Virus record (IMG/VR): IMGVR_UViG_2030936005_000025
Coordinates: 160,001 to 224,000 of that record
Direction: 5' to 3' (one strand)
Source: a virus
Lineage: Duplodnaviria > Caudoviricetes
DNA: 64,000 bases
Part shown: one piece after another, positions 1-64,000 of the stretch
Position numbering within the stretch: position 1 is the stretch's first letter
How the letters are laid out: each line of letters begins with the position of its first letter
The notes under the pieces: generated by a model
Told to the model about the DNA's origin: nothing
Databases searched by the model: none
Seen by the model: the letters and a program-made list of their open reading frames with translations, nothing else
Made by a program: the position numbers and the translations under genes

Positions 1-1199
1 GAGATGAAGCGACCGTCTTCAGCCAGACGACGTACACGGATCATGCCATTCTGCTGCTGGAACTTATATTCATAAATCCCGTTGCCCTGAGAATATTCAC
101 AACCAATGTAAGTCTCGCCTGCCAACGTTGCTGGGATCGGTGGCGCACCACTAGTAGACTGGTTATTCTGCTGTTGGTGCTGTTGTTGCTGTGGCTGAGA
201 GCTGCCAGTGTTGAACATACCCAGCGCCGGGTTGAAGCTGCTGATACGATTGGTATTGATCGAGCTTGCTGTTTCTGGTGCAGAGGTCAGATTATAGTTG
301 TTATAATCCAACGCCGGAATCAGAGATTTCAGTTCGCCGATCTCATCCAGATCAGAGATCCAATCCAGGTCGATACCATAGATACCGATAGAATCGAACT
401 CTTTACGGAACTTACCGATCAGAGCATTCAGATCAGAAGCGACCAGACCATAGGAGTGCAGATATGCAATCAGACGTGCTGCATCCGGAGACGTAGAAGA
501 ATACTTCTTACGGCTTGGATCGATACACGCCGGCAGCGCCATTTCGAACAATGCGATCACGGTGTTCAGTGCTTGCATAGAAACATTCAGGCCGTTGAAG
601 CTGATACGGTCAGATGGTTTCAGATGTTCGTTCTGGCTCACTACACGATACAGTTCACCATAGAACGGGAAACTTGGCGTCGCAGTATAATACGCCGTTT
701 CGTCGTTGTCGGTTTTACCGCCTTTGATCAGCGAGAAGTTAATCAGACGAGAATCGATACCCTGATCTTCAACATCGATCGAGATGGTTTTGATCACATC
801 ATACACTTCCTGCTTGGCTGCTTTGGTGATGGTTTTGAATGGCTCCATCTGCTCCAGCATTTTACCGCTCAGTGTCTTGCCACTTTTCTTGGATGCCACA
901 GTGACCAGCACATCGAAGATTGGTTGGAAGACAGAATACAGTTTAGCCGCAGTCAGCTTACGAACCACTTTGAAGACTTCGGTCTCTTTGGACATGATAG
1001 ATTCACATGCCGGATGGAAGAAGACTTTACCGATGGTCACGCCGTTCAGGTTTTCGGAAGTTGGCAGATAGGTTTGTTTACCGTCTACCTTTACTGGAAC
1101 ATCGACGCCAGACATGTTCAGCACGATGGCGTGGTCATCGTTGAACTTACAACCCCAGGACTTCAGCATGGCTTCATACAGTTTGTTCAATTTGTTCAT
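1..1199 (-). CDS. phiKZ gp70-like conserved protein (partial, runs off the left edge; absent from the ORF track)
   Basis: ATG at 1199 overlaps the TGA of the upstream gene (ATGA). It reads MNKLNKLYEAMLKSWGCKF... open to the edge, with a Q/N-rich patch near 160-200. It follows the gp68/gp69-like genes. Confidence 0.75.
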   Translation of the reverse strand, partial: MNKLNKLYEAMLKSWGCKFNDDHAIVLNMSGVDVPVKVDGKQTYLPTSENLNGVTIGKVFFHPACESIMSKETEVFKVVRKLTAAKLYSVFQPIFDVLVTVASKKSGKTLSGKMLEQMEPFKTITKAAKQEVYDVIKTISIDVEDQGIDSRLINFSLIKGGKTDNDETAYYTATPSFPFYGELYRVVSQNEHLKPSDRISFNGLNVSMQALNTVIALFEMALPACIDPSRKKYSSTSPDAARLIAYLHSYGLVASDLNALIGKFRKEFDSIGIYGIDLDWISDLDEIGELKSLIPALDYNNYNLTSAPETASSINTNRISSFNPALGMFNTGSSQPQQQQHQQQNNQSTSGAPPIPATLAGETYIGCEYSQGNGIYEYKFQQQNGMIRVRRLAEDGRFI

Positions 1200-2737
1200 T
1201 GGAAATAGCTCTCGATGTTAGAGAAGAAGTTAGAACCAGCAACTTGTGCCGCTTCACTGGTGCCCAGAATCGGACTGGTCGAGTTAATGGCAAAAGTCGG
1301 GAATGCACGAGTGATACCAACTTGTGCGCCGGTATCTTGCAGATCGAAACCTTGACTCAGGTTGCTGTCATTCACAAGCTGCAGATCGATAGTGGTGGTA
1401 CCGAACAGCTCGCCGCTGACGTTGAAACGGATCGGTGTCATCTGGTTGATGTTTAAACCATTCAGACGCGTAAAGATCTGAGTACGCAGTGCTTGGACAA
1501 ATGCTTCACAACGTTGACCCAACTGGAAGTCATCTTCCTGAATTGGAGATGGTGCATACGGCAGAATAACGATGTTATCCAGACCGCCGTCGCCACCGAA
1601 GTGATCACAGTTAGAGCCTTTGAAGTTAATGCCATTCAATCCATACTTCAGCATTAAATCAAGCATGTTTGCTTCAAGCTCAGATGCAATAACTTCCGCA
1701 TAGTTAGATGTGCCAAAAACTTCGGTGTTCTGAGTCAGATCGTCTACTTGGAAATCAGCAGCGTTCATGAAAGTCAGATCCAGGACATCGTCCAGATTGT
1801 TGAAAGCCATCATCAGGTCAGCAACAGAATAACCAGTGAAACCGCGAGACTGATGGATACCCAGCTGGTTCATCATTTCACGGAAGAACGGATCACGCAG
1901 TAACTGAGGTTCAGCTTGTTGAGCCTGATAACTGAGCACGTTCAGTTCACCGAACAGTCCATCAAACTGGGTACCCATTTCACCCATATCCATCTGGCTG
2001 TTTGCCATCAGTTTATTGGATTGGAAGTCGGTACCGGCTTTCAGGATATCAGACGCATAGTTAACCGGGTTAGTGTTTGCACGTTTAGATGCAATAACAC
2101 CTGCACGATCAATAGATGCGTTCGCTGGATTGACAACAGGTGACATACCGTCGAGCCCTTCATCTTCCATGCGTTCCAGAACACTGTCACGGCTCGCGCT
2201 TTCCAGACCATACTCGATAACGTCAGCCGGTCGGAGCGTCACAAGACGGTTGTTGTTCGAACCATCGTTAAACATGTAGTCAGTACGACCACCGATTTGA
2301 CGCTGAATGCTGGTTGGGTTTTCGATATCACCGAAGTTACTGGTAATCGTTTCCTGAGTCTTCCAGGACATGACCGGATGGAAGATCGCATCTGAACTTA
2401 ATCCGTCCAGCGTTTGGTTGTTGGAGATATACCCCAGCACGTTCATGTACTCAACCAGTACAGGACTGTCCTGAACAATGAGCTTGAGTAACATCAAGCC
2501 TTTGGATTCATTCCAGCCACCCTGGATAGAGGCATAGTCGGTTGCCTGAGCATTAAGGCCGCCAGACATGACGGCGGTATGCAGCAGTGTAGAACCTTTA
2601 ACACCACCATTATGATTCTCATACGTCAATTGATCGATCAGCTGACTGTTGATATCCATCGCTGGGTTACGAACAACCTGGTTATGATAATAGTTGGTGA
2701 GACCTGCTTTTGCACTGACTAACTGAATACCGCTCAT
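1196..2737 (-). CDS. picA: phiKZ gp69-like protein (putative PicA/Imp1 nuclear-import factor)
   Basis: 513 aa, directly after the gp68-like gene in the chimallivirus core block. Call rests mainly on synteny and size. Confidence 0.6.
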   Translation of the reverse strand: MSGIQLVSAKAGLTNYYHNQVVRNPAMDINSQLIDQLTYENHNGGVKGSTLLHTAVMSGGLNAQATDYASIQGGWNESKGLMLLKLIVQDSPVLVEYMNVLGYISNNQTLDGLSSDAIFHPVMSWKTQETITSNFGDIENPTSIQRQIGGRTDYMFNDGSNNNRLVTLRPADVIEYGLESASRDSVLERMEDEGLDGMSPVVNPANASIDRAGVIASKRANTNPVNYASDILKAGTDFQSNKLMANSQMDMGEMGTQFDGLFGELNVLSYQAQQAEPQLLRDPFFREMMNQLGIHQSRGFTGYSVADLMMAFNNLDDVLDLTFMNAADFQVDDLTQNTEVFGTSNYAEVIASELEANMLDLMLKYGLNGINFKGSNCDHFGGDGGLDNIVILPYAPSPIQEDDFQLGQRCEAFVQALRTQIFTRLNGLNINQMTPIRFNVSGELFGTTTIDLQLVNDSNLSQGFDLQDTGAQVGITRAFPTFAINSTSPILGTSEAAQVAGSNFFSNIESYFQ

Positions 2738-2739
2738 AA

Positions 2740-4371
2740 TTATTCAACCTCTAAAGTATTTGCAATTTTAATAAGTTCGATAAGTTCACGCTTGATGGCA
2801 GGAAGCAGATCAACCTGATACATTTGACCAGTTGACATCAACGCCACGAATTGTTCATCACCGAGGAGACCAGGTTCAATAGTAGAATCCCAGCCAGATG
2901 CACTTAACTCATCGAGAAGGTCTGTAACCGCCTTCACCAGAATGTTATCAGTGCTGGATGTAGATTGTCCGACATAAATGTCACACAGTTCTACGAGTGC
3001 GTCACGATCTTTGGTATTGAGCTTAAAGTCATCATCCAGATAAACCGGTGGATAACTTGGGTTGCGCACAATCGAACACAACTGTGCTAAATGCTCGAAT
3101 CCCATTTCAAACAGTTTTACCTGAGCCAGACAGATGGCCGCCATTAACTGATCATACTTCAATGCCGGATACAATGAATAATTGATATCCTCAGCAAAGG
3201 TCAGTTCCAGCAGTTTCAGGTGAACGCCGGTTAAACGGAAGCTCCAGATACGTGGCAGAGTGTTGAATAGTTTCTCAGCCAACTTCTGGTTCTTGATACC
3301 AAACCCCAGACATTGATAATAGAAGAAGTCTTTGCTTTTCTTCACCCACTGTGTTTCTGGGTTACCGAAGGCGTCACGACCCATCTCTTCATTATACATG
3401 TCGAAGGTGAAATACTCAGCCTGAGCAATTTCATCAGTACCGTTTACCGCCTGAGTAATACGATAGCTTTCCGGGATCGACTGATCATCAGAACCTGGTT
3501 TTGGATCGCTGTACGTTTTGAACTTCACGTCAGCTCCGCCACGAATCTCACCTTCAACCAGCGAGTTCAGTTCTTTCGATAAGTTCTTACCGTTGATCTT
3601 ACTTGGCAAGAATGTCAGACACAGTTTGTTGAACAGACCTTTATAAATGATGTTGTTGATATACTTCACATCACTTACAACGGCGATACTGTTGCGACGT
3701 GCTTCCTGACGCATACAAGATGCGCGGACATACGTTTCCAGAATCTGCCAACCCGGCATTTCAGTCAGCGGTTTGATCTTAGAGATCAGAAACTCACCGG
3801 CCACTGCGTCTTTGTTATCTTTACCCGCCATGATCGAAACATGATCGACAAGCTGGTTGATAATTGGGAAACACAGTTGTGTTGCAAATGCCTGCTTAAC
3901 CAGTTCAACATACTTGCGTTCATCGATTGTTGTTTCTTCTGGATAGTCGCCCAGTTGAGACATCGCCATCAGATCTTTCGGTGGATTGGTTCGTCCGGTT
4001 ACGACTGCACCATAAACGATTTCCGACGGTGGAAAGACGCGATAGATTTCGTTAACAACATCTTCGAGTTTTTCGGTCAGGAACTTATAGTCCTGATTAT
4101 ATTTGCGAAGTTCACTGAGTTCTTCAGTTTCTGCTTCATCAAAGTAACCCGGAGCCAGAATACGTTTACCCGCTTTGAGCAGCTGCCAGAGTTTATCGAG
4201 TTTCTCCTGAGAACAGCTCTGAAAGAATTCATTCAGATATTCAAACAGTTCTTGGTTGGCGTCGCCACCATTTACTTTCTGCCCACCGGTAAAGATCATC
4301 GTCTCACCGTTGTGCAATACCTCAATACCGTCAATATTCTTTTTACCCGACATACGAGTAAGATATTGCAT
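2740..4371 (-). CDS. non-virion RNA polymerase promoter-specificity subunit (phiKZ gp68-like)
   Basis: 543 aa, between the SSB-like and PicA-like genes, with an upstream early-type promoter motif. Synteny and size. Confidence 0.7.
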   Translation of the reverse strand: MQYLTRMSGKKNIDGIEVLHNGETMIFTGGQKVNGGDANQELFEYLNEFFQSCSQEKLDKLWQLLKAGKRILAPGYFDEAETEELSELRKYNQDYKFLTEKLEDVVNEIYRVFPPSEIVYGAVVTGRTNPPKDLMAMSQLGDYPEETTIDERKYVELVKQAFATQLCFPIINQLVDHVSIMAGKDNKDAVAGEFLISKIKPLTEMPGWQILETYVRASCMRQEARRNSIAVVSDVKYINNIIYKGLFNKLCLTFLPSKINGKNLSKELNSLVEGEIRGGADVKFKTYSDPKPGSDDQSIPESYRITQAVNGTDEIAQAEYFTFDMYNEEMGRDAFGNPETQWVKKSKDFFYYQCLGFGIKNQKLAEKLFNTLPRIWSFRLTGVHLKLLELTFAEDINYSLYPALKYDQLMAAICLAQVKLFEMGFEHLAQLCSIVRNPSYPPVYLDDDFKLNTKDRDALVELCDIYVGQSTSSTDNILVKAVTDLLDELSASGWDSTIEPGLLGDEQFVALMSTGQMYQVDLLPAIKRELIELIKIANTLEVE

Positions 4372-4409
4372 AGTTCTTCTCCAATAACTATTATAGGTTA
4401 TACACGCTA

Positions 4410-4426
4410 ATAATATCTGTTCAAGA
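4410..4426 (-). promoter_or_regulatory. early-type promoter motif
   Basis: Minus strand TCTTGAACAGATATTAT, matching the recurring motif. Confidence 0.5.
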
Positions 4427-4503
4427 TTATTTAGAACGGTATAAAAGAGACGTTAGCTTAGCTATTAATTGTGGCTGTTGTTTTTATTAATATTGCATAT
4501 ATA

Positions 4504-4533
4504 GACCTCCTAACCCGTGAAGGTTAGGAGGTC
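4504..4533 (-). terminator. intrinsic terminator-like hairpin
   Basis: gacctcctaacc-cgtgaa-ggttaggaggtc just after the SSB-like gene. Confidence 0.7.
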
Positions 4534-4552
4534 ATTTAGTTTATGTTACTGC

Positions 4553-5332
4553 TTAGAAATCGATGTCATCATCGAAGTCAGGGGTCTGCGCTTGGCGAGT
4601 CTGTCCGCCACCGCTGTTACCACCACCATTTCCGTTCCAGTTTGAACCGCCGCCCTGGTTGCCGCCTGAGTTGTTGTTGCCACCCCAGTTGTTTCCCCCG
4701 CGGTTGTTATTACCACCGTTGTCGCCACCTTTCTTCTCACGAGGTTTGAAGTTGTTGAACTCGTAATCTTCCAGGAAGCGTTTGGAGAAGTCGATAAACG
4801 CTTTGGCGTAGACACGTGACATCAGGCCACGGTTCTCAACCGGTTCGCCACCGTCAGCACTTGCCATCAGGATTACTGAGTCAAATGGAGAGGTGAACGG
4901 GAACATAACTTTGTAAGTACCCTTGGTGTAACCGACCAGGATACGACCTTCGTTATCACGGATAATGGTAAAGGTAGCCAGCGTTGATGGATGATCGTTC
5001 ATACGACCGCCCTGACCGAATACCGTTTTCTTAACCAGGTACTGAGACTTGGTGAAGTTAGGGTTACGGATCGCTTCTTCCATCAGACCGAAGATAGCGC
5101 CGCGGTCGAATACAGAGAGCTCGACTTCTTTGCTCTTAGCATTCTTGTCTTGCTGCCCCCAGACACCGTCGTTGACTTTGAAATAGATGTTACCGTTCAG
5201 GCCACACTCCCAGGTCCAGCGGGCTGGATACTTGGCACCTTCAACCGGCTTGTCTGAAGTTGGCATCGGATAACGGAAATCGTTGAACATGGTCTGTGGG
5301 CGACGTTGTACTTGTTCTTGTGGGAAAGACAT
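4553..5332 (-). CDS. putative single-stranded DNA-binding protein (phiKZ gp67-like)
   Basis: G/N-rich disordered linker and acidic C-terminus DFDDDIDF; synteny. Confidence 0.7.
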   Translation of the reverse strand: MSFPQEQVQRRPQTMFNDFRYPMPTSDKPVEGAKYPARWTWECGLNGNIYFKVNDGVWGQQDKNAKSKEVELSVFDRGAIFGLMEEAIRNPNFTKSQYLVKKTVFGQGGRMNDHPSTLATFTIIRDNEGRILVGYTKGTYKVMFPFTSPFDSVILMASADGGEPVENRGLMSRVYAKAFIDFSKRFLEDYEFNNFKPREKKGGDNGGNNNRGGNNWGGNNNSGGNQGGGSNWNGNGGGNSGGGQTRQAQTPDFDDDIDF

Positions 5333-5347
5333 GGTGTATTCCTTTTA

Positions 5348-6145
5348 TTAAATCATTTTCAATAGGATTTCTTTCTCTGGACTGTTGTTCAGAGACCGGA
5401 TAGATCGTGCAACCATTTGCGGAGTAGAAGCCGTGCTCCAATGTGCTACATCTGCAAGTTGCTTGACTTCATTCTTTACAGCAATAGACTGAGAATAGAA
5501 GTTAATCGAGTTGTCCCCAAAGATTTGAATAGTTAATGTATTCATGGGGATGTTTGTCAATTTATCTGAACCCGTGAGCTTAGTATAGAACTGTGTGTAA
5601 TTCTTTATTGCTCCAGTGTGGGACTCAAGCAAGTTAAGTCGGCCGTAGGCTTTTGTCGTGACCAGGTCAACAGGATGACTGGTTAAGATTAAAGCTTGTC
5701 CAGCAAACTCAGGGATTACACTATCAACGTGGTTGATGTTCTTACCAAACTCAGGCAGAAGTTTATCAATAACGCTCTTGTCGAGCTGAGCAATTTCCTT
5801 CTGCTTGTCAGTTCCGTCCTTCTCTACATTCTTAAGCTTGGCCAATGGAAACAGCGCCGGAAGTCTCCGGTACGATGGATAGTAAAACTTGATATCCAGA
5901 TCTGTTTTCAATTTCAAAGCAACGATCGCTTCAGCCAACCCAATGATATCCTCTTTACATGCTTGATACAGTTCAGAGGGTGTTGGGACATATTGATCAT
6001 AAGCTTGTCGAGCATTACGAACAATGGTTCTTAGATTGATGAGAAAGGAATGGTATTTATACATCGGGACATTGGGTAATGCCTCCAATGCTAAAGCAGT
6101 ACCCACACTTATGGGTACCGTACCTTTAGTCCTTTCAACTGCCAT
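5348..6145 (-). CDS. conserved protein, phiKZ gp66-like (possible nuclease fold)
   Basis: 265 aa between the SbcD-like and SSB-like genes; SVGTALALE N-terminal motif; synteny. Confidence 0.55.
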   Translation of the reverse strand: MAVERTKGTVPISVGTALALEALPNVPMYKYHSFLINLRTIVRNARQAYDQYVPTPSELYQACKEDIIGLAEAIVALKLKTDLDIKFYYPSYRRLPALFPLAKLKNVEKDGTDKQKEIAQLDKSVIDKLLPEFGKNINHVDSVIPEFAGQALILTSHPVDLVTTKAYGRLNLLESHTGAIKNYTQFYTKLTGSDKLTNIPMNTLTIQIFGDNSINFYSQSIAVKNEVKQLADVAHWSTASTPQMVARSIRSLNNSPEKEILLKMI

Positions 6146-7271
6146 TCATGACCTCGTCGAGTAAGTCCGCTAACATGTCACGATCAATGTCGTCATTCTG
6201 TTGAAGCGTGGATTCCATAAAGTTAAACAAACTATCCTTAAGGTTTCCATGGGTCAATGCCACACCGTTATACATTTCGGGAATGTACAGTGTATCATCG
6301 ATCTCGATGTTGTCCTCTTTAACATTCTCTAAGTCAAACGCGTATTGCGGATATTGCTCTTTGAAGTCATTAATCAGAGGTGTGGTAACAGATGACAATC
6401 CACCCACTAAACGAATGTGAGTGTTCTTCGGTGGTAACTTCGCTAAGTAATTGTTCAGTTCCTTTGCGACCTGCTTTGTATCCATCTCTTTATTGATCAG
6501 GATCTTATCATAGATCAGTGCGTTCTTGTTTTCCCAGAACTCAGCTTTGAAATCCTTGTCGTTAAACTCAAAACGATAAGCACCTTTTGGATGCATCTCA
6601 CCATGTGCGGTACGGTCAAATGAACCGGCACAATAAATGTTGAATCGTGTTGAGGGTTTGTGAATATGTCCGCTGAAGATGGCGTGCTTAGCTAACGCAC
6701 TCCACTTAACAGAATCATACAACGCACCTTTCTTGTTTGCCATTGGTGGAAGTTGATAATCAAACCCACCGTGCAAGAAGATGAAGTCTACCTGAGTCAG
6801 GTTCCACTCAGCCAATAACTTCAGGGCATTGTCGTAAATGATATCTGTAGATGTGTGACCGAAGTTATCCGGTACATACATACAGTGAATCTTCAACTCA
6901 GGAATGTACTCAATACTCAAGGTATTAATGTACTTGATATAAGGACTGTCCTTTGGCTTCAAGATATCAAAGCACTCAGGTTGCCCCCAATCGTGGGAAG
7001 AGGTTCCTTCCAGGACTCTGACATGAACTTTATTATCATGGCAGATTTGCAAGTGTTTCTTAATCCAACGATGACAGAGCATCATGTTTGGATCATTGGC
7101 CGGTGCTAAGTCGTGGAAGAAATCCCCATTCAGCACATTCAGATCAATCTCTGCCAGATTCGTTTCTTTATAGTAGAACGTATCCAGGTTGTTAAGAATA
7201 TGCCGCGTGGGAGTATTCGGGTGTATGGTGTGGTGATCGGTTGTTAAAACCGCTTTAAACATCTTTTTCAT
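6135..7271 (-). CDS. SbcD/Mre11-like metallophosphoesterase nuclease
   Basis: Motifs TDHH, GDFFH, GTSSHD, FLHGG, GHIH. Confidence 0.88.
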   Translation of the reverse strand: MKKMFKAVLTTDHHTIHPNTPTRHILNNLDTFYYKETNLAEIDLNVLNGDFFHDLAPANDPNMMLCHRWIKKHLQICHDNKVHVRVLEGTSSHDWGQPECFDILKPKDSPYIKYINTLSIEYIPELKIHCMYVPDNFGHTSTDIIYDNALKLLAEWNLTQVDFIFLHGGFDYQLPPMANKKGALYDSVKWSALAKHAIFSGHIHKPSTRFNIYCAGSFDRTAHGEMHPKGAYRFEFNDKDFKAEFWENKNALIYDKILINKEMDTKQVAKELNNYLAKLPPKNTHIRLVGGLSSVTTPLINDFKEQYPQYAFDLENVKEDNIEIDDTLYIPEMYNGVALTHGNLKDSLFNFMESTLQQNDDIDRDMLADLLDEVMNGS

Positions 7272-7296
7272 TTTGTTCCTTACACCCGAAATACTG

Positions 7297-8097
7297 TTAG
7301 TCAGCTAACGGGTCGAATTCTTTATCAGGTTCGGAAGAAGTTTTGGTTTCTACTGTATTGCTTCCGTCGTTGAATTTAAATTCATGACCTGTTGATGCTG
7401 TAACTTCGGAGATCAGTTTCTTTTCATTGAAAGACAAAGTCTGACCGGTTGCATTACGATTGATGATACTTTCCAGTTGATCCAACAGTTGATCGTTACC
7501 ATTGATAGGTAATCCCTGATACGTTGCAGTATCACGCAGGTAGATGAACTGCTTAAGAGCTGCTGGGTTAACACCGTGACGCTGATAGTATTCATGCGGA
7601 ATCATCATGGTCAGGGTATCGTACTCAGGGTTCTGTTCGGTCAGCTTCTCAACGATATTGGTCAGCTCATTCAGAGTTGCATCCACTTCTGCTTTGTTCG
7701 GGTTGAACTTGGCATTAGCACCCATGGTACGAACATAATACTCCAGATAGCTCTGGTTGTTTACGCTCATGTCCATGTCGATGAACTTACGGATAACCAG
7801 AACCGGTTCTTTATCCTCGTTCAGGATAATGGCACCTTTGGTATAACCATCAGTCATACGGAACCAGGCATCTTGGTTGAAGTAGTTCTTATCGTTAATA
7901 AAACCGATAGCGAACTGAGTCAGCCAGTTCTGAACGAAATACTCTTCTTCCATCAAGATATATTCAGCGAACTCACCATCCGGTAACTGGATGATCTTCT
8001 TGCCGCTAATTTCCATTGCGCGAACAGAGCGCAGAAACTCTAAAAGCTTTCCGTGTTTCTGTTGGTCGATATTCTCAAAATCAGTTTCATTTGCCAT
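7297..8097 (-). CDS. hypothetical protein
   Basis: 266-aa ORF in the operon. Confidence 0.7.
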   Translation of the reverse strand: MANETDFENIDQQKHGKLLEFLRSVRAMEISGKKIIQLPDGEFAEYILMEEEYFVQNWLTQFAIGFINDKNYFNQDAWFRMTDGYTKGAIILNEDKEPVLVIRKFIDMDMSVNNQSYLEYYVRTMGANAKFNPNKAEVDATLNELTNIVEKLTEQNPEYDTLTMMIPHEYYQRHGVNPAALKQFIYLRDTATYQGLPINGNDQLLDQLESIINRNATGQTLSFNEKKLISEVTASTGHEFKFNDGSNTVETKTSSEPDKEFDPLAD

Positions 8098-8506
8098 TGT
8101 TTAACTCTCGTGCCGTATCAATAAGTTTATAACTTCCGCCTTCGACATAAACAGAACGGGCCAGATCGTATTCTTTACCATCTTGGCCAACGACACCTGA
8201 CAAGACCAATGTAAACATTTTGTCTTCTGGATTATCGCGTTGTGCATACGCATCAATAGAGGCGGTATCAAAAATTTGCAACATATACTCGTTGAGGTTT
8301 TGTTTTATTTCAGCGAGGAATGGTGCTTCACTGTTCTTATCATCCTGGTGCTTTGCAACAACGTACTGATAGGAATGGATATCACGTAAGATGATACATT
8401 GGTCAATACGGTTAGCGAACCAGTAGGCAATAGCACGGTCAATTTTAACAGCCGGTTCTTGAATCCAACCGACAGTATCCATTGTTCCTACAACACCTTT
8501 AGGCAT
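8087..8506 (-). CDS. conserved hypothetical protein (phiKZ gp62-like)
   Basis: Start revised to MPKGVVG at 8506 (GGAGA RBS, downstream of a terminator); synteny. Confidence 0.65.
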   Translation of the reverse strand: MPKGVVGTMDTVGWIQEPAVKIDRAIAYWFANRIDQCIILRDIHSYQYVVAKHQDDKNSEAPFLAEIKQNLNEYMLQIFDTASIDAYAQRDNPEDKMFTLVLSGVVGQDGKEYDLARSVYVEGGSYKLIDTARELNNGK

Positions 8507-8569
8507 TTCTTTTCTCCAATTAATAAGCTGATCAAAAGATAAAAACAAAAAAAATAAATGCATAAAGAT

Positions 8570-8597
8570 CAGGATCTCCCAATTAAGGGAGATCCTG
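8570..8597 (-). terminator. intrinsic terminator
   Basis: caggatctccc-aattaa-gggagatcctg with a minus-strand T run further downstream. Confidence 0.65.
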
Positions 8598-8602
8598 TAG
8601 TC

Positions 8603-8773
8603 TTAGGCTTTGTTACGTTTGGCCATAACTGGAGCTGGAGTAAAGATAACTTTGAAAGCATCTTTGATCTGAGTGATTCCAACATAACCAATAACAACTG
8701 CGCCGATACCACCGAAGAAAGCTGCAGCGATTGCGACGTCATCAGGAGTAGTTGAGCTGAAGAAATTAAACAT
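8603..8773 (-). CDS. small single-pass membrane protein (56 aa, absent from the ORF track)
   Basis: MFNFFSSTTPDDVAIAAAFFGGIGAVVIGYVGITQIKDAFKVIFTPAPVMAKRNKA, directly downstream of the promoter at 8827. Confidence 0.7.
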   Translation of the reverse strand: MFNFFSSTTPDDVAIAAAFFGGIGAVVIGYVGITQIKDAFKVIFTPAPVMAKRNKA

Positions 8774-8826
8774 ATGCGCCTCTCTCTATATTAAATGAGT
8801 TAAAACTGTTTAGGTTTATCACTTAA

Positions 8827-8843
8827 GTAATATAGGTCTGAAA
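8827..8843 (-). promoter_or_regulatory. early promoter (TATATTAC type)
   Basis: Minus strand TTTCAGACCTATATTAC contains the phiKZ early-promoter core TATATTAC. Confidence 0.7.
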
Positions 8844-8864
8844 CCAAATGCAGGTGAAATTGGG

Positions 8865-9587
8865 TCAGTCTTTTATTTGATCCCAAGTCTCAGAGCATAA
8901 GGTGATTGACTCTGGTAATTTCTTTTCGTCAAAGAGTTGCTTAATGATCGGGAAAGCAATCTCTGAGTCAGTACCGTATACCAGGGAAACGTGGAGCAAG
9001 AGGTCGTCGTAAGAATGTTTAAATCCTTCTTTGACCAGTTCTTTGTGTCGCTCAAGCACACCGCTGGATTCCAAGATCAGCGCACAAGAACGCCACTTAG
9101 AACCCGGCTTACCTAACATTTGCACACCGACTATCTGGCCTTTGTAGACCTTGTTAGATAATGATGGGACAATGTCTGGATTTCTTTCATCGTACATGAT
9201 CGTTGCATGAAGCTTGTTAACCGGGATTAAGTCAAGCTCCTCACAAACAGGCACGATTTCTTTATACAGTTTTGTACCGCTGGCTAAATCGACGTGTAAC
9301 TCAGCATAACCGTGATTCGACATAAGCTTTGGAACCTTTTTAATTTTTCCCGCACTCACAGCATAGAGGGCGGAGTCCAAACAATCTACAATATGACTTC
9401 CTATCAAATCTGTCTTATTCTTAAAGCGGTCTTTAAGAATTAAAAGAAGATGTTCCTCAGTCAAACCATTGGTAGAGAATTCGAACCTTGCCACACGGTT
9501 ATCGTCTTTATCGTAGACCTTGTATTGGTCCGGATGAGCAGACACCGTTCTGATACGACTATTTTCGTCCTGATGAATCGTCGCCAT
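8865..9587 (-). CDS. acb1: Acb1-like 2H phosphodiesterase with an N-terminal Tad1-like domain
   Basis: Two 2H motifs, LHATIMY and LHVSLVY, plus GFKHSYDD, resembling T4 Acb1 (IHSTICY...GATHDFDD...PHITLSY). The extra ~85-aa N-terminus carries NGLTEEHLLLILKDRF. Confidence 0.75.
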   Translation of the reverse strand: MATIHQDENSRIRTVSAHPDQYKVYDKDDNRVARFEFSTNGLTEEHLLLILKDRFKNKTDLIGSHIVDCLDSALYAVSAGKIKKVPKLMSNHGYAELHVDLASGTKLYKEIVPVCEELDLIPVNKLHATIMYDERNPDIVPSLSNKVYKGQIVGVQMLGKPGSKWRSCALILESSGVLERHKELVKEGFKHSYDDLLLHVSLVYGTDSEIAFPIIKQLFDEKKLPESITLCSETWDQIKD

Positions 9588-9750
9588 CTTTCTTTCCTGA
9601 ATGTTTGAGGATATAGGCGCGTTTCTCTTCGCGACTTAAACCCGGTGGAACTTCGATGTTTTCTTCGGCCAGCGCTTTATCCATACGCTTCTGATCAATT
9701 ACAACAATAGTACCTGCAACTTGAGATCGGCCTCGAATCATTCCTTTCAT
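9559..9750 (-). CDS. hypothetical protein
   Basis: 63-aa ORF with a GGAGA RBS. Confidence 0.6.
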   Translation of the reverse strand: MKGMIRGRSQVAGTIVVIDQKRMDKALAEENIEVPPGLSREEKRAYILKHSGKKDGDDSSGRK

Positions 9751-9785
9751 TATTTTTCTCCAACAAAAAAAAATAAAGAATAAAG

Positions 9786-9810
9786 GTAACCAGGGAGAAC
9801 CCCTGGTTAC
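9786..9810 (-). terminator. intrinsic terminator
   Basis: gtaaccaggg-agaac-ccctggttac with minus-strand T runs. Confidence 0.7.
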
Positions 9811-9817
9811 ACTTCTG

Positions 9818-10471
9818 TTATTCAGACTCTTCTTTACGACGTTCTTCTACTTCTTCCAGTGACAGAATCTTATCGTTGATCGTTGACGATGGATCGAAGA
9901 GATTCTTAGCCAGATGTAAGTTAGTAGCCTGCCAGGTACGATGGATGTTCACACGTTCCGAGAAGGTGAGGTGAGTCAGATCATCTCGAGAACTGGTAAA
10001 CATCGTTCGGTTCAGAGTTTGTTCCTCTTTATCGAACATGACTTTACCATCGATAGAACGGTTATAGAAATAGTTATCACGACCTATCCCGTTACATGCT
10101 GCATGGAAATCGCCATCATAGCCAGAGATACGCTCTTGCTGATAGAGTTCCATCATCATCGGGTTAGCCATGATATAATCTCGCATAAAGCCAGTTGCAG
10201 ATTGCTGATACTGAACTTCAGAGAGATAACCGATTTCAAACCGTCCTACATACTGGCCGTCTTTTCCGTTAATGCGATTACTGAATTCCCACATACGACT
10301 GTCCATAAAACTTTTGTGGGCTTCTTTTACGGAGTTGAGAGTGTCTCCAAGCCATCCAGTTAAGTTGTCATACTTCTGAAACATCGAGGCCATATAGTTA
10401 TCAAATACGGCGGCGCTGTTATCAGTCATCGATCCGCTGGATGCTCTCATAAAGGCAGCTGTTACGTTCAA
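9818..10471 (-). CDS. conserved hypothetical protein (phiKZ gp59-like)
   Basis: 217 aa, TTG start with a GAGGA RBS, follows the RNAP beta-prime gene; synteny. Confidence 0.65.
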   Translation of the reverse strand: MNVTAAFMRASSGSMTDNSAAVFDNYMASMFQKYDNLTGWLGDTLNSVKEAHKSFMDSRMWEFSNRINGKDGQYVGRFEIGYLSEVQYQQSATGFMRDYIMANPMMMELYQQERISGYDGDFHAACNGIGRDNYFYNRSIDGKVMFDKEEQTLNRTMFTSSRDDLTHLTFSERVNIHRTWQATNLHLAKNLFDPSSTINDKILSLEEVEERRKEESE

Positions 10472-10473
10472 GG

Positions 10474-12066
10474 TTAATCCTCAGCGATTGGTTCGCTCAA
10501 CAATAACGAGTTAATGTTTAACAGGTTAGTTTTGGTGTGCGTACCGAAACGACTTACTTTAAAAGGTTTGTTCGGGTCTAACATCTGATGGTGACCCCAG
10601 CTACTATATGCTTCAACCTTGGACATCATATCCGGGATGAAGATCACATACATTGCATCGCCATCAAAGTCCGCACCATATTCCTTAACAGTGGTGATTG
10701 GAATACGGATGGATTTGTCATCAAGGTCTCGAGAGAACTCGACGAAGAATGCACGCGCTGATAAATATTGAATCGATGGATTTCGGCCAGCCGTTGCCAT
10801 TGCAAACTTGTTGGTTTCAATCCAGGTATAGAACTCTTCAATCAGCGGATGGCGATAGTTATTCGCTGTCTTGATGATGTCCTTCACCTTCAGAGGTGTA
10901 TACCCTTTACGATACAACCAGTTGGTCAGATGTTTATCTAGACAGGTCAAACCATACAGCCACGGTAACACAATTGTGTCAGAACGACATACGCCAGATT
11001 CACCGGTAATAATAGAACGCCCGGTCATCGGTAATTTACCCGCACCTGCATGATATCGAATCATGCCCTTCTTACCAAACAGAATGTTCTTCTGTACTTC
11101 CATGAGCGCGTCAACCAAAGGCTTCATGTTTTTACCCATGAGGTCTTCGTTTTCTGCTGCACGCACATCATCAACACCATACGTATCGGCCAGTGTGAAA
11201 TAGATCTTATCCAGATCTGTTTGTTCCTTATTCACATAGCGGTCACGTTGGTCCGATTCAACAACAGTGGTGATTTTGTTCGGCAGTGGTAAATAGTTGA
11301 AGACAGCCTTTGTCTTAAACTCCTGCCAGAACAGCGCAAAGTCAGTACGATCTTTTTCGGTGAGGTCAAGTACCTTACTGATATCTTGCTCAATTGCTGA
11401 CATCACGATCAAATCCAGATTATCAATAAAGCTGTTATAGCCAAAGTTGATATTCAGGGTTGCTCGGAAACTTTCGATCTTAGCCGCAATCTTGAATGCA
11501 TTGTTGGTTGGATCACGGAAACGTTTCTCATCGCGAATGTTCGGGTTGATCCAATATTCAACCAGGTTAACTTTCGGAGATTTGGTATTCAGCTTACTGA
11601 AGAAGATCGACCACATCGCTGGATTAATAAACCCAGAGACATACGCCGGTGTTCTCAGCCAGACTTTTGTTTCAATACGCTGAGCCAGTGGTTTAACAAC
11701 TTCACTACCACAGTTGTCACACGTAAAGCCAGAGCCGATATAAATGTTACTGCGATACTTACGACAGTTACAGCTTGCAACCGTATCGAAGTTATTGCCT
11801 TCATACTCAGTACGAAGTAACTCGATGATTGCTGCACGGTGTTCTTCGATATTGAAGTCAAAGTCATTCAGATATATCGGGGCCGTTATCGATAGATCAT
11901 GTTTAACATTGAAGTCTTCAAAATCAGGATACAGTGGGGTATAGAACTCAGGATCATCTTCACGTGGTGTGATACCACTTGCTTTAATAATCCCCTTAAA
12001 CAGTTCGCTTGGAATCATGTTCTGATCCGCGTACTTATTTAAGATGTCCGCCATCGTGTTTGACAT
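10474..12066 (-). CDS. non-virion RNA polymerase beta-prime subunit, N-terminal part (phiKZ gp55/56.1-like)
   Basis: Zn ribbon CNC...CDNC, RNPS motif and catalytic ADFDGD. Start revised to MSNTM at 12066 because the upstream extension spans a terminator. Confidence 0.93.
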   Translation of the reverse strand: MSNTMADILNKYADQNMIPSELFKGIIKASGITPREDDPEFYTPLYPDFEDFNVKHDLSITAPIYLNDFDFNIEEHRAAIIELLRTEYEGNNFDTVASCNCRKYRSNIYIGSGFTCDNCGSEVVKPLAQRIETKVWLRTPAYVSGFINPAMWSIFFSKLNTKSPKVNLVEYWINPNIRDEKRFRDPTNNAFKIAAKIESFRATLNINFGYNSFIDNLDLIVMSAIEQDISKVLDLTEKDRTDFALFWQEFKTKAVFNYLPLPNKITTVVESDQRDRYVNKEQTDLDKIYFTLADTYGVDDVRAAENEDLMGKNMKPLVDALMEVQKNILFGKKGMIRYHAGAGKLPMTGRSIITGESGVCRSDTIVLPWLYGLTCLDKHLTNWLYRKGYTPLKVKDIIKTANNYRHPLIEEFYTWIETNKFAMATAGRNPSIQYLSARAFFVEFSRDLDDKSIRIPITTVKEYGADFDGDAMYVIFIPDMMSKVEAYSSWGHHQMLDPNKPFKVSRFGTHTKTNLLNINSLLLSEPIAED

Positions 12067-12090
12067 AAAAAATAAACCCCTAAGTAAAAA

Positions 12091-12123
12091 CAAGAATAGC
12101 GGGAACGAGCCCGCTATTCTTGT
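12091..12123 (-). terminator. terminator after chimallin
   Basis: caagaatagcggg-aacgag-cccgctattcttg followed by a T run on the minus strand. Confidence 0.8.
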
Positions 12124-12159
12124 CATTTATCGTTTAACTACCTGGACCGTTAGTACTAA

Positions 12160-14088
12160 TTAGTACTGAGAGTACATGCCGTTAAAGCCACCGAAACCAG
12201 CAGCCTGTACAGACTGAGTGATCTGAGCAGTAATTGCATGGTTCAGGTAATCGTTACCGGTGTTCATGCTCCACATGGTCGCGGTGGTGGTACCAGACAG
12301 GGACAGAGTACCTGCAGTTGCCATTGCCTGCGCGAAGGTTGCGAAGAATGAGTTTTCCCACAGGAAGCGACGGTTCCAGCCATCCAGAATCACGTTTGCA
12401 CCGAACAGCTGGTTCAGACGGTTGTAGATGCTGTACTGACGGATCTTAACGTTGTCGCCACCCATAGAACCGTTGATCAGAGCTTGATACTCATTGATCG
12501 CAGATTCGTTCTGGCCGTAGTATGCATCCTGACGCAGGAACATACCATCAACTTCAGCCAGGTCAAACCACTTACCATCTTTACCTTGAGCGATACCGCT
12601 TGGCAGGATGATGTTGGTTTGTTTCAGGATGTCGTCACCGAAGGTCCACTCAGTGCGTGGGTTACGGTTCTGACCTTTGTTACCGTTCGCCTGCGCCAGC
12701 TCGCTGAACTTGCCGTTAGACAGCGCGTCGAGCATAGTGATCAGTGCACGGTGATAGGTAGAGCCAGCCGGTTTACCAACCAGAGACCACCAGAAGTCAG
12801 AGTTCGCAACGTCGCGAGTGAAGGTTGCCAGATCCAGAACGTAGACAGCCTGCGGAGCGATGTAAGTACCCAGCCAGTTGTTGACGATCTGTGCATTGGT
12901 GATGTTTTTCTCAGTGATGTACTGAGCGGTAGTGAATTGACCACCGACAGCCTGAACGATCTGAGACAGGTAGTGGTTGAAGTTACCGATGTTACCACGG
13001 TGACCCACTTCCTTACCACGGAATGCTTCTGACAGGTAACTGATGTGGTTCGCACCGATAGACGCGTACAGACCCAGCAGAGCAGTCAGCATAGAGCTGT
13101 TGTTGTTCAGGGTTTCACCAGGAACGGTCAGACCGGTAGAAACAACTGGTACCAGAGGACCAACGTTCATGCCAGGCTGACGAGCACGCGCCTGCTGGAA
13201 CTGGCTCTGAGACATCGCTTCCAGAGAAACGGTCATGTGAGCAGTTGCCACTGAACGGCTCTGAGAGCTGTTTGCAGACTGAGTACCGCCTTTGTTGGTG
13301 GTAGAGATTTTCGCCGCCAGGTTATACGGAGTTGGTACGCCATCGATGATCAGTTTGTTAACTGCTTCGATACGTGCAACCGCGGTGTCATCTTTACCGA
13401 ACAGTTTGCCATCTTTGAACGGGTTCGGGAATTCCACGCCGGCAACAGTCGCTTCCAGAGCCGCGATGTTGTACAGAGAGGTAGACCACTCTTTCAGGAT
13501 GCTGTTGCTGACATCGATAACCATGTTGTCCGCAGAGATCTGGTTTTTGATGTACGGTTCCAGGTTGCGAACGATCGGCGCCAGGATGATAACTTTGCTG
13601 GCGTTTTTGCCGTCAACGTAGGTGTACTGAGTTTTGATTTTCTCCAGCAGCTGTGGATCCATGAAGCCGGCAGCCGGTTTGGCGATTGCGCGAGCAGCTG
13701 GTTCGTTAGCCAGGTGGATAGATTCGGTCACTTCAGTAATACCGACTTTGTAGAACAGCACTGGCTGTACATAGACCGCGGTGCCGATGACAGTGTGCAG
13801 AGTCAGACCCGGCAGGTTTGGAGAAATGTCAGAAGTGATGGTGCGCACTTCTTTCGGCAGAGTCAGTTTCTGGATATCGCTGGCGGTGTTTTTGTTCAGC
13901 GTTTTGATGGTCTCTTCCAGAGACTTCATCACTTCGTTGACTTCCGCGATGTTGTTGGTAGAAGAGATCAGGTTCTGCTGACCCAGCAGAGCGAGTAACG
14001 GGTTGTTTGACATGTTGGTATTTTTACCTGCGTTGTTTGAAGAGTTGTTGCCAGAGTTGTCAGAAGAGTTGCGCTGATCAAGAGACAT
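12160..14088 (-). CDS. chmA: chimallin (phage nucleus shell protein)
   Basis: 642 aa immediately upstream of the nvRNAP beta-prime gene and near DNA polymerase, as in phiKZ gp50-54-55. GC-richer codon usage typical of a highly expressed gene; N/S-rich N-tail. Confidence 0.85.
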   Translation of the reverse strand: MSLDQRNSSDNSGNNSSNNAGKNTNMSNNPLLALLGQQNLISSTNNIAEVNEVMKSLEETIKTLNKNTASDIQKLTLPKEVRTITSDISPNLPGLTLHTVIGTAVYVQPVLFYKVGITEVTESIHLANEPAARAIAKPAAGFMDPQLLEKIKTQYTYVDGKNASKVIILAPIVRNLEPYIKNQISADNMVIDVSNSILKEWSTSLYNIAALEATVAGVEFPNPFKDGKLFGKDDTAVARIEAVNKLIIDGVPTPYNLAAKISTTNKGGTQSANSSQSRSVATAHMTVSLEAMSQSQFQQARARQPGMNVGPLVPVVSTGLTVPGETLNNNSSMLTALLGLYASIGANHISYLSEAFRGKEVGHRGNIGNFNHYLSQIVQAVGGQFTTAQYITEKNITNAQIVNNWLGTYIAPQAVYVLDLATFTRDVANSDFWWSLVGKPAGSTYHRALITMLDALSNGKFSELAQANGNKGQNRNPRTEWTFGDDILKQTNIILPSGIAQGKDGKWFDLAEVDGMFLRQDAYYGQNESAINEYQALINGSMGGDNVKIRQYSIYNRLNQLFGANVILDGWNRRFLWENSFFATFAQAMATAGTLSLSGTTTATMWSMNTGNDYLNHAITAQITQSVQAAGFGGFNGMYSQY

Positions 14089-14185
14089 GTATTCGATTCC
14101 TTTTAAACTTCGTGATATATAGATTAACGTTAATTTACATGGTGGGAGATAAGATGATTAAACATCTTGTCTACTATGCACTATA

Positions 14186-14202
14186 ATAATATAGACTTCA
14201 AA
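14186..14202 (-). promoter_or_regulatory. early-type promoter of chmA
   Basis: Minus strand TTTGAAGTCTATATTAT. Confidence 0.6.
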
Positions 14203-14359
14203 AATTATAGGAACACGTTTTTTCACAATAAATCGTATGTATACTTAAAAAATAAACGTACGACTCCCGTGTATCCTTAAGGATGACCCTTAAGAATTAG
14301 TTTACATAATATAGAAATGTTACGTAATTTTTTACGGAGCATCTCATGAGGTTTAACCA

Positions 14360-15457
14360 ATGTCCTATTTGGAACTTAATCCTGTAAGGTTCAATTATGC
14401 TGTTAAAGCATATCCCGGACTGGTGAACCTAGAACGTATAATGTCGAGGAACGATGATCGCTTCTTTAACTATATCAATCTAGGGAATCGCACCATTCCT
14501 AATCAGAACCCGTTGGTACAATTCTTACAGTCTTTCTCAGTAAACCCTGAATGGACCAACAACGAACTTATCGATCAGATCAGTACGCGGTCTCAGCAGA
14601 TTGCAAGCCTGACCGATTTAACCTCCTTATATAGTAAAGGAGAGAATCACATCGGGGCTATTTATCCTGAGTCGAATCACAACACGCTACTGGTTGTTCC
14701 ATTCGGCAGTCCCAGTCGCTCACAAATAGATGTATACTTCAGTATTCCTTTAGATGAGCTGGTTCCTTTATATCCGATCTATACCACTGATACGATTCAG
14801 CGGTGGGATATCATGGACCTTATCAATACGCAGAACTACAGAGCGGATGAAAGCTTATTCACGATTGTTAATGTAGATGTGTACGCATTGATTATCGGCT
14901 TCTGGCGTTGGTTACAACGCGGGGGTGAATGGGGTAACTCTCCACACGGTTACCTGGCTAACTTCCCATTGATGAACTGCTACACTTATCACAACGAGTT
15001 GGTTAACTTTAACTACCTCAACGGGAATGCTTCAGCGATTGATATTTCTAAAGGTAGCTTTAACCTTGAGAACTATTATACTGACCTGACAGAATACACC
15101 GAGTATAAGAATCGGTATATGCTGACAGAGAAGATGCAATCGTTCACTGAGTTTGTTCAAATCAACAAAAGAACCAACCCTAATGTCAATTTGACAAAGA
15201 TGGTCTTTCCTGACCCTTATAAGAGTTTGTTCTTTGTTCAGATGAGCTGGGTGTGGTCATTAGCAGCACTGGGGATGGTATCGAAGTACATTCGATACAA
15301 CAACATCCTGGGTACGGTGGATGGTCAGATGAGAGCACAATTGAACATGTACTTTACAAAGGTTCAGTTACAAAGTCAGCTTAACCAAATCCCGATGGCG
15401 GTGTGGAAGAAACATTTCACTGATATCTGGACTGATGTAAAAGACATAAAACCCTAA
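14360..15457 (+). CDS. conserved hypothetical protein (phiKZ gp52-like)
   Basis: 365 aa with a GAGG RBS, divergent from chmA; synteny. Confidence 0.65.
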   Translation: MSYLELNPVRFNYAVKAYPGLVNLERIMSRNDDRFFNYINLGNRTIPNQNPLVQFLQSFSVNPEWTNNELIDQISTRSQQIASLTDLTSLYSKGENHIGAIYPESNHNTLLVVPFGSPSRSQIDVYFSIPLDELVPLYPIYTTDTIQRWDIMDLINTQNYRADESLFTIVNVDVYALIIGFWRWLQRGGEWGNSPHGYLANFPLMNCYTYHNELVNFNYLNGNASAIDISKGSFNLENYYTDLTEYTEYKNRYMLTEKMQSFTEFVQINKRTNPNVNLTKMVFPDPYKSLFFVQMSWVWSLAALGMVSKYIRYNNILGTVDGQMRAQLNMYFTKVQLQSQLNQIPMAVWKKHFTDIWTDVKDIKP

Positions 15458-15465
15458 CACAACGT

Positions 15466-15495
15466 GAACTCTACCCGGATATCCGGGTAGAGTTC
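15466..15495. terminator. bidirectional terminator
   Basis: Perfect 30-nt palindrome gaactctacccggatatccgggtagagttc between convergent genes. Confidence 0.8.
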
Positions 15496-15518
15496 TAAAT
15501 TGTTTTACATAAAATTGA

Positions 15519-17597
15519 TTAGTGTTCGTCACTCACCAAGCGAGTAATAGAGTCGTTCATGAAATACAGACCTGTTGAGTTTAAGACTTCATAAACACAT
15601 TTCAGGTTTTGTTTAATCACGGTACGATAATCCACTGCTTGCTGGATCTCTTTTGGAATACCCTGGATATACTGGAGGCGTTCCATAGGGATAACGATGT
15701 TACCTAACTTGTCACGGTTAGTATCTTCGAAGTGCTTAGCGAGCTTAGCTTTAATATCTGGATCTTCAACAGAATCAATCCATTCTTTCAGCTTACTCTT
15801 AGATCCCAGGTCAACTGACATCTTCACGCCAACATAAGGAAGCTCAGGAGCTGGACCATATTTATCAGCGAACACGTTTTCCCACATCAGGTGATAGAAG
15901 AACACCGATGCTTCTGGTTTGCTGTATGATGCACGACCTTTAATTCCCTGACGAGATAACCACTTCCAGTCACCACTGTTAATGTCGGTAACGATGGTGC
16001 GTTCCAGATCACCAATCTCTTTCAAGATAACCGGTGCATCCAGTTTGGTGTTGTTCTTAATTGACTCCAGGGTATCTGTCATCAGTTTCTGTGCAAAGTC
16101 TTTAATGCTCTTTGCAATCTTCGATGATTTCAGGTGAACACCTTTTACTTCCATTTCAGGATGTTCGTATACCACACCTTCACACATCAACTTGTGAGCG
16201 TAATAGTGTTTGGACATCAATGTCGTAACGTAAGCACCAAAGTAGAATTCGTTCTTCATACCCAGCATGCGCAGGTTGCGTTTACTAACGTTCAGGTTAG
16301 CTGACAACTGTTGATGTTGATCAACAGAGATCATGCGAATGAAGTAAGTCAGAACGGCGTTCAGTTTCACCCCTTTATCACGGTCATCAGTGTAAGCTTC
16401 GATCATCTCATCAACGGTGTAGATTGAGGAGTCGGTATCCGAAGTCAACACGCAGTCACGAATAGAGGAGGTTACATCAAACAGACCAGATGGCGGAATA
16501 GCGGACTTAAAGAACATGTTCATCAAGTCTGCGTATTTCTTCTCAACATAATCGTGATGAGTGTTCAGTGCAGCGATCTCAATGAACGGTGCGTTACGTG
16601 GAAGCTTAGAAGCAGCCAACACATATTTGTCATCGTTATCTGGGGTGATGTAATCCTTAAGTTCTTTACCTTCTTCTGGTGCTTTAACCAGAGAGAACTC
16701 ATCAAAGAAAGTAGAGATCGTTTCTTTGTTGTGCTTGAACAGAGATACCAGGTCAAGGGTATAAAGGATAGATGCCAGATATAAACTATCAAGTTCACTT
16801 AAGAAGTCACGAATGATCTTCATGTACTTCGCTGAATCCCAATAACGGGATGAACAATAGATCACGCGATCCATAACGTCATCCAGCGTTGGATAGTGAA
16901 GCTTATACTTATCCATCACTGTTTGGAGTTTCTTGAGATCGGTTACCTGCATTCGCGCCATTAACGATTGTAGCGTATTCTCAGGCGTGTTGTAGAAACG
17001 GTTGCCCGCTACGAACTGTTCGTTGATTAAGTTCGCGGTAGACGTCAGACAACGACAAGTCGAGGTCAAAGAAGTATGACCAGTCTTGTTATTGATCGGT
17101 GTACCTTCGGATGACATTGCACCAGACTGTGCGTTGTTAAAGATCTTAAAGGCGTTCTGTAATTCATCGTACTTACTGTAGAGATCATCGTCTCCAGCTT
17201 TATCCGCTTTCTTACGCAGTCCTTTATAGAAAGAACGGTTATCGATGAACAGACGAGTACCGATGGAGTTTACGCACTCTTCTTCTTCTGAGTTGGTATA
17301 CGCCACCATAGAAGGAGAGAAGTGATAGTTCTTTTGCTGTACGTGCTTCAGTACCGAAGAGAAAGGAATAACGTGCATCTCACGGTCGCCCACTTTGTTC
17401 TTTATAATAACTTTGGCACGACGTGATTCGAACTTGGCCTTGTTCTCTTTGAAGTATTTGATTAAGTTTGCTCGGATCTCAGATTCATCTTCACCGCGAG
17501 TCTTTGCCAGAAACGATGCATGTTGGTTGATTGCATGTTTCAGTATATTGCGGTCGCTGCTGTATTCCTCTGAGAGAAATGGACCCACTCCAGACAT
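15519..17597 (-). CDS. family B DNA polymerase, catalytic part (phiKZ gp50-like)
   Basis: Motif C SDTDS, KxxxNxxxG-type motif B (KIFNNAQSG), KNEF and KGVHLKSS. Confidence 0.9.
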   Translation of the reverse strand: MSGVGPFLSEEYSSDRNILKHAINQHASFLAKTRGEDESEIRANLIKYFKENKAKFESRRAKVIIKNKVGDREMHVIPFSSVLKHVQQKNYHFSPSMVAYTNSEEEECVNSIGTRLFIDNRSFYKGLRKKADKAGDDDLYSKYDELQNAFKIFNNAQSGAMSSEGTPINNKTGHTSLTSTCRCLTSTANLINEQFVAGNRFYNTPENTLQSLMARMQVTDLKKLQTVMDKYKLHYPTLDDVMDRVIYCSSRYWDSAKYMKIIRDFLSELDSLYLASILYTLDLVSLFKHNKETISTFFDEFSLVKAPEEGKELKDYITPDNDDKYVLAASKLPRNAPFIEIAALNTHHDYVEKKYADLMNMFFKSAIPPSGLFDVTSSIRDCVLTSDTDSSIYTVDEMIEAYTDDRDKGVKLNAVLTYFIRMISVDQHQQLSANLNVSKRNLRMLGMKNEFYFGAYVTTLMSKHYYAHKLMCEGVVYEHPEMEVKGVHLKSSKIAKSIKDFAQKLMTDTLESIKNNTKLDAPVILKEIGDLERTIVTDINSGDWKWLSRQGIKGRASYSKPEASVFFYHLMWENVFADKYGPAPELPYVGVKMSVDLGSKSKLKEWIDSVEDPDIKAKLAKHFEDTNRDKLGNIVIPMERLQYIQGIPKEIQQAVDYRTVIKQNLKCVYEVLNSTGLYFMNDSITRLVSDEH

Positions 17598-17687
17598 CTC
17601 GATTCCCTCATTAAGAGAAAAAAAAATAATTAGGTAAACATATTACCAGACCTACCAAATGGTAGGCCCAGTAATAGGATAATATTT

Positions 17688-18110
17688 TTATTGGTCATCG
17701 ATTTTGAGTGTGTAATTCACATTCAAACTGTTCAGACAATCAATCAATGGCGCACGCTGCCATTCTTGGAAGTTCTGAATAATGACAGTGGCATTACGCG
17801 TGGTAATGGTTGTCAGTGAGTCAGTGTTGATCCAAGGGAAACCAATCGCGATGAGATCGGATTTGGTCTTATCCAACTGAAGGATGAAGTAGTTATAGAT
17901 ATCGGGACTATTGACATTATCCACCTTATCCTTGAAGAACGGATAGAAGTTAGCGTGTTTAACGTCAATAGAGGGATCGACAAGTTTGGCAAGGTTATAC
18001 GGCACAACGCCGGAAACCAATGCTGCTTTGTACTGATCCCCAAAGATTCCCGGTGTGATCATATCAAAATTGATGATGTCATCTTTCTTGATAAGGTTGA
18101 TATCGGTCAT
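17688..18110 (-). CDS. conserved hypothetical protein (phiKZ gp49-like)
   Basis: 140 aa upstream of DNA polymerase; synteny. Confidence 0.6.
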   Translation of the reverse strand: MTDINLIKKDDIINFDMITPGIFGDQYKAALVSGVVPYNLAKLVDPSIDVKHANFYPFFKDKVDNVNSPDIYNYFILQLDKTKSDLIAIGFPWINTDSLTTITTRNATVIIQNFQEWQRAPLIDCLNSLNVNYTLKIDDQ

Positions 18111-18781
18111 CGGTCATAAACCTCAAGCAAAATAAGTGGGAAGGTTATCAAAGTATCCCCGTGCTTTGCTTTTGATCCTGGGATGTCCATGATGGTAATA
18201 TCTTTCATGTATTCCCGAGGCAAGACGTTCTCGTTGATCTCATTGAACAAGAAATTATTGATTCCATCGAGATCACTTGACAGATGACTTTCTATCCAGC
18301 TACGCAAGAAGTTAGCAAACTGTTCTGCGTCAAGTTCAGCGCCATTGATGAGTCGATATTTACAATCGCTAGTGAATGTGACTTCCTGCATATCACCGGT
18401 AACGATACGATCAATGAATGACTCTGTATACTCAACCAATTCGTCGTCATTTGTTCCTGTGAGACAATCTACAAGCGTATCCAGGAGTTTAGCTAAGATC
18501 TCCGCATAGCTCATTTCCTGTCTTGGTTCTTCGTCGTCATTAAACCAAGAACTGGCATAATACATGACGGTAGTTTGAACCGAAGCCAAGAACTGAACAA
18601 CAATGCGCTCTTGCCAATCTTCTAACTTTTGATTGGTACGAAGTTCTTTATAACTAGACTCAAACCCTTTAAATACATCTGACACCATTTGATCATCAAG
18701 CGGTGTGTCTTGAAGACCAAGGTGTTCTACGATACCTCCTAACAGCTTATCGTAGTCGAAGTGGTTTGCCTTTATGTACAT
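18107..18781 (-). CDS. hypothetical protein
   Basis: Acidic 224-aa ORF coupled to the next gene by ATGA overlap. Confidence 0.7.
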   Translation of the reverse strand: MYIKANHFDYDKLLGGIVEHLGLQDTPLDDQMVSDVFKGFESSYKELRTNQKLEDWQERIVVQFLASVQTTVMYYASSWFNDDEEPRQEMSYAEILAKLLDTLVDCLTGTNDDELVEYTESFIDRIVTGDMQEVTFTSDCKYRLINGAELDAEQFANFLRSWIESHLSSDLDGINNFLFNEINENVLPREYMKDITIMDIPGSKAKHGDTLITFPLILLEVYDR

Positions 18782-18784
18782 AGG

Positions 18785-19096
18785 TTACCTGCATTCAAAT
18801 TTCATATATAAACCGATGCCCGTGCCCTGTACAGTTGCTTGAATGTTTCCGTACTCACGATTGAGTCCGTCCAGGAACATCTTCAGACTCATCCAGTCAG
18901 CAGCGATACGTTCATCAATACTTGCATTGCCTGTTTCAAACCCACCTTCACACGTTGGGTCAAACAGGGCGTCATGATAAACGTTATAAGTGTTAAGTAA
19001 CATTACCACACTATTTAACAGAGATGAAAACGGTAACGCAGGGCAGGAAATATTCCAGCTATAGACAACTGGTTGTGGTTCGTCATTCATAATCAT
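18785..19096 (-). CDS. hypothetical protein
   Basis: ORF in the operon; start may be 19090. Confidence 0.65.
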   Translation of the reverse strand: MIMNDEPQPVVYSWNISCPALPFSSLLNSVVMLLNTYNVYHDALFDPTCEGGFETGNASIDERIAADWMSLKMFLDGLNREYGNIQATVQGTGIGLYMKFECR

Positions 19097-19376
19097 TAAC
19101 CTGATCCTTAATATAGAAGCGGTTGTTCTTAATATAGTAACCGTCCAAATTATCCGTATAGTTTAATTCACTAATCAGCTCATATAAAATAGGTTTGAGT
19201 TCTCTTTTAATGTCACCGTCAAATGGACTAAACCATCTGGACAACTGAGCATTAAGGATTTCCTCCCGACGATGCGAGAGGAAATCCAGAATTATTGTAA
19301 AGAGTTTCTCAGAATCCAGCTGATATCGTGTAGCCACACGAAGAATCGGAACAATGTTGCAACTGTGCAACTTCAT
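19083..19376 (-). CDS. hypothetical protein
   Basis: ORF in the operon. Confidence 0.65.
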   Translation of the reverse strand: MKLHSCNIVPILRVATRYQLDSEKLFTIILDFLSHRREEILNAQLSRWFSPFDGDIKRELKPILYELISELNYTDNLDGYYIKNNRFYIKDQVNDYE

Positions 19377-19378
19377 TC

Positions 19379-20023
19379 TTACTCCTCAGTTTTAACTACC
19401 TTCATTGCTTCCCATGCCAAACCATTCCCATTCCAGAACAGCTGACTGAAAAGCTCCTCGACATCTAACTGATGTCCGTACTTCTCTTGTAAAACCTTTT
19501 CAAACTTCACAAATTCTTTTTCTAACTCTGGCCAGAGTTCACTGTAAAACTTATCTTGCAAGGTTTGTCCGAGACCAGTGAGTTCTTCGGATTCACCCGG
19601 TTTGATTTCGTGTAGGATAAAGTTCATGTTATCCATGTATCGAACCAACTTATATTTGCAATCAGAGTCAATACCCTTTTGATAGCAAACGTAGTCACGG
19701 AACAATAACAGGAGATCATCAAACTCTTCTACTAATGCCTCACGGTCATACCAGTAAGAAAGATCTGGACTACGAACGTAACCGATGACATCGAAATAAC
19801 CTGCTTGACGAATCAGCCATTCGCGCAGACCCCAGATTAATGTGGGTTTGTCAGATTGGTTAATTAGTCGGTGAGACAGATGGAGCTTTTGTTCGAGATG
19901 TTCTTCGATGATGGAATCAAAGCTATGAAATTCGATTCTACCATTTATCGAACATGGCGTCGAGTTGTTCAATGCTTGGGTTGTCGATAACGGAGTCGCT
20001 GACATCTTCTTCTTCCGAGTCAT
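19379..20023 (-). CDS. hypothetical protein (start uncertain)
   Basis: ORF in the operon; as called it overlaps the upstream gene by ~85 nt. Confidence 0.6.
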   Translation of the reverse strand: MTRKKKMSATPLSTTQALNNSTPCSINGRIEFHSFDSIIEEHLEQKLHLSHRLINQSDKPTLIWGLREWLIRQAGYFDVIGYVRSPDLSYWYDREALVEEFDDLLLLFRDYVCYQKGIDSDCKYKLVRYMDNMNFILHEIKPGESEELTGLGQTLQDKFYSELWPELEKEFVKFEKVLQEKYGHQLDVEELFSQLFWNGNGLAWEAMKVVKTEE

Positions 20024-20420
20024 TAAGTAGTTGGTCTGACAGGTGTGCGAATGTCCCCTCCAGGTCCATAATGATTGAATGCAACTTAATATTAGTACGA
20101 GGCAACGTCCGATGAGTCAACTTATAACGCATGCGGCGATCGAAACCGGCCATGAAGAACTGCTTTTTGATATCGCGAGTTTCCACATACAGAAGTTCAT
20201 AGAACAACTGCAATGACGGTTTGTCGCTATACTTTTTCAGTTCATCAATAATAGCCTCTTCAGTCGTAGTGTTACGATTGTTGAGAATATTAACTATCAT
20301 GTCCAAAACCAGTGGGAAATAAAATGCGATTTCCTCATCAAGCTTTTTAGGATCGTCGACCGAAGAACTTAACAGAAACCCAATGTCTGTCTTTAAGGCT
20401 CGACTTTCTATATTATACAT
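19938..20420 (-). CDS. hypothetical protein
   Basis: ORF in the operon. Confidence 0.7.
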   Translation of the reverse strand: MYNIESRALKTDIGFLLSSSVDDPKKLDEEIAFYFPLVLDMIVNILNNRNTTTEEAIIDELKKYSDKPSLQLFYELLYVETRDIKKQFFMAGFDRRMRYKLTHRTLPRTNIKLHSIIMDLEGTFAHLSDQLLNDSEEEDVSDSVIDNPSIEQLDAMFDKW

Positions 20421-20429
20421 TGCTGTGCT

Positions 20430-20708
20430 CTAGTGAAGTGTGAGTTGGAATTTAAGATTACCGAGATCAGACAAAACAGCAAAGTCGGTAACGGGCACGC
20501 CGAGCAATAATGGCTCGACATAACTTTTGACGCTTTCGTAAATATACGCGTGTTCAAAAGACAGGTTTGGATCATAGAAACCTTGTGTCACCGGAAAGCC
20601 ATTTTCTTGACAGATATTTGCCAAGATAGAATGTGCTAGCCCAATGTCATTTTCGGAGACTACGTTGAGAGCAGTTCTTTCAGCTACCAGATTAAACAAA
20701 ATTTTCAT
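20430..20708 (-). CDS. hypothetical protein
   Basis: ORF following the post-PhuZ hairpin. Confidence 0.65.
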   Translation of the reverse strand: MKILFNLVAERTALNVVSENDIGLAHSILANICQENGFPVTQGFYDPNLSFEHAYIYESVKSYVEPLLLGVPVTDFAVLSDLGNLKFQLTLH

Positions 20709-20746
20709 GGGGGCAAAAGCCCTGGATAAACCAGGGCCTCCTTTTA

Positions 20747-21697
20747 TTACAACATGCCGTCGTCAGAGACGTTAGCGCCGAATGGGTTTTCGCCACGGTT
20801 GGTGAACTGACCCGCCAGCTCATCGGTCTTAACCTGTTTCTCGTTGATCATCTTCTTCAACGATTCCAGGGTATCGCCATGATCCAGCACTGCGTGCATG
20901 CCGGTATTGCGACCGTGGAAGGATGGACCGAACACGCCAGCTTTACGGTACAACATGTTCTGGAATGGCACGCGAACATCGTCCGGCGATGAGAACAGGC
21001 TGATCGCTGCAACCGGTTTGGACTTGTACTTACCGAGATCGTCATCAGTCAGGAACGTCAACTGAGTCATGATCGGATCTGCTTTGACCACGTCGGTATA
21101 GTAGAAGAAGTTTTTCACGTCCTGTTCGTCGATGCTGTCGTTTTCCAGACTGAACATTGTGATCGCGTTATCGATACGGCCGCAAGCAGCTGCATTGATT
21201 TCGCCGTGCGTGGTATCCTGCGTGTTCTCCAGATAAGAGAAGATCACCGGATGACCCAGTTTGACCTGACCGTACAGTGAACCCAGTGTTTCCACGGTGT
21301 TGCTCTGCTCGTTAAAGCTTGAGATATCACCAATTACCAGAGCCAATACTGGGATCTTGCGTTCCAGCAGACGGCGAACAATCCATGGACCCAGAGACGC
21401 ACCGGTACCGCCACCTGTTGAGAAGATGACGATGTTGACTTTGTTTGGCTCATACTTGGCCAGCATGGCGCGAGAGAAGTCAGACCATTTATCTTTGTGG
21501 GTATGGCGGAAACCGCCGGAGCCGGATGCACCTTCCAGACGCTCTAACGGATACAGTCCGTCAGTAACGTTGTCGGCATCAGAGCTGTCAAAGCCAACCA
21601 ATGTGTCCACATGTTTACCGTTCTTACCGTCTTTCAGATAACGGTTCAGAACTTTGATTGCTGCACCACCAACTGCATAGATGTTAAAGTCTTTCAT
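20747..21697 (-). CDS. phuZ: phage tubulin PhuZ
   Basis: AVGGAA, GSGG and the tubulin signature GGGTGAS; C-terminus DDGML resembles the PhuZ tail. Confidence 0.95.
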   Translation of the reverse strand: MKDFNIYAVGGAAIKVLNRYLKDGKNGKHVDTLVGFDSSDADNVTDGLYPLERLEGASGSGGFRHTHKDKWSDFSRAMLAKYEPNKVNIVIFSTGGGTGASLGPWIVRRLLERKIPVLALVIGDISSFNEQSNTVETLGSLYGQVKLGHPVIFSYLENTQDTTHGEINAAACGRIDNAITMFSLENDSIDEQDVKNFFYYTDVVKADPIMTQLTFLTDDDLGKYKSKPVAAISLFSSPDDVRVPFQNMLYRKAGVFGPSFHGRNTGMHAVLDHGDTLESLKKMINEKQVKTDELAGQFTNRGENPFGANVSDDGML

Positions 21698-21829
21698 TTC
21701 TTTTCCTTTAAGGTAAAGTTACTTCATCAGTTGCGTAAAGCTCCAAATCCTTCTTTACGCCATTTAATCGTCTATATGATAGAACGATCAGTATTACTTA
21801 AATAAATCGCTTAGGATCGATTACAGAGC

Positions 21830-22225
21830 TTATTCAAGTATCTGACACAGGATGTTTTCTGTCTCATCATGAAGCCACTCTAAAACACCGTCCATCAGTT
21901 CCTGTTCAGTTTCTGCGAACAGAGGTTGATCGAGTTGGATCCCAATACCCAGCGGAGCAGGCATGAATTCAAACCCGTCTTTGATGATCGGCTTACTGGT
22001 AAAGGTCGCTTGAGTGCGTACCAGGAAATTACCTGGACCGGCTTCATCAACCGGATAGACAACCACAGAAACAGTCAGGTTCAGTTCCGCTTCAGTCAGG
22101 CGGATAGCAAAACCCTGCATGTCTTCGATGTTAAACCAGTTTGGAATTGGTTTACCCTGGCTGGCTTTACAAATAGACCGAATCTTATTTTCGGCGTACT
22201 GCATCACGGCGCTAGTTACTGACAT
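21830..22225 (-). CDS. hypothetical protein
   Basis: 131-aa ORF with RBS. Confidence 0.7.
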   Translation of the reverse strand: MSVTSAVMQYAENKIRSICKASQGKPIPNWFNIEDMQGFAIRLTEAELNLTVSVVVYPVDEAGPGNFLVRTQATFTSKPIIKDGFEFMPAPLGIGIQLDQPLFAETEQELMDGVLEWLHDETENILCQILE

Positions 22226-22607
22226 ACATGTCCTCTACTTTCTGAAGTTTCTCAACAAAGGTCGGAATGACTTTTGTTTTCAGGATTTCAACGATATCTT
22301 TATAAGCAATGAACTCATGCTTTTTAAAGAAGGTAATGGATTCACGTTCTCGGGGTTTCAGGAAGCTGATACCGTAAGACACGTTCTTATCCGTTCGGGT
22401 TAAGTCAATCTCAACAAAGCAAACAAAGACTTCGTTTTTGGTAGACTTATATCGGAAACTGGTAAACAGTCCTTTACGATCACCCGGATTCAAAACCTTA
22501 ATGAAATACACATTACGATATGGCTTCGGCACATTGCGAAAAGCAGCATCGAGCAGGATTTCATTTACGAGGTCTTTTAATTGCATACTTGCCTCCTGAC
22601 TTCTCAA
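22212..22607 (-). CDS. hypothetical protein
   Basis: ORF; start possibly at MQLKDL. Confidence 0.65.
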   Translation of the reverse strand: MRSQEASMQLKDLVNEILLDAAFRNVPKPYRNVYFIKVLNPGDRKGLFTSFRYKSTKNEVFVCFVEIDLTRTDKNVSYGISFLKPRERESITFFKKHEFIAYKDIVEILKTKVIPTFVEKLQKVEDMYVSN

Positions 22608-23022
22608 TCAGGTTGATCAAATCAACATTCGCATCCACAATGACATTGATCAGTGCATTGATCCCGTTTGTATCAAGAACAGCGATATCAGGATTAATAA
22701 CAACAGGGACTTCACCACCACTGAACTTTAGGTTGAGTCCTCCTGTCCTCTTATCATTCGTTTCTCGATAAATGATTTCCAGGATATCGATAGGATAACG
22801 ATCAGGATTTCCGATTGCCGAAATCTGGAAGTTATGAGAATTCCCATCAATGTGTCGGAGCTTATCATATTCATCAGTGATGATGAAAATATGTTTCATG
22901 TCCTTTCGCTGGAAATTCCTTCTTAACTGAACGGGATGATGGCCATCTGTTTGTAGCCACTGGAATATATCCGAGATCACTGCATAAATAGTTACCTTTA
23001 CAAGTTCACGCCGATTGTCCAT
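22561..23022 (-). CDS. hypothetical protein
   Basis: Start revised to MDNRR, downstream of the promoter at 23058. Confidence 0.65.
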   Translation of the reverse strand: MDNRRELVKVTIYAVISDIFQWLQTDGHHPVQLRRNFQRKDMKHIFIITDEYDKLRHIDGNSHNFQISAIGNPDRYPIDILEIIYRETNDKRTGGLNLKFSGGEVPVVINPDIAVLDTNGINALINVIVDANVDLINLIEKSGGKYAIKRPRK

Positions 23023-23057
23023 GTTATAAAAAACCTTCTGTATAAGTGTACATGATG

Positions 23058-23074
23058 ATAATATTTGTTTGAAA
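23058..23074 (-). promoter_or_regulatory. early-type promoter motif
   Basis: Minus strand TTTCAAACAAATATTAT. Confidence 0.5.
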
Positions 23075-23129
23075 TTATTTAAGCTCGCCATAATTGAGAG
23101 CAGGGTTTCCCCCACTCTCAAATGCATCT

Positions 23130-24902
23130 TTATTTCGCTTCAGTCTTTAATTGCAGATAACGTGTTTGGATATTTGGTTTTGTATCCGTTCCCATATTAA
23201 CTTTGATTGCAAGGTGACCATTCTCAACCTTACCTTTCAAAATCAAGTTACCGTCATTGGTAACACCTACACCTGCATTATGACCCATTGACCATTGCTC
23301 AAGAATATCAACCGATCCTGTTACTGTAGTGATGTCAGCAATCTGTTTGATATCTGGAGTGAAGTAATAAGACACACCGGCTTCGTAACGAGTTTTGGAA
23401 GTCGCAGTGATCATTGGAATAACGTTTCTGGTGTATGGTTTCAACTGCACATAGACCATTACCTTTCCAGCCGCTACTTTCACATACTTGGCTGCTAAGA
23501 CAGGGCTTGATCCAACAGGTTGAAGTGTCGCACCTACTCCGCCGTTCTGAAGAAGATGAATACGAATCAAGGTATTACCGCCACCTTGTCTTACACCATC
23601 AACGTCATCAAGAGCAGTGCCTGTAGAAAGAATGTTTCCACAGCCAACCATGTTGATATCGAGACTGTCTCCTTCCTCAGACATGTAGAACATACCGAGT
23701 TGGAACCAAGCCAGACCATTGGTCATGTTGGTCATCTTGTAACGCGACATCAATGTACCCGGTTCCAATGAACGTTCGACATAAACCCCATATGGGTTGA
23801 TATCAACACGACCACGTTCCCATTCACTTAACCACTGATCTGAATCATCGCGAGTATAGTCAATGCCTGACAGGTTACCCTGGATGTTCTTATTGATCTC
23901 AGTTAACTGAGCACAAGACACTTTCAACTGTGAGTTACAGTCTTCCATGCTGAGGTTTTCAATTGTCCAGTGACCACCGCTCAACGTACCTGGGTTATCA
24001 CTGTGTTCAATCCAACCGTTGCGAATAAGTGCTTGAGTACAACGCTGAAGATCAAAGACTTTCCCAACACGATGGTTCTGGATGTTAAAGTTAGTCAGCT
24101 CTAACGCAGTAGAGTGATTCCAGCTTCCTTTGGCTTGATCAGACCATCCACCGACAATTACATCACCCGTACACTGACTGGTATAGAACTGATCGATCTT
24201 ACTGTCCAGGGTATCTAATAGACTGATGCACTTTCCACCGATCTTGTTGAACTTAATACAACGTCCATTGAAATACTGACCGCCGGCAACATTGTTACGG
24301 AAGATACCTTTCTTGTTGGGTTTATCAACAGTACTTACACCTTCAAATATAATGTTGCTGATTTCTACCCAACGATGTTTGACATCGATCAGGAATTCTT
24401 CAACAGGCTGACCTTTGTCATCAACCGGACCTGTATCAGTTACAATAAAGGTACTGGCAAAATAACCAAAGTTGACAGGAGGGCCTGAGATACGGAAATA
24501 ACTGGACTCTGTTAGCATGCTGAGTTTAGACAAGAATAATTTACCTGAAGGGAGTTGAATACCAAGCCCTGGGTAATTACTAAATGTCCACTTATGCATA
24601 GCCAATGCAGCATCGGCGATATCTGTCTTGCCGTCAGCAATTGCACCAAACTCAAGAACAGTAAGTTTGGATGGATCACTAACAACACGTTCCCAATAGT
24701 AATCTTTACCGTGAGCGATGATACCACCGTCACTGTACTTCTGTACTACGTTTCTGTTTACCAAGTAACCGATGAAATATCCACCACCGACATTCGTTCC
24801 TTCGTTCCAGCCAGTCAACAGAACCCTCTGTCCTTGTTCCGTGGGTTTGGTTGCTTTGAGTGCTGCATACGACGATATCAGAGTTACCTCAGTACTTGAC
24901 AT
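23130..24902 (-). CDS. amsF: AmsF-like beta-helix protein (exopolysaccharide-related, possibly virion depolymerase)
   Basis: Collinear motifs recalled from Erwinia AmsF: FGAIADGKTD, FRISG..VNFGYF, RWVEISN, SLLDTLD.KIDQ, HSTA.EL.NFN, GWIEH. Confidence 0.8.
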   Translation of the reverse strand: MSSTEVTLISSYAALKATKPTEQGQRVLLTGWNEGTNVGGGYFIGYLVNRNVVQKYSDGGIIAHGKDYYWERVVSDPSKLTVLEFGAIADGKTDIADAALAMHKWTFSNYPGLGIQLPSGKLFLSKLSMLTESSYFRISGPPVNFGYFASTFIVTDTGPVDDKGQPVEEFLIDVKHRWVEISNIIFEGVSTVDKPNKKGIFRNNVAGGQYFNGRCIKFNKIGGKCISLLDTLDSKIDQFYTSQCTGDVIVGGWSDQAKGSWNHSTALELTNFNIQNHRVGKVFDLQRCTQALIRNGWIEHSDNPGTLSGGHWTIENLSMEDCNSQLKVSCAQLTEINKNIQGNLSGIDYTRDDSDQWLSEWERGRVDINPYGVYVERSLEPGTLMSRYKMTNMTNGLAWFQLGMFYMSEEGDSLDINMVGCGNILSTGTALDDVDGVRQGGGNTLIRIHLLQNGGVGATLQPVGSSPVLAAKYVKVAAGKVMVYVQLKPYTRNVIPMITATSKTRYEAGVSYYFTPDIKQIADITTVTGSVDILEQWSMGHNAGVGVTNDGNLILKGKVENGHLAIKVNMGTDTKPNIQTRYLQLKTEAK

Positions 24903-24984
24903 GCTAAACTCCTATTTCTAATTGCAGGTGATGTGTAACTTATGCTACACATATTATAAATGACAAAAATAAATAGAAGAATAA

Positions 24985-25014
24985 ACTCCTACTACCCGAT
25001 TGGGTAGTAGGAGT
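24985..25014 (-). terminator. intrinsic terminator
   Basis: actcctactaccc-gatt-gggtagtaggagt. Confidence 0.75.
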
Positions 25015-25021
25015 AGATGGA

Positions 25022-26581
25022 TTAACGACCGTGCAGTGGATTCCGTTTCGACTGATGAGGATTCTCAAGAGCAACGCGACGCATTGACTGGAATTTGCGG
25101 AATGCTTCATCCTGCGTCATCTGACCACCTGCTTCAGCGATCTGACGGAATGCACGAGGTTGTTTACCATCTGGCTTAGTGTGACTGTACATGAAACGAG
25201 TATGGGTAGGTGTCCAGACCATTTTGTATTCACAGAAGAAATTACCATTCACATCGTTGATAATAAACTTCTGATTAATAACAACATTGGAAGTTGTTTC
25301 AATCTCCGTTGCAGTTGGCTTTGGTTCAAAATGATTAGTGAGGAACTTGATCATCCCAGAGAAGTCAAATGGACGTTGCTGACGCTGCTTACCCAGATTA
25401 GGGTCGACATTCAGGAATGAGATTCGACCTTCCAGCGCTGGGTCAATACCAATGATTAAATCAACGACACGCTGTTGATGTTCATGGAGTCCTTCACCAT
25501 GTACCGGGCAAGCTGGATCTTCGCATTTAGCTTCGGACAGGAATGGGAAGTCAAATCCGCGAACGATATTCTCAGATGAGAAATTTTCCTGTTCTGGTTT
25601 ACGAGATTCCTTTTTAACCATACTCTCCAGCAGTGCTGGGTTAATACCGAACATTTTAACCATGGCTACTTTCATGATTTCTTTGTTGATAATATCTTCG
25701 TTCAGTACTTCGCCTTTGGCTTGGCGATGAACCAGGTCAGCCCACAGATCTGGATGAACTTCTTTAATAATGTCCAGATATTTACCCATGCCTTTGTCTT
25801 CCTTAACTTCTTCTTTTGGTTGAGTGGAAACTTGAGGTGCCGGTTGAGCAATAGCCTCATCAAGCAGATCGTCGATAATCATACCGCGTTTACGGGGATC
25901 TGCCTTTTCAAACTTATCCCAGTCATGTGGCATGATCAGTATGTTACGGCAGATTTTCTCTTGGTCTAAAGAGCGATGAATGATTGATTTGATGGTGGCT
26001 TTGGTATTTACTGGATCACCGCTTTCACCTTTAACCAGGCTGACCATTGAGTTCCAGATCATGGAACACTCTTGAGAAAAGCGGGTTGATTCAGAATCGA
26101 ACTGAATCACAGACTGGGTCAGATGTTCAGTACCCATGAAGTGGACAAAACGTTCTTGACCTTCATAGATGGTTTGTTGACCCCATACCTGAAACCCTTC
26201 TTTCTTTTCTTCTGACACTTTTTGTTCCTTGTTTTCAGTTAACTTAGTAATGGTTTTCTCAATGACACGTGCCAGACTTTTGACTTCGTGTGCCTTGAAT
26301 TTCTTACATGCTTCTTTCCAGATATCGATCACGCGATATCCGCGGACTTCAGGAAGACCCTGAATGAATTCAACAGAAATGAGATCGGTTGCGATAGTGA
26401 TATTTTTGTCATCGCCTTGCAGGAAACCTGTTTCAACGACATCGAAGTTTGCCATGATGTCTTTGATCAAAGCTTCACGTTTAATATCGGTACCGCTCAG
26501 ACCATATTCAGAGAAGTCGATGATCAGTGGACAGTTAACAACAACTTCGACTACATGGCGTTTAGTATCTTCGAGTTTCAT
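25022..26581 (-). CDS. hypothetical protein
   Basis: 519-aa ORF with a GGAGA RBS; contains CEDPACPVH. Confidence 0.8.
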   Translation of the reverse strand: MKLEDTKRHVVEVVVNCPLIIDFSEYGLSGTDIKREALIKDIMANFDVVETGFLQGDDKNITIATDLISVEFIQGLPEVRGYRVIDIWKEACKKFKAHEVKSLARVIEKTITKLTENKEQKVSEEKKEGFQVWGQQTIYEGQERFVHFMGTEHLTQSVIQFDSESTRFSQECSMIWNSMVSLVKGESGDPVNTKATIKSIIHRSLDQEKICRNILIMPHDWDKFEKADPRKRGMIIDDLLDEAIAQPAPQVSTQPKEEVKEDKGMGKYLDIIKEVHPDLWADLVHRQAKGEVLNEDIINKEIMKVAMVKMFGINPALLESMVKKESRKPEQENFSSENIVRGFDFPFLSEAKCEDPACPVHGEGLHEHQQRVVDLIIGIDPALEGRISFLNVDPNLGKQRQQRPFDFSGMIKFLTNHFEPKPTATEIETTSNVVINQKFIINDVNGNFFCEYKMVWTPTHTRFMYSHTKPDGKQPRAFRQIAEAGGQMTQDEAFRKFQSMRRVALENPHQSKRNPLHGR

Positions 26582-26636
26582 TTCTTTTCTCCAACATAAA
26601 TAAGAAAGGGAACCGTTTGGTTCCCCTGGAATAGGT

Positions 26637-27146
26637 TTACTGACCGACGTGCTTGTTCATTAAGAACTGAAGCGGAAGACGAGTGACTGTTTCCAGTCCG
26701 AACTTGTCATCGACATAGCAGCAGGTCATGTGAATAGGTTCCAGTGTTTCAAGGAACAGCTGATCAACCTTGGAACTGTGAATGGTGACATTCAGGCTAT
26801 TTGCCAGATTCACATCAAACAGTTCGGAGTTATTCAGATACGGGCAATTCAGCTTGACATTGCGCAGCGTTAAACCACCTTCAAGTATAGGTGCATCATC
26901 ATCCTTAAACGTGATGAGGTTATCATTTCCGATCAAGGTCAAGGACAATTTACCTTTGTCCAGTTTGTCGGTCAGTTCATTCGCCAGCTCAACGAGGGGA
27001 TCCATCGTATCATCAGTAATAGACTCGGCCCAAGCTTGTGTAACAGAATGACGGATCAACAGGGAGCCATCAGTATTGGTGTCCAGAACTTTGATTGTGC
27101 CTGCGGTGTAACCTTTACCTAAAATGACAACGTGTTTGTTTGGCAT
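26637..27146 (-). CDS. hypothetical protein
   Basis: 169-aa ORF with RBS. Confidence 0.7.
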   Translation of the reverse strand: MPNKHVVILGKGYTAGTIKVLDTNTDGSLLIRHSVTQAWAESITDDTMDPLVELANELTDKLDKGKLSLTLIGNDNLITFKDDDAPILEGGLTLRNVKLNCPYLNNSELFDVNLANSLNVTIHSSKVDQLFLETLEPIHMTCCYVDDKFGLETVTRLPLQFLMNKHVGQ

Positions 27147-27219
27147 AATGATTCTCTCTAAACTAATAAAAGAAGTAACCCTCCAGTGACGGAGGGTTAC
27201 GTTTAAGGGTGTGTATCAG

Positions 27220-27678
27220 TTAGCCTGCGATAACAGGTGCGGCAAAGCGATGCAGTTCAGCCAGCATACGTTCTACACGTTTGTAGATGCGTTGTTCCTG
27301 GACCGATTCGACAGTGCAGTCAACAACGTGATGTTCAACTACATAGCTTGACTGTGGATCAGTAATCCACAGACCCATGCGCAGACTGTACATGTCGTCG
27401 CCAATTGGGATCAGTGTCAGACGAACAACAATTGGACGATTGATCTGAAGCAGATCAACAGTTTGGCTGATTTTCAGCTCTTTATGAAGAGAGCTTAATT
27501 TGAGCTCACCTTCTTCCAACCCTTCCATACCCAGAGCAGAGCTTTCACCGATACAGGTGCGCAGTTGGGCACTGACTGCATTACGCACAGTACCAAAAGG
27601 ACTGCTTGCCAGTTCGGTGATATCAGCAGCATTGAGTTCAGGGAGCAGGAGGGTAAGACGTTGTTGCAAGTTAAGCAT
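27220..27678 (-). CDS. hypothetical protein
   Basis: 152-aa ORF with a GAGG RBS. Confidence 0.7.
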   Translation of the reverse strand: MLNLQQRLTLLLPELNAADITELASSPFGTVRNAVSAQLRTCIGESSALGMEGLEEGELKLSSLHKELKISQTVDLLQINRPIVVRLTLIPIGDDMYSLRMGLWITDPQSSYVVEHHVVDCTVESVQEQRIYKRVERMLAELHRFAAPVIAG

Positions 27679-27686
27679 GACTACCT

Positions 27687-28133
27687 CTATACAGGTTGGT
27701 TACGAAAATAAGACATATGGTTATGTGAAACCCGCTTTGGTAATGCATCGTAATTACATTCATCGAACGATACCATACCAAACTGTGTGACACCCATAAA
27801 TGCCAGGGTGGAATTACGAATCTTACATCTCGGTTTCAGAGAAATGAAATGCAGATTACCATTTTCGATCTGAGGGTCATAAAGATGGCATGAACTTAAA
27901 CACACATCACCCTTCAGTGAAAATCCCTTTTGTTCAAGTATAGTGTTATACCCGAACAGTCGCAAATTGAGTTCACCGGAATTAAGAGCAGTCTCTAAAT
28001 CATTCCAAGCTTCATAAGCCGGGCTAATCTCCGGCTTACCCAAAGGCTTAAAGGAAATATGCAGAGACCCACTGTTCTCCAGATCATCAATTACTAATGT
28101 ACCCTTACTAACAGCAAATTGCAATCTCTGCAT
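27687..28133 (-). CDS. hypothetical protein
   Basis: 148-aa ORF with a GAGG RBS. Confidence 0.7.
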   Translation of the reverse strand: MQRLQFAVSKGTLVIDDLENSGSLHISFKPLGKPEISPAYEAWNDLETALNSGELNLRLFGYNTILEQKGFSLKGDVCLSSCHLYDPQIENGNLHFISLKPRCKIRNSTLAFMGVTQFGMVSFDECNYDALPKRVSHNHMSYFRNQPV

Positions 28134-28144
28134 AATAACCTCAC

Positions 28145-28402
28145 TTACTCTTGGTCAGCATAACGTTGCTTATTACGAATATCAGAAAAGAGTTCACCGT
28201 GATTTTTACGCGGTTTATTACAACACCAACCATCACAACTCTTAGGTGTCACAGCAACCCTACCGATAACTCTCTTATCAGTTTGAGTTCCCACTTCACG
28301 ACCAATGAGTGTATAGCCAGCCGCATAATAGCGGGTGCAGTTCTTTTTCTTCAATGCGAGTTTGTCACGACGATAAGCACGAGTACGAGCCATAATAAAC
28401 AT
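28145..28402 (-). CDS. small basic Cys-containing protein
   Basis: RTRAYRR...TPKSCDGWCCNKPRK, a pattern common in small phage proteins. Confidence 0.65.
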   Translation of the reverse strand: MFIMARTRAYRRDKLALKKKNCTRYYAAGYTLIGREVGTQTDKRVIGRVAVTPKSCDGWCCNKPRKNHGELFSDIRNKQRYADQE

Positions 28403-28477
28403 TCCGAGTTACGGGACCGACAACATGCCGGCCCCTTCTTAGTTTTTCGGAATGGCGTGCTGATCTCAGCTTTTTGA

Positions 28478-28801
28478 TCATGCGGTTAATGTTACCTTAC
28501 GTTTGTAATCGGCGATAAAACGAGGATGAGTGACGATGCGATAACCGCCAGCCGGCGTCAGTCCCAGTACAACTTTGTTGAGAGAGACACCGTTGATGAT
28601 GACTTCGAGAATCATCTTGGTCAGATTACGATTGAACCCCCACACTTTAGTGCTCAGGATTTCATCGTGACTGTGCAGTACACGTTCAGTGGTGTGACCC
28701 AGTGAAGAGGTGCCGTTGTTAACACTTGCTACCGCAGCTTGTTCAACCAACTGAATAAGCTTTGAGTCGGTAATGCTGGAATGCAGATATTTCTTTGGCA
28801 T
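28478..28801 (-). CDS. hypothetical protein
   Basis: ORF coupled to the upstream gene (TAATG). Confidence 0.7.
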   Translation of the reverse strand: MPKKYLHSSITDSKLIQLVEQAAVASVNNGTSSLGHTTERVLHSHDEILSTKVWGFNRNLTKMILEVIINGVSLNKVVLGLTPAGGYRIVTHPRFIADYKRKVTLTA

Positions 28802-29541
28802 TAGTTCAATGTCCAGGAGAAGCCTTTCTCGGTCAGGCCGAGGGCGATTAACGTGATGATACCCAGATCAAGGTAACGCTGACAGATCTTGACTTCAGGG
28901 TTGTTAGGATCTTTGTGACGAGGTAATGCATTGTAACTGACGTCACGTTTAATCAACACCAAATTACCCGGTTCTTTGGCTTCAGGATGTGGAGCCAGGA
29001 CATCAACAGAGTAACCGAATTCATCCCACTGCGCTTCGATCATCCCATCGAAGTGATCACGGATTGCATCGAACTGGCTTTCACTGTTCCACAAAGCAAT
29101 GCGATCATGCAGCCCATGGAAGTACCAATGCGTCGCCATACCGCCAACGATATGTTCCAGTAGTTGCTGAGCAACCATTTCCACTGAAGGATCTTTCAAA
29201 GCATCTTCCGGTGACTTATCCAGATCTTCCTGCTGGAAAGTAATGGCCCATGGCTTCCCATTAAGGAAAGTTGTTGCAGTACCAACTGGACGATTACGCC
29301 AGGCTTTACGGTCAGTGATCTTCTTCCCATCAGTTAACGCATCGAGTGGGTTACGAGCTACGTTGAACTCAAAGAGTTCGAACTCACCGGTATTTTGATC
29401 TGTGATCAACTTGTACGTTTTCTTGAAACCGTTCGTTTCTTTGAAAGTACTGACGACATCATAAATGACATCTTTGACCATTGCAGTAAGTGCAGGCTGA
29501 AGTCGCATAGCCTGTTGGAGGGTGTAATGTACCTTACTCAT
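28801..29541 (-). CDS. hypothetical protein
   Basis: 246-aa ORF. Confidence 0.75.
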   Translation of the reverse strand: MSKVHYTLQQAMRLQPALTAMVKDVIYDVVSTFKETNGFKKTYKLITDQNTGEFELFEFNVARNPLDALTDGKKITDRKAWRNRPVGTATTFLNGKPWAITFQQEDLDKSPEDALKDPSVEMVAQQLLEHIVGGMATHWYFHGLHDRIALWNSESQFDAIRDHFDGMIEAQWDEFGYSVDVLAPHPEAKEPGNLVLIKRDVSYNALPRHKDPNNPEVKICQRYLDLGIITLIALGLTEKGFSWTLN

Positions 29542-29858
29542 TTAATTTCCTTTATGCGGAGTTTCATGAAAGCTTCTGTAAGATCCTTGATCAATTTACT
29601 TTCTACTTTCTTTTTGAGAAGGGAATCGTTACTGAGTATGAATGGATCAATGCGTTTGTCATTAATCGCTCCAGCTATCTCAATACGATCATCGTTATAA
29701 AGAGGGAGAAGTCCGGTACTGTATAACGCGATAGAATAATTGTCATCAAGCTTTCCCTTCTTAAAGAAAGCCCGATCTAATTCTTCCGTTACTACTTTCG
29801 TTAATACAATCTCAACGAACTTCTCTATCCGGGGTTGATGCTTCTTGGGTACCGGCAT
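29538..29858 (-). CDS. hypothetical protein
   Basis: ORF in the operon. Confidence 0.7.
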   Translation of the reverse strand: MPVPKKHQPRIEKFVEIVLTKVVTEELDRAFFKKGKLDDNYSIALYSTGLLPLYNDDRIEIAGAINDKRIDPFILSNDSLLKKKVESKLIKDLTEAFMKLRIKEIK

Positions 29859-29870
29859 TAAAAGGTTAAC

Positions 29871-30419
29871 TTAAAGAGCGATGTCGTGGGTGATTAAATC
29901 AGCCAGGAGATAGTCACCGAACAATTTCAGAGTGCGACGCATCAGTTCGTGTGATGAGGTCATTAACTCTGGATCGATTGACAATTCTGTATTGGCTGCT
30001 TCTTCCAGTGCATAAAGCACGTTGTTGGGATTGGCAGTTTGTGCAATCATCAGTCGACGTGAATCAACATCACAATGGAACTTCACTGTCAGGCCAATCA
30101 CTGAATCGTGACTGACATTGGTGGTGATTCCGTTGAACATGTCTTCGATGTTTCCTGCTTCATCTGCTTTATCAACAGCCAGTTTGATTAGCAGTTCAGC
30201 GACTGCATGATGGATTTGAGTATTCGGGATTGAATAAATATCCTTATCGAAATAGAAATCATTGATTACCCAATGTGCATCCAAGGTATTACGAACAAAC
30301 TTGATCGTCAGTTCTTCACCAACGCCCGCATCGATAATGTAAGAACCATTTTCGATATTAGTCAGTGAAGCAAGTAGCGCCCCACTGATCTTTTCTACTA
30401 AAGCAGCATTAAGCAGCAT
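29871..30419 (-). CDS. hypothetical protein
   Basis: ORF with RBS. Confidence 0.7.
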   Translation of the reverse strand: MLLNAALVEKISGALLASLTNIENGSYIIDAGVGEELTIKFVRNTLDAHWVINDFYFDKDIYSIPNTQIHHAVAELLIKLAVDKADEAGNIEDMFNGITTNVSHDSVIGLTVKFHCDVDSRRLMIAQTANPNNVLYALEEAANTELSIDPELMTSSHELMRRTLKLFGDYLLADLITHDIAL

Positions 30420-30431
30420 GTCAACTTGTCC

Positions 30432-30992
30432 TTAAATAACGAAAGGTTTGAAATCATTGAAGCTCATATGAGCCGCAATAGTTTTAGGAATGCACAGAGC
30501 AGGGGACAGCGGGAACTCACCATTAGAGAACTCACGCAGTTCGACAGGTTTGCCATTCTGATCTTTGATCAAGATACCATTGGTATCTAAGCTAACTGAA
30601 TACCCGCCTGGCAGCTCTAGTGTGGTTGGTTTGACACGACGGTTGCTTACCGCGCTGATCAGTTTCATCAGAGAGAAATCGGCGAGTAATGCATTGTCAT
30701 ACAGTGCATCGATACTGCGTTGTAACAGTGTGTTATACAACGCTTCAGAGTTCTGCTTGATGTCAAACAGTTGGTCAGCAGTAACTTTGTCACGATAGAC
30801 AATGCAGTTTGCTACTTTACCGATAATGATGATCTTGTCTTCCAAGCCGGGTTTGAGTTCAACTTCCACGTCGACACCGCCGGTCAACAGAATTGGATGG
30901 TTACCCTTTTTAGTTTCCGGGGTAACGTTCATCAGAAAGGAAGTGATAGAGCGAGCAGCTTGTTCAATGATCAGTTTAGAGATAACGGCCAT
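30432..30992 (-). CDS. hypothetical protein
   Basis: First ORF after the promoter at 31035. Confidence 0.7.
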   Translation of the reverse strand: MAVISKLIIEQAARSITSFLMNVTPETKKGNHPILLTGGVDVEVELKPGLEDKIIIIGKVANCIVYRDKVTADQLFDIKQNSEALYNTLLQRSIDALYDNALLADFSLMKLISAVSNRRVKPTTLELPGGYSVSLDTNGILIKDQNGKPVELREFSNGEFPLSPALCIPKTIAAHMSFNDFKPFVI

Positions 30993-31034
30993 GATTAATG
31001 TTCCTTGGGTTAAAAAGGTTAGAGTTTATACATA

Positions 31035-31051
31035 GTAATAATGTCTAGCTA
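31035..31051 (-). promoter_or_regulatory. early-type promoter motif (degenerate)
   Basis: Minus strand TAGCTAGACATTATTAC. Confidence 0.4.
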
Positions 31052-31089
31052 AAAAATAATGTAGATGAAAAAAGAAAATAGATAATAGA

Positions 31090-31117
31090 CCTCTACTACC
31101 TAATCAGGTAGTAGAGG
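31090..31117 (-). terminator. intrinsic terminator
   Basis: cctctactacct-aatc-aggtagtagagg. Confidence 0.75.
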
Positions 31118-31123
31118 AATAAA

Positions 31124-31561
31124 TTACAAAGCTGAACGGAAAGGAATACCCCACGTAGGGAGACGTTGAAGACCTAGCTTTTTATACTGAATCGCTATGC
31201 ACTCAATCTCTCTGAACTTCATGGGACCTTTTGGTTTACCAACGATTAAGGGAACACCACCTGGATACTGAGTGATATAACAACAACCACCGGTCCATTT
31301 GACTTTGAACATTGCGCTGCGCAGTAATCCATCGGACCCCATATAACGGAGTCGCATGAATTTGATATTCCAGTAACGAAGTTCTTGAATGTCACTTAAA
31401 AGAAACTTTCTCTTTAAGTCATCAATCTTCTTTTCGTTATACTTACGCCACCCAATCTTGATATCCCACCAACGACGCTGGAACCAATTTGACTTGATGT
31501 CCTTAGCACCACTAACTTCATAGAGAAACTCAGTGATGTTACTGCTGTTGATCTCTCTCAT
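31124..31561 (-). CDS. hypothetical basic protein
   Basis: 145-aa ORF. Confidence 0.7.
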   Translation of the reverse strand: MREINSSNITEFLYEVSGAKDIKSNWFQRRWWDIKIGWRKYNEKKIDDLKRKFLLSDIQELRYWNIKFMRLRYMGSDGLLRSAMFKVKWTGGCCYITQYPGGVPLIVGKPKGPMKFREIECIAIQYKKLGLQRLPTWGIPFRSAL

Positions 31562-31563
31562 GG

Positions 31564-32463
31564 CTACCAGTCACTTGCCAGAGAGTTTAACTCAGTCAAC
31601 ATCATGTCATACCAGTTAACAGCATCAGTACGATCAATCGAGAAGAAGAAATGAACCATCCCAACTTTGATCCGAACATATTTACCTAACTTCACTTGCG
31701 TCATGGTAACTTCGGCACTGGGGAACCAAGGATAGGTTACGATGATACCAGGTCCGAAATTCCCGTTAGCATATCGGTCACGGATATCATTAATGACGTG
31801 ATGCATTTCGACCTTATGATCCTGAACAAATGCCAACATATTCGCTGCCATCAATTTCTTATCGGCAACGTGCTCAGGGAAGTCAATCCACCAATCACCC
31901 AGTAAACTTTTGGTAATACTGTCATGAGAGAACAACACGTCAACCGGTTTATCTGAAACAGTGGTAGTGTCTACCTGGGACAGAACAGTTTTCATTTTGT
32001 TAGCAAAAACTACTTTGTCACCTGTTGTTTCAGATTCAGCCACTTTAGTGGAATCACCACCGATATCACGGTTATCAGAAATAGAAACACGATATGCGCC
32101 ACTACCCGCTTCTTCTACCTGGAAGAAGATATCATGATGGACACTGTTGAGAGAACCCAGGTCATCCCAATACAGGGCGATATATACACGGTTATAACGA
32201 ATACCGTCTAAACGATCGCGTTGTACTCGACCACCGATTGCTTTGACATCTTTGTCAACACCAGAGGCAAAGATAGTGGTCAACGGAGGTGGGATAATAA
32301 CAACCTGAATATCGCTGTTGTGGAAGAATTCGTTCACAACTGTATTGATGGTATCAATAGAAACCATACTCGGTAACTGAATACCGATGATGCCCTGCTG
32401 AAGTGGATTGGATTCCAGTTTGTGCTGGATCATCTTAACAAAGTTTACGCCGGTAACATTCAT
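31564..32463 (-). CDS. hypothetical protein
   Basis: 299-aa ORF. Confidence 0.75.
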   Translation of the reverse strand: MNVTGVNFVKMIQHKLESNPLQQGIIGIQLPSMVSIDTINTVVNEFFHNSDIQVVIIPPPLTTIFASGVDKDVKAIGGRVQRDRLDGIRYNRVYIALYWDDLGSLNSVHHDIFFQVEEAGSGAYRVSISDNRDIGGDSTKVAESETTGDKVVFANKMKTVLSQVDTTTVSDKPVDVLFSHDSITKSLLGDWWIDFPEHVADKKLMAANMLAFVQDHKVEMHHVINDIRDRYANGNFGPGIIVTYPWFPSAEVTMTQVKLGKYVRIKVGMVHFFFSIDRTDAVNWYDMMLTELNSLASDW

Positions 32464-32639
32464 TAGTGTGTTCCTAAAGTAGAAAGATAATCGATAAAGA
32501 TCACGGCCGGGACTTCACGACCCACCGGTTTGGTCGAAGACGTTGCTCTTAATGCACAAGGAGTGATAACAGTAAAGTTTTTGTCTTTACTAAATTCCTT
32601 GGTGCGAACAAACAGTTCCTTCAGTTCTTCTTGAGACAT
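32463..32639 (-). CDS. small hypothetical protein (58 aa, absent from the ORF track)
   Basis: MSQEELKELFVRTKEFSKDKNFTVITPCALRATSSTKPVGREVPAVIFIDYLSTLGTH. Its TAA overlaps the next ATG and it fills the gap exactly. Confidence 0.6.
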   Translation of the reverse strand: MSQEELKELFVRTKEFSKDKNFTVITPCALRATSSTKPVGREVPAVIFIDYLSTLGTH

Positions 32640-32944
32640 TCTTCAACATCCTTGATATTAAGCGTGGCGATAACTTGTAGGGTATTCCACGGTCGACCTA
32701 ACGGGGCGTATGGATGACCCATGCCATGTTCGGGTTGAGGTGTCTGAAGTTTAAGGAGATCCTCGACTGGGATTCCGGTGAACTCAGAGATATCATCGAG
32801 GTGACATTTTAACAACTCAGGGAATTCGTCGTTTAACATCGCCTCGATAAACTTACCGCTGTAATTATATTTACACTTGAAAGAAATCAGGGTTTTAATA
32901 TCGGTAAACCCGTGTTTCTCTTTTAACAGTTTACCGATTTCCAT
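32621..32944 (-). CDS. hypothetical protein
   Basis: ORF coupled by TAATG. Confidence 0.7.
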   Translation of the reverse strand: MEIGKLLKEKHGFTDIKTLISFKCKYNYSGKFIEAMLNDEFPELLKCHLDDISEFTGIPVEDLLKLQTPQPEHGMGHPYAPLGRPWNTLQVIATLNIKDVEECLKKN

Positions 32945-33438
32945 TATTCTTTCTCCGGGAGTCTCATTATTGAACTGAGATCAGGGATCTCGATATCTAC
33001 AGATATCATTCGCTTACCTTCATGAAACCAGGTCAACACGAGTTTAGGGACAATGGAGTTGATAGCATGTGCAAGATCGTTGGTTATCAACTCATCTGTT
33101 TTCTTCTTAAAAACAAATTCATTTTCAGGCCAACCTAATACACGCCAGTAAACAAGGGGTTCACTTTTAAATAAACCAGGACCAACATGAATTCTTCCCA
33201 GTCTTTTATCTTTCTTATGAATGTCAAGATAGATACTGTCACCCAACCATGACCCATCAATCTCATAGCCACCTAAAAGTAGATCGATATAGGGATCGGA
33301 ATCTTCGCGTCTGAAAAACATATCAGACAGTTTGAGAAAGAGCTGCTCAAACTCTAATTCAATCTGAGCTTGCTTTCTTAAACAAAGTTCGTTGCGGTAC
33401 TTCTTAGAGAACAGCTTTTTGAATAAATGAATTAACAT
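32944..33438 (-). CDS. hypothetical protein
   Basis: ORF in the operon. Confidence 0.7.
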   Translation of the reverse strand: MLIHLFKKLFSKKYRNELCLRKQAQIELEFEQLFLKLSDMFFRREDSDPYIDLLLGGYEIDGSWLGDSIYLDIHKKDKRLGRIHVGPGLFKSEPLVYWRVLGWPENEFVFKKKTDELITNDLAHAINSIVPKLVLTWFHEGKRMISVDIEIPDLSSIMRLPEKE

Positions 33439-33445
33439 ATCAACC

Positions 33446-33784
33446 TCAGTGAAGAGTTGTCAGGGATTTGTAAACACGACCGATGAGTTGAGTGTTGCCG
33501 TCAGCGAATTTATCGACAATCCACTTTGAACCCATGGCTGTTGTGTTAGCTAATTGTTGAGGCTCTATTTTAAATGCGATGGTTTCACCGTACCAATCGA
33601 TAACATAAACAACCAGGTGACCGTTTTCACTGGCGAAGTGTGCTTCGATGTTGTTATTACGATGCTGATATTTTAACACATCGGTGGCTTTGCCTTCAGT
33701 AACCAATTTACAGATGTGTTCCATTACTGGGGTGATGAATTCTTTTAATTCATTACGGAGTTTTTTACGTGTTACTTTATCCAT
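33446..33784 (-). CDS. hypothetical protein
   Basis: ORF in the operon. Confidence 0.7.
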   Translation of the reverse strand: MDKVTRKKLRNELKEFITPVMEHICKLVTEGKATDVLKYQHRNNNIEAHFASENGHLVVYVIDWYGETIAFKIEPQQLANTTAMGSKWIVDKFADGNTQLIGRVYKSLTTLH

Positions 33785-34064
33785 TGTTCTTTCTCTCTGA
33801 GATATTGCGATAGACTTGTTCGTTATGGCCTGGAGTTTGACGCAGCATCAGGTCCAATTCACGGTACGTAACAAAACCCAACCAGTCATGCTGACCGTGA
33901 AGAATCTTGTTAGCTAATTCAACAGACAGGTTATGGATACGGGCAAAGTCATATACATCCAAACCAAGGCGTTTCATGTGACGACGGATGACTTCGGAAA
34001 ATGCTTTATTAATTTCCGTTTGTGTCATAGCTTTCTTTTCGACGACTGAAAGTAAATTACGCAT
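33777..34064 (-). CDS. putative helix-turn-helix (XRE-like) protein
   Basis: LDVYDFARIHNLSVELANKILHG resembles a Cro/XRE HTH. Confidence 0.5.
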   Translation of the reverse strand: MRNLLSVVEKKAMTQTEINKAFSEVIRRHMKRLGLDVYDFARIHNLSVELANKILHGQHDWLGFVTYRELDLMLRQTPGHNEQVYRNISERKNNG

Positions 34065-34133
34065 GCGTTCTTCTCTCTAAGGTTAATTAAGATGACCCAG
34101 CCGAAGCCAGATCATCTTAGTGGTAGTTTGATA

Positions 34134-34493
34134 TTAATCGGCCCAACTCAGTAACAAGGAATCGTCACCTTCGAAAGCAAACGTGTCACGCTGCTCTTTC
34201 AGTGCATCAATCAGCTTGTTACCTTTAAACTGAATAGGGTCACTCCATTCCCCAATGCGTTCTTCCAACCCAGCGACAATACGATCGATGAGTTCAGGAG
34301 ACAATACGTGGAAATCCATATCCTCGTCATACGTTACGTCGAGAATCTCCATCAGCGCATCCGCAATATCCCCGATGCGAGGCTGGCGAAAAATCTCACG
34401 AGTATAGTCGGCATGATCATTATATCCCAAAATTGGCTTCATCTCTTCAATGTAATCATCGTCGATCAAAGACAGTTCTACGTAATGCGCCAT
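34134..34493 (-). CDS. hypothetical acidic protein
   Basis: ORF with RBS. Confidence 0.7.
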   Translation of the reverse strand: MAHYVELSLIDDDYIEEMKPILGYNDHADYTREIFRQPRIGDIADALMEILDVTYDEDMDFHVLSPELIDRIVAGLEERIGEWSDPIQFKGNKLIDALKEQRDTFAFEGDDSLLLSWAD

Positions 34494-34502
34494 GATAAAT
34501 CC

Positions 34503-35024
34503 TTATTCGCTAATGTATGACCGGGTATTAAGCTTCGTGATAAAATGACCTAATACACCCATCGTAATTTCATCGTTAATAAAATGATCCTGGGGAACGT
34601 ATCGGACTTCTCCAATATTAGTCCGAACGACAATCATATCAGCAAGGATGATGATCTTACCCAATGGAGTTTTACTGTGATCCTTTTCCACGTTAATGGA
34701 CAAGGGGAATTCGTTAAGAGGGGTAAAGAGGTACTCGTTCACTGATAGAGGAGTAAAGTCTTTCAACGTTCTCGTCATCAGCTGATTAAGCAATTCAGAA
34801 AACTTCATCGTAAATTGGATCAAAGACTGAGTGTCACATTGATCGGCTTCAACATGGAGTCTTGAGATAACTTCTTCTAGCAGCAGCTTTTGTATTTCAG
34901 GTTTAGAATGATCGAACTCTGCATCTAAGGTGACTGCCATCTCAAGCATTTCCTCATCCACCTTTTTCTTCAGGTGATTTGCATACCGATCAACAACTCT
35001 CAATAACTCCTTCTGACATTTCAT
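34503..35024 (-). CDS. hypothetical protein
   Basis: ORF with RBS. Confidence 0.7.
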   Translation of the reverse strand: MKCQKELLRVVDRYANHLKKKVDEEMLEMAVTLDAEFDHSKPEIQKLLLEEVISRLHVEADQCDTQSLIQFTMKFSELLNQLMTRTLKDFTPLSVNEYLFTPLNEFPLSINVEKDHSKTPLGKIIILADMIVVRTNIGEVRYVPQDHFINDEITMGVLGHFITKLNTRSYISE

Positions 35025-35337
35025 TCTTATTCCTAAAAATTATAAGGCGCATTTACCCTGGCTACCGATTAAGGTAACCAAGGTTCTTTTTCTATCAATT
35101 TTCAGGATTTTTGTTTTTCCCTATATCCTTTTTATTCCCTTTATATATTCTCTTAATACTCTTATATGGTTTACTTAAATTATATAAGTAGTGGGATCCT
35201 CCCAAGGGCAACGTCAAGGGAGATCCCCCCATTATCCCCCCTTAACATCCACTTTTTACAAGAGATGTTGAGAAGAGATAATAGGGAAAAAAGAGAATTA
35301 TAATGCATAGTATAAAAAGGGTATTTGAAAAAGTACG

Positions 35338-35721
35338 TTAAGCCGTTTCGTTTAACCGAGGAATACCGTACTCAACAATGGTTGCCAAGAAGGTATACTT
35401 CATCTTGATGCCATCAGACTCAACGCAGATATGAAGCCGGTTACTATCGAATTCGCGTTTTATCTCGATATCGACACCCGGAACCATATCTCCTACTCGT
35501 TTGATGATACCTAAGAGATCAGAGTAATGCAGTGCGTTATGCACCAGCAGTTTCTTGTTGATCTCGATTTCAATATTACCAAAAGCTTTCTGGGTGTCTT
35601 TGACCGCCTGTTTGATTACTTGCGCTTCGCTAATAAGCACACAAGTTAACCAAATTGCGGTCCCCGCAATTGCGATCAATATGACAATCATAATAATCCC
35701 TAAAAGTGTGTATCCGGTCAT
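35338..35721 (-). CDS. N-terminally membrane-anchored protein
   Basis: Hydrophobic N-terminal segment. Confidence 0.7.
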   Translation of the reverse strand: MTGYTLLGIIMIVILIAIAGTAIWLTCVLISEAQVIKQAVKDTQKAFGNIEIEINKKLLVHNALHYSDLLGIIKRVGDMVPGVDIEIKREFDSNRLHICVESDGIKMKYTFLATIVEYGIPRLNETA

Positions 35722-35792
35722 GATTTTTTATTCTCTTCTGTGTGCAGCATAAAAGTAAATAGACAGGGAGCGAACTCCCTATCTACGTAAGT

Positions 35793-36476
35793 TTACTTCA
35801 AGTTTACATCGACATGCTCAAGCAGTGCTTCACGCAGCCACTTGTTTACTGGGTCGTTAGAAGCATTGGCATAGTAGCTACGCATGATGCCGGCATGTAC
35901 CGGAATGTAATTGGTCAGCTCACCCTTGATACCGCCTGTGTGAATATCCACGAACACCTGAAGCTTGTTCGTAATACCACGTTGTACAGTTACGCGGGTT
36001 GAAAGTAGTTGATCAAGATGGAACGCACCATACTTGATCTCTTTGACGTTCTGACCAAAGGTTAAACGTTTCAGCCAACCGATCTCGGTAATGAATGGCT
36101 TGATGTTAACCTTCTTGATACTTTCCGTAATAACGGTGATTGAATCAGTATAGATCGCCCGGTACTCTTTGTGGAACCAGACTTCCAATTGATTTAACAC
36201 CGCCTTGCTAATCGTTGCCGTTTTACCCAGTTTAAACGATTTGGATGTTCCGTCCTTAGAAGCCATCAGCACTAGATGATAAGCCCCATCGAGTAGGACG
36301 ATCGTTGCAGATACACCATTGGCCGCAAACAGAACCATTGACGGTTCGATTACACTACCTGGACGATGCACAAGTGCCAGGTCGTTGAGGCGTTTGTTTA
36401 CTTCAGCCAGATTCCCTGCCAGAATAGTCAGGAACATGCGAAGATAAATTACTGCTACGTTTTGATAGTCAAACAT
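35793..36476 (-). CDS. hypothetical protein
   Basis: 227-aa ORF with a GAGG RBS. Confidence 0.75.
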   Translation of the reverse strand: MFDYQNVAVIYLRMFLTILAGNLAEVNKRLNDLALVHRPGSVIEPSMVLFAANGVSATIVLLDGAYHLVLMASKDGTSKSFKLGKTATISKAVLNQLEVWFHKEYRAIYTDSITVITESIKKVNIKPFITEIGWLKRLTFGQNVKEIKYGAFHLDQLLSTRVTVQRGITNKLQVFVDIHTGGIKGELTNYIPVHAGIMRSYYANASNDPVNKWLREALLEHVDVNLK

Positions 36477-36579
36477 TTAACTACATCCTCAGATTTTGAG
36501 TATTGAGTGAAGGTGTGTAATATCCATATTTGTTATTTTCTCCTTTACTGCGTAAACAGTAAGGGATCACAATATAGCG

Positions 36580-37032
36580 TTATTGTGGGAGCACTACCAC
36601 AGGAACGAATACCGGACTCCAATTAATCTGTTGATCTTTGGTTAGAGAACGAATGTCCCAGAGAGAACACAAGACGAATTCTTGCCCGTCAATATTCACG
36701 TTGATGGTGAACGTATCCTTATTACCAATCCAGTCGACAGTCACCTTTTCGAATGGACGGTTTTCACCGATGCCCTGAATGTATGAGTTAAATTCACCCA
36801 TGATCTCTTTTGAGATAGTGCCGTTGACCCTATACATCGAATAGAGTCTGGCCTCTATCTTGCTTAAGAACTCCCCGATGTCCTTACGGTACTTAATCGA
36901 CTTGTCGATCTTGTACTTCTCACGTTCTTTCTGAGCTGCGGAATAACGCCAGTAGGCTGGCATTATTACATCCCTGAAGAGATACCCCAGTGCGAAACCG
37001 ATGACAACACAAAGGAAGAGATTAGTTAACAT
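36580..37032 (-). CDS. N-terminally membrane-anchored protein
   Basis: TM segment LFLCVVIGFALGYLF. Confidence 0.7.
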   Translation of the reverse strand: MLTNLFLCVVIGFALGYLFRDVIMPAYWRYSAAQKEREKYKIDKSIKYRKDIGEFLSKIEARLYSMYRVNGTISKEIMGEFNSYIQGIGENRPFEKVTVDWIGNKDTFTINVNIDGQEFVLCSLWDIRSLTKDQQINWSPVFVPVVVLPQ

Positions 37033-37046
37033 ATTTGCCTCTAAAG

Positions 37047-37379
37047 TTAAATGGGTTTAACAAAGTAGGAGAGAATATCAAGCGAGATCTCTGGACTAAC
37101 CTTGGCGTGACGAAGGTGATAGTGGATAACTTTACCCTCGATCCCAGTTGCATTGACTGTGATGTCATTTTGACCAACCAGGATAACGTTCTTATCCGGG
37201 ATGTTGTCCACATCGATCAATGCATGACCAACACCTGTATAAATCGTAAAAGTACGATTATCCACATGAGCGGTGTATTCACCGCGAGCCAGTTCCAGAT
37301 TAACGATCTTATTCAGCAGAGTGTGAAACTCCTGCTGTTGTTTGATAACACGCATGATACGATCTTCTTGCTCTTTCAT
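37047..37379 (-). CDS. hypothetical protein
   Basis: ORF in the operon. Confidence 0.65.
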   Translation of the reverse strand: MKEQEDRIMRVIKQQQEFHTLLNKIVNLELARGEYTAHVDNRTFTIYTGVGHALIDVDNIPDKNVILVGQNDITVNATGIEGKVIHYHLRHAKVSPEISLDILSYFVKPI

Positions 37380-37382
37380 TTG

Positions 37383-37841
37383 TCACTCCAACCACGGGAA
37401 GATGGTGATTAACATTTTCTGAAATGCGAGATCAGACAGATAACATCCAGACTTGGTTTGATCGCTAAAATCAACCAAAGGGTAGATGTGACTAACTAAT
37501 TCGCCTGATTGATCACTAAGCCAACGTAATGACTTATCAGTAGGAAGTTGAGATACATTAGGTTCATCAAAGAAAATCGGTTTCCCTTCAAGGTTCAGCA
37601 AAGGTGTGGTATTGTGATTAACCCAGAAGGTTTGAATAAATGGATTACTTGCATCACTTACCAGAATTCTGACCTGAGAATTAAATGGCTTCCATGATAT
37701 TTCAAAACGCTTGAGTCCAACAACGTGGACCTCGGGATACTGATTTTCTTCAGGTGCCCGGTCAATGCCATCCCGCAACATGTAGAGCTCAGCGCTCCAG
37801 CCCGTGAGGAAATGGTATAATCTAAACTGACTATCTTTCAT
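37383..37841 (-). CDS. hypothetical protein
   Basis: ORF in the operon. Confidence 0.7.
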   Translation of the reverse strand: MKDSQFRLYHFLTGWSAELYMLRDGIDRAPEENQYPEVHVVGLKRFEISWKPFNSQVRILVSDASNPFIQTFWVNHNTTPLLNLEGKPIFFDEPNVSQLPTDKSLRWLSDQSGELVSHIYPLVDFSDQTKSGCYLSDLAFQKMLITIFPWLE

Positions 37842-37843
37842 GG

Positions 37844-38218
37844 TTACCCCTGTTTTGCTGGACCCACCAATTTGTCCATCACCTCTTTGATGATGATTTC
37901 AATTTCGATCGGATCCGGCACTTCGGTTAATTTATCTTTAGCAAGCTTGCGCTGCAGATTCACCATCACGGCATTGAAGATGGTGTCGAGGTCAATGTCC
38001 ATGACCTCCTCGTACTTGAGTACCTCGTGATACACACGCAGGTAATCCAGGTGGATGATTTCTTTCGCACGAGTTTTACTGCCAGCAAACTTAGCTTTAC
38101 GGGACATAGATCTTTCCTTCTTAGGAGGTAAATTGGCACGATGCCAAGAATAACGAGCGAGACCGGCTATTAGACCGCCGACCAAGAATAAAAATAGGAT
38201 CCAGTATACAACGGACAT
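37844..38218 (-). CDS. N-terminally membrane-anchored protein
   Basis: TM segment VVYWILFLFLVGGLIAGLA. Confidence 0.7.
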   Translation of the reverse strand: MSVVYWILFLFLVGGLIAGLARYSWHRANLPPKKERSMSRKAKFAGSKTRAKEIIHLDYLRVYHEVLKYEEVMDIDLDTIFNAVMVNLQRKLAKDKLTEVPDPIEIEIIIKEVMDKLVGPAKQG

Positions 38219-38815
38219 TTAGACCTCAAAGAGTTTATCCATCTTTACTTCATTACCATTTTCGTCAGTGACTTTGTGAATCAAGCCATTCAAGATTGAG
38301 CCACGATAAGGGTGTTGAATGCCACCTTTGGAGATCAATACTTCAAAGTCAGCATCATAGGTCTTAGTGTCACGATAGTTGTACAGCACTTTGTAGCCGT
38401 AGCAGTAATCCAAATTGTTACCACTTTCACTACAATAAAATGACAAGGTAGATTTGATAAGCTCTGCAGCCTCAAATCCCAGTGCTGTATCAATGACGCG
38501 CGCAATCAGATTATGGTGACTACTGATACGGTCATTGAGCTTGAAGTAAAAGTCGTGAGGACGTAACTCAGCAATGATATAATCAGCAATCCCTTCTTTA
38601 GGACGGGTAAACACAAACTGACCATCCTGCTCAATACCAAAGATATGAAGACGGATGGTACGATTAATAATAAATTCAATAGCAATAATGTCCAGACCTC
38701 TGGCTCCTTGATTACGAAGCTTGGCTGGATTAACGATATAACTCTTTACCGATTGAACACTAAAGTGATCGTTCAGTAAATCTGTGAAATAAGTACGTAC
38801 GGTTTCAATATTCAT
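38219..38815 (-). CDS. hypothetical protein
   Basis: First ORF after the promoter at 38861. Confidence 0.75.
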   Translation of the reverse strand: MNIETVRTYFTDLLNDHFSVQSVKSYIVNPAKLRNQGARGLDIIAIEFIINRTIRLHIFGIEQDGQFVFTRPKEGIADYIIAELRPHDFYFKLNDRISSHHNLIARVIDTALGFEAAELIKSTLSFYCSESGNNLDYCYGYKVLYNYRDTKTYDADFEVLISKGGIQHPYRGSILNGLIHKVTDENGNEVKMDKLFEV

Positions 38816-38860
38816 CTTTTCAATCCTAAGGTTAAAAACTAAGTGTGGTTCTTCACTCTA

Positions 38861-38877
38861 ATAATATCTATTTAATT
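38861..38877 (-). promoter_or_regulatory. early-type promoter motif
   Basis: Minus strand AATTAAATAGATATTAT. Confidence 0.45.
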
Positions 38878-38934
38878 AATTATGAGAGATCTTTATTTTA
38901 TGTAAGAAACGATGTCATTTTATTTTCATTTCGC

Positions 38935-39421
38935 TATGGGTATTTCTGAATGCCCATAATGAAGTGTGACCGCCATCGTGCTTCTTGGTAGTTTTGCCAT
39001 TCTTTATTGCTATCTACAAAGTGGGGAGGCGGCCTTCCTCCCCCTTTCCTTAAGTACATTTGATTGGGTGTATTTAAGGAAAGCATGGGGGCATGCTTTT
39101 ATTCTGTTGTAAGTCGTGGTTGTTAAAGGACCCAGAGGGTTGGTTTGACTTTTCCTCTTCCCTTTGGGTTCTTTATTTAACATTTCTCTATGTTTGTTTA
39201 TTGAGCTGACATAGAGAAGTGCGCGCCGGTACTTCTTATCCATGTTCTTGCTTCGCCAGATGGTTTGGCAGAGGGGCTTTAGGTAGCCCCTTCTTTCTAT
39301 GTGTATTTACGAGTATACATAGAAAGCGTACCTAGCTGGTATCGCCCATCCCGCTAGTTTTTCTATCGCCTTCTTTTCTAGCCGGGATTACTTAGCCCTG
39401 TGGGGAGATTTTCTACAGGGC
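38935..39421 (+). ncRNA. candidate structured RNA: tandem array of about 10 hairpins
   Basis: Consecutive 7-16 bp stems whose imperfect pairs are G-U on the plus strand, e.g. 39124-39139/39161-39176 and 39181-39193/39209-39221. Confidence 0.6.
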
Positions 39422-39440
39422 GCTTTTCAATGGAGAACCC

Positions 39441-39740
39441 ATGTCACAAGTTGATTTGAACACCCCTGCTTTCGTTAGCTATTCAAAGGCTAACGAGTCT
39501 ATGCTTTCCTCATTGAAAAGCAAGAAATCTGTTAAGTTCGCCCGTAAAGGCTGGAACGGTAAACAACTCCACGTCCAGGTACACGGATCCATTCCAACCA
39601 GTCAGGTTGATTTGGAGAATGGCGAGAACGCCTACATCGAACCTTTCTTTGTTATCGTTAACAAAGCAAACAGCCGCGTGAACATCTGGGTACCATCGGT
39701 CTCAGATCTGCAAGCTGAAGACTGGTACGAAGTTCAGTAA
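39441..39740 (+). CDS. tad2: Tad2-like (DUF2829) anti-Thoeris sponge
   Basis: Signatures RKGWNGK and WVPSVSDLQAEDW; 99 aa; GGAGA RBS. Confidence 0.85.
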   Translation: MSQVDLNTPAFVSYSKANESMLSSLKSKKSVKFARKGWNGKQLHVQVHGSIPTSQVDLENGENAYIEPFFVIVNKANSRVNIWVPSVSDLQAEDWYEVQ

Positions 39741-39783
39741 TTTATTAACGCAGAGTTTATACTCTGTTAAAGAATTCCAGCCG

Positions 39784-39860
39784 GAGAGTGTAGCACATTA
39801 GCTAAGTGCATCCGGTATCTCTCCCGAGCATACATGTTCCAGTCGGCGGGAAGAGATCCA
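39784..39860 (+). pseudogene. possible decayed tRNA
   Basis: TA-GCAC-9nt-GTGC-A D arm and a 5-bp/7-nt anticodon-like arm, but broken T and acceptor stems. Confidence 0.3.
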
Positions 39861-39978
39861 GAATTGACAGGACCACAATTTGGTTGATCAATCAATAGAT
39901 AAGTTTTATGTCAAGATAAGAACAGTCCTTTCACAGATTCTGAAAGTACACCAACTGTATCTAATCGAGATTAAATAG

Positions 39979-40203
39979 ATGAAACTTTATCTTATTGAGC
40001 GCACAGACAAAGTCTGCATATACGACAATTATTTTGCTACAGTGGTAGCAGCGCCCACAGAGGAAAGGTCACGTGAGTTAGCGTTGGCTTTATTCGCTCG
40101 AGGAGATGACTCGTCTTCGGATGAGTTCCTTGACGTAAGCACGATCGCTATAAACGCCCTTGTCCCTGAGGGTATAATCTTATCGGACTATAATGCCGGA
40201 TAA
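39979..40203 (+). CDS. small hypothetical protein
   Basis: MKLYLIER...VVAAPTEERSRELA, a pattern common in small phage proteins. Confidence 0.7.
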   Translation: MKLYLIERTDKVCIYDNYFATVVAAPTEERSRELALALFARGDDSSSDEFLDVSTIAINALVPEGIILSDYNAG

Positions 40204-40220
40204 GAGTAATGACCGCCTGG

Positions 40221-40313
40221 AATTCCCGGAACCTCAAATTAAATTTGAGATCGAAAGAACATTGACGCTGGTTGCGAGTTGATAACGAAACCAAAGTCAT
40301 GGCTCCGGGAATT
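40221..40313 (+). ncRNA. candidate small structured RNA
   Basis: 10-bp closing helix aattcccgga/tccgggaatt enclosing two inner stems. Confidence 0.4.
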
Positions 40314-40412
40314 ACTGATTTAAATATCGAAGGCGGTAATATTATTTAGAGTCTATCTTATTTATCTTTTGACTGAACTTTCTCAGTCACTAAAAATATA
40401 AAGGTAAGTAAA

Positions 40413-40895
40413 ATGGATTCTATTGGGATGTTACTGTTGGCATTAATTGCAGGTGTCGGTATTGGTTCTGCGATCACTATTTTGATTCAAAAGCGTCGCG
40501 ACGCTGGAACGGTTGGTACCAATCCAGAACTGCACGCGTATATCACTTCTGCCGAGGCTAAACTTCAGGCTCAAGTTGATGAGCTTAAAACAAAACTCCT
40601 ACCTGCCGATACACAAGAGAAACTCAAAGGTATTGGCGATGGGTTACTGTCAACGATCAAAGATAAACTGCTTGACGATCTCTCTGGTTTGAGACTCAAT
40701 GGCGAATCACATCTTCAGCAAATCGAAGATATCGTGAAACGCATTGAAGGTCTGACTGAAGCTGAACTCGTCAAACTGCATCTGGAAAAAGAAACACCGC
40801 CCGCTGATCCAGTGTTGGCTGTCTCTCCTTCCGATCCACAGACAGTAGTCTCTTCTGAACCAGCGATTCCTGCTGATCAGAATAAAGTCGTTTAA
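40413..40895 (+). CDS. membrane-anchored coiled-coil protein
   Basis: N-terminal TM, helical body, P-rich tail. Confidence 0.75.
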   Translation: MDSIGMLLLALIAGVGIGSAITILIQKRRDAGTVGTNPELHAYITSAEAKLQAQVDELKTKLLPADTQEKLKGIGDGLLSTIKDKLLDDLSGLRLNGESHLQQIEDIVKRIEGLTEAELVKLHLEKETPPADPVLAVSPSDPQTVVSSEPAIPADQNKVV

Positions 40896-40901
40896 GTATT
40901 T

Positions 40902-40977
40902 GCTTCCATAGTTCAGTCGGCAGAACGGTCGCCTGTTAAGCGATATGTCGCAGGTTCGAGTCCTGCTGGAAGCGCCA
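40902..40977 (+). tRNA. tRNA-Asn(GTT)
   Basis: Acceptor GCTTCCA/TGGAAGC, anticodon loop CTGTTAA, T-loop TTCGAGT, encoded CCA. Confidence 0.93.
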
Positions 40978-41003
40978 ATTTACATTCACATCTGCCAGTT
41001 ACT

Positions 41004-41107
41004 GCGGTCGTGTCTTCAGAGGCACCGTAAATGTATGATAGTGGATGATTAGTTTCTACCACTGGATATCTTTACAATAGTTAGGTTAAATCCCTAAGGC
41101 CGCGCCA
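41004..41107 (+). ncRNA. tRNA-like RNA 1 with extended anticodon arm
   Basis: GCGGTC/GGCCGC acceptor plus G-CCA; T arm TTAGG-TTAAATC-CCTAA; D-like stem GTGTC/GGCAC; ~49-nt central arm. Confidence 0.6.
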
Positions 41108-41116
41108 GATTTATAT

Positions 41117-41250
41117 GAGGGTCGTGTCGTGGGACACAAGTTCAGTTATGCTCTAGCGATCTAAGATCGTGAACCCGTTAGCGGTGAAGATAGACAACTC
41201 TACTTCAACTGTACTGAATGATAAGCCGAGTTCGACTCTCGGGATCCTCT
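41117..41250 (+). ncRNA. tRNA-like RNA 2 with branched insertion in place of the anticodon loop
   Basis: GAGGGTC/GATCCTC acceptor; T arm CCGAG-TTCGACT-CTCGG; D-like stem GTGTC/GACAC; GTTCAGT/ACTGAAT encloses 66 nt; no encoded CCA. Confidence 0.65.
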
Positions 41251-41323
41251 ATCAACTTCATAATGTCATGAAGATCCGTACCTACCGTTTTGGTTTTTGG
41301 TACCCAATCCATGAGGAAGTAAT

Positions 41324-41647
41324 ATGTCAAATTTAGAAAAAGAGTTAGAATCAAGATATTTCGCTCGCATTCCAGATGTTGGTGAGAGAACTAACAATGA
41401 TCCAGCTTATTTGATGTCAAGTAATGATGTCCTTAAACTGATCAAAGCTATGTACCAGGATGGTTGTGACGCATCTGGCGACAGTCTTGAACCTGAACGT
41501 TTTAAACACCCCATCATTCTGGATCGATCATCGGGTAAAGAAGTTATCACCAGTTATATGGTCCAGGGGATTATCAAAGAAGCCACCGTAAATCACGGAT
41601 GGTCTGATGTTAAGCTTTATGGTAAACAGCTTCTGTTTATTAAGTAA
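41324..41647 (+). CDS. hypothetical protein
   Basis: ORF with a GAGGA RBS, followed by a terminator-like hairpin. Confidence 0.75.
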   Translation: MSNLEKELESRYFARIPDVGERTNNDPAYLMSSNDVLKLIKAMYQDGCDASGDSLEPERFKHPIILDRSSGKEVITSYMVQGIIKEATVNHGWSDVKLYGKQLLFIK

Positions 41648-41709
41648 AATTAAATGAAGAGAGAAGGGGTCGGTTGATCCTTTCTCTTTTTGTTTGTCTG
41701 GAGATATTT

Positions 41710-41820
41710 ATGAGTATCTTAAAGAAGCTCCATAATTGGTTTTATAAAGACATGGTTTATTCTGTTTCTGCCGATGCTTGGTTTTACCAAGAAGGCGCAA
41801 CAGGTGAATGGGTGGATTAA
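41710..41820 (+). CDS. small hypothetical protein (36 aa, absent from the ORF track)
   Basis: MSILKKLHNWFYKDMVYSVSADAWFYQEGATGEWVD, GGAG RBS, abuts the next gene. Confidence 0.55.
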   Translation: MSILKKLHNWFYKDMVYSVSADAWFYQEGATGEWVD

Positions 41821-42060
41821 ATGAAAGATCAGATACCTGAAGGTTTTGTTCCAGATAACTTTAAGTTCATCAGTAACCAACCTCATTTAACAGTCAGTGG
41901 TTTTACTATGGTTAATCCCTTGGCCACCAAACTGTTAGTTGAAGTAGAGCGTCAATTAAAATCACCGCGCAATGCGATGCAAAAGAAAACAAGATCACCT
42001 TTAGATGTTCCTTCTTCTGGAATGTTCTATTGGTCACCTCTCAATTCAGTAGGAAAGTAA
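41821..42060 (+). CDS. hypothetical protein
   Basis: ORF abutting both neighbours. Confidence 0.65.
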   Translation: MKDQIPEGFVPDNFKFISNQPHLTVSGFTMVNPLATKLLVEVERQLKSPRNAMQKKTRSPLDVPSSGMFYWSPLNSVGK

Positions 42061-42315
42061 ATGAAAGTTGTGATTTACGGAAAACCTGCGTGCGTGTTCT
42101 GTACTCGTGCGAAGGACTTAGTTAAGGCCAAAGGAATCGATCATGAGTATGTCGATATCATCGAAACCGGCATGGGTCGTGAAGGCCTGGAAGAAATTGT
42201 GGGAGGTCCTGTTACGACCGTTCCTCAAATCTTTGTCGATAATGTTCATATTGGTGGTTATACTGATCTGGTATCTCACCTTGTCAAGTCTGACGAATCC
42301 GAAGTAAAGGTGTAA
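42061..42315 (+). CDS. glutaredoxin
   Basis: CVFC active site, TVPQIF, IGGY. Confidence 0.92.
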   Translation: MKVVIYGKPACVFCTRAKDLVKAKGIDHEYVDIIETGMGREGLEEIVGGPVTTVPQIFVDNVHIGGYTDLVSHLVKSDESEVKV

Positions 42316-42317
42316 TT

Positions 42318-42455
42318 ATGGATTTTGATTTGGATGATCTGAACCTTGAAGGTTTGGATGAAGCTGAAGCTCGTAACAATGAGCGCCAGGAAGCGGCTGA
42401 TAAAGCTGCGGCAGCGGTTGGCGATGAAGCTGACTGCGAAGGTTGTAAAATCTAA
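42318..42455 (+). CDS. 45-aa acidic peptide ending DCEGCKI (NrdA C-tail-like; absent from the ORF track)
   Basis: MDFDLDDLNLEGLDEAEARNNERQEAADKAAAAVGDEADCEGCKI, starting 2 nt after the glutaredoxin stop. Confidence 0.75.
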   Translation: MDFDLDDLNLEGLDEAEARNNERQEAADKAAAAVGDEADCEGCKI

Positions 42456-42481
42456 TTTTGATAAGGCGATAAGTTTTGACC

Positions 42482-42619
42482 ATGAAAAAGAAAAAGACTT
42501 CTTTGAAAGAAAAGATCCGTCGCCAGAATCAGAATGCTGAGAAGACCTTATACCTCGATGGCGCTGGTGATACTTTCACGATGACCAAAACCAAAGACGG
42601 CTATAAGTTAAACGTGTAG
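42482..42619 (+). CDS. small basic protein (45 aa, absent from the ORF track)
   Basis: MKKKKTSLKEKIRRQNQNAEKTLYLDGAGDTFTMTKTKDGYKLNV. Confidence 0.55.
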   Translation: MKKKKTSLKEKIRRQNQNAEKTLYLDGAGDTFTMTKTKDGYKLNV

Positions 42620-42681
42620 GGTAGCAATACCCTACTCCTATATTTCATCTCCAACCACTACTATGACCGAGAGAGAAGAAT

Positions 42682-43290
42682 ATGAAACTTAAGTTGATTA
42701 CTGTTGATAAACGTACCTACGCAATTAAGACTCGATATATCGAGCTGAATAGTGATGCCAGTGTGCATTACCGCTCCCCTATCACTGGAAAATTCCCAAC
42801 AGGGGATGACGATACAATTACTGATGTGCTCAGGTCAGCTCCACCTACTGCCGTTGCTGTTGTGTATTCTTGTAACAGAGAACCAATCTATATTGAAAAG
42901 CATGACGGTGCGTATGTTATCTCTGAAGCTAAGACCATTGAGATTGTCAATCAGCCAGTGGACTTCGATGATGTTGATTTCTGGGTTAACACCAAAGGCG
43001 AGGAAGAGTGGAAAAAGGTTGGACTAGGATATTACATTGAGTATTCTAGAGTACACCTGAATGACAGTTACCAGGTCGCTCAAAAGGATTTCAATTTAAA
43101 TGAAAAAATGCAAGGGATAGTCCACCTGCCAAACGGTCAACTTGGTAAAGCAGTAAGATGGTATCTCAATGGATCGAGGACTTGGCTTAGAGTCACTGAG
43201 GGGATGAGTGAGGATATTCTTTCTAAACTGACCGTGATCACTATCCTTGATGGAAAAAATCCTAATGACCCAGGGTATAAACTTCCATAA
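42682..43290 (+). CDS. hypothetical protein
   Basis: 202-aa ORF. Confidence 0.75.
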   Translation: MKLKLITVDKRTYAIKTRYIELNSDASVHYRSPITGKFPTGDDDTITDVLRSAPPTAVAVVYSCNREPIYIEKHDGAYVISEAKTIEIVNQPVDFDDVDFWVNTKGEEEWKKVGLGYYIEYSRVHLNDSYQVAQKDFNLNEKMQGIVHLPNGQLGKAVRWYLNGSRTWLRVTEGMSEDILSKLTVITILDGKNPNDPGYKLP

Positions 43291-43299
43291 GTATATTAT
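43283..43299 (+). promoter_or_regulatory. putative promoter of the large ncRNA
   Basis: TCCATAAGTATATTAT has the same spacing as TTCAGACCTATATTAC. Confidence 0.45.
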
Positions 43300-43309
43300 G
43301 TAATTCAAT

Positions 43310-44157
43310 CGAGTGTAACTGATCGCTGTTCTGCGGAATAGTATGGTTTCATCACCCCGTTATATTCGACTGTAAGACCCTCGTTATCCAGGTGTGGGTA
43401 CATAACGAGGGCAGTGTCCGGTGGGTTGCACTACCGGACTAAATCCAAGAGTGAACGGCGGCTTAAGCCCGCTACTGTAAGTAGCTCTTGGTTGGGTGAT
43501 ATTATGTACTTTCACTGCATAATGTCCTCTGGCGGTGGTTGGACTTTTGGCGTTCTTCGCCATTGTCTGACAGATCACCGCACCCCTTTGTACCAGTGGC
43601 TGATATCCAAGTAGAGCTTTAATTATACCTGACGGATAGCGCTCACAGTGTTTCAACCATTGGTACATCCTCTTGAGGATCTTGAACGAAAACCGTAGGG
43701 TAACCGCCGAGCACATTGCGTTGCATTCAAGGCGGCTTAAGCAGGGGACTAGGTAGTCTTCCTGGGTGATATCAAGATCCTCAAACCTACTACTCTCCGT
43801 GATATGGAGTAGACACCCCGTGGTGGGGGCATCGTAACCATCTGATGAGTCCGCGATGAGAAATAAAGAGACGAAACGGGTTCTGTCGTTCGGAGACTCC
43901 AACTCCTGACAGATCCGTCATGAATCGCTCTGCCTTAACTGTGAGGAGCAGCCTCAATCTACGATTCTAGAGGAACAGCAGCGTTACTGAAAGATCCACG
44001 GCAAATGGATCGAAGCAGATAACAAACAGTCCGCTCCCTTTGCCAGGGGAGAAGTTGTTAAAACCAAGAGGTGTAGACAGCCTTTAGATCACCGTGGTAG
44101 TAAAATGGGGTTGCTCCCAGAGTAGCTATCAGAAAGTGGTCTTTAGAGTGGCTATAC
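43310..44157 (+). ncRNA. large (~850 nt) structured RNA containing a hammerhead ribozyme
   Basis: No credible ORF; many nested helices (43378-87/43402-11, 43590-99/43657-66, 43674-85/43772-83, 43325-31/43973-79); G-U pairs favour the plus strand. Confidence 0.72.
43827..43935 (+). ncRNA. type I hammerhead ribozyme
   Basis: CTGATGA 43842-48, stem II GTC/GAC, GAAA 43873-76, long stem III, GTC triplet 43917-19, stem I CAT/ATG extended by GGCA/TGCC. Confidence 0.8.
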
Positions 44158-44180
44158 AAAAAAAAATAACAGATCGAGAT

Positions 44181-44208
44181 CCTCTACTCTCCTAACGGAG
44201 AGTAGAGG
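44181..44208. terminator. bidirectional terminator
   Basis: cctctactctcc-taac-ggagagtagagg between convergent units. Confidence 0.8.
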
Positions 44209-44214
44209 TAATCT

Positions 44215-44640
44215 TTATGCTGTCAAATAAAGTTCAGCCCAGATTTTAAATAAACGTTTCATGTCATTTGCGATCAATCCTAATGCCCGTGTATTTTTCA
44301 AGTTACCGGCATACAACCAAAGTTCACACTCAGGTTCACCTACGATCACAATGTCATTGAAATACATGACCAGAGATTTGGATGAGGTAGCAATGAGATC
44401 TTTGCGATTAACTGCAAAGCAGAATTCATTGGATTCAAGAATCACATTGTAGAAATAAGTGAACAGAGCTGCATCAAAACTGTCTGGTTCTAATTCATAA
44501 GTCTCAGCTAACTTAATGCTCTCCTCTTCATTAATAGCTAATTTAGTCAGAGAGTCGTTACCGGTGATAGCAGACAGGTTGCGTTTGAAGATGGTTTCCA
44601 TGATAGCTTTCCTTAATAAGTTAAGAACATTATTGTTCAT
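44215..44640 (-). CDS. hypothetical protein
   Basis: ORF directly after the promoter at 44650. Confidence 0.7.
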   Translation of the reverse strand: MNNNVLNLLRKAIMETIFKRNLSAITGNDSLTKLAINEEESIKLAETYELEPDSFDAALFTYFYNVILESNEFCFAVNRKDLIATSSKSLVMYFNDIVIVGEPECELWLYAGNLKNTRALGLIANDMKRLFKIWAELYLTA

Positions 44641-44649
44641 ATTACTTAA

Positions 44650-44666
44650 ATGATATAGGGCTGAAA
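44650..44666 (-). promoter_or_regulatory. early-type promoter
   Basis: Minus strand TTTCAGCCCTATATCAT. Confidence 0.6.
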
Positions 44667-44789
44667 TCGAATGCAGCTAACACCTGACCTGTTTGATCAT
44701 ATGAGCTCGTTCCATATATGTCCTAGGATGGATAGTATATGAAACATCTTATTAGTTATAATAAGACTATTTCGAAATAGAGGTAACAT

Positions 44790-45644
44790 ATGAGTTTAAG
44801 CAACCCGGTCGATTTTGCTATCGACTATGTGATAAACGGTCCGACCGATATCACGGAATATTTGTTAAAGCTTGCATTCTATAATCCGAACAACGGGTAC
44901 AATGCAATCTGGGGTCCGATGAATGACTCGTTTAGTATCGAGCAAGGTATCCGTGAGAAAGTTGTGAATAAGATGGTCGCTCCTCTACTTAAAGTAGCTG
45001 GCGGTCAAACTGAGATCATTGATCTTTCTGGTGCTCAAATTGAGAACCTGGCGGGTGGTGTTATCTGGGTCAGTGTTCCTGACTTCTTAACCGGTGGCCG
45101 TCGTATTCTGGAAGTCATAGAAGTGTATCCAGGAAACATTAACCGAGCGATTGCTAATGGTTATAACTTTGGTAACTACGCTAACTGTGGTGCCAGTATG
45201 ATGAACAACTCACTGAACCGTTTAATCAGTGGTCTGGATGACGGTAACGTCACCCGTTCATTCAACAGCTTCACCATGGTGGGTCCAAACTCCTTTATCA
45301 TTCGTGATGCAGGTTCAGCCATGTTTAATATGATCGCCAAAGTAATCTTGTCTTATGACGAGAACTTTAGCGGTGTTCCTGTTAAGATGTTTGATAAGTT
45401 TGCTGAACTCGTTGAGTTAGGCACTAAAGCCTACATCTATAAAACGTGTCGCCGTGGTATGCAGGAAGCTGTATCACGTTTCGGTGTAACAGTCGATGAC
45501 GTTCAGGATGATATTCAAGGTTATGCCGATGCTGCTCAGCAATTCAAAGACTTCTATAATGACCGAATGAAGAAGTATATGGCCTACGCTGATGCTAAAG
45601 GTAAGACTGACACTCTTAAAATGATTGTTCCAAGGAAACGATAA
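44790..45644 (+). CDS. conserved hypothetical protein, possibly virion-associated
   Basis: 284 aa with a GAGG RBS. Confidence 0.6.
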   Translation: MSLSNPVDFAIDYVINGPTDITEYLLKLAFYNPNNGYNAIWGPMNDSFSIEQGIREKVVNKMVAPLLKVAGGQTEIIDLSGAQIENLAGGVIWVSVPDFLTGGRRILEVIEVYPGNINRAIANGYNFGNYANCGASMMNNSLNRLISGLDDGNVTRSFNSFTMVGPNSFIIRDAGSAMFNMIAKVILSYDENFSGVPVKMFDKFAELVELGTKAYIYKTCRRGMQEAVSRFGVTVDDVQDDIQGYADAAQQFKDFYNDRMKKYMAYADAKGKTDTLKMIVPRKR

Positions 45645-47116
45645 TGTCTGCATTTCCAAAAGAACCCTCGTTGCTGTCGAGCAACATATATACTGGTCTC
45701 CATCTCGCTGATCAAGAAGAACACGCCCTTTCTGATCAAGAGCTTCGTGAGCTTATTAATGGATTCGAATCCCGCTCTGAACCCCACACGTTATTTGGTC
45801 CGGTATTAAAAGCCAACCTTTATGGCGGCTTGGAATCCTACCTGAATAATAACGAATACGTTGCCGGGATGGAAGCCCTATCCCCTAACTTTAACTACAA
45901 TCGTGATGACGCAGTTAAAGATGTATTCGATGGGTTAGTGGACGATCTCGTTATTAACCAACGTTGGGTATCTACCTTACGTCGTTATGTCTATGGTTTT
46001 GCGACCAAGGACAATGATCACACTGAGTTCTTTGGTTCTCCTTATTTAGGGACACACCGTGTCCTGTTTAAGACCTCAGACCGTGTAACCTTCTTCCGTG
46101 ATATCATTGATGTGGATGAAGTGCGTTTGCGTGATGAGTTGATCAAAACCAAATGGATCAACAAAGACTTCAAAGTGTCATCAGAAGCTTTCAACTTGTC
46201 GATCATTTATTTGATGTACCGCACCTACAATTCCGATCTGCCAAAGAACGTGAAAGAAGATGCACTGATCAACCTGGTGATGTTGTTCCACTACCGTATC
46301 ATGACCTCGATCATGAACCACTATTTTGGTTATCTGGTTAAACCGAGCGTGGCTATTACGGCGTATAACAAGCTCTCCTTGAAGTTCGATATCAAGAAGT
46401 ACGGTTCATGGACTGATCTGTTTAAAGCCCGTGGTGAGTTTATCATTGATCCTCGTACCGGTATTCACTTTGATGCTTTCACAAAGATGGATAATGACAA
46501 GAAGATCGTTTACATGGTGAACGACATGGAGTCTCGTCTTAAAGGTGTGGTGAATGATTACACCAAAGTCCTGTATGAGATCAAAGACTCAGCAGACTTA
46601 GTTGAGACAGATTCTGGCTTGGCAGTCATGGAAGGTGAACTGAATATCAAAGATGTTCAGAAGCGAGAAACCAAATATAAGAATTATATCGCCAACGTCT
46701 TAATGGACTCGAATAGTTTTTATAAACAGGAACTCGCAACTTATGCTGCTAAAGCAATTCCCCGTACTGACGAAGATAAACTGGAAATGATTCTCCGGGA
46801 CTTCCCAAGTCAGTATGCCCACGCTAAAGGTGAGAAGTATCGGGAGTTTGTTGACGACTGCACAACCCACTTGTTCGAATATATCGCAACCAATGCGATT
46901 CGACATCAAGACCTGAAGAACGTGTTCTTTAAGTTACGTGGTGCTTACACCTCAAACAAATCTTCCAATGCGCTACTCCTGAAGCTCAGAACCAACGGTG
47001 ACGAGCTTGTTAAAGCCATGACCGGTATTAAGACGGAAATCAAAATAACGTCTCTACGTACCAGCCTGATGCTTTACATCGTTCTCCGTACTCTTGTTAT
47101 GGAGTCAATGACCTAA
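45644..47116 (+). CDS. conserved hypothetical protein
   Basis: 490 aa, coupled by TAATG. Confidence 0.7.
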   Translation: MSAFPKEPSLLSSNIYTGLHLADQEEHALSDQELRELINGFESRSEPHTLFGPVLKANLYGGLESYLNNNEYVAGMEALSPNFNYNRDDAVKDVFDGLVDDLVINQRWVSTLRRYVYGFATKDNDHTEFFGSPYLGTHRVLFKTSDRVTFFRDIIDVDEVRLRDELIKTKWINKDFKVSSEAFNLSIIYLMYRTYNSDLPKNVKEDALINLVMLFHYRIMTSIMNHYFGYLVKPSVAITAYNKLSLKFDIKKYGSWTDLFKARGEFIIDPRTGIHFDAFTKMDNDKKIVYMVNDMESRLKGVVNDYTKVLYEIKDSADLVETDSGLAVMEGELNIKDVQKRETKYKNYIANVLMDSNSFYKQELATYAAKAIPRTDEDKLEMILRDFPSQYAHAKGEKYREFVDDCTTHLFEYIATNAIRHQDLKNVFFKLRGAYTSNKSSNALLLKLRTNGDELVKAMTGIKTEIKITSLRTSLMLYIVLRTLVMESMT

Positions 47117-47117
47117 C

Positions 47118-47741
47118 ATGCCATACATTGTGTTTGAAGGACCAGACTTTGCCGGTAAATCAACGTTAACCAAAAAGGTTGCTGACCGTCTGGGCTATCG
47201 CTTGGTTGCTGAACCCTTTACTGAATCGGATAACGCCAAAGAAGTAAAGAAAGCAATCATCAACAATACTTTCAATAAAGAAACAGAAATCTTCTTATTG
47301 GCAGCTAATCGCCTGGAAGCTTTCCGTGATGTCATCACACCTGCTCGTCACGCTACAGGTGTTATCGGTGATCGTTCAGTTGTCAGTACGATGGTGTATC
47401 AGTCTGAAAGAAACGGAACCTGGCGTCAGTTACCCATTCTTGATTTCATGCAGAAAACCCTGCAACAAGAGTGGCACGATATCTACCCTGAACATCTGTT
47501 CTTCCTGGATATCGATCATGACACGTATCTGGAGCGCTTAGCCAATTCGGGTCGTGTGGCTGATGAGAAAGAAAAGGCATTGATGGATCCAGAAAACTGG
47601 ATGCGTCTTAAGGAAGATTATCTTTCTGCTCTTGAGTGGATCTCTTTCCGTAAACCGGAAATCAAGATTCATTTCATCACACCAGAGACCACGGTTGAAG
47701 AGATTGTTTCATTGATCGATCCAACGGTTGCTGTGATCTAA
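47118..47741 (+). CDS. tmk: thymidylate (dTMP) kinase
   Basis: P-loop FEGPDFAGKST, DR motif, STMVYQ. Confidence 0.9.
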   Translation: MPYIVFEGPDFAGKSTLTKKVADRLGYRLVAEPFTESDNAKEVKKAIINNTFNKETEIFLLAANRLEAFRDVITPARHATGVIGDRSVVSTMVYQSERNGTWRQLPILDFMQKTLQQEWHDIYPEHLFFLDIDHDTYLERLANSGRVADEKEKALMDPENWMRLKEDYLSALEWISFRKPEIKIHFITPETTVEEIVSLIDPTVAVI

Positions 47742-47762
47742 AAAAAAATAAATGATTAAGAC

Positions 47763-47790
47763 CCTCTACTCTCCGTTAGGAGAGTAGAGG
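47763..47790. terminator. bidirectional terminator
   Basis: cctctactctcc-gtta-ggagagtagagg. Confidence 0.8.
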
Positions 47791-47796
47791 CGATCT

Positions 47797-48141
47797 TTAT
47801 TTGCTCATGCGTGTTGCAATCATGCCGTTTTCAAACAGCGTCCCAACAAACAGCTCACCTTTTTCAAAAAAGTTATAAAGGTTATCTTTGGTGATGGGAA
47901 GTTTGGTATTAACCAAGTTAATAGTTGTGTAGAACCCACAACTGTTTTCAAAGTAGTTAAAGCGGACTTTGATCAACTGATCAAAAGCCATACCTGAGAT
48001 CCAAGCAGAACCGTTCAAATAACCCACGGTAAGGATCAGGTCTTTATCGGTAATTTTACGGCTTGCGATATAGTTATCAGTATCCAGCCGTGATTCAGGT
48101 TTGACAATAAATTCAAGAAACTTTTTCAGTTCAGCATTCAT
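47797..48141 (-). CDS. hypothetical protein
   Basis: 114-aa ORF. Confidence 0.7.
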   Translation of the reverse strand: MNAELKKFLEFIVKPESRLDTDNYIASRKITDKDLILTVGYLNGSAWISGMAFDQLIKVRFNYFENSCGFYTTINLVNTKLPITKDNLYNFFEKGELFVGTLFENGMIATRMSK

Positions 48142-48177
48142 AAATATTTTCTCTAAGGTTAAAATGGTTTAAATGGA

Positions 48178-48603
48178 TTAGTGAATACGCATTGCTTCTG
48201 GTTTGGTGAGGTACTGAATGATATCTTCAAACTCTGGAGAGAAGATAACCGCATTAGCCAGTAAACCAGTATGGTTCAAACGACGACGGATTAAACCAGA
48301 CATTGACTCGTCACCATCGTGACGGTATGCATGAACAAATGCTTCAGCGATCAAAGGAAGATCGGTTTCGCGAGTATTACGTTTGACAATGAAGTCAGCT
48401 TTGTCATACACAGCAATTGCAACGAAGGCAACTGCCATTTCAAAAGTACCGGCTTCGAAAGTAATACCTTTAACAACCTTCTGGAAATTCTCAACGTCTT
48501 TGTCAGACAGTTCCAGAGCGTTATGACCGGTTAATGTACGCAGTGAACTTTGGAGATGTGCTTTCATTATTTCTTTTACCTTAATTAGCAGAGTTTTTCT
48601 CAA
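48178..48603 (-). CDS. hypothetical protein (start probably MKAHLQ)
   Basis: ORF. Confidence 0.65.
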   Translation of the reverse strand: MRKTLLIKVKEIMKAHLQSSLRTLTGHNALELSDKDVENFQKVVKGITFEAGTFEMAVAFVAIAVYDKADFIVKRNTRETDLPLIAEAFVHAYRHDGDESMSGLIRRRLNHTGLLANAVIFSPEFEDIIQYLTKPEAMRIH

Positions 48604-49264
48604 CGCAGATATTATAAGCTACCGCTTCGGCTGCATCGATAATGGACTGATCAACCGGTATTTGTTGATAGAGTCTTTGAACATCCAATACGATAACTTT
48701 CAGATTACCGTCATGCCAGCCCCAGGATTTTACACCATGGGTCTTCTCGAGTACTGCTGAAACTTCAACAGAGCAACGATCGTTACTAACTTTAGTTTGA
48801 ACAACCCATTTGGGTTTATCCGCGACCACTTTGTTATGACACGGATTATATTTAGAATCAATAATACGGCCACTTGCATTTTTGATAATCAGTGAGAAAT
48901 GATCTGTTTTCTCAGTAAGGATATCGAACACTTCTTTTCTGTAGACCTTATCCTGTAAGTAAACCTTGATCATATCCGAATAGGTCAACTCAACATTGTT
49001 TAAATTGCCTGACTTAATAACCGCATCGCTAATACCCGTCAGCGCTTTAGCTGTGGTTATAATTTGATCTTTAGGGAAATAACCATACCTTATGCTAAAC
49101 AGTTCATCTAACTCTTGGAACCAACAGAGAAAGATAGCACCCATGATATCATCGCTTTGATATTCATTATCAGCAATGAATGCCTCTAATCGGGAAACTT
49201 GTTCAGCATCTGCATGATAACGACCATCAGTAATAATAGCCATGTGTTTTAAAAGATTTGACAT
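48581..49264 (-). CDS. hypothetical protein
   Basis: First ORF after the promoter at 49306. Confidence 0.75.
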   Translation of the reverse strand: MSNLLKHMAIITDGRYHADAEQVSRLEAFIADNEYQSDDIMGAIFLCWFQELDELFSIRYGYFPKDQIITTAKALTGISDAVIKSGNLNNVELTYSDMIKVYLQDKVYRKEVFDILTEKTDHFSLIIKNASGRIIDSKYNPCHNKVVADKPKWVVQTKVSNDRCSVEVSAVLEKTHGVKSWGWHDGNLKVIVLDVQRLYQQIPVDQSIIDAAEAVAYNICVEKNSAN

Positions 49265-49305
49265 GATGAACCTCTTGATTAAATTAGTTTAAGTTATACA
49301 TGTAG

Positions 49306-49322
49306 ATGATATAGGTCTGATT
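49306..49322 (-). promoter_or_regulatory. early-type promoter
   Basis: Minus strand AATCAGACCTATATCAT. Confidence 0.6.
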
Positions 49323-49403
49323 TACAATGCAACTAAACTATCCTTTGTAACGCGCTGTAATGCGCTCTAAGCATATGTTTGCACCAACGAAGGTGATTGC
49401 CCT

Positions 49404-51725
49404 ATGAGTCAGTTAGAAAGAGCCAAACAGGTTCTGGAGCATCTTGGGTTGAAGTACTCAAGCCTTCCTGAATACTTGATGGATGACAAGAATAAACGTA
49501 CCAAGTTAGAAGACGAAGACGATCGTGTTCTGGCTCACTTTCAAGAAGACACACTCTGGACATTAAAAACTGTCCGGTTCTTGAAAGACTTCCAACGTTA
49601 TAATGCCGGTGTTCATATTAACACCTCGAACAAATCGTTCAAACGTACGGCTGAGTTATTTAAGTCAATGGGGGTGAAGAACTACTTCTTCATGCTTCAA
49701 CTTAATAACCCCATGCTTCAAGACATTGATCCCTGGGATCCAAACCTGGATGACGTCACTAAAGCAATGATCCATGCTGAGTGTAATGAAAACATTTGGT
49801 ACATCATCCGTGAAGTGGTGATGATCGGTGGTCGCCGCTTCAGAGGGAACCGTGCGGTTGTCTCCTTTATCTGGGCATGCTTGTGTCATATCCCGACAAC
49901 GATACTGATGCCTCGTCAGTCAGGTAAAACAGTTGGGATGCAGGTACTGGCCTTTATCATGCAGTACTTCGTGGGACGTGGTTACCGTACCGGGTTAATT
50001 ACCCTGGCTGCTTCTAACCGAATGCAGTTCATTGAAGCCATTAAGAAGATACGAGCCGGTCTGCCCGATTACCTTATTAATGTCACTTATAAAGATAAGG
50101 ATGCTGGTAACGTACTTTCTTATGAAGCGTTCGGCGTAGAGTATAAGAACACCTTTGAGGTTCGTGTTCCTTCCGGTGGTCGTGACGGCGCAGAGAACGT
50201 CTCTCGTGGTGCTACACTTGAAGCACTCTTGTATGACGAACCGGCATGGACCAAGTTCATTGAAGAGATCATTAACGGTTCGGGTCCTGCGACCCTGACT
50301 GCTCAGAAAGAAGCACGTGAGAAAGGCATCCCTTACTTCACGGCCAAAGCAACTACACCAAACTCGATTCTGAAAGAAGAAGGTGCTTACATGCACAAAG
50401 ACTTCATGGAATCAACCGAGTGGCGTGAAGCGTTCTTTGACAGCTTCTCTGAATCTCATCTGGTACACCGTTTAATTAAAGCAGCACCGGTTAATACCAC
50501 TTCTCCAAAAATCGGCATGATGTTTACACACCTGCAGTTAGGTCTGGGACATGGTTGGGTTAAAGAGACAATGGATAAACTGGGTCTGTCTTGGTCTAAG
50601 GCTAAGATTGACTTGCTGATGATGTGGACGGAAGAAGGTGAGAGTAAACTCTTTGATGACTTCACTCGTGAAAAGCTTGCAGAAAGTAAGCAAGATCCAG
50701 AGTGGAATGAAGAAGTGCTTGATACCGGACTGTTTATTGACTGGTTCGTAAGCAAAGAAGGACTGGATGCGTACAGTGAAGATCCTGATGAATTCATTCT
50801 GTTCGGTATGGATACCTCAGATGCAAACAACCGAGATGCGATGACACTGGTTGCACGTCGAATGAAATCAGGTGAGAACCTGGGAGTTGGTCGCTACCCA
50901 TTGGCGTTTGCCGATGACGTAACAGAGGTCTTAAAAGAACTCTTAATTCGTATTCCCAATAGTCTCCTGATCATTGAACGTAACCGTGCAGCTCACATGA
51001 TCGAGCGTCTGCTTCTGACTTTACCTGCCTACGGGATTGATCCATTCAAACGTATCTTTAACGATATTATTCAGGATCCAATCAAGTACAAAAGTGAATA
51101 CCGTGATGTGATGGAGATTCACTTTAAACATCGCAGTAAAGAGTTCTATCTGAAATACAAACGTCACTTTGGTTTCTATACCGGACCACAAACTCGTCGT
51201 GAGATGTACGGCTTTATTCATGAGGCTGTTTCATTAACAGGAGCAGGTATTCGTTACAAACTCCTGGTTGATGAGTTGATTGGTTTGGAAGTAAACTCTG
51301 ACGGTCGTATTGACCACGGTAACAAGACTCACGATGACTTGGTGGTTGCGTGGCTGTTGACTTACTGGTTTATCAAACTTGGTTATAATAAGTCGTTCTA
51401 CGGCATTCCTCAGGGAATGACCATGACACAGATCATAACCTTGAAAGATAATGGTGACACACCACAGTACACCCGCCAACAGTTGGAGTTCTTCATTAAG
51501 GTCAAGGCACGTATCAACGACCTGACCAAAGAACTCATGACGGCTACTAATAACATGATCGCTGAACGTATTGAGATGGAAGTCCGTAAGCTCTCGGAAT
51601 TGATTCCTAAAGAGATGAAGAAAACTATTACAATCGACAGCATCATTGAGGAAGCGAAGACAGAGCGTTCTAAACGTATCGTGGCTAAGCGTTCTCGATT
51701 TAGTAGCACTATGCGTCGTTACTAA
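49404..51725 (+). CDS. terL: terminase large subunit (phiKZ gp25-like)
   Basis: Walker A PRQSGKT, Walker B LLYDE, nuclease motifs GMDTS and HDDLVVA. Confidence 0.92.
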   Translation: MSQLERAKQVLEHLGLKYSSLPEYLMDDKNKRTKLEDEDDRVLAHFQEDTLWTLKTVRFLKDFQRYNAGVHINTSNKSFKRTAELFKSMGVKNYFFMLQLNNPMLQDIDPWDPNLDDVTKAMIHAECNENIWYIIREVVMIGGRRFRGNRAVVSFIWACLCHIPTTILMPRQSGKTVGMQVLAFIMQYFVGRGYRTGLITLAASNRMQFIEAIKKIRAGLPDYLINVTYKDKDAGNVLSYEAFGVEYKNTFEVRVPSGGRDGAENVSRGATLEALLYDEPAWTKFIEEIINGSGPATLTAQKEAREKGIPYFTAKATTPNSILKEEGAYMHKDFMESTEWREAFFDSFSESHLVHRLIKAAPVNTTSPKIGMMFTHLQLGLGHGWVKETMDKLGLSWSKAKIDLLMMWTEEGESKLFDDFTREKLAESKQDPEWNEEVLDTGLFIDWFVSKEGLDAYSEDPDEFILFGMDTSDANNRDAMTLVARRMKSGENLGVGRYPLAFADDVTEVLKELLIRIPNSLLIIERNRAAHMIERLLLTLPAYGIDPFKRIFNDIIQDPIKYKSEYRDVMEIHFKHRSKEFYLKYKRHFGFYTGPQTRREMYGFIHEAVSLTGAGIRYKLLVDELIGLEVNSDGRIDHGNKTHDDLVVAWLLTYWFIKLGYNKSFYGIPQGMTMTQIITLKDNGDTPQYTRQQLEFFIKVKARINDLTKELMTATNNMIAERIEMEVRKLSELIPKEMKKTITIDSIIEEAKTERSKRIVAKRSRFSSTMRRY

Positions 51726-51744
51726 AAAAAAATAATGAAGATAA

Positions 51745-51774
51745 TGAACCCCTACTCGTGAGAGTAGGGGTTCA
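51745..51774. terminator. bidirectional terminator
   Basis: gaaccc..ctactc/gagtag..gggttc inverted repeat between convergent genes. Confidence 0.75.
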
Positions 51775-51777
51775 GTC

Positions 51778-52329
51778 TTATGGAATGGTGATCGACATGC
51801 CATTGGTTAGATAGGTGTCTTTTAACACTTTCAAGAGAACCTCAGTCAGCGCATCTTCGTATCCAGAAGAATGCGGCGCAGAGTAAGCCAGTTTATTGTT
51901 TTGATAAATATCAATAAACTTCATGCTGCCGTTCTTAGTTTCTACCGTGGTGACAGTACCATATAAACCACCGGTGAATAACGAAGTAGTGAATCGATGA
52001 TCACGAATAGTATCAAGAATAGAACCCACTTCACTTCTGATAGAGCTTTCGATATATTTACGAGCGCCCTTGATGAGTTTTTCAGTAATGACGTGGATCG
52101 GTTCATGTAAGACTTGATCATGTCCCAGTAACAGTTCTACCCTGCAAATTTCTTCACCCTCAATGGTGATGGAATAAGAGGTGTCCCCCGTAGCTGATAA
52201 ACGAATTGCTTCAACGTTATTCTCTTTCCAGAGATCGATGTAATAAGGAATGTTATCCTTACTAACTGACTTCATGGCTTCTGAAAACTTGGTAGCGATG
52301 GTGTTGAAATTTTGTTTGGTAGCGAGCAT
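51778..52329 (-). CDS. hypothetical protein
   Basis: ORF after the promoter at 52370. Confidence 0.75.
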   Translation of the reverse strand: MLATKQNFNTIATKFSEAMKSVSKDNIPYYIDLWKENNVEAIRLSATGDTSYSITIEGEEICRVELLLGHDQVLHEPIHVITEKLIKGARKYIESSIRSEVGSILDTIRDHRFTTSLFTGGLYGTVTTVETKNGSMKFIDIYQNNKLAYSAPHSSGYEDALTEVLLKVLKDTYLTNGMSITIP

Positions 52330-52369
52330 AACTAAGGTCCTATTAAATTAAGCGTTGGTTAACACTTAG

Positions 52370-52386
52370 ATAATATAGACTTGAAT
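52370..52386 (-). promoter_or_regulatory. early-type promoter
   Basis: Minus strand ATTCAAGTCTATATTAT. Confidence 0.6.
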
Positions 52387-52402
52387 AAAAATAGAAACAT
52401 AA

Positions 52403-52430
52403 CTCTACTCTCCCTTTCGGAAGAGTAGAG
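52403..52430 (-). terminator. intrinsic terminator
   Basis: ctctactct...agagtagag. Confidence 0.7.
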
Positions 52431-52439
52431 ACTATGAAG

Positions 52440-54194
52440 TTATGCAGAAGGTGGAGCACTGATTTGTGTACAGATCGCAGCAGAAACACCCAGCTGCAAT
52501 TCATTACCATCAGCTTCACGCAATACCCAACGAATGTACAGCGTGGTTCCTACACTCAATGCAATACTGGAGATTGGAAGTTGGTTAAATGCAGCAACCG
52601 GAATAGCGCTGCTGTATGTACCGTCTTCACGAACCAGATCGAAGTGAGTAGGTGTCGGTGCAGTGACTTCTGTACGAGGGTCGTACATCGGATCAAATGC
52701 CCAGTAACCTGCTTTAAGGAACTCATCAACGGTTGTAACGTTGGCGAAGCGTGCCGGATTACCGCCACCGGTTTGTGTCCAGAATTCAACCACCATATTC
52801 GGGAAGCCCGGTGAGTTGTAATCATGACGCACATTCCATTTACGTCCTACCGCGGTCGGTGGATTGAACAGTGTGATCGTACTGTACTGAATGAATGCCC
52901 ACGGTTCATAGATAGCAGAGACGTCACGCATGTTCAGGTTGAAGATCATCGGCTGTTCTTGACCGTACAACTGACCCTGGAACACCGGAGACGAATCATT
53001 CAGTGTAACTTTGTCAGTAACGTCACGGCAATACTTACGATCCAAGTCAGTTAACCAGTGTTTCAGTTTCCAACCTGTCTGTGCATCCCAATAAGGATAC
53101 GTGTAAATACGCGGACTGTACGCACCCTGAGCCGGCGTTGCCACAATCTCATAGAGATTAGACATGTGACGCGGCGCACCCGGTTGAGCGATACTGGCTT
53201 GTTCACCTTCACTGAAGAAGTACGTCAACACAACTGCATCAGAGATCTGACCTGGTGTAGTTGGTTTGTACTGGTTAATACCATCAAGACGGAATCCATT
53301 ATCTCCATTGAAGGAGTTAACCGGCATCTCAACAGAACTACCGTCGCTGTAGTGAACCAACGCACGGAACTCAACAGCACTCAGTGGCAAGTTCACCGGA
53401 ATAAACATGGTGTTTGGCTTGGTGCTGTTTGTGAACCACGGAGACAACAGTTCGATAGATTCGATATAACGAACGTCCAACTGATGATCACGCAGATACG
53501 CACAATGTTGAACCACCAACGGATATGTCGGAGGAATTGGACGACCAGCCTGATCGTAGTACACCAGAGTACAGCGAGTACCATTTGGCAGCGCAGCTTC
53601 GTTCTGAGTGACACTGAAGCTGTTACATCCCATCACCACGTTGTTCTGTAAGTTGTCATAGACAACCGGTGAAACACCGATCTGGTTATTCACCAAGTCC
53701 TGACCAGAATACGTCGCTGAGATGATTTCGCCTTTCTCAGAAATGATCGCACCTTTATAGATCATGGCATACGCAGCGTTAGGTGCCACCGCATTCGCAT
53801 CCACACGCGCTACAGCAGGACGAGTAGAGAAGTCGATAGCCAGAGCTAACTCTCCCTGCAAGAAGCCGTATTCGTGTTGTGGGAACAAATCGTAATCAGA
53901 GACATCTTTCTCTGGCAACCAGAAGTAGTTCTCAAACGTACTTTTCCATGTGTTATATTTATCCACATGGGTGACAATCAACATCCGGTTATCAGGAACA
54001 TCTACAACCAACTCACCCTCAAGAGGAATGATGTATTTGGCCATGTCTGATACTGGATGAATGTCGGGATCATAAATCTGGCTGAGATACCAGATTCGTT
54101 TTAAATCACCTTCGTTACGTTCTTGGGGATTGTTCCCAGGAACCACGCCGGTGGTATCGGCGGTTGTAAGCGCCTTCCCATCAAACATACTCAT
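52440..54194 (-). CDS. virion structural protein (phiKZ gp26-like)
   Basis: 584 aa between the terminase and sheath genes; synteny. Confidence 0.7.
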   Translation of the reverse strand: MSMFDGKALTTADTTGVVPGNNPQERNEGDLKRIWYLSQIYDPDIHPVSDMAKYIIPLEGELVVDVPDNRMLIVTHVDKYNTWKSTFENYFWLPEKDVSDYDLFPQHEYGFLQGELALAIDFSTRPAVARVDANAVAPNAAYAMIYKGAIISEKGEIISATYSGQDLVNNQIGVSPVVYDNLQNNVVMGCNSFSVTQNEAALPNGTRCTLVYYDQAGRPIPPTYPLVVQHCAYLRDHQLDVRYIESIELLSPWFTNSTKPNTMFIPVNLPLSAVEFRALVHYSDGSSVEMPVNSFNGDNGFRLDGINQYKPTTPGQISDAVVLTYFFSEGEQASIAQPGAPRHMSNLYEIVATPAQGAYSPRIYTYPYWDAQTGWKLKHWLTDLDRKYCRDVTDKVTLNDSSPVFQGQLYGQEQPMIFNLNMRDVSAIYEPWAFIQYSTITLFNPPTAVGRKWNVRHDYNSPGFPNMVVEFWTQTGGGNPARFANVTTVDEFLKAGYWAFDPMYDPRTEVTAPTPTHFDLVREDGTYSSAIPVAAFNQLPISSIALSVGTTLYIRWVLREADGNELQLGVSAAICTQISAPPSA

Positions 54195-57007
54195 TGTTTC
54201 ACCTCAAAGTGTCCTTCAATTGCGACCTTACCTTTAAGGTAAAGTTCATTAACCATCTTGATAAACGTAAGCTGGTTAGGGGTAACAGTTTGAACAGAGA
54301 GATTGCTGTATGGATGAACTGTAAAGAACTGAAGATCAAACCCAAGGATAATTGGGTCGTACTTCAACATCCATTCATAATCTTTGATGACCTGGTCCAC
54401 TGTCTGTGGTGAATAAGGAACGGTTAATCCGGACGGTGTAGGTTCGGTCAAGAATCCTAAAATCAGGTCGTTCACGATTTTACTCAAGAACGGACTGAAC
54501 AAGGTATACTTGTCTTCTGCCAGATAAATCGGTGAAGTCGGCTTATACGGTTTGTACTTCACATTCTGAGTGAGGTAGTCACCAATTTGTCCATCCAGCT
54601 CAATCGCTTTATCGTAACCCCAATAGTCATCATAAAGATCGACGTACTTGTTAGCAGAGTAAATGTGCTTAACCTCGTAAGGCATGCCATTCAATGCTTT
54701 CATGTTATCGCCGTGATGAATATCCTCAGCCCAATCAACAGAGTCAGTTAAATACAGACGACCGTTGATAATGGTTTTTGTTGGACGATCAATACGCAGG
54801 TTGTAGCGACCGTTATATCCAATCACGCCATCTGCAACAAAGCCCAACTCACTGGTATTCACCAAACCACGTGGAGATAAACCGGTACCGCGATACTGAA
54901 TAAACTGAGAGCCTTCCTTCAACCACATCTTGTTAATAATGTAGACATTGGGGAAATCCATAATGTAATCCACATTCTCAATCAGAGGATGTTGGTTCAT
55001 CCAGATATCAATCTGACCTGGTTCGATAGGAAGCTGAATTCCCCCGATGCTCCACTTGAAGGTAATACCAAAACTCAGTGAGTTATCAAGGTGAGTCAGA
55101 TAGAACTCGTTATAAAGATGAATGTCATTAAAGACAACCATCCCCACCCAGTTAACTGTATCGAACAGCCAATGAATATATCCATTCACTACTTCGTACT
55201 GCGTTGGATCTTCAGTGATGTCAATCCAATCACCAACAGGATATCCGCCCGGTGGTAAATCATTACCACCTTCATCTGTGGTTTCATCAGCACGATAGAC
55301 TTTTAATTCACGCCCTTTTTCACCGTACGGATTTGTTCCATCGGTGGACACTTTGATTTCATTTGCAGTGATGTCACTTGGGTCATAATCAGGGTCGATT
55401 GCCCACTGTGCTTTATATACACGGAAGCCAAAGCCTTTACGCAAACGCACGTCGGTTTTGCTAATAACGTAACTCAACCAAGTTGAAGCCTGACCTAATG
55501 CCCACTCGACATAGAAGCCATCTTTCTCTGGCATGTACCATTGCTGGTTTACTACTGAGACTTTACGAATCAGGAGCCCATTCTTATCGTATTCATAAGC
55601 TGTAGAGCTTTCGACAAAAGTAGGAGGGATTTGGTAACCCAGTCCTGAGGTAAAAGGTGCAGTCTTATGGAAGTTATCAAAGCCTGGATCTTCAGGTGTG
55701 ATGTACGGCATGTACAGTGGAGAGTTAGACAGCGCAATACTGCAACCATGATAACCCAATGCATCGCGTACGGTCTCAGTGGTGAGTTTCTGAACGATGT
55801 CATTCAATACCAGGTTGGTTGGCGCATTCTCTAATGTCGCTGCTTGCCATTCTTTTACGTTGGCAGCCGAACCTGTCATTGCACCCAGAATCTGAGAAGG
55901 GTCTTCTAACAGATACAGGTCATTGATACGACTGGATGTCGGACCGAGCAGGAACTTCCAACGAGTACTGTGATACGCCACAGTAACCTGAATGTCAGAC
56001 ATCTTGGTTTTCTTGGTAGTGTCTTCATCAATGAGACGACCGCCCAGATACTCAATGTAGTCTGCAGCCATGCCGTAATCTTGATGTGTCAACTGACGAA
56101 CAGCATCTTCAGAGTTACGGTTAAAGTAATACGATTCGTTATTTAAGGTGTTGGTCACATAGAAGCGACAGTCCCCAAAGTAACGATATTCACGTGGTAA
56201 GTCATTGAACCCAGGGAAGAGAATAACCTTGCGTTTACTGTCTAATGTCGACAGGTAATCCGGCATCGTCTTATAGTTATAAGACAAGATCATTTCAATT
56301 GAAGGGTCATAAGTAACCTCAACCAAATCGCCAGCACGTAACACCGCTGTTTCAATTGGTTTGATCTTACCGTTGTGGTAGAAAGAGACCATCCCCATGT
56401 CATAAGCTTTCCACGCATTGTAGTTTGTCTTAATGCGTGTCCACTCATCCGCTGTTCCATAAACAGTCCCGATGTAACCGAAGCTGTACTTCAGTGCATT
56501 TTCAGGTGTCATGTTAAGAACATTGATATCCGTTGAATAACAGTGGATATAAAGATTCTTATCAAGCGGCATAGGGTAATTTTTGTTAACAGGAATAGCA
56601 ACCAGCGTCACCCCGTCGAAGGCCGGCATAATCAATGTCCCTTCACGAGGGAACATCGAACCGTCTCCTTTATATACGTCAATTGCGACGGCACGGTTTT
56701 TAGCAAACGCTGCAGCAGTAACCCAGGTATCTACCGGATACCAACTCTTGCCACGATTTCCGAAGTTCCAGAATCCTGTATCAAGTCCACCCATGGTGAA
56801 GACATGATAGAACTGGTAGGTCGTCGGCAGATACCGACGTTTACCCATATAAACGAAATCGTTAACGTAGCCCTGTAAGCCAGACACACGTGCCAGTTTT
56901 ATCTGGTACTGTGAGGGTAATTCAGGATTCCCCCACATATTGTGAACAGCATAGTCTACAAGCGGGTTATTTTCCTGGGTGTAAGTTTCTTGATAAGCAG
57001 TAGACAT
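54191..57007 (-). CDS. virion structural protein (phiKZ gp27-like)
   Basis: 938 aa; synteny. Confidence 0.7.
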   Translation of the reverse strand: MSTAYQETYTQENNPLVDYAVHNMWGNPELPSQYQIKLARVSGLQGYVNDFVYMGKRRYLPTTYQFYHVFTMGGLDTGFWNFGNRGKSWYPVDTWVTAAAFAKNRAVAIDVYKGDGSMFPREGTLIMPAFDGVTLVAIPVNKNYPMPLDKNLYIHCYSTDINVLNMTPENALKYSFGYIGTVYGTADEWTRIKTNYNAWKAYDMGMVSFYHNGKIKPIETAVLRAGDLVEVTYDPSIEMILSYNYKTMPDYLSTLDSKRKVILFPGFNDLPREYRYFGDCRFYVTNTLNNESYYFNRNSEDAVRQLTHQDYGMAADYIEYLGGRLIDEDTTKKTKMSDIQVTVAYHSTRWKFLLGPTSSRINDLYLLEDPSQILGAMTGSAANVKEWQAATLENAPTNLVLNDIVQKLTTETVRDALGYHGCSIALSNSPLYMPYITPEDPGFDNFHKTAPFTSGLGYQIPPTFVESSTAYEYDKNGLLIRKVSVVNQQWYMPEKDGFYVEWALGQASTWLSYVISKTDVRLRKGFGFRVYKAQWAIDPDYDPSDITANEIKVSTDGTNPYGEKGRELKVYRADETTDEGGNDLPPGGYPVGDWIDITEDPTQYEVVNGYIHWLFDTVNWVGMVVFNDIHLYNEFYLTHLDNSLSFGITFKWSIGGIQLPIEPGQIDIWMNQHPLIENVDYIMDFPNVYIINKMWLKEGSQFIQYRGTGLSPRGLVNTSELGFVADGVIGYNGRYNLRIDRPTKTIINGRLYLTDSVDWAEDIHHGDNMKALNGMPYEVKHIYSANKYVDLYDDYWGYDKAIELDGQIGDYLTQNVKYKPYKPTSPIYLAEDKYTLFSPFLSKIVNDLILGFLTEPTPSGLTVPYSPQTVDQVIKDYEWMLKYDPIILGFDLQFFTVHPYSNLSVQTVTPNQLTFIKMVNELYLKGKVAIEGHFEVKQ

Positions 57008-57032
57008 TTGTTACCCCAAGATAAAATAAAGT

Positions 57033-57908
57033 TTATCGACCGGTGTAATAGAAGCCAACCGTTTGAATAAAGTTCGATACTGAACTGTCATTCTTCGGGT
57101 TCAGCTCTTGACCGACCGCGGTGTTCTGATAGATCTTCTCGGTCGCCGCACCATAGCAAATTGCTGTGAACAGAGTTGGCATTTCCAACGCAGCACCCAT
57201 TAACATGCGGAAGCCTGACGTTGCAAAGAAGATAGAAGAACCGGCCGCCACTAAACCACCCAGGTCTAAGCGAGAGAGGCTAAATAATGAAGGCTCGTTT
57301 TTGATTGCGTTCAGCAGATCTGTCAGATTACCCAGGTATCCTAAATCAGCGATGATATTTGAAACATCAGACTGAGGGACACGCAGTGATCGAGAGATGG
57401 CATTCTGACTCACAAAGGTGTAATCCACCGATGGATCTTCGAACAGGCAAACATAGTAGTGTGCCAGAATGATGCGCAGTGTCATCTTCTGGAGAACGTC
57501 CAACGTTACTGTGCGTGCGAGCGCATTACCAAAAGCGTTAGCAAAAGCTTTCAGTGTATAAGGGCGCACTGTCTTAACCAGTGTGAGATTGTTACGCTGT
57601 AAATCTTGCTGCAATATAGAAGCAAGCAACATCACGTTGTATTCCGGTACGTTGATATTGCGACCTGCTGAGTTAAAGTAGGTACGCTGATCAAGTACTG
57701 TCACTGGTTCACGTTTGTAGTTTAAAACTGAGATTGGATAGACAAACTTTGGAAGTCCGAAATCGTTTTTATGATCGACACCATAAACACCGCGATTGTC
57801 AATTTGATCCAGTCGCTGCGTGGTTTGGAGCAGCTTTATTGTTTCGGCTACTTTATCCTTGATTGCGAACTTGCTACCCACGGTAGTCTTGTAACCATCT
57901 AGAATCAT
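57033..57908 (-). CDS. virion structural protein (phiKZ gp28-like)
   Basis: 291 aa, divergent from the sheath gene; synteny. Confidence 0.65.
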   Translation of the reverse strand: MILDGYKTTVGSKFAIKDKVAETIKLLQTTQRLDQIDNRGVYGVDHKNDFGLPKFVYPISVLNYKREPVTVLDQRTYFNSAGRNINVPEYNVMLLASILQQDLQRNNLTLVKTVRPYTLKAFANAFGNALARTVTLDVLQKMTLRIILAHYYVCLFEDPSVDYTFVSQNAISRSLRVPQSDVSNIIADLGYLGNLTDLLNAIKNEPSLFSLSRLDLGGLVAAGSSIFFATSGFRMLMGAALEMPTLFTAICYGAATEKIYQNTAVGQELNPKNDSSVSNFIQTVGFYYTGR

Positions 57909-58015
57909 GTCTCTAGTCCTGAAATAATGTTATGCGTGTTAACGTTAACTGTAATGCCCGAATTTTGGGTCATACGATTGATTTTTTTGATCAAAAAAAT
58001 TAATGAGGTAGAACA

Positions 58016-60235
58016 ATGGATACATTTTCCAAAGTGATACCAGGTAAAGTAGTTAATAACGGTATTGTAAGCCGAGAGACTTTCTCTTCTGCTGTTCCCG
58101 TTATTTCTTCCCCTGCTCACTTTCCGGACTTTGCTGCCGTAACGCCTAAGGGCGCGACTAAGCACGGTACGGTGTCAATGGCGACCTTCAACGATAAGTT
58201 TGGGGACACCACTGACGCATTCGGGTTGTATTATAACCCGGTCACTCTCGCCATTCAAAAGTTAGGTGCTGCGGCACAAGCTTCTTTTGGTTTTAAGCGC
58301 CTGACTAACAACACAGTCAAAGCACGCGTGATCGCGGGTATTGCAATCTTCACCGGTGAAGTTCCAAACTATAAACGTGATACCATTACTGGTGATTACG
58401 AGTTTGATGACGCTGGTAACCCAATTGTCGATACTGACACCCCGACTGTTCAAGGTAAATGGGTTTGCCCAGGTGTCTTGAAAACGACCGGTGATGTTGG
58501 AACCGCCAAAGCATTTGAAGTTACTTCTGATGCATCTATCCCAGAAATTCCTGAAGGGACTGCCGGCAAGTTCTGGCCATTGAAAGAGTACGTCTCCGGT
58601 ATCGGTGACTACTACAACAACGGTTATGCTGCATTCGGTCATAACACACTGACTGATTGGAACGCCGTCACTGAGTTCATCGAAGCCAACGGTGCATTCC
58701 CGTTTGTTCTGAACATCGGTACTGTCACCGACGCTGGTCTGCGTGTACCTGCTGCTACCGTAAATGGTACGCCAGATACTACGTTCACCATGTTCGATGT
58801 GGTCTCTGCTGAGAACGTTCGTTACAGCCTGAAAGCGGCTGTGGATTCCTACACTGGTGCCAACGTTAACCGTCAGGTTGAAACCGTTGATGCACCGTTC
58901 GAAGACAGCTATGTTTACGCGAATAACGTAAACGCAGTTGCCAAAGAACTATATGATGCTGAATACGGTACTGGGTCTGCTGAAGTCCCGCCTGTTGTTC
59001 AGTCTAAGCGTTTCCCGAAATTCGCTATCATGAACATGTGGGATCTGGTTAACCATAATGGTGTTCCATACAAACATATCGTGTTTGGTGGCAACTTCAA
59101 TCTGGCGACTCAGGCGAACACTGTCACTGGTACCCGTATCAGTCTGAACCATTACCTGCAAGCTAACGGCGGTATCAACCCGTACGCTGACGCGGATGGT
59201 AAATACCTGGCAGCGCCAAGCAATTGGAACGCAGCTAAGTACGGTGACTGGGTTGTGGACAACAGTGATCCGGATGCTATCCTTTCTCATGCTCAGTGCT
59301 GGGAAATGAACCAGATGCTTCTGGAAGCTTGGCTGACCGAATATAAATCGTCTCTGGATATCAAAGACGTGATTCGTAACCGTATCTCTTTCCTTTGGGA
59401 TATGGGTTACAAACAGTCGATCAAAAACCTGATCATCAGCTTCATGTCTGTGCGTAAAGATTTCATCGCTGTTCCTTGTGCGACCGAATATCTGAAAGAC
59501 AAAACGCAGGATGAACTCTACTCTACCGCAACCATGTTGAATACTCGTATCAGCATGATTCCAGAGTCAGACGTTTATAAGTCTCACGCTTGCCGTGCGT
59601 CTATCAACCTGTGGAATGCACGCTACATCGACGAACCTACCTGGGGTCGTTTCACTCTGAACATCGATCTGATGTACTCCTTTGCTCTGGCAGGTGGTGG
59701 TTCTGATGGTCGTATCTTCGCAGCTCAGATGCCTGACCACGAAGGTAACCGTATCCTGCGTATTGCGCATGATCCGTTTGTTCAGTTCGAAGCTGACAAC
59801 CCAGCAGCAGCCAACCTGATTAACGGTAACATCACCGTTACTCCGATCACCGAGTCTCAGTTCTGCCGTCCGGCACTGCCTACTGTTTATGACAACATCA
59901 ACAGTGTGCTGAAAGATCTGACCAACGTGTGGAAGTGTGTGGTTGTTGAGAAGATTCTTCAAGATCAGTGGATCCAGGTTTCTGGCGATACTCAGATGAC
60001 CAAAGAAGGTTACCTGTCTACCGTTAAGGATAACTCTGAAGCTCTGATCCGCGATCGCTTCGGTTCAGTTATCGGTAACTGGGAAGTTGTGACTTCGTTC
60101 CTCGAAGATTCACCGACTTCTAAATCTGTGATGTATGCTGTTACTAAGCTGTGGCTGGGTAAAGGTGTGTACATGATGGATTCAGTGCTGGAAGCTTACA
60201 ACGAAGATAGCCTGGCAACCTCCACTGCAGCGTGA
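58016..60235 (+). CDS. tail sheath protein (phiKZ gp29-like)
   Basis: 739 aa, followed by a tube-sized gene; FLWDMGY and RASINLW segments; synteny. Confidence 0.85.
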   Translation: MDTFSKVIPGKVVNNGIVSRETFSSAVPVISSPAHFPDFAAVTPKGATKHGTVSMATFNDKFGDTTDAFGLYYNPVTLAIQKLGAAAQASFGFKRLTNNTVKARVIAGIAIFTGEVPNYKRDTITGDYEFDDAGNPIVDTDTPTVQGKWVCPGVLKTTGDVGTAKAFEVTSDASIPEIPEGTAGKFWPLKEYVSGIGDYYNNGYAAFGHNTLTDWNAVTEFIEANGAFPFVLNIGTVTDAGLRVPAATVNGTPDTTFTMFDVVSAENVRYSLKAAVDSYTGANVNRQVETVDAPFEDSYVYANNVNAVAKELYDAEYGTGSAEVPPVVQSKRFPKFAIMNMWDLVNHNGVPYKHIVFGGNFNLATQANTVTGTRISLNHYLQANGGINPYADADGKYLAAPSNWNAAKYGDWVVDNSDPDAILSHAQCWEMNQMLLEAWLTEYKSSLDIKDVIRNRISFLWDMGYKQSIKNLIISFMSVRKDFIAVPCATEYLKDKTQDELYSTATMLNTRISMIPESDVYKSHACRASINLWNARYIDEPTWGRFTLNIDLMYSFALAGGGSDGRIFAAQMPDHEGNRILRIAHDPFVQFEADNPAAANLINGNITVTPITESQFCRPALPTVYDNINSVLKDLTNVWKCVVVEKILQDQWIQVSGDTQMTKEGYLSTVKDNSEALIRDRFGSVIGNWEVVTSFLEDSPTSKSVMYAVTKLWLGKGVYMMDSVLEAYNEDSLATSTAA

Positions 60236-60248
60236 TAAGGAATAAGAA

Positions 60249-61151
60249 ATGAGCACTAACTTTCCGCATCGCGATAATCTGACCTTGATGCCGGGTAACT
60301 CTGAATTTAAACGCGCGTTTGATATTGGTGAAACACCAGTGATCAATGCCGCGGCCGGCGGTGAGTATGGTTTCGCACCAGACAACTTCCGCTATGTTTC
60401 AGAGCAGCCTTACGTATCGCAGCGTCCTTATTGCGTAAACCTGTCAACTCCGTCTGCATTCAGTTCGCTTCCAGCGGGTGCTGAGCTTCATGGTCTGCTT
60501 CGTGCATACATGGAAACTCGTAGCCGTAACTGGAGTGGTCTGACTGCTCGTACGACTGTTGATTATCATGACATCACTTGGGCAGGTGGTTCTACCCTGA
60601 GCTTCCCTGTTGGTTCAAGCCGTCAGTTCGGTTCCGTGACCCACATGGCACTGGACCCTGAAGGTGAGAGCTTCTCCAAGCTGTTTGATACCTGGATCGA
60701 CTATCTGTTGAACGACCCAGTGATTCGTCACCCGAAAATCATCACCCTGAACTACAGCGGTGATCTGCTTCTGGACGAAATCTCTATGAGTTCGGTTTAC
60801 TTTGAACCGACTCGTAACTGGAAAGACGTTCGTCACGCATTCATTTGCTTGGCACAGATGCCGAAAGAAGGTCCGAACTACGAGTTTGGCTTTGATGTCG
60901 ATAACGGCTCAGGCGCAGTTCGTGAAATCAGTACCGAGTTTACTGGTCTGATTGAGTTCGATACCTTGGCCGCTAAACAGATCGCACGTGCTGTAATGAA
61001 GCGTATGCCTCTTTACAACCCAGCCGGTCGCGCAGCGCCAGCAGGCTTCCTGGTACCAACTGCAACTCTGCAGGGTCTGCCGAATAACGGTCTGACTTCT
61101 CTGATGCAGCAAGATGCCCGCCGTATCTCTGATCCTAAGTATATGGCATAA
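60249..61151 (+). CDS. tail tube protein (phiKZ gp30-like)
   Basis: 300 aa directly after the sheath gene. Confidence 0.8.
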   Translation: MSTNFPHRDNLTLMPGNSEFKRAFDIGETPVINAAAGGEYGFAPDNFRYVSEQPYVSQRPYCVNLSTPSAFSSLPAGAELHGLLRAYMETRSRNWSGLTARTTVDYHDITWAGGSTLSFPVGSSRQFGSVTHMALDPEGESFSKLFDTWIDYLLNDPVIRHPKIITLNYSGDLLLDEISMSSVYFEPTRNWKDVRHAFICLAQMPKEGPNYEFGFDVDNGSGAVREISTEFTGLIEFDTLAAKQIARAVMKRMPLYNPAGRAAPAGFLVPTATLQGLPNNGLTSLMQQDARRISDPKYMA

Positions 61152-61170
61152 AAAAAATACATAAGTATTT

Positions 61171-61202
61171 ACTCCTACTCACCTGGAAGGGTGAGTAGGA
61201 GT
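61171..61202. terminator. bidirectional terminator
   Basis: actcctactcacc-tggaag-ggtgagtaggagt with T and A runs on either side. Confidence 0.8.
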
Positions 61203-61213
61203 TTTTGTTGTGC

Positions 61214-61624
61214 CTAACAATTTCTTATGTAACTTTTCAACTTTAACTGTATCTCGGATAACATCTTTCCATTAACAGGATCGAACGCCAATAAGTTAGC
61301 GGGATCCTTCATGTTACTAAAATCAAAAAGATATTTGGAAAGACGACTGGTCTTATACCGGGATATAAAATGTTCGACTTGCTCAACAGGATTTACACCA
61401 TCTATGATTGGAAAGGTAATGGTCTCCGTCTTCCCTTTCCAACGATAAGTGCACAGCCGGGTATTGGGCTTGCCGGTTACAATGATCCTTCTGTTATTGT
61501 GAATAATAACAAAGCTATCACTGGTTTCCGTATAGGTGACTTTGTCCTTCTTCACCCCATCCATGACATGCCCTATACCCATAGCCATCAAGAACAAGAG
61601 AAAGAAAAGGATAAATGTCATCAT
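61214..61624 (-). CDS. N-terminally membrane-anchored protein
   Basis: Hydrophobic N-terminus. Confidence 0.7.
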   Translation of the reverse strand: MMTFILFFLLFLMAMGIGHVMDGVKKDKVTYTETSDSFVIIHNNRRIIVTGKPNTRLCTYRWKGKTETITFPIIDGVNPVEQVEHFISRYKTSRLSKYLFDFSNMKDPANLLAFDPVNGKMLSEIQLKLKSYIRNC

Positions 61625-62082
61625 CGCTTCAATAACACCTTCAGTAGTAAATTCCTTTTGAACTCTCGATATAACGAGAGATCCTCTTTGGTCAGATATA
61701 GACCTTTGAGTTTGGTTTCTTCGATTACACCTTCAGCCAGAGAGATAAAGTTTTCATGCACGCCTTCTAAGTGTTTAATTAAATTCACGTAGTCACGGAA
61801 TGAAGAATTACTCGGTAGCTGAATGCTCATGTGCCTTACACCTTTTACTGTGTAAGTAGGTGAAACTATATTCTCATTGTAGAGTATGTCAAGCGTCCAA
61901 TATCGGGAACGTTCATCGATCAAAGATAAATGGAATCGATTAACGAGCACCTGGTGCCAACTTAGTTTATGTTTCGATGGAGGGATGTCTCGAATCCACC
62001 ACCAACCTCCACCACCAACAAGAGCTAATATTCCACATACTGTAAGCGCTAACATCAACCAGTCATTAGGGTTGCGTAACAC
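61621..62082 (-). CDS. membrane-anchored protein
   Basis: TM segment LMLALTVCGILALVGGGGWWWI. Confidence 0.7.
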   Translation of the reverse strand: MLRNPNDWLMLALTVCGILALVGGGGWWWIRDIPPSKHKLSWHQVLVNRFHLSLIDERSRYWTLDILYNENIVSPTYTVKGVRHMSIQLPSNSSFRDYVNLIKHLEGVHENFISLAEGVIEETKLKGLYLTKEDLSLYREFKRNLLLKVLLKR

Positions 62083-62788
62083 TACCTCCTCCTAGAGCGA
62101 TATAGGTTGCTCTGATTAATTCCAGAGCGCTCTTTTCATCGTACAGTTTCTCAGCAAAATCATCCCATTCAGGTTTAAAAAATTCCATACCGATATCTGG
62201 GTAACTCTTCCAGTGATAACCTTCGGCACCAAATTTCTCTATGAGATGATTGTAGACATCCTCCACGATGACTACCTCGTCCATGTTTCGCTTGAGACGG
62301 AATTGAACTGCCCGACGCACATATTTGGCAAAGTCTGGCGCACCACTATCTGCGACGCTAACGATGGAGCTAATCAGTGAGCTGGGTTTGTAATGGTTAG
62401 AACTACGGTGCTCAAGCACCGCCGTGGCGATAGTCATTACTTCATCATCATCAAACTCATCAAACCACAAAGTGTCGATAAGCTGATATGTTAATCCGTA
62501 TCCTATCAAATGATGCTGCGAACGTTCATACCGACAACCAATGTCATGGAGCAGACATGCGACGTAAACCAGCAGGGTATCAGTTTCGTTAAGTTCTACT
62601 TTCTTACAGATCTCTTTTGCCAGTTTACAGACATCGTAAACATGAGACAAATTGTGCGCCGGATCATTTAAGGAAATAGAATGAACACAATGGCGGAGGA
62701 ACTCTCTTCTGATACGATGATCAAAGAGCTCAGCCCATTCAATCTCCGTAGCAATGAGTTTCTCGTCCAATGTAATAACGTTTTCCAT
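62066..62788 (-). CDS. HD-domain phosphohydrolase
   Basis: H...H (AHNLSH), LLHDIG, EHRS, VADS. Confidence 0.85.
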   Translation of the reverse strand: MENVITLDEKLIATEIEWAELFDHRIRREFLRHCVHSISLNDPAHNLSHVYDVCKLAKEICKKVELNETDTLLVYVACLLHDIGCRYERSQHHLIGYGLTYQLIDTLWFDEFDDDEVMTIATAVLEHRSSNHYKPSSLISSIVSVADSGAPDFAKYVRRAVQFRLKRNMDEVVIVEDVYNHLIEKFGAEGYHWKSYPDIGMEFFKPEWDDFAEKLYDEKSALELIRATYIALGGGSVTQP

Positions 62789-62831
62789 TTAAGCTTCCTT
62801 CGTAAACTAACTATGTAAGGGTATCGACATA

Positions 62832-62848
62832 ATAATATCTGTCTATTT
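62832..62848 (-). promoter_or_regulatory. early-type promoter motif
   Basis: Minus strand AAATAGACAGATATTAT. Confidence 0.5.
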
Positions 62849-62878
62849 ATTATTTTAATAAAAAAAGTAAAGGAACGA

Positions 62879-62906
62879 AGCTAGAGTGCGAATTCGCACT
62901 CTAGCT
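62879..62906 (-). terminator. intrinsic terminator
   Basis: Palindrome agctagagtgcgaattcgcactctagct with a minus-strand T run. Confidence 0.75.
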
Positions 62907-62918
62907 ACAAAGGATTAA

Positions 62919-63584
62919 TTAAGGTTCTTCTGCAGCAGCAATATATGTGTTGTCAAGATCCAGTTTCAGACCTTCACATGTATCACGTACTTTGGACATC
63001 GCCTTATCCAATTGCTTGGCGGTAAACAGCGGACTCCAGGCAATCCCTTCGACCATGTTATCTTCAGTACCCTTATCAATCACGAATGCTAAGATAGTAT
63101 CGCCAGGTAGTGAAGCGGCTTTATGTAAACCTGCCAGATAGTCATTATCACCGTTGGCTGTTGAGAATACTGGGTCTCGGTTCTCATCTGCCTCACGAAT
63201 ATCGGTTACATCTTTACCGTATTCCATGATGGAGATATCCACCTTACCTTTGGGAACGTAACCCTCATCATTGACAATCGAGTAACTGATGGCAGCTCCC
63301 TTCATACGTAAGTCACAAACAAATACAACAGCCGCAGGCTTAGTGTCTTTGCCCTTCAGTCCCACGGTATAACCAAACAGGTTTTCCTGGAACTTAAAGT
63401 TCTTAACCGTTAACTGATCAGCCATTACACCTTTGTGGAGAACTTTACCGTAGAACTTATCGGCATCTAACTGAGATTGAACTTTGGCGTTCTTGCTCAG
63501 ATCAACCTGACCATCGTCAGATTTATCACAACCGACCAACAGAAATACCACAACCAACATAATGCAGCTAAAGAGCTTTTTCAT
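62919..63584 (-). CDS. putative lipoprotein
   Basis: MKK plus hydrophobic stretch plus lipobox LVGC. Confidence 0.75.
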   Translation of the reverse strand: MKKLFSCIMLVVVFLLVGCDKSDDGQVDLSKNAKVQSQLDADKFYGKVLHKGVMADQLTVKNFKFQENLFGYTVGLKGKDTKPAAVVFVCDLRMKGAAISYSIVNDEGYVPKGKVDISIMEYGKDVTDIREADENRDPVFSTANGDNDYLAGLHKAASLPGDTILAFVIDKGTEDNMVEGIAWSPLFTAKQLDKAMSKVRDTCEGLKLDLDNTYIAAAEEP

Positions 63585-63611
63585 CTACTTATTTCCTATG
63601 AATGGACATAA

Positions 63612-63641
63612 CAACTCTACCCCCAAACGGAGGTAGAGTTG
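63612..63641 (-). terminator. intrinsic terminator
   Basis: caactctacc...ggtagagttg. Confidence 0.7.
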
Positions 63642-63646
63642 AGAGG

Positions 63647-64000
63647 TTATTTGTTTTGGGTAGAACAAGGATGTTGGTTCAGGGTCAGGGCCGAAGTCAT
63701 GACAACTAAATCAACAGGAATGAATACTGCTTTTGAAGATGCTTGCACTTCTTCTAAGGAGTTGGCTACCCCGAAGACAAAGTACTTGAAACCTTCTTTA
63801 GCGAGATTGTCTTTCAATTGGAATGCAGTGATCATGAAGGCATCGCCCACAGGAACCTTATCACCCTTTGAAATAATCCCGCGCCATGCAGAAGCAACAA
63901 TGACATTTGATTTGGACTTAGCCATGTTGAAATAAATCTTATTGGCTGTTGGCGGGTTCTTGCCATCCAAACTGGTTACTTCCCAGGTGAAACCATCGTG
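63647..64000 (-). CDS. hypothetical protein (partial, starts beyond the window)
   Basis: The frame stays open to the right edge (HDGFTWEVTSLDGKNPP...). Confidence 0.65.
   Translation of the reverse strand, partial: HDGFTWEVTSLDGKNPPTANKIYFNMAKSKSNVIVASAWRGIISKGDKVPVGDAFMITAFQLKDNLAKEGFKYFVFGVANSLEEVQASSKAVFIPVDLVVMTSALTLNQHPCSTQNK

Follow-up and report, generated by a model that had tools for sequence, protein, structure and literature searches.

A predicted Acb1-family phosphodiesterase joined to a trimmed Tad1-derived domain at a conserved jumbo-phage locus

Sponges and signal-cleaving nucleases have so far been treated as alternative means against CBASS and Thoeris. A gene in a 64,000-nt stretch of phage DNA (positions 160,001 to 224,000 of IMG/VR record IMGVR_UViG_2030936005_000025, referred to below as the window) raises the question of whether the two can be united in a single protein and, if so, whether each half of that protein still does the work of the family it comes from. 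The parent record is a complete 264-kb jumbo-phage genome. Among deposited sequences, the closest relative is Erwinia phage AH04, with 81% nucleotide identity across the region of the gene.

The fused gene, its neighbours and its two halves

The product of the gene has 240 aa and consists of two domains whose boundary lies at M89 (Table 1). On the minus strand, the gene is preceded by an RNA polymerase beta'-like gene (550 aa), a 217-aa gene, a hairpin terminator and a 63-aa ORF, and it is followed by the genes for a 56-aa membrane peptide, a virion-protein homologue, a 266-aa protein and SbcD. This gene order is common to AH04, Kc263, OBP, N1M2, Yubaba, SXP01, pEt-SU, Survivor and Aeromonas phages. 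The module encoded by the 63-aa ORF (phrog_17259) forms an N-terminal extension of the Tad1 protein in Yubaba, SXP01, P0039, P0040 and L019, is a separate overlapping ORF in Kc263, L015 and L016, and is absent from AH04 and L017. Sequencing error was considered as the source of the fusion and of the upstream +1-frame ORF, and was rejected in both cases: 18 fused sequences exist, and the overlap recurs in Kc263, L015, L016 and the P0003 contig.

Table 1 Features of the fused gene and of related elements in the window
Feature	Position in the window	Strand	Basis or remark
Fusion gene	8865..9587	(-)	240 codons and TGA stop, ATG start
Reduced Tad1-derived domain, residues 1-88	9324..9587	(-)	four-stranded antiparallel sheet and two helices
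Basic linker, residues 79-92 (AGKIKKVPKLMSNH)	9312..9353	(-)	pLDDT low in either model; comparison of aligned long and fused forms
Acb1-family 2H phosphodiesterase domain, residues 89-240	8868..9323	(-)	Pfam, Foldseek and family profile
First catalytic motif, H127-A-T129 (in LHATIMY)	9201..9209	(-)	aligns with first HxT of FBB1 Acb1
Second catalytic motif, H199-V-S201 (in LHVSLVY)	8985..8993	(-)	aligns with second HxT of FBB1 Acb1 and PDE-9
Retained acb1 ribosome-binding site and former start codon M89, inside the fused ORF	AAGG 9335-9338, ATG 9321-9323	(-)
Small upstream ORF, 63 aa, phrog_17259 module ('RMDKAL..PPGLSREEKR')	9559..9750	(-)	29-nt overlap with the start of the fusion gene, +1 frame
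Hairpin followed by T-run	9786..9810	(-)	terminator of the upstream 217-aa gene, just before the 63-aa ORF
Tad2 homologue	39441..39740		PF11195, 55.8 bits; ModTad2 at 4e-9

The C-terminal half (residues 89-240) is, as judged from sequence and predicted structure, an intact Acb1-family 2H phosphodiesterase with predicted activity. Pfam family PF23474 (Acb1) matched residues 120-209 with 41.3 bits (gathering cut-off 27, E = 1.6e-10) and is carried by all 36 homologues (36/36), and the Pfam search of the fusion protein reported no LigT or other 2H family. PHROG 755, which is labelled 'RNA ligase', matched residues 88-239. When the Acb1 family profile was searched against all PDB sequences, matches were obtained to Acb1 chains only. 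The AF2 model, made with the 36 homologues, had a pLDDT of mostly 87-98 across residues 93-236, and a compact 2H phosphoesterase fold was found in the model and by Foldseek. The best PDB match of this half was 9Q2Y, a phosphodiesterase of Burkholderia phage BCSR5 (E = 2.3e-9); FBB1 Acb1 (7T26) was matched at 2e-7, and Usb1, plant CPDase and LigT ranked well behind. The HxT motifs of Acb1 have been proven catalytic by Hobbs et al. Both corresponding motifs of the fusion protein (HAT and HVS) are invariant among the 36 homologues and reproduce the active-site tetrad of FBB1 Acb1 (H44, T46, H113, T115), with Ser instead of Thr in the second motif. The structure 9Q2Y is the 'PDE-9' of Doherty et al., which belongs to the structural group of T4 Acb1, cleaves 3'3'-cGAMP and spares the Panoptes signal. 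It was also reported that the specificity of viral 2H PDEs varies even inside one structural group (Doherty et al.).

The N-terminal half could not be assigned so directly. The domain alone has no match in Pfam, PHROGs or NCBIfam, and residues 1-92 gave none by word-indexed homologue search or by phmmer against PDB sequences. Its link to Tad1 surfaced only through exhaustive profile search and through the neighbour genes in related phages. A search of 1.84 billion proteins with a profile built from 16 fused N-domains reached, apart from the fused forms themselves, only long Tad1-like proteins, namely P0039 (7.7e-10), P0040 (4.8e-6) and P0041 (2.2e-4). The long form of phage OBP, gp060, matched CbTad1 in the PDB (7UAV, 8KB*) at E = 1.9e-8, CmTad1 at 3.6e-6 and Bacillus phage Tad1 homologues at ~1e-10. 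The N-domain profile alone gave only E = 0.7 when compared directly with Tad1, and a joint profile matched Tad1 at 2e-5. The top PDB matches of the joint profile were to TAL-effector repeats; these were rejected as an artefact of the string 'NGLT..a.v.ai', since none of the matching stretches was significant by itself. When the whole protein was used in tblastn, its alignment spanned two annotated genes in N1M2, OBP, Yubaba/Sureiya and SXP01. The upstream one of the two has 108-151 aa and is often mislabelled 'ABC transporter ATPase'.

Structure comparison led to the same family. The AF2 model of the N-domain (pLDDT 85) had the Tad1 topology, with strands at residues 3-6, 10-15, 18-26 and 31-36 and helices at 44-55 and 61-78. 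The 19 best PDB matches of this model in Foldseek were all Tad1 chains (TM 0.58-0.67), and the next fold had a TM of 0.32. In an exhaustive VIA-align comparison, CmTad1 (Z 7.2 over 83 aa) and CbTad1 (Z 6.7) were the top two, and Tad1 gave the only matches that spanned the whole N-domain. In a viral structure library, the best matches were OBP gp060 and an N1M2 protein (TM 0.75). From the profiles and the models together, residues 1-88 are considered a true Tad1 homologue, descended from an upstream tad1.

An earlier note, made from the letters of the window, had proposed a fusion of Tad1 and Acb1, and both homologies held, well above what chance would produce (Pfam, 41.3 bits against 27; N-domain profile, E = 8e-10). 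The two 2H motifs it pointed to are present and invariant, and all of its N-terminal strings are present in the sequence (TIHQDE, YKVY, RFEF, NGLTEEHLLLILKDRF and CLDSALYAV). It was right about the domain sizes of ~85 aa and ~150 aa, and its proposed alignment with Tad1 was correct, including the missing FQxG and R-E-N loops. The check it had suggested, AlphaFold and Foldseek on the N-domain versus Tad1, returned the Tad1 fold.

Origin of the fusion from neighbouring tad1 and acb1 genes

The gene acb1 is found at the same syntenic position in all relatives examined, including the distant Aeromonas phages, usually with tad1 just upstream. The suggestion of the earlier note that the gene had been inserted in the core block was thus abandoned in favour of an old resident that was remodelled. 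The same fused form is present in Erwinia phage AH04, in Kosakonia phage Kc263 and in 16 metagenomic protein clusters. A complete tad1 lies directly upstream of acb1, in the same conserved position, in OBP, N1M2, Yubaba, SXP01 and the Aeromonas phages; L018 and L019 also have tad1 and acb1 as separate genes. The two genes are in the same frame and 1-3 codons apart in OBP, N1M2, Yubaba, SXP01 and L019, and out of frame in the Aeromonas D3, AVP1 and PS phages and in L018; stop-codon read-through in the split forms was rejected because of the latter. Further relatives have lost most or all of Tad1. In L007, whose Acb1 is 79% identical to that of the window, only an out-of-frame remnant of Tad1 ('IEFDTNGLTEE') was found, and L020 retains no more than 'TIHQ' behind the small upstream module. 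No Tad1 sequence was found at the locus in pEt-SU and Survivor. In every lineage where Tad1 was eroded, acb1 was kept.

In the tree of Acb1 domains, non-nucleus-forming phages were placed outside, followed by the Aeromonas phages with a separate complete tad1; the next group united the fused lineages with a well-supported clade whose members are split or lack Tad1. The fused forms thus fall within the phages that have separate genes. Residue M89 is invariant in the fused proteins and aligns with Met1 of stand-alone Acb1. Furthermore, AAGG or AGGG stands 11 nt upstream of the M89 ATG in the fused DNAs examined (6/6), and the ribosome-binding site of acb1 is arranged likewise in L007 and pEt-SU, where this gene stands alone. 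Because of the tree, M89 and the retained ribosome-binding motif, we conclude that separate neighbouring tad1 and acb1 genes were the ancestral state, and that the lineage of the window fused them by loss of the Tad1 tail and stop. The lysine-rich linker that now connects the halves takes the place of the lid tail and of the C-terminal part of helix alpha2 in Tad1.

A Tad2 homologue is also encoded in the window (Table 1). Tad2 was found in all OBP/AH04-clade phages, Tad1 being complete, trimmed or absent alike, and a complementary pattern in which Tad2 replaces Tad1 was therefore unsupported. For the Aeromonas phages with full Tad1, Tad2 was missing from the match list. A second Tad1-like sequence was searched for in the complete 264-kb genome and none was found with a profile that detects the fused Tad1 at 1e-39. 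Redundancy with Tad2 could explain the repeated erosion of Tad1 in the clade.

Loss of the Tad1 pocket and possible roles of the remaining core

It has been reported that CbTad1 contacts 1''-2' gcADPR through 11 residues (H29, G55, R57, R78, F82, F87, N92, R109, R113, G120 and N122), which are placed on four loops and a C-terminal lid (Leavitt et al.), and that R90 and T97 of CbTad1 are cyclic trinucleotide contacts at the hexamer interface (Li et al.). These residues were mapped via an ungapped alignment of OBP gp060 with CbTad1 and an alignment of the long and fused forms; H29 was not mappable. Three of the four pocket loops (beta2-beta3, beta4-alpha1, alpha1-alpha2 and C-tail) are shortened or absent in the N-domain. 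A 9-aa deletion in the beta4-alpha1 loop (FQxG) takes out G55 and R57, and a 5-aa deletion in the alpha1-alpha2 loop takes out F87, with F82 replaced. The position of N92, which reads adenine in CbTad1, is G63 in the window and G, N or T across the fused forms; that of R109 is G80. The C-terminal lid with G120 and N122 has been exchanged for the linker to Acb1. In total, about nine of the 11 gcADPR contacts are lost and two are kept, R78 as R54 and R113 as Lys (K84). Both cA3 contacts are lost as well, since R90 falls in a deleted or substituted stretch and the position of T97 is D68. The long jumbo-phage Tad1 forms keep G55, R78, F87, N92, R109 and R113, and they are also without R90 and T97 (P/H and E instead). 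What is kept of the Tad1 core in the fusion is the beta1-beta4 sheet and helices alpha1 and alpha2.

Owing to the loop deletions, the substitutions and the replacement of the lid, the canonical Tad1 pocket is dismantled, and a working gcADPR or cA3 sponge is unlikely. The part of the earlier note that had the protein capture several signals as a sponge did not survive this mapping. With two basic residues (R54 and K84) and the lysine-rich linker, the protein may show some nucleotide binding; the conservation of K84-V85 may instead reflect the overlapping ribosome-binding site.

These losses bear most directly on the idea that both halves work, the Tad1 part sequestering gcADPR and/or cyclic oligonucleotides and handing them to Acb1 or complementing it, so that Thoeris and CBASS would both be blocked. 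Anti-signalling activity is proven for both parent families, purifying selection acts on the N-domain, and dual protection is known from fused anti-signalling modules such as Tad2-Acb4. In addition, the counterparts of R78 and R113 are retained next to a basic linker, and Acb1 has been joined exactly where the Tad1 lid closes on its ligand. Nevertheless, this arrangement seems quite unlikely in view of the deleted and substituted gcADPR contacts, the missing lid, the variability of the adenine-reading position across fused forms and the acidic D68 in a cA3 site that is otherwise lost too. Moreover, a tight sponge beside a hydrolase would compete with it and not feed it, and the phage has a separate Tad2.

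If the pocket is gone, the domain might simply be decaying. In 10 pairs of fused genes, codons 9-88 (the Tad1 part) had a dN/dS of 0.06-0.25 and the Acb1 part one of 0.07-0.11, these values being rough because synonymous sites were near saturation (pS 0.43-0.75). The non-synonymous rate of the N-domain was about twice that of Acb1. No stop or frameshift was present in the 18 fused sequences, among which the identity of the N-domain goes down to ~45%. Residues Y22, Y25, F37, N40-T43 (NGLT), D53, R54, C69 and A73 are conserved among the fused forms, and the same positions are conserved in the complete Tad1 relatives, which indicates maintenance of the fold. By these sequence comparisons the trimmed Tad1 domain is clearly constrained and under purifying selection. 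We thus consider it very unlikely that the Tad1 part is a functionless remnant being lost, with Acb1 carrying a passenger and free Acb1 from M89 being perhaps the main product. The repeated erosion of Tad1 in the clade (L007, L020, pEt-SU, Survivor) with acb1 always kept, the preserved internal ribosome-binding site and ATG, and the faster non-synonymous change of the N-domain would fit such a remnant, but a dN/dS far below 1, reading frames intact at such divergence and core positions conserved as in full-length Tad1 speak against it.

Least probable is that the 2H domain is not anti-CBASS and is an RNA-end or other nucleotide enzyme (2',3'-cyclic phosphodiesterase, 2'-5' ligase-like) or a packaged virion protein with a structural Tad1-like part: homologues are called 'RNA ligase' by PHROG 755 and many records and some are annotated 'structural protein', the inner-capsid protein phiKZ gp184 has a Tad1-like region, and some viral 2H PDE groups cleaved 0/18 messengers assayed (Doherty et al.), but those labels are automatic, Pfam gives Acb1 above its cut-off with other 2H families unreported, the structural and sequence matches to Acb1 and PDE-9 clearly outrank those to Usb1, CPDase and LigT, and the conserved adjacency and fusion with a Tad1 homologue favour an immune-signalling role.

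The reading that we favour, and hold to be moderately probable, is that the protein is an Acb1 enzyme with a Tad1-derived accessory domain, that is, a natural fusion of two counter-defence modules. The Acb1 half would hydrolyse CBASS-type cyclic di- and trinucleotides in the cytoplasm. The Tad1 half would no longer sequester signals by the classical closed pocket and would be kept as a constrained accessory domain. Its most likely role may be to pair or assemble the enzyme via two retained elements through which Tad1 dimerises, the beta4 seam and the helix bundle, and it may also present an open, basic docking surface at the former lid site, where Acb1 is now tethered. Such an assembly or docking role is favoured because the retained core is the part that makes the Tad1 dimer, which forms via a beta4-beta4 seam and a four-helix bundle (Leavitt et al.). 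Anti-Thoeris sponge activity in this phage would more likely come from the separate Tad2 gene, and free Acb1 may be made as well, from the ribosome-binding site and ATG preserved inside the gene at M89.

Several observations touch on this accessory role. In the full-length AF2 model (pTM 0.66), the linker had a pLDDT of ~63 and the orientation of the two domains was not fixed. At least one close relative, L007 with its decayed remnant, can dispense with the domain, which counts against an accessory role and fits a weak or conditional function. Acb1 has been described as a monomeric enzyme, so a benefit from pairing would be without precedent.

A bolder version, which is conceivable though unlikely, has Tad1 and Acb1 physically paired in nucleus-forming jumbo phages and reads the fusion as the 'Rosetta stone' of this pairing. 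In the fused lineage, the sponge would then have been exapted from a closed trap to an open docking, assembly and substrate-recruiting module, which would concentrate or orient cyclic nucleotides for the tethered phosphodiesterase, possibly beside free Acb1 from the internal start.

Comparison with known systems

Acb1 (anti-CBASS protein 1; T4 gene 57B; Acb1 of Erwinia phage FBB1, 7T26/7T27) and the group-3 PDE-9 (9Q2Y/9Q2G) share with the C-terminal half the 2H fold, the two His-x-Thr/Ser motifs and a catalytic domain of ~150 aa. In contrast, the half is only ~15-18% identical to the Acb1 proteins of known structure, its second motif reads HxS instead of HxT, and an 88-aa N-terminal domain is added to what has been described as a small monomeric single-domain enzyme. 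Extra domains have been reported on 13 of 75 viral 2H PDEs, Tad1 not being named (Doherty et al.).

With Tad1 (Thoeris anti-defence 1; CbTad1, 7UAV/7UAW/8KBE-H; CmTad1, 8KBB-D), the N-terminal half shares the beta1-beta4 sheet, helices alpha1 and alpha2 and the conserved core positions. It differs in its length, which is ~35-55 aa below that of Tad1 proteins that have been solved or characterised, in having no C-terminal lid and in being covalently joined to an enzyme. A Tad1 of phiKZ has been reported by AntiDefenseFinder.

The closest counterparts are the adjacent tad1 and acb1 genes of Pseudomonas phage OBP (gp060/gp061), Klebsiella phage N1M2 (gp39/gp40) and Aeromonas phages D3 and AVP1, which occupy the same locus and are orthologous to both halves. 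The locus is flanked in common by the RNA polymerase beta' gene and a ~220-aa gene on one side and by the small membrane peptide, the virion protein and SbcD on the other. In these phages, Tad1 stands alone with 108-182 aa and has retained G55, R78, F87, N92, R109 and R113, whereas the window encodes it in trimmed and fused form. A literature search, whose coverage was incomplete, turned up no paper on tad1 and acb1 as a pair or as a fusion.

The locus unites sponge and nuclease, as a conserved gene pair in nucleus-forming jumbo phages and as a single protein in one lineage. The relatives form a natural series, from complete tad1 and acb1 through the trimmed and fused form and the decayed remnant to the absence of tad1. 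This series shows an anti-defence sponge being eroded or re-used with the enzyme retained, and it supplies constructs with which the Tad1 core can be probed once its pocket is gone. Since searches with Pfam, PHROGs and NCBIfam miss the reduced domain, similar hidden anti-defence remnants may be common.

Fusions of anti-signalling modules have been described before, as Tad2-Acb4, Sequestin-Tad2 and Sequestin-Acb4, with both activities demonstrated (bioRxiv 10.1101/2025.07.12.664507). As in those proteins, two anti-signalling families are found here in one polypeptide, and the modules also occur as separate genes. However, the described fusions join sponge to sponge with both pockets intact, whereas the protein of the window joins a sponge relative to a predicted hydrolase, and its sponge pocket is dismantled.

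Gene arrangement at the tad1-acb1 locus

The separate tad1 and acb1 genes were found to share a reading frame in five relatives, namely OBP, N1M2, Yubaba and SXP01 (L002-L005) and the further locus L019, with just a stop codon and 0-2 more codons lying between them, whereas the two genes are out of frame in the Aeromonas phages and in L018. This arrangement, with its close spacing, fits an origin of the fusion gene by simple stop loss, for which read-through is not needed. In two metagenomic relatives (L007 and L020), remains of a decayed tad1 were detected upstream of an intact acb1.

The start of the fusion gene shares 29 nt with a small ORF in the +1 frame. The corresponding module (phrog_17259) is also a separate overlapping ORF in Kc263, L015 and L016; in Yubaba, SXP01, L019 and two long Tad1-like proteins from the profile search (P0039 and P0040), it extends the Tad1 protein in frame at its N-terminus. 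Among the relatives compared at this locus, the module was absent from AH04, L017 and L021. Downstream of the fusion gene, almost every relative examined has an ORF of 51-58 aa at the position of the membrane peptide, the exceptions being OBP, where the ORF has 80 aa, and SXP01, where none is annotated.

Features of the window and of two related loci
Feature	Location	Strand	Remarks
Single-helix membrane peptide, 56 aa	8603-8773	(-)	within 8570-8858
Promoter-like site of this peptide	8858-8829	(-)	
Strong hairpin terminator of this peptide	8597-8570	(-)	
63-aa ORF 'RMDKAL..PPGLSREEKR'	9559-9750	(-)	phrog_17259
Tad2 homologue, 99 aa	39441-39740	(+)	Pfam PF11195, 55.8 bits
Decayed tad1 remains	L007:725-946		out-of-frame 'IEFDTNGLTEE' piece
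Decayed tad1 remains	L020:973-1200		'TIHQ' stub after small upstream module

Database labels of the homologues

Tad1 homologues are labelled 'ABC transporter ATPase' in records including those of N1M2 and SXP01, as is the molecule in PDB 7UAV, and many records of Acb1 homologues read 'RNA ligase' or 'structural protein', where 'structural' is an automatic annotation. These labels are misleading and have been inherited from record to record.

Tad2 and Tad1-like proteins elsewhere

The Tad2 homologue of the window matches ModTad2 in the PDB (E = 4e-9), and homologues are also present in AH04, OBP, Kc263, Survivor, pEt-SU, SXP01, Yubaba and N1M2.

A search with the jumbo-phage Tad1 profile aligned the Tad1 helices with residues about 155-226 of phiKZ gp184 (E = 2e-6). 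No second Tad1 copy of this kind was found by Tad1 profile search in the complete 264-kb genome to which the window belongs. The phiKZ protein (PDB 8Y6V chain I), which the head protease cleaves, is an inner-capsid vertex protein, and the phiKZ head may therefore contain a packaged Tad1-like module.

Follow-up and report, generated by a model that had tools for sequence, protein, structure and literature searches.

We propose, with a probability of roughly 60%, that the plus-strand block at 38.9-44.2 kb of the window (the whole stretch of 64,000 nucleotides that was analysed) is a vertically inherited RNA/tRNA module of OBP-like nucleus-forming jumbo phages, in which the small protein genes are functionally unrelated. 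The phage itself is giant and nucleus-forming, and the block takes up ~5.3 kb of its 264-kb genome. This reading is preferred because the elements of the block could be verified and it contains the single tRNA and the single hammerhead of the genome; because ten phages keep the order of elements, which Miami, pTD1 and phiKZ lack; because a plus-strand motif heads the block in eight of eight aligned phages and the large RNA of Yubaba lies directly 3′ of tRNA-Met; and because no family-type terminator is found between 38.9 and 44.18 kb and there are precedents in phage 201phi2-1.

Layout of the block

The following features were located in the block and at its borders.

38854-38868, minus strand: early-type promoter motif GATATTATTAGAGTG (PWM scan), predicted to serve the leftward operon
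38894-38905, plus strand: promoter-like motif TATTTTATGTAA, containing TATG; predicted start G38902
38902-39425, plus strand: hairpin-array RNA or 5′ leader, ~520 nt, about ten hairpins
39441-39740, plus strand: Tad2-like gene (DUF2829), 99 aa (PF11195, E 6.6e-15)
39741-39978, plus strand: conserved structured intergenic element IG2
39979-40203, plus strand: orf74 (phrog_5444)
40339: weak ATATTATTTAGAGT motif upstream of orf160
40413-40895, plus strand: orf160, a hydrophobic N-terminal segment followed by a charged region
40902-40977, plus strand: tRNA-Asn (GTT) with encoded CCA (ARAGORN; Rfam 71 bits)
41003-41107, plus strand: tRNA-shaped RNA A (z -2.3)
41117-41249, plus strand: tRNA-shaped RNA B (z -2.65)
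41324-41647, plus strand: orf107, variable
41821-42060, plus strand: orf79
42061-42315, plus strand: glutaredoxin (Grx), 84 aa, active site CVFC (PF00462, E 1.5e-16; phrog_22)
42318-42455, plus strand: acidic 45-aa peptide ending in CEGCKI, CxxC partner of Grx (phrog_10239)
42476-42619, plus strand: orf47, followed by a terminator-like hairpin at 42616-42635
42682-43290, plus strand: orf202, poorly conserved (36-40% identity)
43292-43303, plus strand: second copy of the promoter-like motif, TATATTATGTAA; predicted start G43300, directly before the large RNA
43300-44208, plus strand: large structured non-coding RNA, ~910 nt (z -8.2)
43830-43922, plus strand: type I hammerhead within the large RNA
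44181-44208, no strand assigned: terminator from the phage's own family (CYCTACTC..GAGTAGRG), a perfect 12-bp palindrome lying where the block converges with the 141-aa ORF
44215-44640, minus strand: 141-aa ORF, variable, with an early-type motif of its own at 44643-44657

An earlier note on this DNA had placed here, inside a minus-strand region, a plus-strand block with a hairpin array, Tad2, a tRNA, tRNA-like RNAs, a redox pair and a ribozyme RNA, and each of these elements was verified. The strands of the ORFs confirmed its location: plus-strand ORFs lie at 39441-43290 and minus-strand ORFs at 21.8-38.8 kb. The two plus-strand ORFs that begin with TTG, at 28.1 and 37.0 kb, both overlap minus-strand ATG ORFs, and the annotation of AH04 shows minus-strand genes only across 31.6-38.8 kb. 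Thus, within 21.8-44.6 kb the block is indeed the only plus-strand part, but the plus strand restarts at 44790 with two virion genes, Tmk and terminase. The sole break in this plus-strand cluster is the 141-aa minus-strand ORF, which is absent from AH04 and which we do not count as a member of the module. Rather than a closed island, the block forms the 5′ portion of a longer cluster on the plus strand.

The non-coding share, put at about one third in the earlier note, proved larger: ORFs cover 2718-2865 of 5331 nt, which leaves 46-49% without an ORF. When unconserved internal ORFs are discounted, the stretches 38816-39440 and 43291-44214 exceed the genome's largest other ORF-free gap (509 nt).

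Structured RNAs of the block

The hairpin array is more stable on the plus strand (MFE -206.5, z -10.3) than on the minus strand (-153.1, z -5.7), and the array is conserved, with covariation. A module of the form CUUUCUUUAU..AUAAAGAAAG occurs twice, at 39044-39083 and 39293-39326; genome-wide, both modules are restricted to the array region, with better pairing on the plus strand. The last hairpin (39395-39421) is terminator-like, with the Tad2 start codon 20 nt downstream. It is possible, if doubtful, that the array serves chiefly for attenuation or antitermination, as a leader that tunes transcription into Tad2 and the genes downstream, and not as a source of functional RNAs. Five terminator-like hairpins on the plus strand point that way (the block holds at least five, one of them directly before Tad2), as does the position of the strongest one, which leaves no space for another promoter before Tad2. 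Phage 201phi2-1 is known to produce small RNAs from 5′UTRs by premature termination, and it also has a tRNA expressed from a middle promoter (PMC11512511). However, AH04 lacks the last hairpin, and the repeated module with its conserved GAGU loop resembles a binding site more than a plain terminator.

Downstream of Tad2, IG2 is 87% identical in AH04 and 75% in Kc263, with a partial match in OBP; its Alifold structure has 38 pairs, eight of them compensatory. RNA A folds into a 6-7-bp acceptor-like stem, a D-like hairpin, a ~50-nt arm with an invariant apical loop, a T-like arm and a 3′ GCCA, the latter present in four of five phages. In the same five-phage Alifold alignment 14 of 36 pairs are compensatory. 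Neither ARAGORN nor Rfam calls RNA A, and in IMG/VR its motif was found in these jumbo phages only. RNA B has an acceptor-like stem, a D-like hairpin, a branched ~80-nt domain and a canonical T-arm (loop UUCGACU) without CCA, with 12 of 46 pairs compensatory; pEt-SU and one IMG/VR phage carry it at 94-97% identity.

The ORF-poor 924-nt stretch that holds the large RNA is non-coding, as mismatches show no preference for a codon position and 1-2-nt indels are many. Its RNA matched no Rfam family, has conserved blocks in 8-11 phages, and 21 of the 37 consensus pairs of its 5′ domain are compensatory. The hammerhead within it consists of a pseudoknot strand (43830-43835), helix I (43839-41/43920-22) and the core CUGAUGA (43842-48), followed by helix II, GAAA, a long helix III and GUC; cleavage is predicted between 43919 and 43920. 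A covariance model of the hammerhead (R1) scored 81-114 bits in 11 jumbo phages. In the underlying alignment 90% of cells are paired and 14 of 23 pairs are compensatory, a result reached by none of 500 shuffles. The model also picks up canonical hammerheads in unrelated phage contigs, and the hammerhead scores fall under the Rfam thresholds.

Transcription and processing

The early-type motif at 38854-38868 is kept in eight phages, matches the published early consensus of OBP/N1M2 (PMC7058600) and marks a divergent control region at the left edge of the block. For the motif on the opposite strand, whose form in relatives is TATATTATGTRA, we infer a promoter role; the TATG that it contains is the late consensus of the phiKZ nvRNAP (PMC7618050). 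Its promoter class is a guess based on a 12-nt motif of which the genome has only four intergenic copies. The copy before the large RNA is common to AH04 and three IMG/VR relatives (five phages with this one) and is absent from the more distant relatives compared.

Most of the block may plausibly be transcribed as a shared precursor. The co-transcription claimed in the earlier note is favoured by the conserved head motif and by the adjacency of tRNA and large RNA in Yubaba; it is opposed by the second motif copy and by the internal terminator-like hairpins, which include one at ~41655-41695 after orf107, as read from the sequence. The second copy argues against a single precursor that includes the large RNA in this phage. 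Canonical terminators occur about once per 5 kb genome-wide, so their lack inside the block says little. Judging by the tRNA, the tRNA-like ends and the predicted self-cleaving ribozyme, processing appears to be built into the block.

Starting from the observed elements, folds, conservation and order, we infer the following scheme of promoters, precursor, cleavage and functions. Transcription would start at the conserved TATATTATG-type motif, opposite the early promoter, and RNA polymerase would cross the ~520 nt of stable hairpins, which would serve as a leader and also as a source of prematurely terminated small RNAs. A mixed polycistron would follow, with Tad2, the small ORFs, tRNA-Asn, the two tRNA-shaped RNAs, Grx and the CxxC peptide, and host tRNA-processing enzymes would excise the tRNA and tRNA-shaped RNAs, as in the T4 tRNA cluster. 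The last unit would be the ~0.9-kb folded RNA, here with its own promoter-motif copy and a canonical terminator, which the hammerhead would cut into pieces of ~620 and ~290 nt. Tad2 is a candidate sponge of immune signals, and Grx may serve nucleotide reduction. Since Asn makes up 5.9% of the phage's codons, against about 4% in E. coli, tRNA-Asn may supply an Asn-rich proteome. That the functions of the module are mixed is argued in part from a lack of annotation.

Conservation, alternative readings and known systems

The skeleton of array, Tad2, tRNAs, Grx, hammerhead RNA and two virion genes is kept in this order in at least ten OBP-like phages, and the elements are therefore not scattered among relatives. 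Hosts of the ten related jumbo phages come from seven genera, and across these phages the identity of Tad2 and Grx falls to 44-50%. Since the flanking core genes show equal synteny, functional coupling does not follow from it alone. One can also suppose that a strand switch near tRNA genes is a hot spot which collects small accessory genes and mobile RNA-like elements that have their location in common but neither a function nor a transcript. Even close relatives do differ in content: AH04 has no match to orf107, RNA B or the 141-aa ORF (though AH04_13 occupies the position of orf202), RNAs A and B have a patchy distribution in the clade, and a hairpin at 40204-40305 was found in this phage alone. 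RNA B is 94% identical in pEt-SU while local proteins are ~50-70% identical, which could mean recent transfer. We consider accretion unlikely, given the fixed skeleton in ten genomes, the compensatory evolution of the RNAs, which indicates long-term selection in place, and the conserved promoter motif at the head of the block.

The earlier note had read the block as one co-transcribed counter-defence module, in which Tad2 sponges immune signals and the tRNA and tRNA-shaped RNAs, perhaps with others, replace or decoy tRNAs attacked by nucleases. Other phages are known to carry tRNAs that neutralise defences which cut tRNAs (T5, PARIS or retron systems), RNAs A and B are strongly constrained and adjoin real tRNAs, and linkage is conserved. 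Tad2 was found in nine relatives (44-89% identity), and its PDB matches are MoTad2 (9eib) and 8v3e at 4e-9 and SPO1 Tad2 (8sme) at 3e-7. It matches the solved Tad2 proteins (SPO1 Tad2, MoTad2) over its full length, including the GWNGK and W-PS-SD-AEDW motifs. The family has shown anti-defence activity, its homologues blocking Thoeris types I, II and IV, Pycsar and CBASS (10.1101/2025.08.24.671296); since DUF2829 also takes in AcrIIA7, the target is not readable from the Tad2 sequence. However, Tad2 is the only one of about ten proteins of the block that belongs to an anti-defence family, and the ORFs other than Tad2 and Grx gave no informative match in searches. Grx, which every OBP-like relative and also Aeromonas phage D3 carries, points with the CxxC peptide to nucleotide metabolism. 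The anticodon loop of tRNA-Asn is CUGUUAA, which we take to be the ordinary loop of E. coli tRNA-Asn, and neither RNA A nor RNA B has a loop of anticodon type similar to known nuclease targets. Sponges are expected early, whereas the PWM scan found no canonical early promoter on the plus strand of the block, and linkage is no tighter than that of flanking core genes. Only Tad2 thus ties the block to counter-defence, the tRNA and Grx being ordinarily explained, and the counter-defence reading as a whole is improbable.

In known anti-defence islands of phages and mobile elements, as here, a known anti-defence gene lies amid small ORFs in a variable region; unlike them, the block has one recognisable anti-defence gene, consists of RNA genes for nearly half and has a vertically conserved, not shuffled, skeleton. 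The hammerhead shares with phage and bacterial type I ribozymes the CUGAYGA and GAAA core, A15.1-U16.1, the GUC cut site, three covarying helices and a loop II that pseudoknots with a strand 5′ of helix I. It differs in a helix II of 3-6 bp with a 15-20-nt loop, a helix I of 2-4 bp, a long helix III with a conserved UYCCA loop and a conserved host RNA of ~0.9-1.1 kb. GOLLD and ROOL are phage-borne, highly structured RNAs of 0.6-0.8 kb that often lie beside tRNA genes; the large RNA is likewise large, highly structured and phage-borne, but matches neither in Rfam and carries a hammerhead. The 5′UTR-derived small RNAs of 201phi2-1 and phiKZ are structured, early-terminating leaders, as is proposed for the array, and one of those RNAs lies directly upstream of a tRNA (PMC11512511); the array differs from these chimallivirus RNAs in its 520 nt, about ten hairpins and repeated module.

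On our best reading, the closest known system is the tRNA gene cluster of phage T4, within which the stable RNAs C and D (species 1 and 2) lie. These RNAs are classed as late, and their function is still unknown (RNAC, RNAD; PMC9697503). In both systems tRNA genes adjoin tRNA-related RNAs with small ORFs in between, and the processing by host tRNA-processing enzymes that makes the T4 RNA ends is predicted for the block as well. The two are unrelated in sequence; unlike the T4 cluster, the block has one true tRNA only, its tRNA-shaped RNAs bear oversized arms in the anticodon position, and it adds the hairpin-array RNA, the hammerhead-bearing 0.9-kb RNA and the Tad2 gene.

Layout and coding content of the plus-strand block

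The block (38880-44210, 5331 nt) lies on a 264,203-bp contig of 44% G+C, of which the window represents bases 160001-224000. The earlier note presented it as a plus-strand, counter-defence island inside a minus-strand region, and the strand layout is as described: ORFs between 21.8 and 38.8 kb are on the minus strand and those between 39441 and 43290 are on the plus strand. The annotation of Erwinia phage AH04 (Meadowvirus), the nearest public relative of the block (~82% nucleotide identity across 44% of the block), agrees on this layout over the part it covers, 31.6-38.8 kb. From 44790 the plus strand goes on with two virion genes, thymidylate kinase and terminase; the virion gene flanking the block is a chimallivirus core gene with 22% identity to phiKZ gp042. 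The run is interrupted once, where a minus-strand ORF of 141 aa separates the large RNA from the virion genes; this ORF is found in two IMG/VR relatives and not in AH04. Since in AH04, pEt-SU, Kc263, Survivor, OBP, Yubaba and SXP01 the block leads directly into the virion, thymidylate kinase and terminase genes, it makes up the 5′ portion of a plus-strand cluster that extends further. The elements listed in the note (hairpin array, Tad2, tRNA, tRNA-like RNAs, redox pair and ribozyme RNA) were all recovered, on evidence from folds, family matches and covariation.

Features of the block and its 3′ border
38902-39425, plus strand: hairpin array, MFE -206.5 kcal/mol, z -10.3 (complement -153.1, z -5.7)
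39741-39978, plus strand: IG2, conserved structured intergenic element; 38 pairs, 8 compensatory
40902-40977, plus strand: tRNA-Asn (GTT), ARAGORN cloverleaf; Rfam RF00005, 71 bits
41003-41107, plus strand: RNA A, tRNA-shaped, 50-nt domain in the anticodon-arm position; 14 of 36 predicted pairs compensatory (five phages)
41117-41249, plus strand: RNA B, tRNA-shaped, 80-nt domain in the anticodon-arm position; 12 of 46 predicted pairs compensatory (five phages)
42061-42315, plus strand: glutaredoxin (Grx)
42318-42455, plus strand: acidic CxxC peptide, 45 aa, with C-terminal CEGCKI, starting 2 nt past the Grx stop codon
43300-44208, plus strand: large RNA with hammerhead
44215-44640, minus strand: 141-aa ORF, own early-type promoter motif 17 nt upstream (region to 44657)

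The non-coding share, put at roughly a third in the note, is in fact 46-49%, with ORFs taking up 2718-2865 of the 5331 nt. When unconserved ORFs are left out, the ORF-free stretches 38816-39440 and 43291-44214 are both larger than the next largest ORF-free gap of the genome, 509 nt.

The Tad2 protein matches PF11195 (DUF2829) with 55.8 bits (curated cut-off 25, E 6.6e-15) and shows full-length similarity to solved sponges: MoTad2 (9eib) and 8v3e, both at 4e-9 over residues 23-97, and SPO1 Tad2 (8sme) at 3.4e-7. Since Tad2 homologues are proven sponges of Thoeris, Pycsar and CBASS signals (10.1101/2025.08.24.671296), it may fairly be inferred from homology that the protein encoded in the block is an immune-signal sponge. 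Grx belongs to PF00462 (E 1.5e-16); the 45-aa peptide that follows it is very acidic, falls into phrog_10239 and is kept in AH04, Survivor and IMG/VR relatives. Together with the nearby thymidylate kinase gene, this pair points to nucleotide metabolism. No functional match was obtained for the nine other ORFs in Pfam, PHROG and Atlas. While an anti-defence island is expected to cluster at least two recognisable anti-defence genes, the same three collections revealed Tad2 alone.

Structured RNAs of the block

The hairpin array contains two CUUUCUUUAU..AUAAAGAAAG hairpin modules, a type confined to the array region in the whole genome. The region can be aligned in eight phages, with stem covariation visible, and in all eight the modules pair better on the plus strand (14-19 pairs vs 11-14). 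A long, strongly folding plus-strand hairpin was also detected at 40204-40345 (z -4.6). It was not counted as an RNA gene, since it is conserved over only half its length; nothing corresponding to its 5′ 100 nt is present in AH04 or IMG/VR relatives, and the hairpin may be a recent insertion. A UYCCAG/UCCA motif occupies both a conserved hairpin loop of IG2 (39835-39850) and the apical loop of hammerhead helix III (43895-43905), likewise in relatives, and may constitute a shared binding or kissing site.

The tRNA-Asn is the only tRNA of the whole genome. Its anticodon loop, CUGUUAA, is what we take to be the ordinary enterobacterial tRNA-Asn loop. Asn accounts for 5.9% of the codons of the phage and for ~4% of those of E. 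coli. In phage 201phi2-1, a phage tRNA under a middle promoter was interpreted as translation support (PMC11512511).

Cloverleaf folds are predicted for RNAs A and B, and the 3′ end of RNA A is GCCA in four of five phages. Neither shows the canonical combination of a 7-nt anticodon loop on a 5-bp stem, a standard D arm and an 8-9 linker, and neither was called by ARAGORN or Rfam; the features held in common with tRNA are limited to acceptor-like and T-like arms, plus the 3′ GCCA of RNA A. In IMG/VR, the signature motifs of both RNAs were retrieved from these jumbo phages only. Three phages carry class II shaped tRNAs with a long variable arm: AH04 (locus L001, 7798-7883) and SXP01 (L007, 6938-7024), both with anticodon GCA (Cys) and U73-CCA, and pEt-SU (L002, 4749-4834), with anticodon GTA (Tyr). 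In AH04 and pEt-SU it is the sole tRNA of the block, at the site where other relatives have tRNA-Asn and tRNA-Ser(GCT); SXP01 also has tRNA-Ser. A class II tRNA-Cys is unusual.

The 43291-44214 stretch is non-coding. Its one long ORF, 172 aa on the minus strand (43384-43902), was discarded as a gene: in comparisons with four relatives the three codon positions collect mismatches about equally (e.g., 27/31/35), 1-2-nt indels are frequent, and relatives have no such ORF; a small ORF from an ATG after the cut site is, as read from the alignment, not conserved. The fold of the stretch has a z of -8.2, and 21 of 37 consensus pairs in the 5′ domain of the large RNA are compensatory. In this phage and one IMG/VR relative, the large RNA is about 130-170 nt short (window 43500-43560 vs ~9900-10130 of the AH04 locus L001) of a part that AH04 and more distant relatives keep as conserved GCAACGCG..GAUAGAAUG..UAGAACCCGAAC blocks. 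The domain is thus dispensable.

Further downstream, the large RNA carries a hammerhead string that is present in 11 of 11 related jumbo phages: CUGAYGA (CUGAAGA in Kc263), GUC, a loop, GACGAAACGGG, a hairpin and CCGUC. The core positions C3-U4-G5-A6-N7-G8-A9 (CUGAYGA, or CUGAAGA in Kc263) and G12-A13-A14 (GAAA) are invariant; the A15.1-U16.1 pair is AU and the cleavable N17 is C in all 11 phages. In the type I parse, helices II and III are closed and helix I is open, with covariation in every helix; helix I varies as CAU/AUG, CC/GG, CACC/GGUG, CUAU/AUAG and CAG/CUG, and helix II from GUC/GAC up to GUCUG/CAGAC. Loop II pairs with the strand 5′ of helix I in a covarying pseudoknot of 5-7 bp (CAUCGU/GCGAUG, CGUCG/CGACG, UGUCGU/ACGACA, GUUCGUA/UGCGAAC), a predicted tertiary contact. 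In the fitted alignment 90% of cells are paired and 14 of 23 pairs are compensatory; none of 500 shuffles reached that, and slid controls gave 30-44%. The cut site is predicted between 43919 and 43920.

The covariance model R1 scores 81-114 bits in the 11 phages and also matches a hammerhead in Klebsiella phage Miami and canonical hammerheads in unrelated phage contigs. The Miami hammerhead (locus L029, 4769-4867, minus strand; 32 bits) is canonical. It precedes the homologous virion gene by ~2 kb, on the opposite strand, and the annotation shows nothing but tiny ORFs there. The Rfam hammerhead models at gathering score did not match the hammerhead of the block; they likewise missed four sites in other phage contigs that are canonical hammerheads by sequence (25-36 bits with R1), and the negative result therefore carries little weight. 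Rfam searches, run both with the gathering score and with E relaxed to 10, returned the tRNA only, with no hammerhead, GOLLD, ROOL, Y-RNA or tmRNA. An alternative type III register (GUG triplet; Hammerhead_3, 19.4 bits) was rejected, as its 5′ strand is conserved in near relatives only and forms instead a separate hairpin, which covaries and has the loop UGGUG.

Promoters and terminators

A de novo search revealed the motif KATATTATYWAAGTG with an upstream TTTCAGRC in ~26 copies genome-wide, all on the minus strand; it matches the early promoter consensus of phages OBP and N1M2 (PMC7058600). Copies in the window include those at 4417, 14193, 31045, 38868, 44657, 49313 and 52377, all on the minus strand, and the one next to the block (38854-38868) is directed away from it. 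It thus follows that early transcription seems to be confined to one genome strand. The canonical early-promoter PWM had no match on the plus strand, and a scan for sigma-70 promoters revealed no enrichment (13 found vs 15.8 expected).

A plus-strand motif, TATATTATGTRA, heads the block in eight of eight phages, and a second copy is found directly 5′ of the large RNA in this phage, AH04 and three IMG/VR relatives. It includes TATG, the start-site consensus of promoters of the phiKZ non-virion RNA polymerase (PMC7618050). The presence of TATG 5′ of plus-strand genes was not accepted as evidence, the motif being too short. RNA starts are predicted at 38902 and 43300; in this phage, transcription of the large RNA probably begins independently. 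More distant relatives lack the motif in front of this RNA, which in Yubaba is located directly 3′ of tRNA-Met. The motif preceding both big RNAs, TATATTATGTAA, recurs at 14312 on the minus strand ahead of ~220 nt without an ORF (14089-14359), which may house a further RNA gene.

Terminator-like hairpins are enriched (16 vs 5.2 +/- 2.5 in shuffles), and five are within the array. Since the strongest one ends 20 nt 5′ of the Tad2 start codon, transcription has to read through it to include Tad2. Over 38.9-43.3 kb, one long precursor that is partly terminated on the way is plausible. Perfect palindromic hairpins of the family CYCTACTC..GAGTAGRG (11-13 bp) occupy ~25 genome sites (15466, 24985, 31090, 44181, 47763, 51745 and 61171 in the window). 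Since all are intergenic and most are at convergent junctions, they are probably bidirectional terminators. The block contains only the one at 44181-44208, which is not significant at a genome-wide density of ~1 per 10 kb.

Conservation of the block and comparison with known systems

The earlier note held that independent scattering of the elements in relatives would argue against a module. No such scattering was seen: tblastn and annotation revealed one order in ten genomes, namely a minus-strand gene of ~200 aa, the array (in a divergent region of 600-800 nt), Tad2, a variable set of small ORFs, tRNAs (Asn, with or without Ser, Arg, Met, Tyr and Cys), Grx, the hammerhead RNA and genes of virion proteins of 284 and 490 aa. 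Core genes flanking the block are equally collinear, and the linkage may therefore be simple vertical inheritance. Content around this skeleton varies: AH04 lacks the 141-aa minus-strand ORF, orf107 (41324-41647) and RNA B, orf202 (42682-43290) is weakly conserved, and RNAs A and B are patchy over the clade. Aeromonas phage D3 keeps the tRNAs and Grx alone, and the block is absent from the Miami, pTD1 and phiKZ genomes. The branch that keeps the locus infects Erwinia, Pantoea, Kosakonia, Serratia, Edwardsiella, Pseudomonas and Shewanella.

The interpretation given in the note is partly supported: the elements are linked, and Tad2 does belong to a sponge family. No other part of the block gave an anti-defence match in Pfam, PHROG and Atlas, and we consider a counter-defence function unlikely. 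Since Tad2 is the sole anti-defence match, Grx points to nucleotide metabolism and the tRNA-Asn has an ordinary loop, we see in the block a clade-specific RNA/tRNA module whose cargo is mixed.

A broader proposal, which we regard as improbable, is an RNA-based takeover or counter-defence toolkit restricted to one nucleus-forming phage branch. The tRNA-shaped RNAs, one of them CCA-ended, would then act as decoys or substitutes for nuclease-attacked tRNAs, the hairpin array would serve as binding site for an RNA-binding factor of host or phage origin, and the large RNA would mature by its hammerhead without host RNases, e.g., in the phage nucleus, from which these enzymes may be excluded. Action of the RNAs against tRNA-targeting defences would represent a novel type of counter-defence; even without it, they remain new RNA classes.

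Research on nucleus-forming jumbo phages has dealt with DNA shielding and protein sorting, and to our knowledge their RNA biology is hardly known. Here, one whole phage branch has a dedicated locus, adjoining Tad2, for RNAs absent from Rfam: a ~1-kb RNA with a conserved, predicted self-cleaving ribozyme, a hairpin-array RNA and two tRNA mimics. Objects for direct tests are the predicted cut (43919|43920), the two predicted starts (38902 and 43300) and the CCA-ended tRNA mimic; the locus also raises the question of how RNA matures in, and is exported from, the phage nucleus.

At the least, the block holds three or four RNA classes present in no database. A search of the literature on hammerheads and noncoding RNAs in jumbo phages and on Tad2 with tRNAs retrieved nothing on this locus, and the block RNAs differ from GOLLD and ROOL, whose Rfam models they do not match at E up to 10. 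The closest parallel is the tRNA cluster of phage T4 with its RNAs C and D, which are still without known function (PMC9697503). As in a cluster of the T4 type, the tRNA-Asn is followed within 25 nt by RNA A and 9 nt later by RNA B, with tRNA-like ends. We regard the island as a variant form of the phage tRNA/stable-RNA cluster, one with hitherto undescribed RNA classes.

Follow-up and report, generated by a model that had tools for sequence, protein, structure and literature searches.

What occupies the divergent gap between two genes of a large phage genome, in which one hairpin follows another for about 500 nt? The question arises from a 64,000-nucleotide stretch of DNA (hereafter the window), which covers positions 160001-224000 of a complete IMG/VR virus record of 264 kb, and in which a hairpin array lies between a 198-aa ORF (38219-38815, minus strand) and a 99-aa Tad2-like gene (39441-39740, plus strand). 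A first-pass annotation made from the letters of the window had described the array as at least ten back-to-back stems, and had proposed either a standalone non-coding RNA, for example a decoy for dsRNA- or hairpin-binding defence proteins, or a regulatory leader controlling Tad2. In the present analysis, positions 38902-39428 of the plus strand are read, with a probability of roughly 0.6, as a stand-alone gene for a structured non-coding RNA of ~525 nt that represents an undescribed RNA family; it may function as a multivalent decoy or scaffold.

The nearest named relative of the window genome is Erwinia phage AH04. Kosakonia phage Kc263, Klebsiella phage N1M2, Edwardsiella phage pEt-SU, Pantoea phage Survivor, and Pseudomonas phage OBP are more distant, and Serratia phages Yubaba and Sureiya, Shewanella phage SXP01, and several Aeromonas jumbo phages are further relatives. 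The sequence ATATTAT is present in 42 copies genome-wide, about 20 of which match cAGATATTATyannGTGTA, mostly at 40-50 nt before an ORF; this consensus has been published for the early promoters of N1M2 (31 sites) and OBP, and TATATTAC of phiKZ is related to it (PMC7058600). Taken together with a weak match to an RNA polymerase beta domain in a very long ORF of the window genome, this consensus indicates an OBP-like jumbo phage.

Homologous loci were located using the 198-aa gene as an anchor, and the divergent gap was then read in 13 other phages. The locus is present in 14 OBP-like jumbo phages (the window phage included), whose hosts are Erwinia, Pantoea, Kosakonia, Klebsiella, Serratia, Edwardsiella, Pseudomonas, Shewanella, and Aeromonas. 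In all 14, the non-coding gap is 0.6-1.0 kb long and the strand leading away from the 198-aa gene outfolds its complement. The order of elements is likewise common to the 14 phages, namely a promoter block, a first hairpin pair, a mostly unpaired linker, tandem modules, and one or two further hairpins, and in most of them the series is closed by a G+C hairpin with a U run. The RNA varies in size from ~525 nt in the window to as much as ~950 nt in OBP. Homologues of the 198-aa gene were detected by tblastn in 25 phage records, with an invariant FTRPKEGI motif in the alignment; the 198-aa protein gave no Pfam or PHROG family and no Atlas lead, and its AF2 model (pLDDT 68.5) gave no fold match in PDB.

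The features of the window locus are listed below. In a module, a G+C-rich hairpin (H1) comes first and an A+U-rich hairpin (H2) next, with 0-1 base between them; R1 is the covariance model of the module, and "RNAfold" marks hairpins taken from RNAfold structures.

38219..38815, minus strand: conserved 198-aa gene, divergent from the RNA in every phage with the RNA
38850..38885, minus strand: early-type promoter of the 198-aa gene, with the core AGATATTAT at 38860-38868
38893..38906, plus strand: promoter-like block of the RNA, TTTATTTTATGTAA, with a putative start at ~38902-38906
38902..39428, plus strand: whole predicted non-coding RNA, ~525 nt, fold z -9.75
38924..38969, plus strand: 5' hairpin of the H2 type, a degenerate "module 0" (RNAfold; weak R1 match at 38898-38969, 25.5 bits)
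38970..39018, plus strand: conserved, mostly single-stranded linker GCCAUCGUGCUUC ... UUGCCAUU ... AAAG, invariant in the window, L005 (a second IMG/VR phage), and AH04
39019..39087, plus strand: module 1, with H1 at 39023-39043 (GGGGAGG/CCUCCCC) abutting H2 at 39044-39083 (R1 53.3 bits, E 2.3e-10)
39083..39103, plus strand: small hairpin GCAUGGGGGCAUGC followed by UUUUAUU, terminator-like
39124..39224, plus strand: module 2, a 16-bp hairpin at 39124-39176 and then H2 at 39181-39221 (R1 match at 39158-39224, 37.8 bits)
39249..39270, plus strand: hairpin GCCAGAUGGUUUGGC (RNAfold)
39269..39332, plus strand: module 3, with H1 at 39271-39292 and H2 at 39293-39326 (R1 46.9 bits), the best-conserved module
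39326..39388, plus strand: two 3' hairpins, GCGUACC..GGUAUCGC and 39348-39388 (RNAfold)
39395..39428, plus strand: intrinsic-terminator-like hairpin of 12 pairs (39395-39421) followed by GCUUUUC
39431..39740, plus strand: Shine-Dalgarno sequence GGAGAA (39431-39436) and Tad2-like gene (39441-39740; PF11195, E 6.6e-15)

At the position of the degenerate module 0 of the window, the orthologues carry a full module. The linker motifs GCCAUCGUGCUUC and UUGCCAUU recur across the 14 phages, and the element order of the 3' hairpins is found likewise in Kc263, N1M2, Yubaba, pEt-SU, Survivor, and OBP.

Positions 38900-39440 were folded with RNAfold on both strands, a check suggested in the first-pass annotation, and the fold lies well past chance: the plus strand gave -212.8 kcal/mol versus -149.2 ± 6.5 in 100 shuffles (z -9.75), and the minus strand gave z -4.99. 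All of the stems named earlier are found in the RNAfold structures (38935-58, within hairpin 38924-38969; 39044-39083; 39083-39096; 39124-39176; 39181-39221; 39271-39292; 39293-39326; and 39395-39421), and further stems at 39023-39043, 39249-39270, 39326-39345, and 39348-39388 raise the previous count of at least ten to a total of 12-14 over ~525 nt. The remark that imperfect pairs are nearly all G-U on the plus strand agrees with the local fold of 38902-39428, in which 32 of 170 pairs (19%) are G-U, compared with 3 of 144 in the reverse complement.

The proposal that the plus strand is selected at the level of RNA is supported by this strand asymmetry together with compensatory changes between relatives. 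In module 1, C-G pairs are replaced by U-A in compensatory changes relative to L005 and AH04; in module 2, CCCAGAG/CUUUGGG of the window becomes CCUAGAG/CUCUAGG in AH04; and in the hairpin at 39249..39270, GCCAG/UUGGC of the window becomes GUCAG/UUGAC in L005, again a compensatory change. Module 3 is 85% identical to its counterpart in Kosakonia phage Kc263 over 75 nt, and its fifth H1 pair is C-G, U-A, and A-U across three close relatives. The stem of the small hairpin at 39083..39103 is invariant in the window and L005 and carries one G-U substitution in AH04.

The statement that stems and loops differ in sequence stands in so far as the modules are alike in structure and not in sequence, but most of the stems belong to a repeated two-hairpin module with a shared consensus. 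The consensus of H2 is 5' CUUUCUUUAUG..UUU-loop-GAG..CAUAAAGAAAG 3', in which the stem base CUUUCUUUAUG / CAUAAAGAAAG is conserved and the U.G / U-A / U.G step beneath the variable loop is close to invariant, with U.G at column pair 74:89 in 38 of 57 modules and U-A at 75:88 in 56 of 57. The conserved parts are the helices, and the apical loops vary among modules. Such a combination of conserved helices and variable apical loops also fits a purely architectural RNA. A possible likeness of the 5' strand of H2 to rrn boxA, a short U-rich match, was considered and dropped, as this strand is base-paired.

Covariation among homologues was evaluated with two alignments, and compensatory pair changes were found in both. 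In a plain MAFFT alignment of 31 modules, from which RNAalifold recovers H2, 93.5% of H2 cells are paired and double changes that keep the pair occur in 11 of 16 pairs; the covariation score is 0.545, compared with 0.263 in column shuffles (0 of 500 reach 0.545) and with at most 0.245 when the partners are slid by 1-3 columns. With E below 3e-5, R1, which was built from this alignment, detects 57 modules across the 14 loci, all on the strand of the RNA; the copy number is 3-6 per phage. In the alignment of the 57 modules to R1, 89.2% of cells are paired, compensatory changes occur in 20 of 23 pairs, and the score is 0.656 versus 0.258; since an alignment fitted to the model leans towards structure, the MAFFT-based counts are the cleaner test, and the pair counts overstate the number of independent events because the modules are paralogues and orthologues related by descent. 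R1 scores reach 64.7 bits on the plus strand and never exceed 27 bits on the minus strand, in agreement with the U.G / U-A / U.G step, the pairs of which would be mismatches on the other strand.

The module is specific to this locus. In the window's own 264-kb genome, R1 at E<0.01 matches 38898-38969 (weak), 39019-39087, 39158-39224, and 39269-39332 only. Matches in the whole genomes of AH04, Kc263, N1M2, ZPAH34, and PS1 are confined to the same locus, and the whole genome of OBP has six matches in the locus and one more 1.1 kb downstream. No modules were found in an R1 search of phiKZ, EL, 201phi2-1, and SPN3US. Unrelated contigs with an H2-like palindrome (663 kb, among the matches listed for IMG/VR), used as a negative control for R1, gave a single R1 match at E 1e-4, and a further 386 kb of viral DNA from contigs with the promoter-block pattern gave R1 matches in OBP and pEt-SU only; over unrelated viral DNA in total (1.05 Mb), there was one R1 match with E ≤0.001, at E 1e-4. 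The confinement of R1 modules to the locus in whole genomes argues that the module is not a general terminator or a common palindrome and is the building block of one RNA.

Defined by its modules and context, the proposed family comprises at least three tandem R1 modules on one strand, located after a ATAATATC...TATATTATGTRA block and divergent from a gene with the FTRPKEGI motif; the window has three strong R1 matches and one weak one, the promoter block, and the divergent FTRPKEGI-motif gene. Carriers of the family amount to only about 14-25 genomes, and IMG/VR contributed one of these (L005). An IMG/VR protein scan with the single 198-aa sequence as query found nothing, an IMG/VR pattern scan with the exact H2 of module 3 matched L005 alone, and the true members matched by an IMG/VR scan with the promoter-block pattern were OBP and pEt-SU only.

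The gap is conserved and non-coding. It aligns over its full length with that of L005 at 76.5% identity, and with that of AH04 at 66% identity globally and 74-89% in local BLAST blocks, except for the last ~100 nt, which are absent in AH04. Between the window and L005, the 198-aa gene is 66.5% identical and the Tad2-like gene 78%, with 41-53% identity at their third codon positions; the 76.5% identity of the gap compared with the latter values indicates purifying selection on the gap. The antisense ORF of 77 aa, to which the first-pass annotation had drawn attention, is 35 aa in L005 and is represented in AH04 by a 54-aa ORF of different extent, and is thus not conserved. Plus-strand ORFs of 38-48 aa in the gap are kept in neither L005 nor AH04. 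An Rfam cmscan of the whole window at the gathering score returned tRNA alone and no family for the RNA, and a cmscan of 38700-41100 with E up to 5 returned tRNA and chance-level matches (AniS, E 0.11); no Rfam ribozyme match was obtained in 38902-39428. In the literature, no paper describing the modular hairpin RNA was found.

A promoter for the RNA can be proposed from motifs. The block ATAATATC-N-AATGGAAC-N-TATATTATGTRA upstream of the RNA is conserved in 14 of 14 phages. The promoter on the side of the RNA is the variant TATATTATGTAA, which has the ATATTAT core in common with the early promoters of the clade; the window copy reads TTTATTTTATGTAA (38893-38906) and departs from the consensus in having ATTTTAT instead of ATATTAT. 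The 198-aa gene has its early-type site, which fits the genome-wide motif, at 38860-38868 on the minus strand. The 10-mer T[AT]TTATGT[AG]A is present in 4 copies per 264 kb, which is about the chance number, and all 4 copies are located in the intergenic 6% of the genome, one of them (43294) where the other large non-coding RNA of the genome begins. What speaks for a function of the 10-mer is only this wholly intergenic position together with its conservation. A related motif, TATTGTATGTAAC in ZPAH34 and GGTATGTAAC in CF8, lies ~10-12 nt before tRNA-Leu, and this spacing suggests a start site at or just after TATG, which recalls the phiKZ late promoter T(-3)ATG(+1) (PMC7598289). From these motifs, we infer that the 5' end of the RNA lies near 38902-38906, and the TATATTATGTAA-type block is regarded as a promoter type for stable RNA genes in the clade.

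The 3' end of the RNA is most likely formed by the 12-pair hairpin at 39395-39421 followed by GCUUUUC. An equivalent G+C hairpin with a U run terminates the RNA in Kc263, N1M2, Yubaba, OBP, pEt-SU, Survivor, and PS1, and is missing in AH04 and SXP01. The locus holds 8 terminator-like sites versus 1.8 expected, and H1 with CUUUCUUU scores terminator-like at 39023-39043 and 39271-39292; 39395-39428 looks like the sole working terminator candidate. The tail of this terminator is separated from the start codon of Tad2 by ~12 nt, which hold the ribosome-binding site GGAGAA, and no promoter motif was found between the terminator and the Tad2 start in the window or its relatives, so that Tad2 must come from read-through off the promoter of the RNA. 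The Tad2-like gene would therefore be made only by read-through past the intrinsic terminator. As for other neighbours, a tRNA-Asn gene is located 1.5 kb downstream of the RNA in the window, and tRNA genes directly follow the RNA in ZPAH34, CF8, and PS1.

Under the preferred reading of a stand-alone RNA gene, the locus would produce a discrete stable transcript, whose start, end, and timing are read from these motifs. Transcription would start a few bases after the conserved TATATTATGTAA-type promoter and would stop at the intrinsic terminator, with minor read-through yielding Tad2. The repeated, sequence-conserved helices in variable copy number may then represent equivalent binding sites, and a protein that recognises hairpins or dsRNA may be bound by the RNA during infection, which would make the RNA a sponge, decoy, or scaffold. 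Tandem helices of fixed sequence, with a number that drifts from 3 to 6 and with free loops, are expected of multivalent sites and less so of a single tertiary fold. We tentatively favour this decoy or scaffold mechanism, whether the protein bound comes from the host or from the phage, although the odds of this specific function fall somewhat short of even. A still narrower version, in which the RNA is made from a dedicated stable-RNA promoter, serves counter-defence or host takeover as a decoy for a hairpin- or dsRNA-recognising host protein (for example an RNase, an RNA chaperone, or an immune enzyme that senses RNA), and is co-expressed with Tad2 by read-through, is speculative and rather doubtful. 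Tad2 is an anti-Thoeris protein that acts as a signal sponge; if this version were true, one transcription unit would deliver both an RNA sponge and a protein sponge.

The second proposal of the first-pass annotation, a regulatory leader of Tad2, survives in part. In this explanation the array is a long structured 5' leader that controls or stabilises the Tad2-like mRNA by attenuation, 5'-end protection, or masking of the ribosome-binding site. In 10 of the 14 phages a Tad2-like gene comes directly after the RNA, with no promoter motif of its own, and AH04 and SXP01 are without the terminator, so that in these two phages Tad2 is fused to the RNA. However, the RNA is conserved independently of Tad2: four Aeromonas phages (ZPAH34, CF8, PS1, and pAEv1810) have the RNA without Tad2, and after the RNA come, in order, a terminator, another promoter of this type, and tRNA genes, from which it follows that the RNA is not merely a Tad2 leader. 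The global fold of the window pairs 39000-39009 with 39428-39437 in the Shine-Dalgarno region, but this masking helix is not conserved in L005 or AH04 and was rejected. Neither 3-6 sequence-conserved modules nor a length of 0.5-1 kb is necessary for a leader, and the promoter type is common to the other large non-coding RNA, with a related motif before a tRNA gene in ZPAH34. A leader as the sole explanation is thus considered unlikely, and the standalone RNA of the first-pass annotation is favoured by its own conserved promoter block and terminator, the lack of a conserved ORF, and its presence without Tad2 in the four Aeromonas phages.

A GOLLD/ROOL-like particle made of RNA alone, with an architectural or catalytic role and with stacked hairpin pairs forming a tertiary or multimeric assembly, is likewise improbable. 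GOLLD and ROOL are large structured RNAs of phages and prophages that are often located near tRNA genes and have no assigned function (PMC5737381), and both form RNA-only complexes (bioRxiv 10.1101/2024.12.08.627333). The RNA described here resembles them in genomic context, being large, phage-encoded, near tRNA genes, beside other structured RNAs, and without an ORF, and the direct junction of H1 and H2 suggests coaxial stacking. Against this, neither a GOLLD nor a ROOL model matches, a module number of 3-6 among relatives is hardly tolerable for a single intricate fold, and the loops are variable, with no conserved loop-loop or pseudoknot partner seen among the modules.

It is very unlikely that the array is a precursor from which cleavage (by RNase III, RNase E, or a phage nuclease) or premature termination yields small hairpin RNAs, one per module. 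The terminator-like score of H1 with CUUUCUUU in modules 1 and 3 would fit premature termination, and stacked H1 and H2 together amount to about two helix turns, which is the size accepted by RNase III. On the other hand, the strong covariation of H2 implies that the mature RNA requires the region beyond each H1 U-tract, and no processing signal was identified. Finally, a DNA-level element (an origin, a cruciform, or protein-binding palindromes) or a pile of terminators at a strand switch would suit a location where two transcription units diverge and the excess of terminator-like sites, but is hardly credible, being largely refuted by the strand asymmetry (the 19% of G-U pairs would be A.C mismatches on the other strand, and R1 matches score up to 64 bits on the plus strand compared with ≤27 bits on the minus strand). 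Terminators are also needless where transcription diverges, and the module is at no other gene end in seven genomes, apart from the one extra OBP match 1.1 kb downstream.

The gap between the annotated genes is not empty, and small ORFs annotated inside it are probably spurious. The RNA has been conserved across at least nine host genera while the flanking proteins diverged to under 30% identity. Nucleus-forming and related jumbo phages have been studied almost wholly through their proteins, and here a large RNA with a repeated building block is added; the 57 module instances with strong covariation provide a ready basis for a public RNA family model. Phage biologists gain a testable candidate for a function exerted by RNA early in infection, and the Tad2-like anti-Thoeris gene of these phages probably depends on read-through from the RNA gene.

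Several known systems were compared with the RNA. A CRISPR array, already discounted in the first-pass annotation, was rejected because a repeat search gave a single 13-nt two-copy family and no other direct-repeat family, and because the modules are alike in structure and not in sequence. Generic intrinsic terminators were rejected as well: H1 with CUUUCUUU scores terminator-like, but the module is locus-specific in seven genomes and lies in a divergent gap. A riboswitch or other known cis-leader was set aside in view of the lack of an Rfam match and the retention of the RNA without Tad2 in 4 of 14 phages.

The RNA is like GOLLD (RF01998) and ROOL (RF03087) in being several hundred nt long, heavily structured, without an ORF, and located in phage DNA near tRNA genes; the GOLLD and ROOL models gave no match at the gathering score or with E up to 5. 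Unlike these, it repeats one two-hairpin module in tandem, with a copy number that varies, lacks a multistem-junction or pseudoknot core, and is found in lytic OBP-like jumbo phages of Gammaproteobacteria. With the sponges CsrB, RsmY, and RsmZ it shares tandem, similar stem-loops in variable number (3-6 here) and an intrinsic terminator at the end, and differs from CsrB-type sponges in that the helices are conserved rather than the loops and in that the RNA is phage-encoded; no GGA was found in hairpin loops of the window folds, and Csr/Rsm Rfam models gave no match.

RNAs C and D of phage T4 (rnaC and rnaD) are stable, tRNA-shaped RNAs of ~120-140 nt encoded in the tRNA gene cluster. Compared by description only, the present RNA is like them a phage RNA sited with tRNA genes, and is unlike them in being 0.5-1 kb long and modular. 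The closest companion in position is the second large non-coding RNA of the same genome (~43300-44158), which belongs to the same plus-strand RNA island and phage clade and has the same rare promoter 10-mer (43294), but an R1 search over it gave nothing. On these comparisons, the RNA is filed as a new RNA family within a known kind, the large structured phage RNAs of unknown function.

The 198-aa protein encoded divergently from the RNA adjoins it in all 14 phages despite identity down to 23-30%, and neither a family nor a fold match was found for it.

Window 38219-38815, minus strand: 198-aa protein gene with an invariant FTRPKEGI motif.

Three entries in public records at this locus look like annotation errors, and the two small ORFs among them showed no conservation.

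N1M2 (L003) 1929-2168: N1M2_258, annotated 'methionine--tRNA ligase'; a 79-aa Tad2-like protein (PF11195, E 1.9e-17).
AH04 (L001) 3095-3265, strand opposite to the RNA: small ORF AH04_23, inside the RNA locus.
OBP (L011) 1601-1732, strand opposite to the RNA: small ORF OBP_015, inside the RNA locus.

Using R1, the covariance model of the two-hairpin module, an extra match (24-33 bits) was obtained 3′ of the Tad2-like gene in OBP, SXP01 and Kc263, which suggests a further module-bearing RNA there; in OBP and Kc263 it is directly followed by tRNA-Asn.

OBP (L011) 3182-3237, plus strand: extra R1 match.
SXP01 (L013) 1009-1080, minus strand: extra R1 match.
Kc263 (L002) 3060-3123, plus strand: extra R1 match.

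No comparable R1 match was found downstream of the Tad2-like gene in the window, where the small ORFs 3′ of Tad2 are separated by two more hairpin-containing gene-free stretches, and where an early-type promoter is followed by a 160-aa ORF that precedes tRNA-Asn.

Window 39741-39978: gene-free stretch, 238 nt.
Window 40204-40412: gene-free stretch, 209 nt.
Window 40339, plus strand: early-type promoter, 74 nt 5′ of the 160-aa ORF.

The rare 10-mer T[AT]TTATGT[AG]A has two remaining copies, both of them intergenic. One copy is located about 210 nt upstream of a 642-aa gene (start, 14088), adjoined by an ordinary early-type promoter at 14186.

Window 14302, minus strand: 10-mer copy.
Window 15505, minus strand: 10-mer copy.

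In most relatives, another motif of the (A)GATATTATGT(A/C) type, possibly a second promoter, was present in a hairpin about 100 nt into the RNA (AGATATTATGC in Kc263 and GGATATGTTATGTAA in OBP); it was absent from the window, AH04 and the second IMG/VR phage (L005).

N1M2 (L003) 1292-1322: second motif, within the RNA hairpin.
Another relative (L006) 2477-2504: likewise.
Kc263 (L002) 1533-1560: likewise.
OBP (L011) 1445-1475: likewise.

The other large ncRNA of the genome also carries a second ATATTATGT, at window 43499, about 200 nt past its first.

In the global fold, window 39000-39009 (UUCUUUAUUG) was paired with 39428-39437 (CAAUGGAGAA), a predicted pairing that would hide the Shine-Dalgarno of Tad2 and enclose all of the module array in one domain; it was not kept in L005 or AH04. 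The linker before module 1 contains a CCUCC-type pyrimidine motif in several relatives (e.g., N1M2, ~1425-1440; SXP01, ~2150-2165, minus strand); in the window (CUAUCUAC) this motif is weak or missing. The SXP01 motif, ACCUCCUUA, resembles the 3′ end of 16S rRNA.

Follow-up and report, generated by a model that had tools for sequence, protein, structure and literature searches.

Stable tRNA-like RNAs were already recognized in bacteriophage T4 in the 1970s, but their function has not been found (PMC3014915, PMC9697503). The T4 species 1 and species 2 RNAs are stable in infected cells (PMC3014915, PMC9697503), and the species 1 RNA, rnaC, was detected as a stable RNA on Northern blots (PMC9697503). 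Their location is as follows.

NC_000866, 70908-71171: T4 species 1 RNA, rnaC (139 nt), and species 2 RNA, rnaD (119 nt)

In an engineered "tRNA scaffold," reportedly devised by Ponchon and Dardel in 2007, an RNA of interest takes the place of the anticodon arm. The engineered tRNA scaffold is mentioned in PMC10155629. The TMERs of murine gammaherpesvirus 68 join pre-miRNA hairpins to a tRNA-like element (PMC4337559), and tRNA-like processing signals of the mascRNA type have also been described (PMC8457004). Genuine phage tRNAs, for their part, are known to counter tRNA-targeting defenses (PMC10264068).

Here we describe two tRNA-shaped elements, A and B, which lie beside a tRNA gene in a jumbo phage genome. 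"The window" denotes the whole stretch of DNA that was analyzed (64,000 nt), and all coordinates refer to it unless stated otherwise. On balance, we somewhat favor the interpretation that A and B are independent, non-decoding stable RNAs that would be excised by host tRNA enzymes, with a tRNA frame that scaffolds a functional cargo.

Genome setting of the RNA cluster

The virus record, which is rated complete, has 264,203 bp, of which the window comprises bases 160001 to 224000. The genome is that of a jumbo phage that encodes a tubulin-like ORF, and its nearest cultured relatives are 250- to 280-kb jumbo phages of Enterobacterales and Shewanella. Whole-genome ARAGORN searches, with introns allowed or not, identified tRNA-Asn as the sole canonical tRNA of the 264,203-bp genome. 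This tRNA is the first member of the RNA cluster and starts 6 nt past the stop codon of an upstream ORF, for which a relative was found in Erwinia phage AH04 only. The cluster and its surroundings include the following features.

39441-39740: Tad2-like anti-Thoeris gene, upstream of the cluster (PF11195, E value of 6.6e-15)
40413-40895, plus strand: upstream ORF
40902-40977, plus strand: tRNA-Asn (GTT) (ARAGORN; Rfam RF00005, 71 bits)
41004-41107, plus strand: element A, a 104-nt tRNA-shaped RNA (sequence, minimum-free-energy fold, seven-phage alignment, and covariance model)
41117-41250, plus strand: element B, a 134-nt tRNA-shaped RNA with a branched insert (sequence, minimum-free-energy fold, alignment, and covariance model)
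41251-41323, plus strand: leader of the next ORF
41324-41647, plus strand: ORF of 107 aa located 3' of B on the same strand (no Pfam family)
41660-41697, plus strand: likely intrinsic terminator at the end of the unit (read by eye)
42061-42315: glutaredoxin gene, downstream of the cluster

An earlier note, made from the sequence of this DNA, had placed the two elements directly after tRNA-Asn; a 26-nt spacer in fact precedes A. The leader forms one conserved 213-nt block with B in uncultured relatives, and in Shewanella phage SXP01 it accompanies the ORF, with B being absent. The likely terminator consists of a 12-bp stem (AGAGAAGGGGUC/GAUCCUUUCUCU), a GGUU loop, and a subsequent U run; it was not listed by a consensus terminator scan, and a matching hairpin closes the RNA cluster of AH04. 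A and B are probably cotranscribed with tRNA-Asn as a plus-strand unit, which would extend from the ORF at 40413-40895 to the terminator near 41660-41697.

Structures of the two elements

The presence of two elements with acceptor stems and T arms was confirmed by sequence, fold, and covariation. In both, the acceptor stem stacks, as in a tRNA, on a T arm made up of a 5-bp stem and a 7-nt loop, and the base just 5' of the first acceptor base is U. Element A contains the following parts.

41010-41025, plus strand: D-like hairpin GUGUCU-UCAG-AGGCAC, 6 bp and a tetraloop
41027-41075, plus strand: long arm of 49 nt that replaces the anticodon arm and has 17 pairs interrupted by internal loops
41039-41064, plus strand: long-arm tip UAGUGGAUGAUUAGUUUCUACCACUG, near-invariant (93% mean pairwise identity), the presumed functional "cargo"
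41081-41097, plus strand: T arm UUAGG-UUAAAUC-CCUAA, with three of five pairs compensatory
41104-41107, plus strand: 3' end, an unpaired G and an encoded CCA

The acceptor stem of A is formed by GCGGUC (41004-41009) and GGCCGC (41098-41103), i.e., six clear pairs, with U·G as a potential seventh, which gives a stacked helix of 11 to 12 bp. The D-like hairpin abuts the acceptor stem with no U8/N9 linker, and its loop lacks GG. The anticodon loop of A has been replaced, as the earlier note held, but by an arm of 49 nt in all and not by an extension of ~39 nt. This arm is followed by the junction AAUAG (41076-41080) and by a T loop (UUAAAUC) that keeps U54 and A58 and has A where tRNAs have C56. 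The unpaired G after the acceptor stem is invariant in all seven phages with A; a CCA is encoded in four of the seven, including the one with which, as had been noticed before, A ends in the window.

Element B contains the following parts.

41124-41137, plus strand: D-like hairpin GUGUC-GUGG-GACAC, 5 bp
41147-41212, plus strand: insert of 66 nt with two hairpins, H1 (41148-41178) and H2 (41181-41212)
41226-41242, plus strand: T arm CCGAG-UUCGACU-CUCGG, with the canonical loop UUCGACU

The acceptor stem of B has 7 bp (GAGGGUC, 41117-41123, with GAUCCUC, 41243-41249). A 5-bp D-like stem, which had been ascribed to both elements, is thus correct for B and not for the 6-bp stem of A. The 4-nt loop of the B hairpin, GUGG, keeps the GG that in tRNAs is the usual partner of the T loop in the elbow. 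A 7-bp analogue of the anticodon stem, GUUCAGU/ACUGAAU (41140-41146 with 41213-41219), encloses the insert, whose previously reported length of 66 nt and branched shape both hold. The junction 5' of the T arm reads GAUAAG, and this motif, UUAGCGGU, GACAACUC, and ACUGUACU are the invariant strings of the insert and junctions. Position 73 (41250) is U in all four phages with B, and CCA is not encoded. Neither this U nor the unpaired G of A corresponds to the A73 that is typical of bacterial tRNA-Leu.

A 5-bp anticodon stem with a 7-nt U33 loop is absent from both elements; A has the 17-pair arm with a larger, unrelated tip, and B has the two-hairpin junction. ARAGORN calls neither A nor B, whether introns are allowed or not. 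Because the anticodon loop is absent, A and B are non-decoding, in agreement with the earlier proposal of non-decoding tRNA mimics.

The same note had also proposed intron-containing tRNAs, i.e., exotic decoding tRNAs that become functional once the insert is removed. Both inserts are located at the usual site of tRNA introns, in the anticodon arm. This proposal did not hold up: the intron option of ARAGORN at default stringency gave no call, and Rfam searches at E values of up to 10 matched neither a group I intron nor any other family. The inserts fall well short of self-splicing introns in length, represent the best-conserved parts of the elements, and, by inspection, leave no U33-type 7-nt loop on removal. 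From established tRNA geometry, moreover, an arm of 17 pairs is too long and cannot reach the decoding center. We consider a decoding role after splicing to be exceedingly improbable.

Two further known RNA types were examined as candidate identities and rejected. For tmRNA, ARAGORN with the -m option identified none, pair 3:70 is G-C in both elements and not G3:U70, and a mini-ORF in A has no ribosome-binding site. For Y RNA (YrlA), there was no Rfam match, and the TROVE domain is absent from the phage genome.

Covariation and coding tests

In the alignment of A, a small sample of seven phages (six with full-length copies plus Edwardsiella phage pEt-SU), the four-helix fold has 96.7% of cells paired, compared with 39 to 47% when the 3' partners are slid by 1 to 3 columns. 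Compensatory changes were found at 18 of 34 pairs and across all four helices, including 7 of the 17 pairs of the long arm and 4 of the 6 pairs of the D-like hairpin, which covaries while its sequence varies (60% pairwise identity). No shuffle reached the observed values. The alignment of B is smaller (four sequences) and was fitted to the model, and it therefore leans toward structure; with this bias, its fold has 96.1% of cells paired (33 to 48% when slid) and 15 of 45 pairs compensatory, with at least one in each of the seven helices (insert helices 4 to 6 included). The covariance models of A (R1) and B (R2) score their orthologues at 100 to 122 bits and 115 to 166 bits, respectively.

Stop codons interrupt every one of the six frames in each of the six full-length copies of A and in three of the four copies of B. 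An 11-codon mini-ORF in A was rejected as a coding candidate, since it is not preceded by a ribosome-binding site and its variable codons track the covariation of the stems; the last four of its codons change non-synonymously. The covarying folds and the stops in the frames indicate that A and B are RNA genes and not decayed tRNAs. A and B are real, conserved genes for tRNA-shaped RNAs.

Decaying tRNA pseudogenes from a once larger tRNA cluster nevertheless need to be weighed. Related phages carry Ser, Cys, Tyr, and Arg tRNAs at the corresponding spot, and the T loop and D region of A depart from the tRNA consensus. Decay is contradicted by the covariation, with every helix maintained by compensatory changes; in addition, the parts foreign to tRNAs are the best conserved, and B is nearly invariant beside coding DNA that has diverged by ~15%. 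Random decay of ordinary tRNAs, the outcome that the earlier note had set against its own proposal, is thus not what the relatives display, since they show compensatory conservation instead. Pseudogenes appear to us to be a very unlikely explanation.

The two elements had further been described as paralogous and as sharing a string, GGTCGTGTC, which is indeed present at 41006-41014 and at 41120-41128. This 9-mer is specific to the window and is absent from the A orthologues (which have GGTTATGTC, GGTTATATC, GGTTGCGTC, and others in its place). R1 scores B at 8 to 13 bits and R2 scores A at 8 to 20 bits, values in the range of ordinary tRNAs (e.g., 19.4 bits for T4 tRNA-Gly) and of T4 rnaC (17 bits). 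A specific A/B paralogy is not supported, because it rests only on a window-specific 9-mer and because the cross-scores equal those of ordinary tRNAs. What A and B have in common is a generic tRNA upper half and, unusually, a short hairpin that is butted on the acceptor stem without a linker.

Conservation and location of the constraint

The mean pairwise identity among A copies is 68% in the acceptor stem, 60% in the D-like hairpin, 64% in the basal part of the long arm, and 66% in the T arm, compared with 93% in the tip (41039-41064) and in the junction 5' of the T arm. The frame of A thus drifts (60 to 68%) while the tip is fixed, so that the constraint falls on the cargo, and only the shape of the frame is preserved.

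The 26 nt at 41039-41064 may alternatively be conserved as a DNA site for protein binding or recombination that lies within an RNA gene by chance. The segment is partly palindromic (GTGG...CCAC), and module borders in these clusters are prone to recombination. It invariably caps, however, a covarying RNA helix, its orientation to the tRNA frame is fixed, and within the phage genome it matches only itself. We regard a DNA site as a highly improbable cause of the conservation.

For B, the block at 41110-41322 shows 2 to 4 differences per 213 nt in uncultured relatives, compared with 26 to 28 per 172 nt (~15%) in the neighboring ORF. B is 94% identical in pEt-SU, and it is the only part of the 5.3-kb island for which blastn found a match in the pEt-SU record. 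Judging from these sequences, B could be under strong constraint or could be readily spread, and its near-identity between phages could reflect recent transfer.

Modular distribution among phages

Full-length copies of A are present in AH04, Pantoea phage Survivor, SXP01, Klebsiella phage N1M2, and L052 (an IMG/VR contig of 260,738 bp), the last of which carries both A and B. In pEt-SU, the frame of A is kept and the long arm is cleanly missing (L001, 1476-1534), and in Survivor the T-loop shape of A is lost. Apart from the window, B was found in L052, pEt-SU, and Survivor. Several of the carriers (i.e., AH04, N1M2, pEt-SU, Survivor, and SXP01) are cultured phages with tractable hosts.

In the window and six related phages, the RNA cluster is located beside tRNAs and on the tRNA strand, and related clusters hold further unannotated elements (C, D, and others). 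The orders of the clusters all differ (i.e., Asn-A-B, C-Ser-D-A-B, Cys-A-C, Tyr-C-Ashort-B, Asn-C-A-D-Arg, and Asn-Ser-C-B-A). In uncultured relatives, B is present with neither A nor tRNA-Asn, both of which are replaced by 305 other letters. The varying order and the occurrence of B without A indicate that each element is a self-contained, exchangeable module.

This distribution bears on the possibility that the folds serve as processing punctuation only, i.e., that they direct RNase P cuts of a polycistronic transcript, each of which would define where the upstream mRNA ends and where the downstream mRNA begins, and that the excised pieces have no function. Such a role would suit the start of tRNA-Asn only 6 nt past the upstream stop codon, and also the placement of B, which in three of the four phages (those of the window, L052, and pEt-SU) lies immediately 5' of an ORF or of an ORF leader, with ORFs that differ; the cargo-less A frame of pEt-SU could still serve in this way. 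The order breaks down in Survivor, where A rather than an ORF comes after B, and a single tRNA already provides a cut site. Punctuation also leaves unexplained a tip of A at 93% identity against a drifting frame and the invariant strings of the B insert. We judge it to be quite unlikely that cutting is all that the elements do.

All GenBank copies of A and B are unannotated, and a search of a 501-nt segment containing both against all 4,227 Rfam models, the tRNA family RF00005 among them, gave no match to either at E values of up to 10. Annotation of phage genomes therefore misses this class of genes. A literature search retrieved no description of A or B. In IMG/VR, a 14-mer (GGATGATTAGTTTC) occurs at >100 loci, of which a longer pattern confirmed L052 only; the pattern for B retrieved L052, the IMG copy of pEt-SU, and nothing else. 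Pattern scans of JGI metagenomes gave no matches or chance matches only, those of the GTDB collection (185,579 prokaryotic genomes) gave no copies, and E. coli genomes gave no match. B is present in assembled contigs of four public runs, in which 41006-41107 has no cover, an observation that concerns these four runs and says nothing on the absence of A elsewhere. An assembled contig from a seed metatranscriptome spans B; as a contig, it may stem from RNA or DNA alike and does not show transcript ends.

A tRNA frame as a possible scaffold

The stacked acceptor/T helix with its T loop is the feature that bacterial RNase P and the 3'-end enzymes recognize. The acceptor stem and T arm, together with the GG/T-loop elbow in B, would accordingly offer a substrate to the tRNA maturation enzymes of the host. 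We infer that RNase P generates the 5' ends and that the 3' ends arise by trimming, with CCA addition where CCA is not encoded. Features that fit such processing are the U before each acceptor stem, the G(-CCA) of A, U54 and A58, and the GG and UUCGA loops of B. For A, recognition by RNase P is plausible and not assured, because its acceptor stem has six pairs, C56 is missing, and the T-loop shape is lost in Survivor. No gene for a CCA-adding enzyme, RtcB, or Ro/TROVE was found in the whole phage genome, and maturation would therefore depend on host enzymes, the phage having neither its own CCA-adding enzyme nor RNA-repair genes. A 659-aa phage ORF contains one sub-threshold match to the RNA_ligase domain.

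According to this model, the tRNA frame would act as a built-in scaffold for excision and stability, and the working part would be the module at the site of the anticodon arm, namely, the invariant tip of the long helix in A and the two-hairpin junction in B. The most likely role of each module is to bind one particular partner, a protein or an RNA, during infection. In searches for a possible RNA partner, the A tip gave only its own antisense match and scores within noise against the whole phage genome, and seven conserved segments of A and B matched the E. coli 16S, 23S, and 5S rRNAs no better than shuffled queries did. A loose likeness of the A tip to the "790 loop" of 16S rRNA (GGAUUAGAUACC) was dropped, since it needs several insertions. 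The conservation of A nonetheless marks a 26-nt candidate binding site, which makes the question of function approachable by experiment.

The copy of A in pEt-SU, a frame without cargo, suggests that the frame alone could have a use. This copy and the complete elbow and acceptor stem kept in B would both suit counter-defense decoys or inhibitors, in which the upper half (with or without the cargo) would tie up or inhibit a host factor that reads the acceptor/T-arm half. Such decoys would be a special case of a scaffold, with the frame itself as bait, and toxins that act on the acceptor end, by modification or cleavage, are among the candidate factors. The known counteraction of tRNA-targeting defenses by phage tRNAs (PMC10264068) points in the same direction, as does the position of the cluster, which belongs to a plus-strand island and lies 1.2 kb downstream of the Tad2-like anti-Thoeris gene, although nearness to Tad2 is weak evidence. 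PrrC, RloC, and other enzymes that cut the anticodon loop cannot have A or B as substrates, because the loop is missing, and only readers of the acceptor/T-arm half could thus be titrated. Within A, conservation is lowest in the frame and highest in the cargo, the reverse of the pattern expected of a pure tRNA bait. Decoys are possible but, in our assessment, rather unlikely, and a frame that carries a functional cargo remains our preferred interpretation.

A more specific and speculative version of the cargo-bearing frame, to which we assign only a small probability, is that A and B (and C and D of the related phages) are tRNA-framed aptamers, matured by the tRNA machinery of the host, whose invariant cargo binds and neutralizes a specific host immune or translation factor, i.e., RNA weapons of nucleus-forming jumbo phages. 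If true, they would provide the first natural case of a tRNA-scaffold aptamer whose anti-host target is defined, and they would also hint at a role for the T4 rnaC class.

Comparison with known RNAs

The closest described objects to A and B are T4 rnaC and rnaD, which have a similar design. They too are small RNAs within a phage tRNA cluster and on the tRNA strand. By fold, rnaC has an acceptor-like terminal stem, a canonical T arm (GGUUCGAAUCC), and no anticodon arm, and it carries long hairpins at the sites of the D and anticodon arms. An A-rich junction precedes the T arm in all three cases (UAAUAA in rnaC, GAUAAG in B, and AAUAG in A). The differences are equally clear. The 17-bit matches of R1 and R2 to rnaC involve only its T arm and a makeshift acceptor pairing, no homology of sequence or cargo to rnaC or rnaD was detected when the T4 RNAs were searched with R1 and R2, and rnaD was matched by neither model. 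On homology, A and B are consequently not placed in the rnaC class, since only the T arm aligns. Moreover, rnaC lacks the short D-like hairpin that A and B each possess, the B cargo is, unlike that of rnaC, a two-hairpin junction within the analogue of the anticodon stem, and rnaD has no obvious T arm. The carriers differ as well, rnaC and rnaD being found in T4-type phages and A and B in jumbo phages of 250 to 280 kb.

The engineered tRNA scaffold follows an identical design principle, with acceptor, T, and D parts for processing and stability and a cargo at the anticodon stem. The scaffold is man-made, however, whereas A and B are natural, conserved, and covarying, and the D region of A is a plain hairpin. 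TMERs and mascRNA likewise use tRNA-like folds as processing handles for noncoding RNAs and not for decoding; these are analogues only, being eukaryotic and based on polymerase III or RNase Z, with the cargo placed after the tRNA-like part. tmRNA and YrlA are tRNA mimics that carry a long helix (P2 of tmRNA) or a protein-binding helix (YrlA) at the site of the anticodon arm. The free ends of YrlA lie in the Ro-binding helix and not in an acceptor stem.

A design like that of T4 rnaC, with no detected homology to rnaC itself, thus recurs in jumbo phages as strongly conserved RNA families. A and B are two new families, absent from Rfam, of a known and unexplained kind of phage RNA.

Additional structured RNAs in the tRNA clusters

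Element A, a tRNA-shaped RNA in which a cargo module is mounted in place of the anticodon arm, also occurs in a shortened form.

L001 (Edwardsiella phage pEt-SU) 1476-1534: short element A, entire long arm absent

This copy is a 59-nt mini-frame consisting of acceptor stem, hairpin, and T arm, and it still scores 47.8 bits with R1, the covariance model of element A. In the N1M2 copy of A, two CGCAG repeats flank the long arm, and the pEt-SU deletion falls between them. The tRNA clusters with elements of the A/B type (B being the second such RNA of the window) also hold an unannotated RNA, element C, and a third tRNA-framed RNA, element D, was found in five loci.

Element C (RNA; outside the window): L001 1378-1466; L002 (Erwinia phage AH04) 1612-1706; L003 1683-1790; L006 1362-1462; L052 (IMG/VR contig) 1-96; L142 about 1805-1905
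Element D (tRNA-framed RNA; outside the window): L005 (Shewanella phage SXP01) 1376-1468; L006 1589-1682; L052 191-284; L128 1237-1330; L143 3121-3218 (-)

The core of element C (GGGGUACAACAGGCCAGGG ... CCAUACCUGGGAUCCACUUCCCA) is near-invariant, its enclosing outer stem covaries, and a comparison with Rfam returned no match. Element C is also present in a 266,753-bp IMG/VR contig, where the 12.7-kb stretch examined contains no tRNA. Element D combines an acceptor stem, a T arm (UUCGAAU), and a conserved cargo, without a D arm; compensatory change was detected in 8 of its 29 predicted pairs. Besides these jumbo phages, it occurs in T4-like phages of Klebsiella (Marfa and dozens of further records); there its unannotated copy sits between the tRNA-Leu and tRNA-Thr genes.

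Other members of the clusters were also noted.

L002 1412-1497 (AH04) and L005 1578-1664 (SXP01): "tRNA-Cys(GCA)" genes, 86-87 nt
L005 about 712-830 (SXP01): additional stem-closed, unannotated element, CUCUCUCU ... AGGGAGAGAG, between tRNA-Asn and tRNA-Ser

Both "tRNA-Cys(GCA)" genes have a long variable arm and U73, and are Cys anticodons on a Tyr/Ser-type body; the corresponding position in pEt-SU is occupied by a tRNA-Tyr(GUA) of equal size.

Leader of the 107-aa ORF and other phage genes

Window 41251-41323: 72-nt leader of the 107-aa ORF downstream of B, containing the hairpin CUUCAUAAUGUCAUGAAG

In uncultured relatives, this leader is conserved to the same degree as B and precedes a different ORF, and in SXP01 it lies upstream of a homolog of the 107-aa ORF without B. 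The leader looks like a mobile module.

Elsewhere in the phage genome (G000:C1), two ORFs outside the window were recorded.

75447-75878 (-): RNA_ligase-domain match within a 659-aa ORF (16.6 bits, subthreshold)
181269-181532 (-): tubulin-like ORF (323 aa; 24 bits)

The tubulin-like ORF fits the PhuZ-type spindle proteins that nucleus-forming phages carry.
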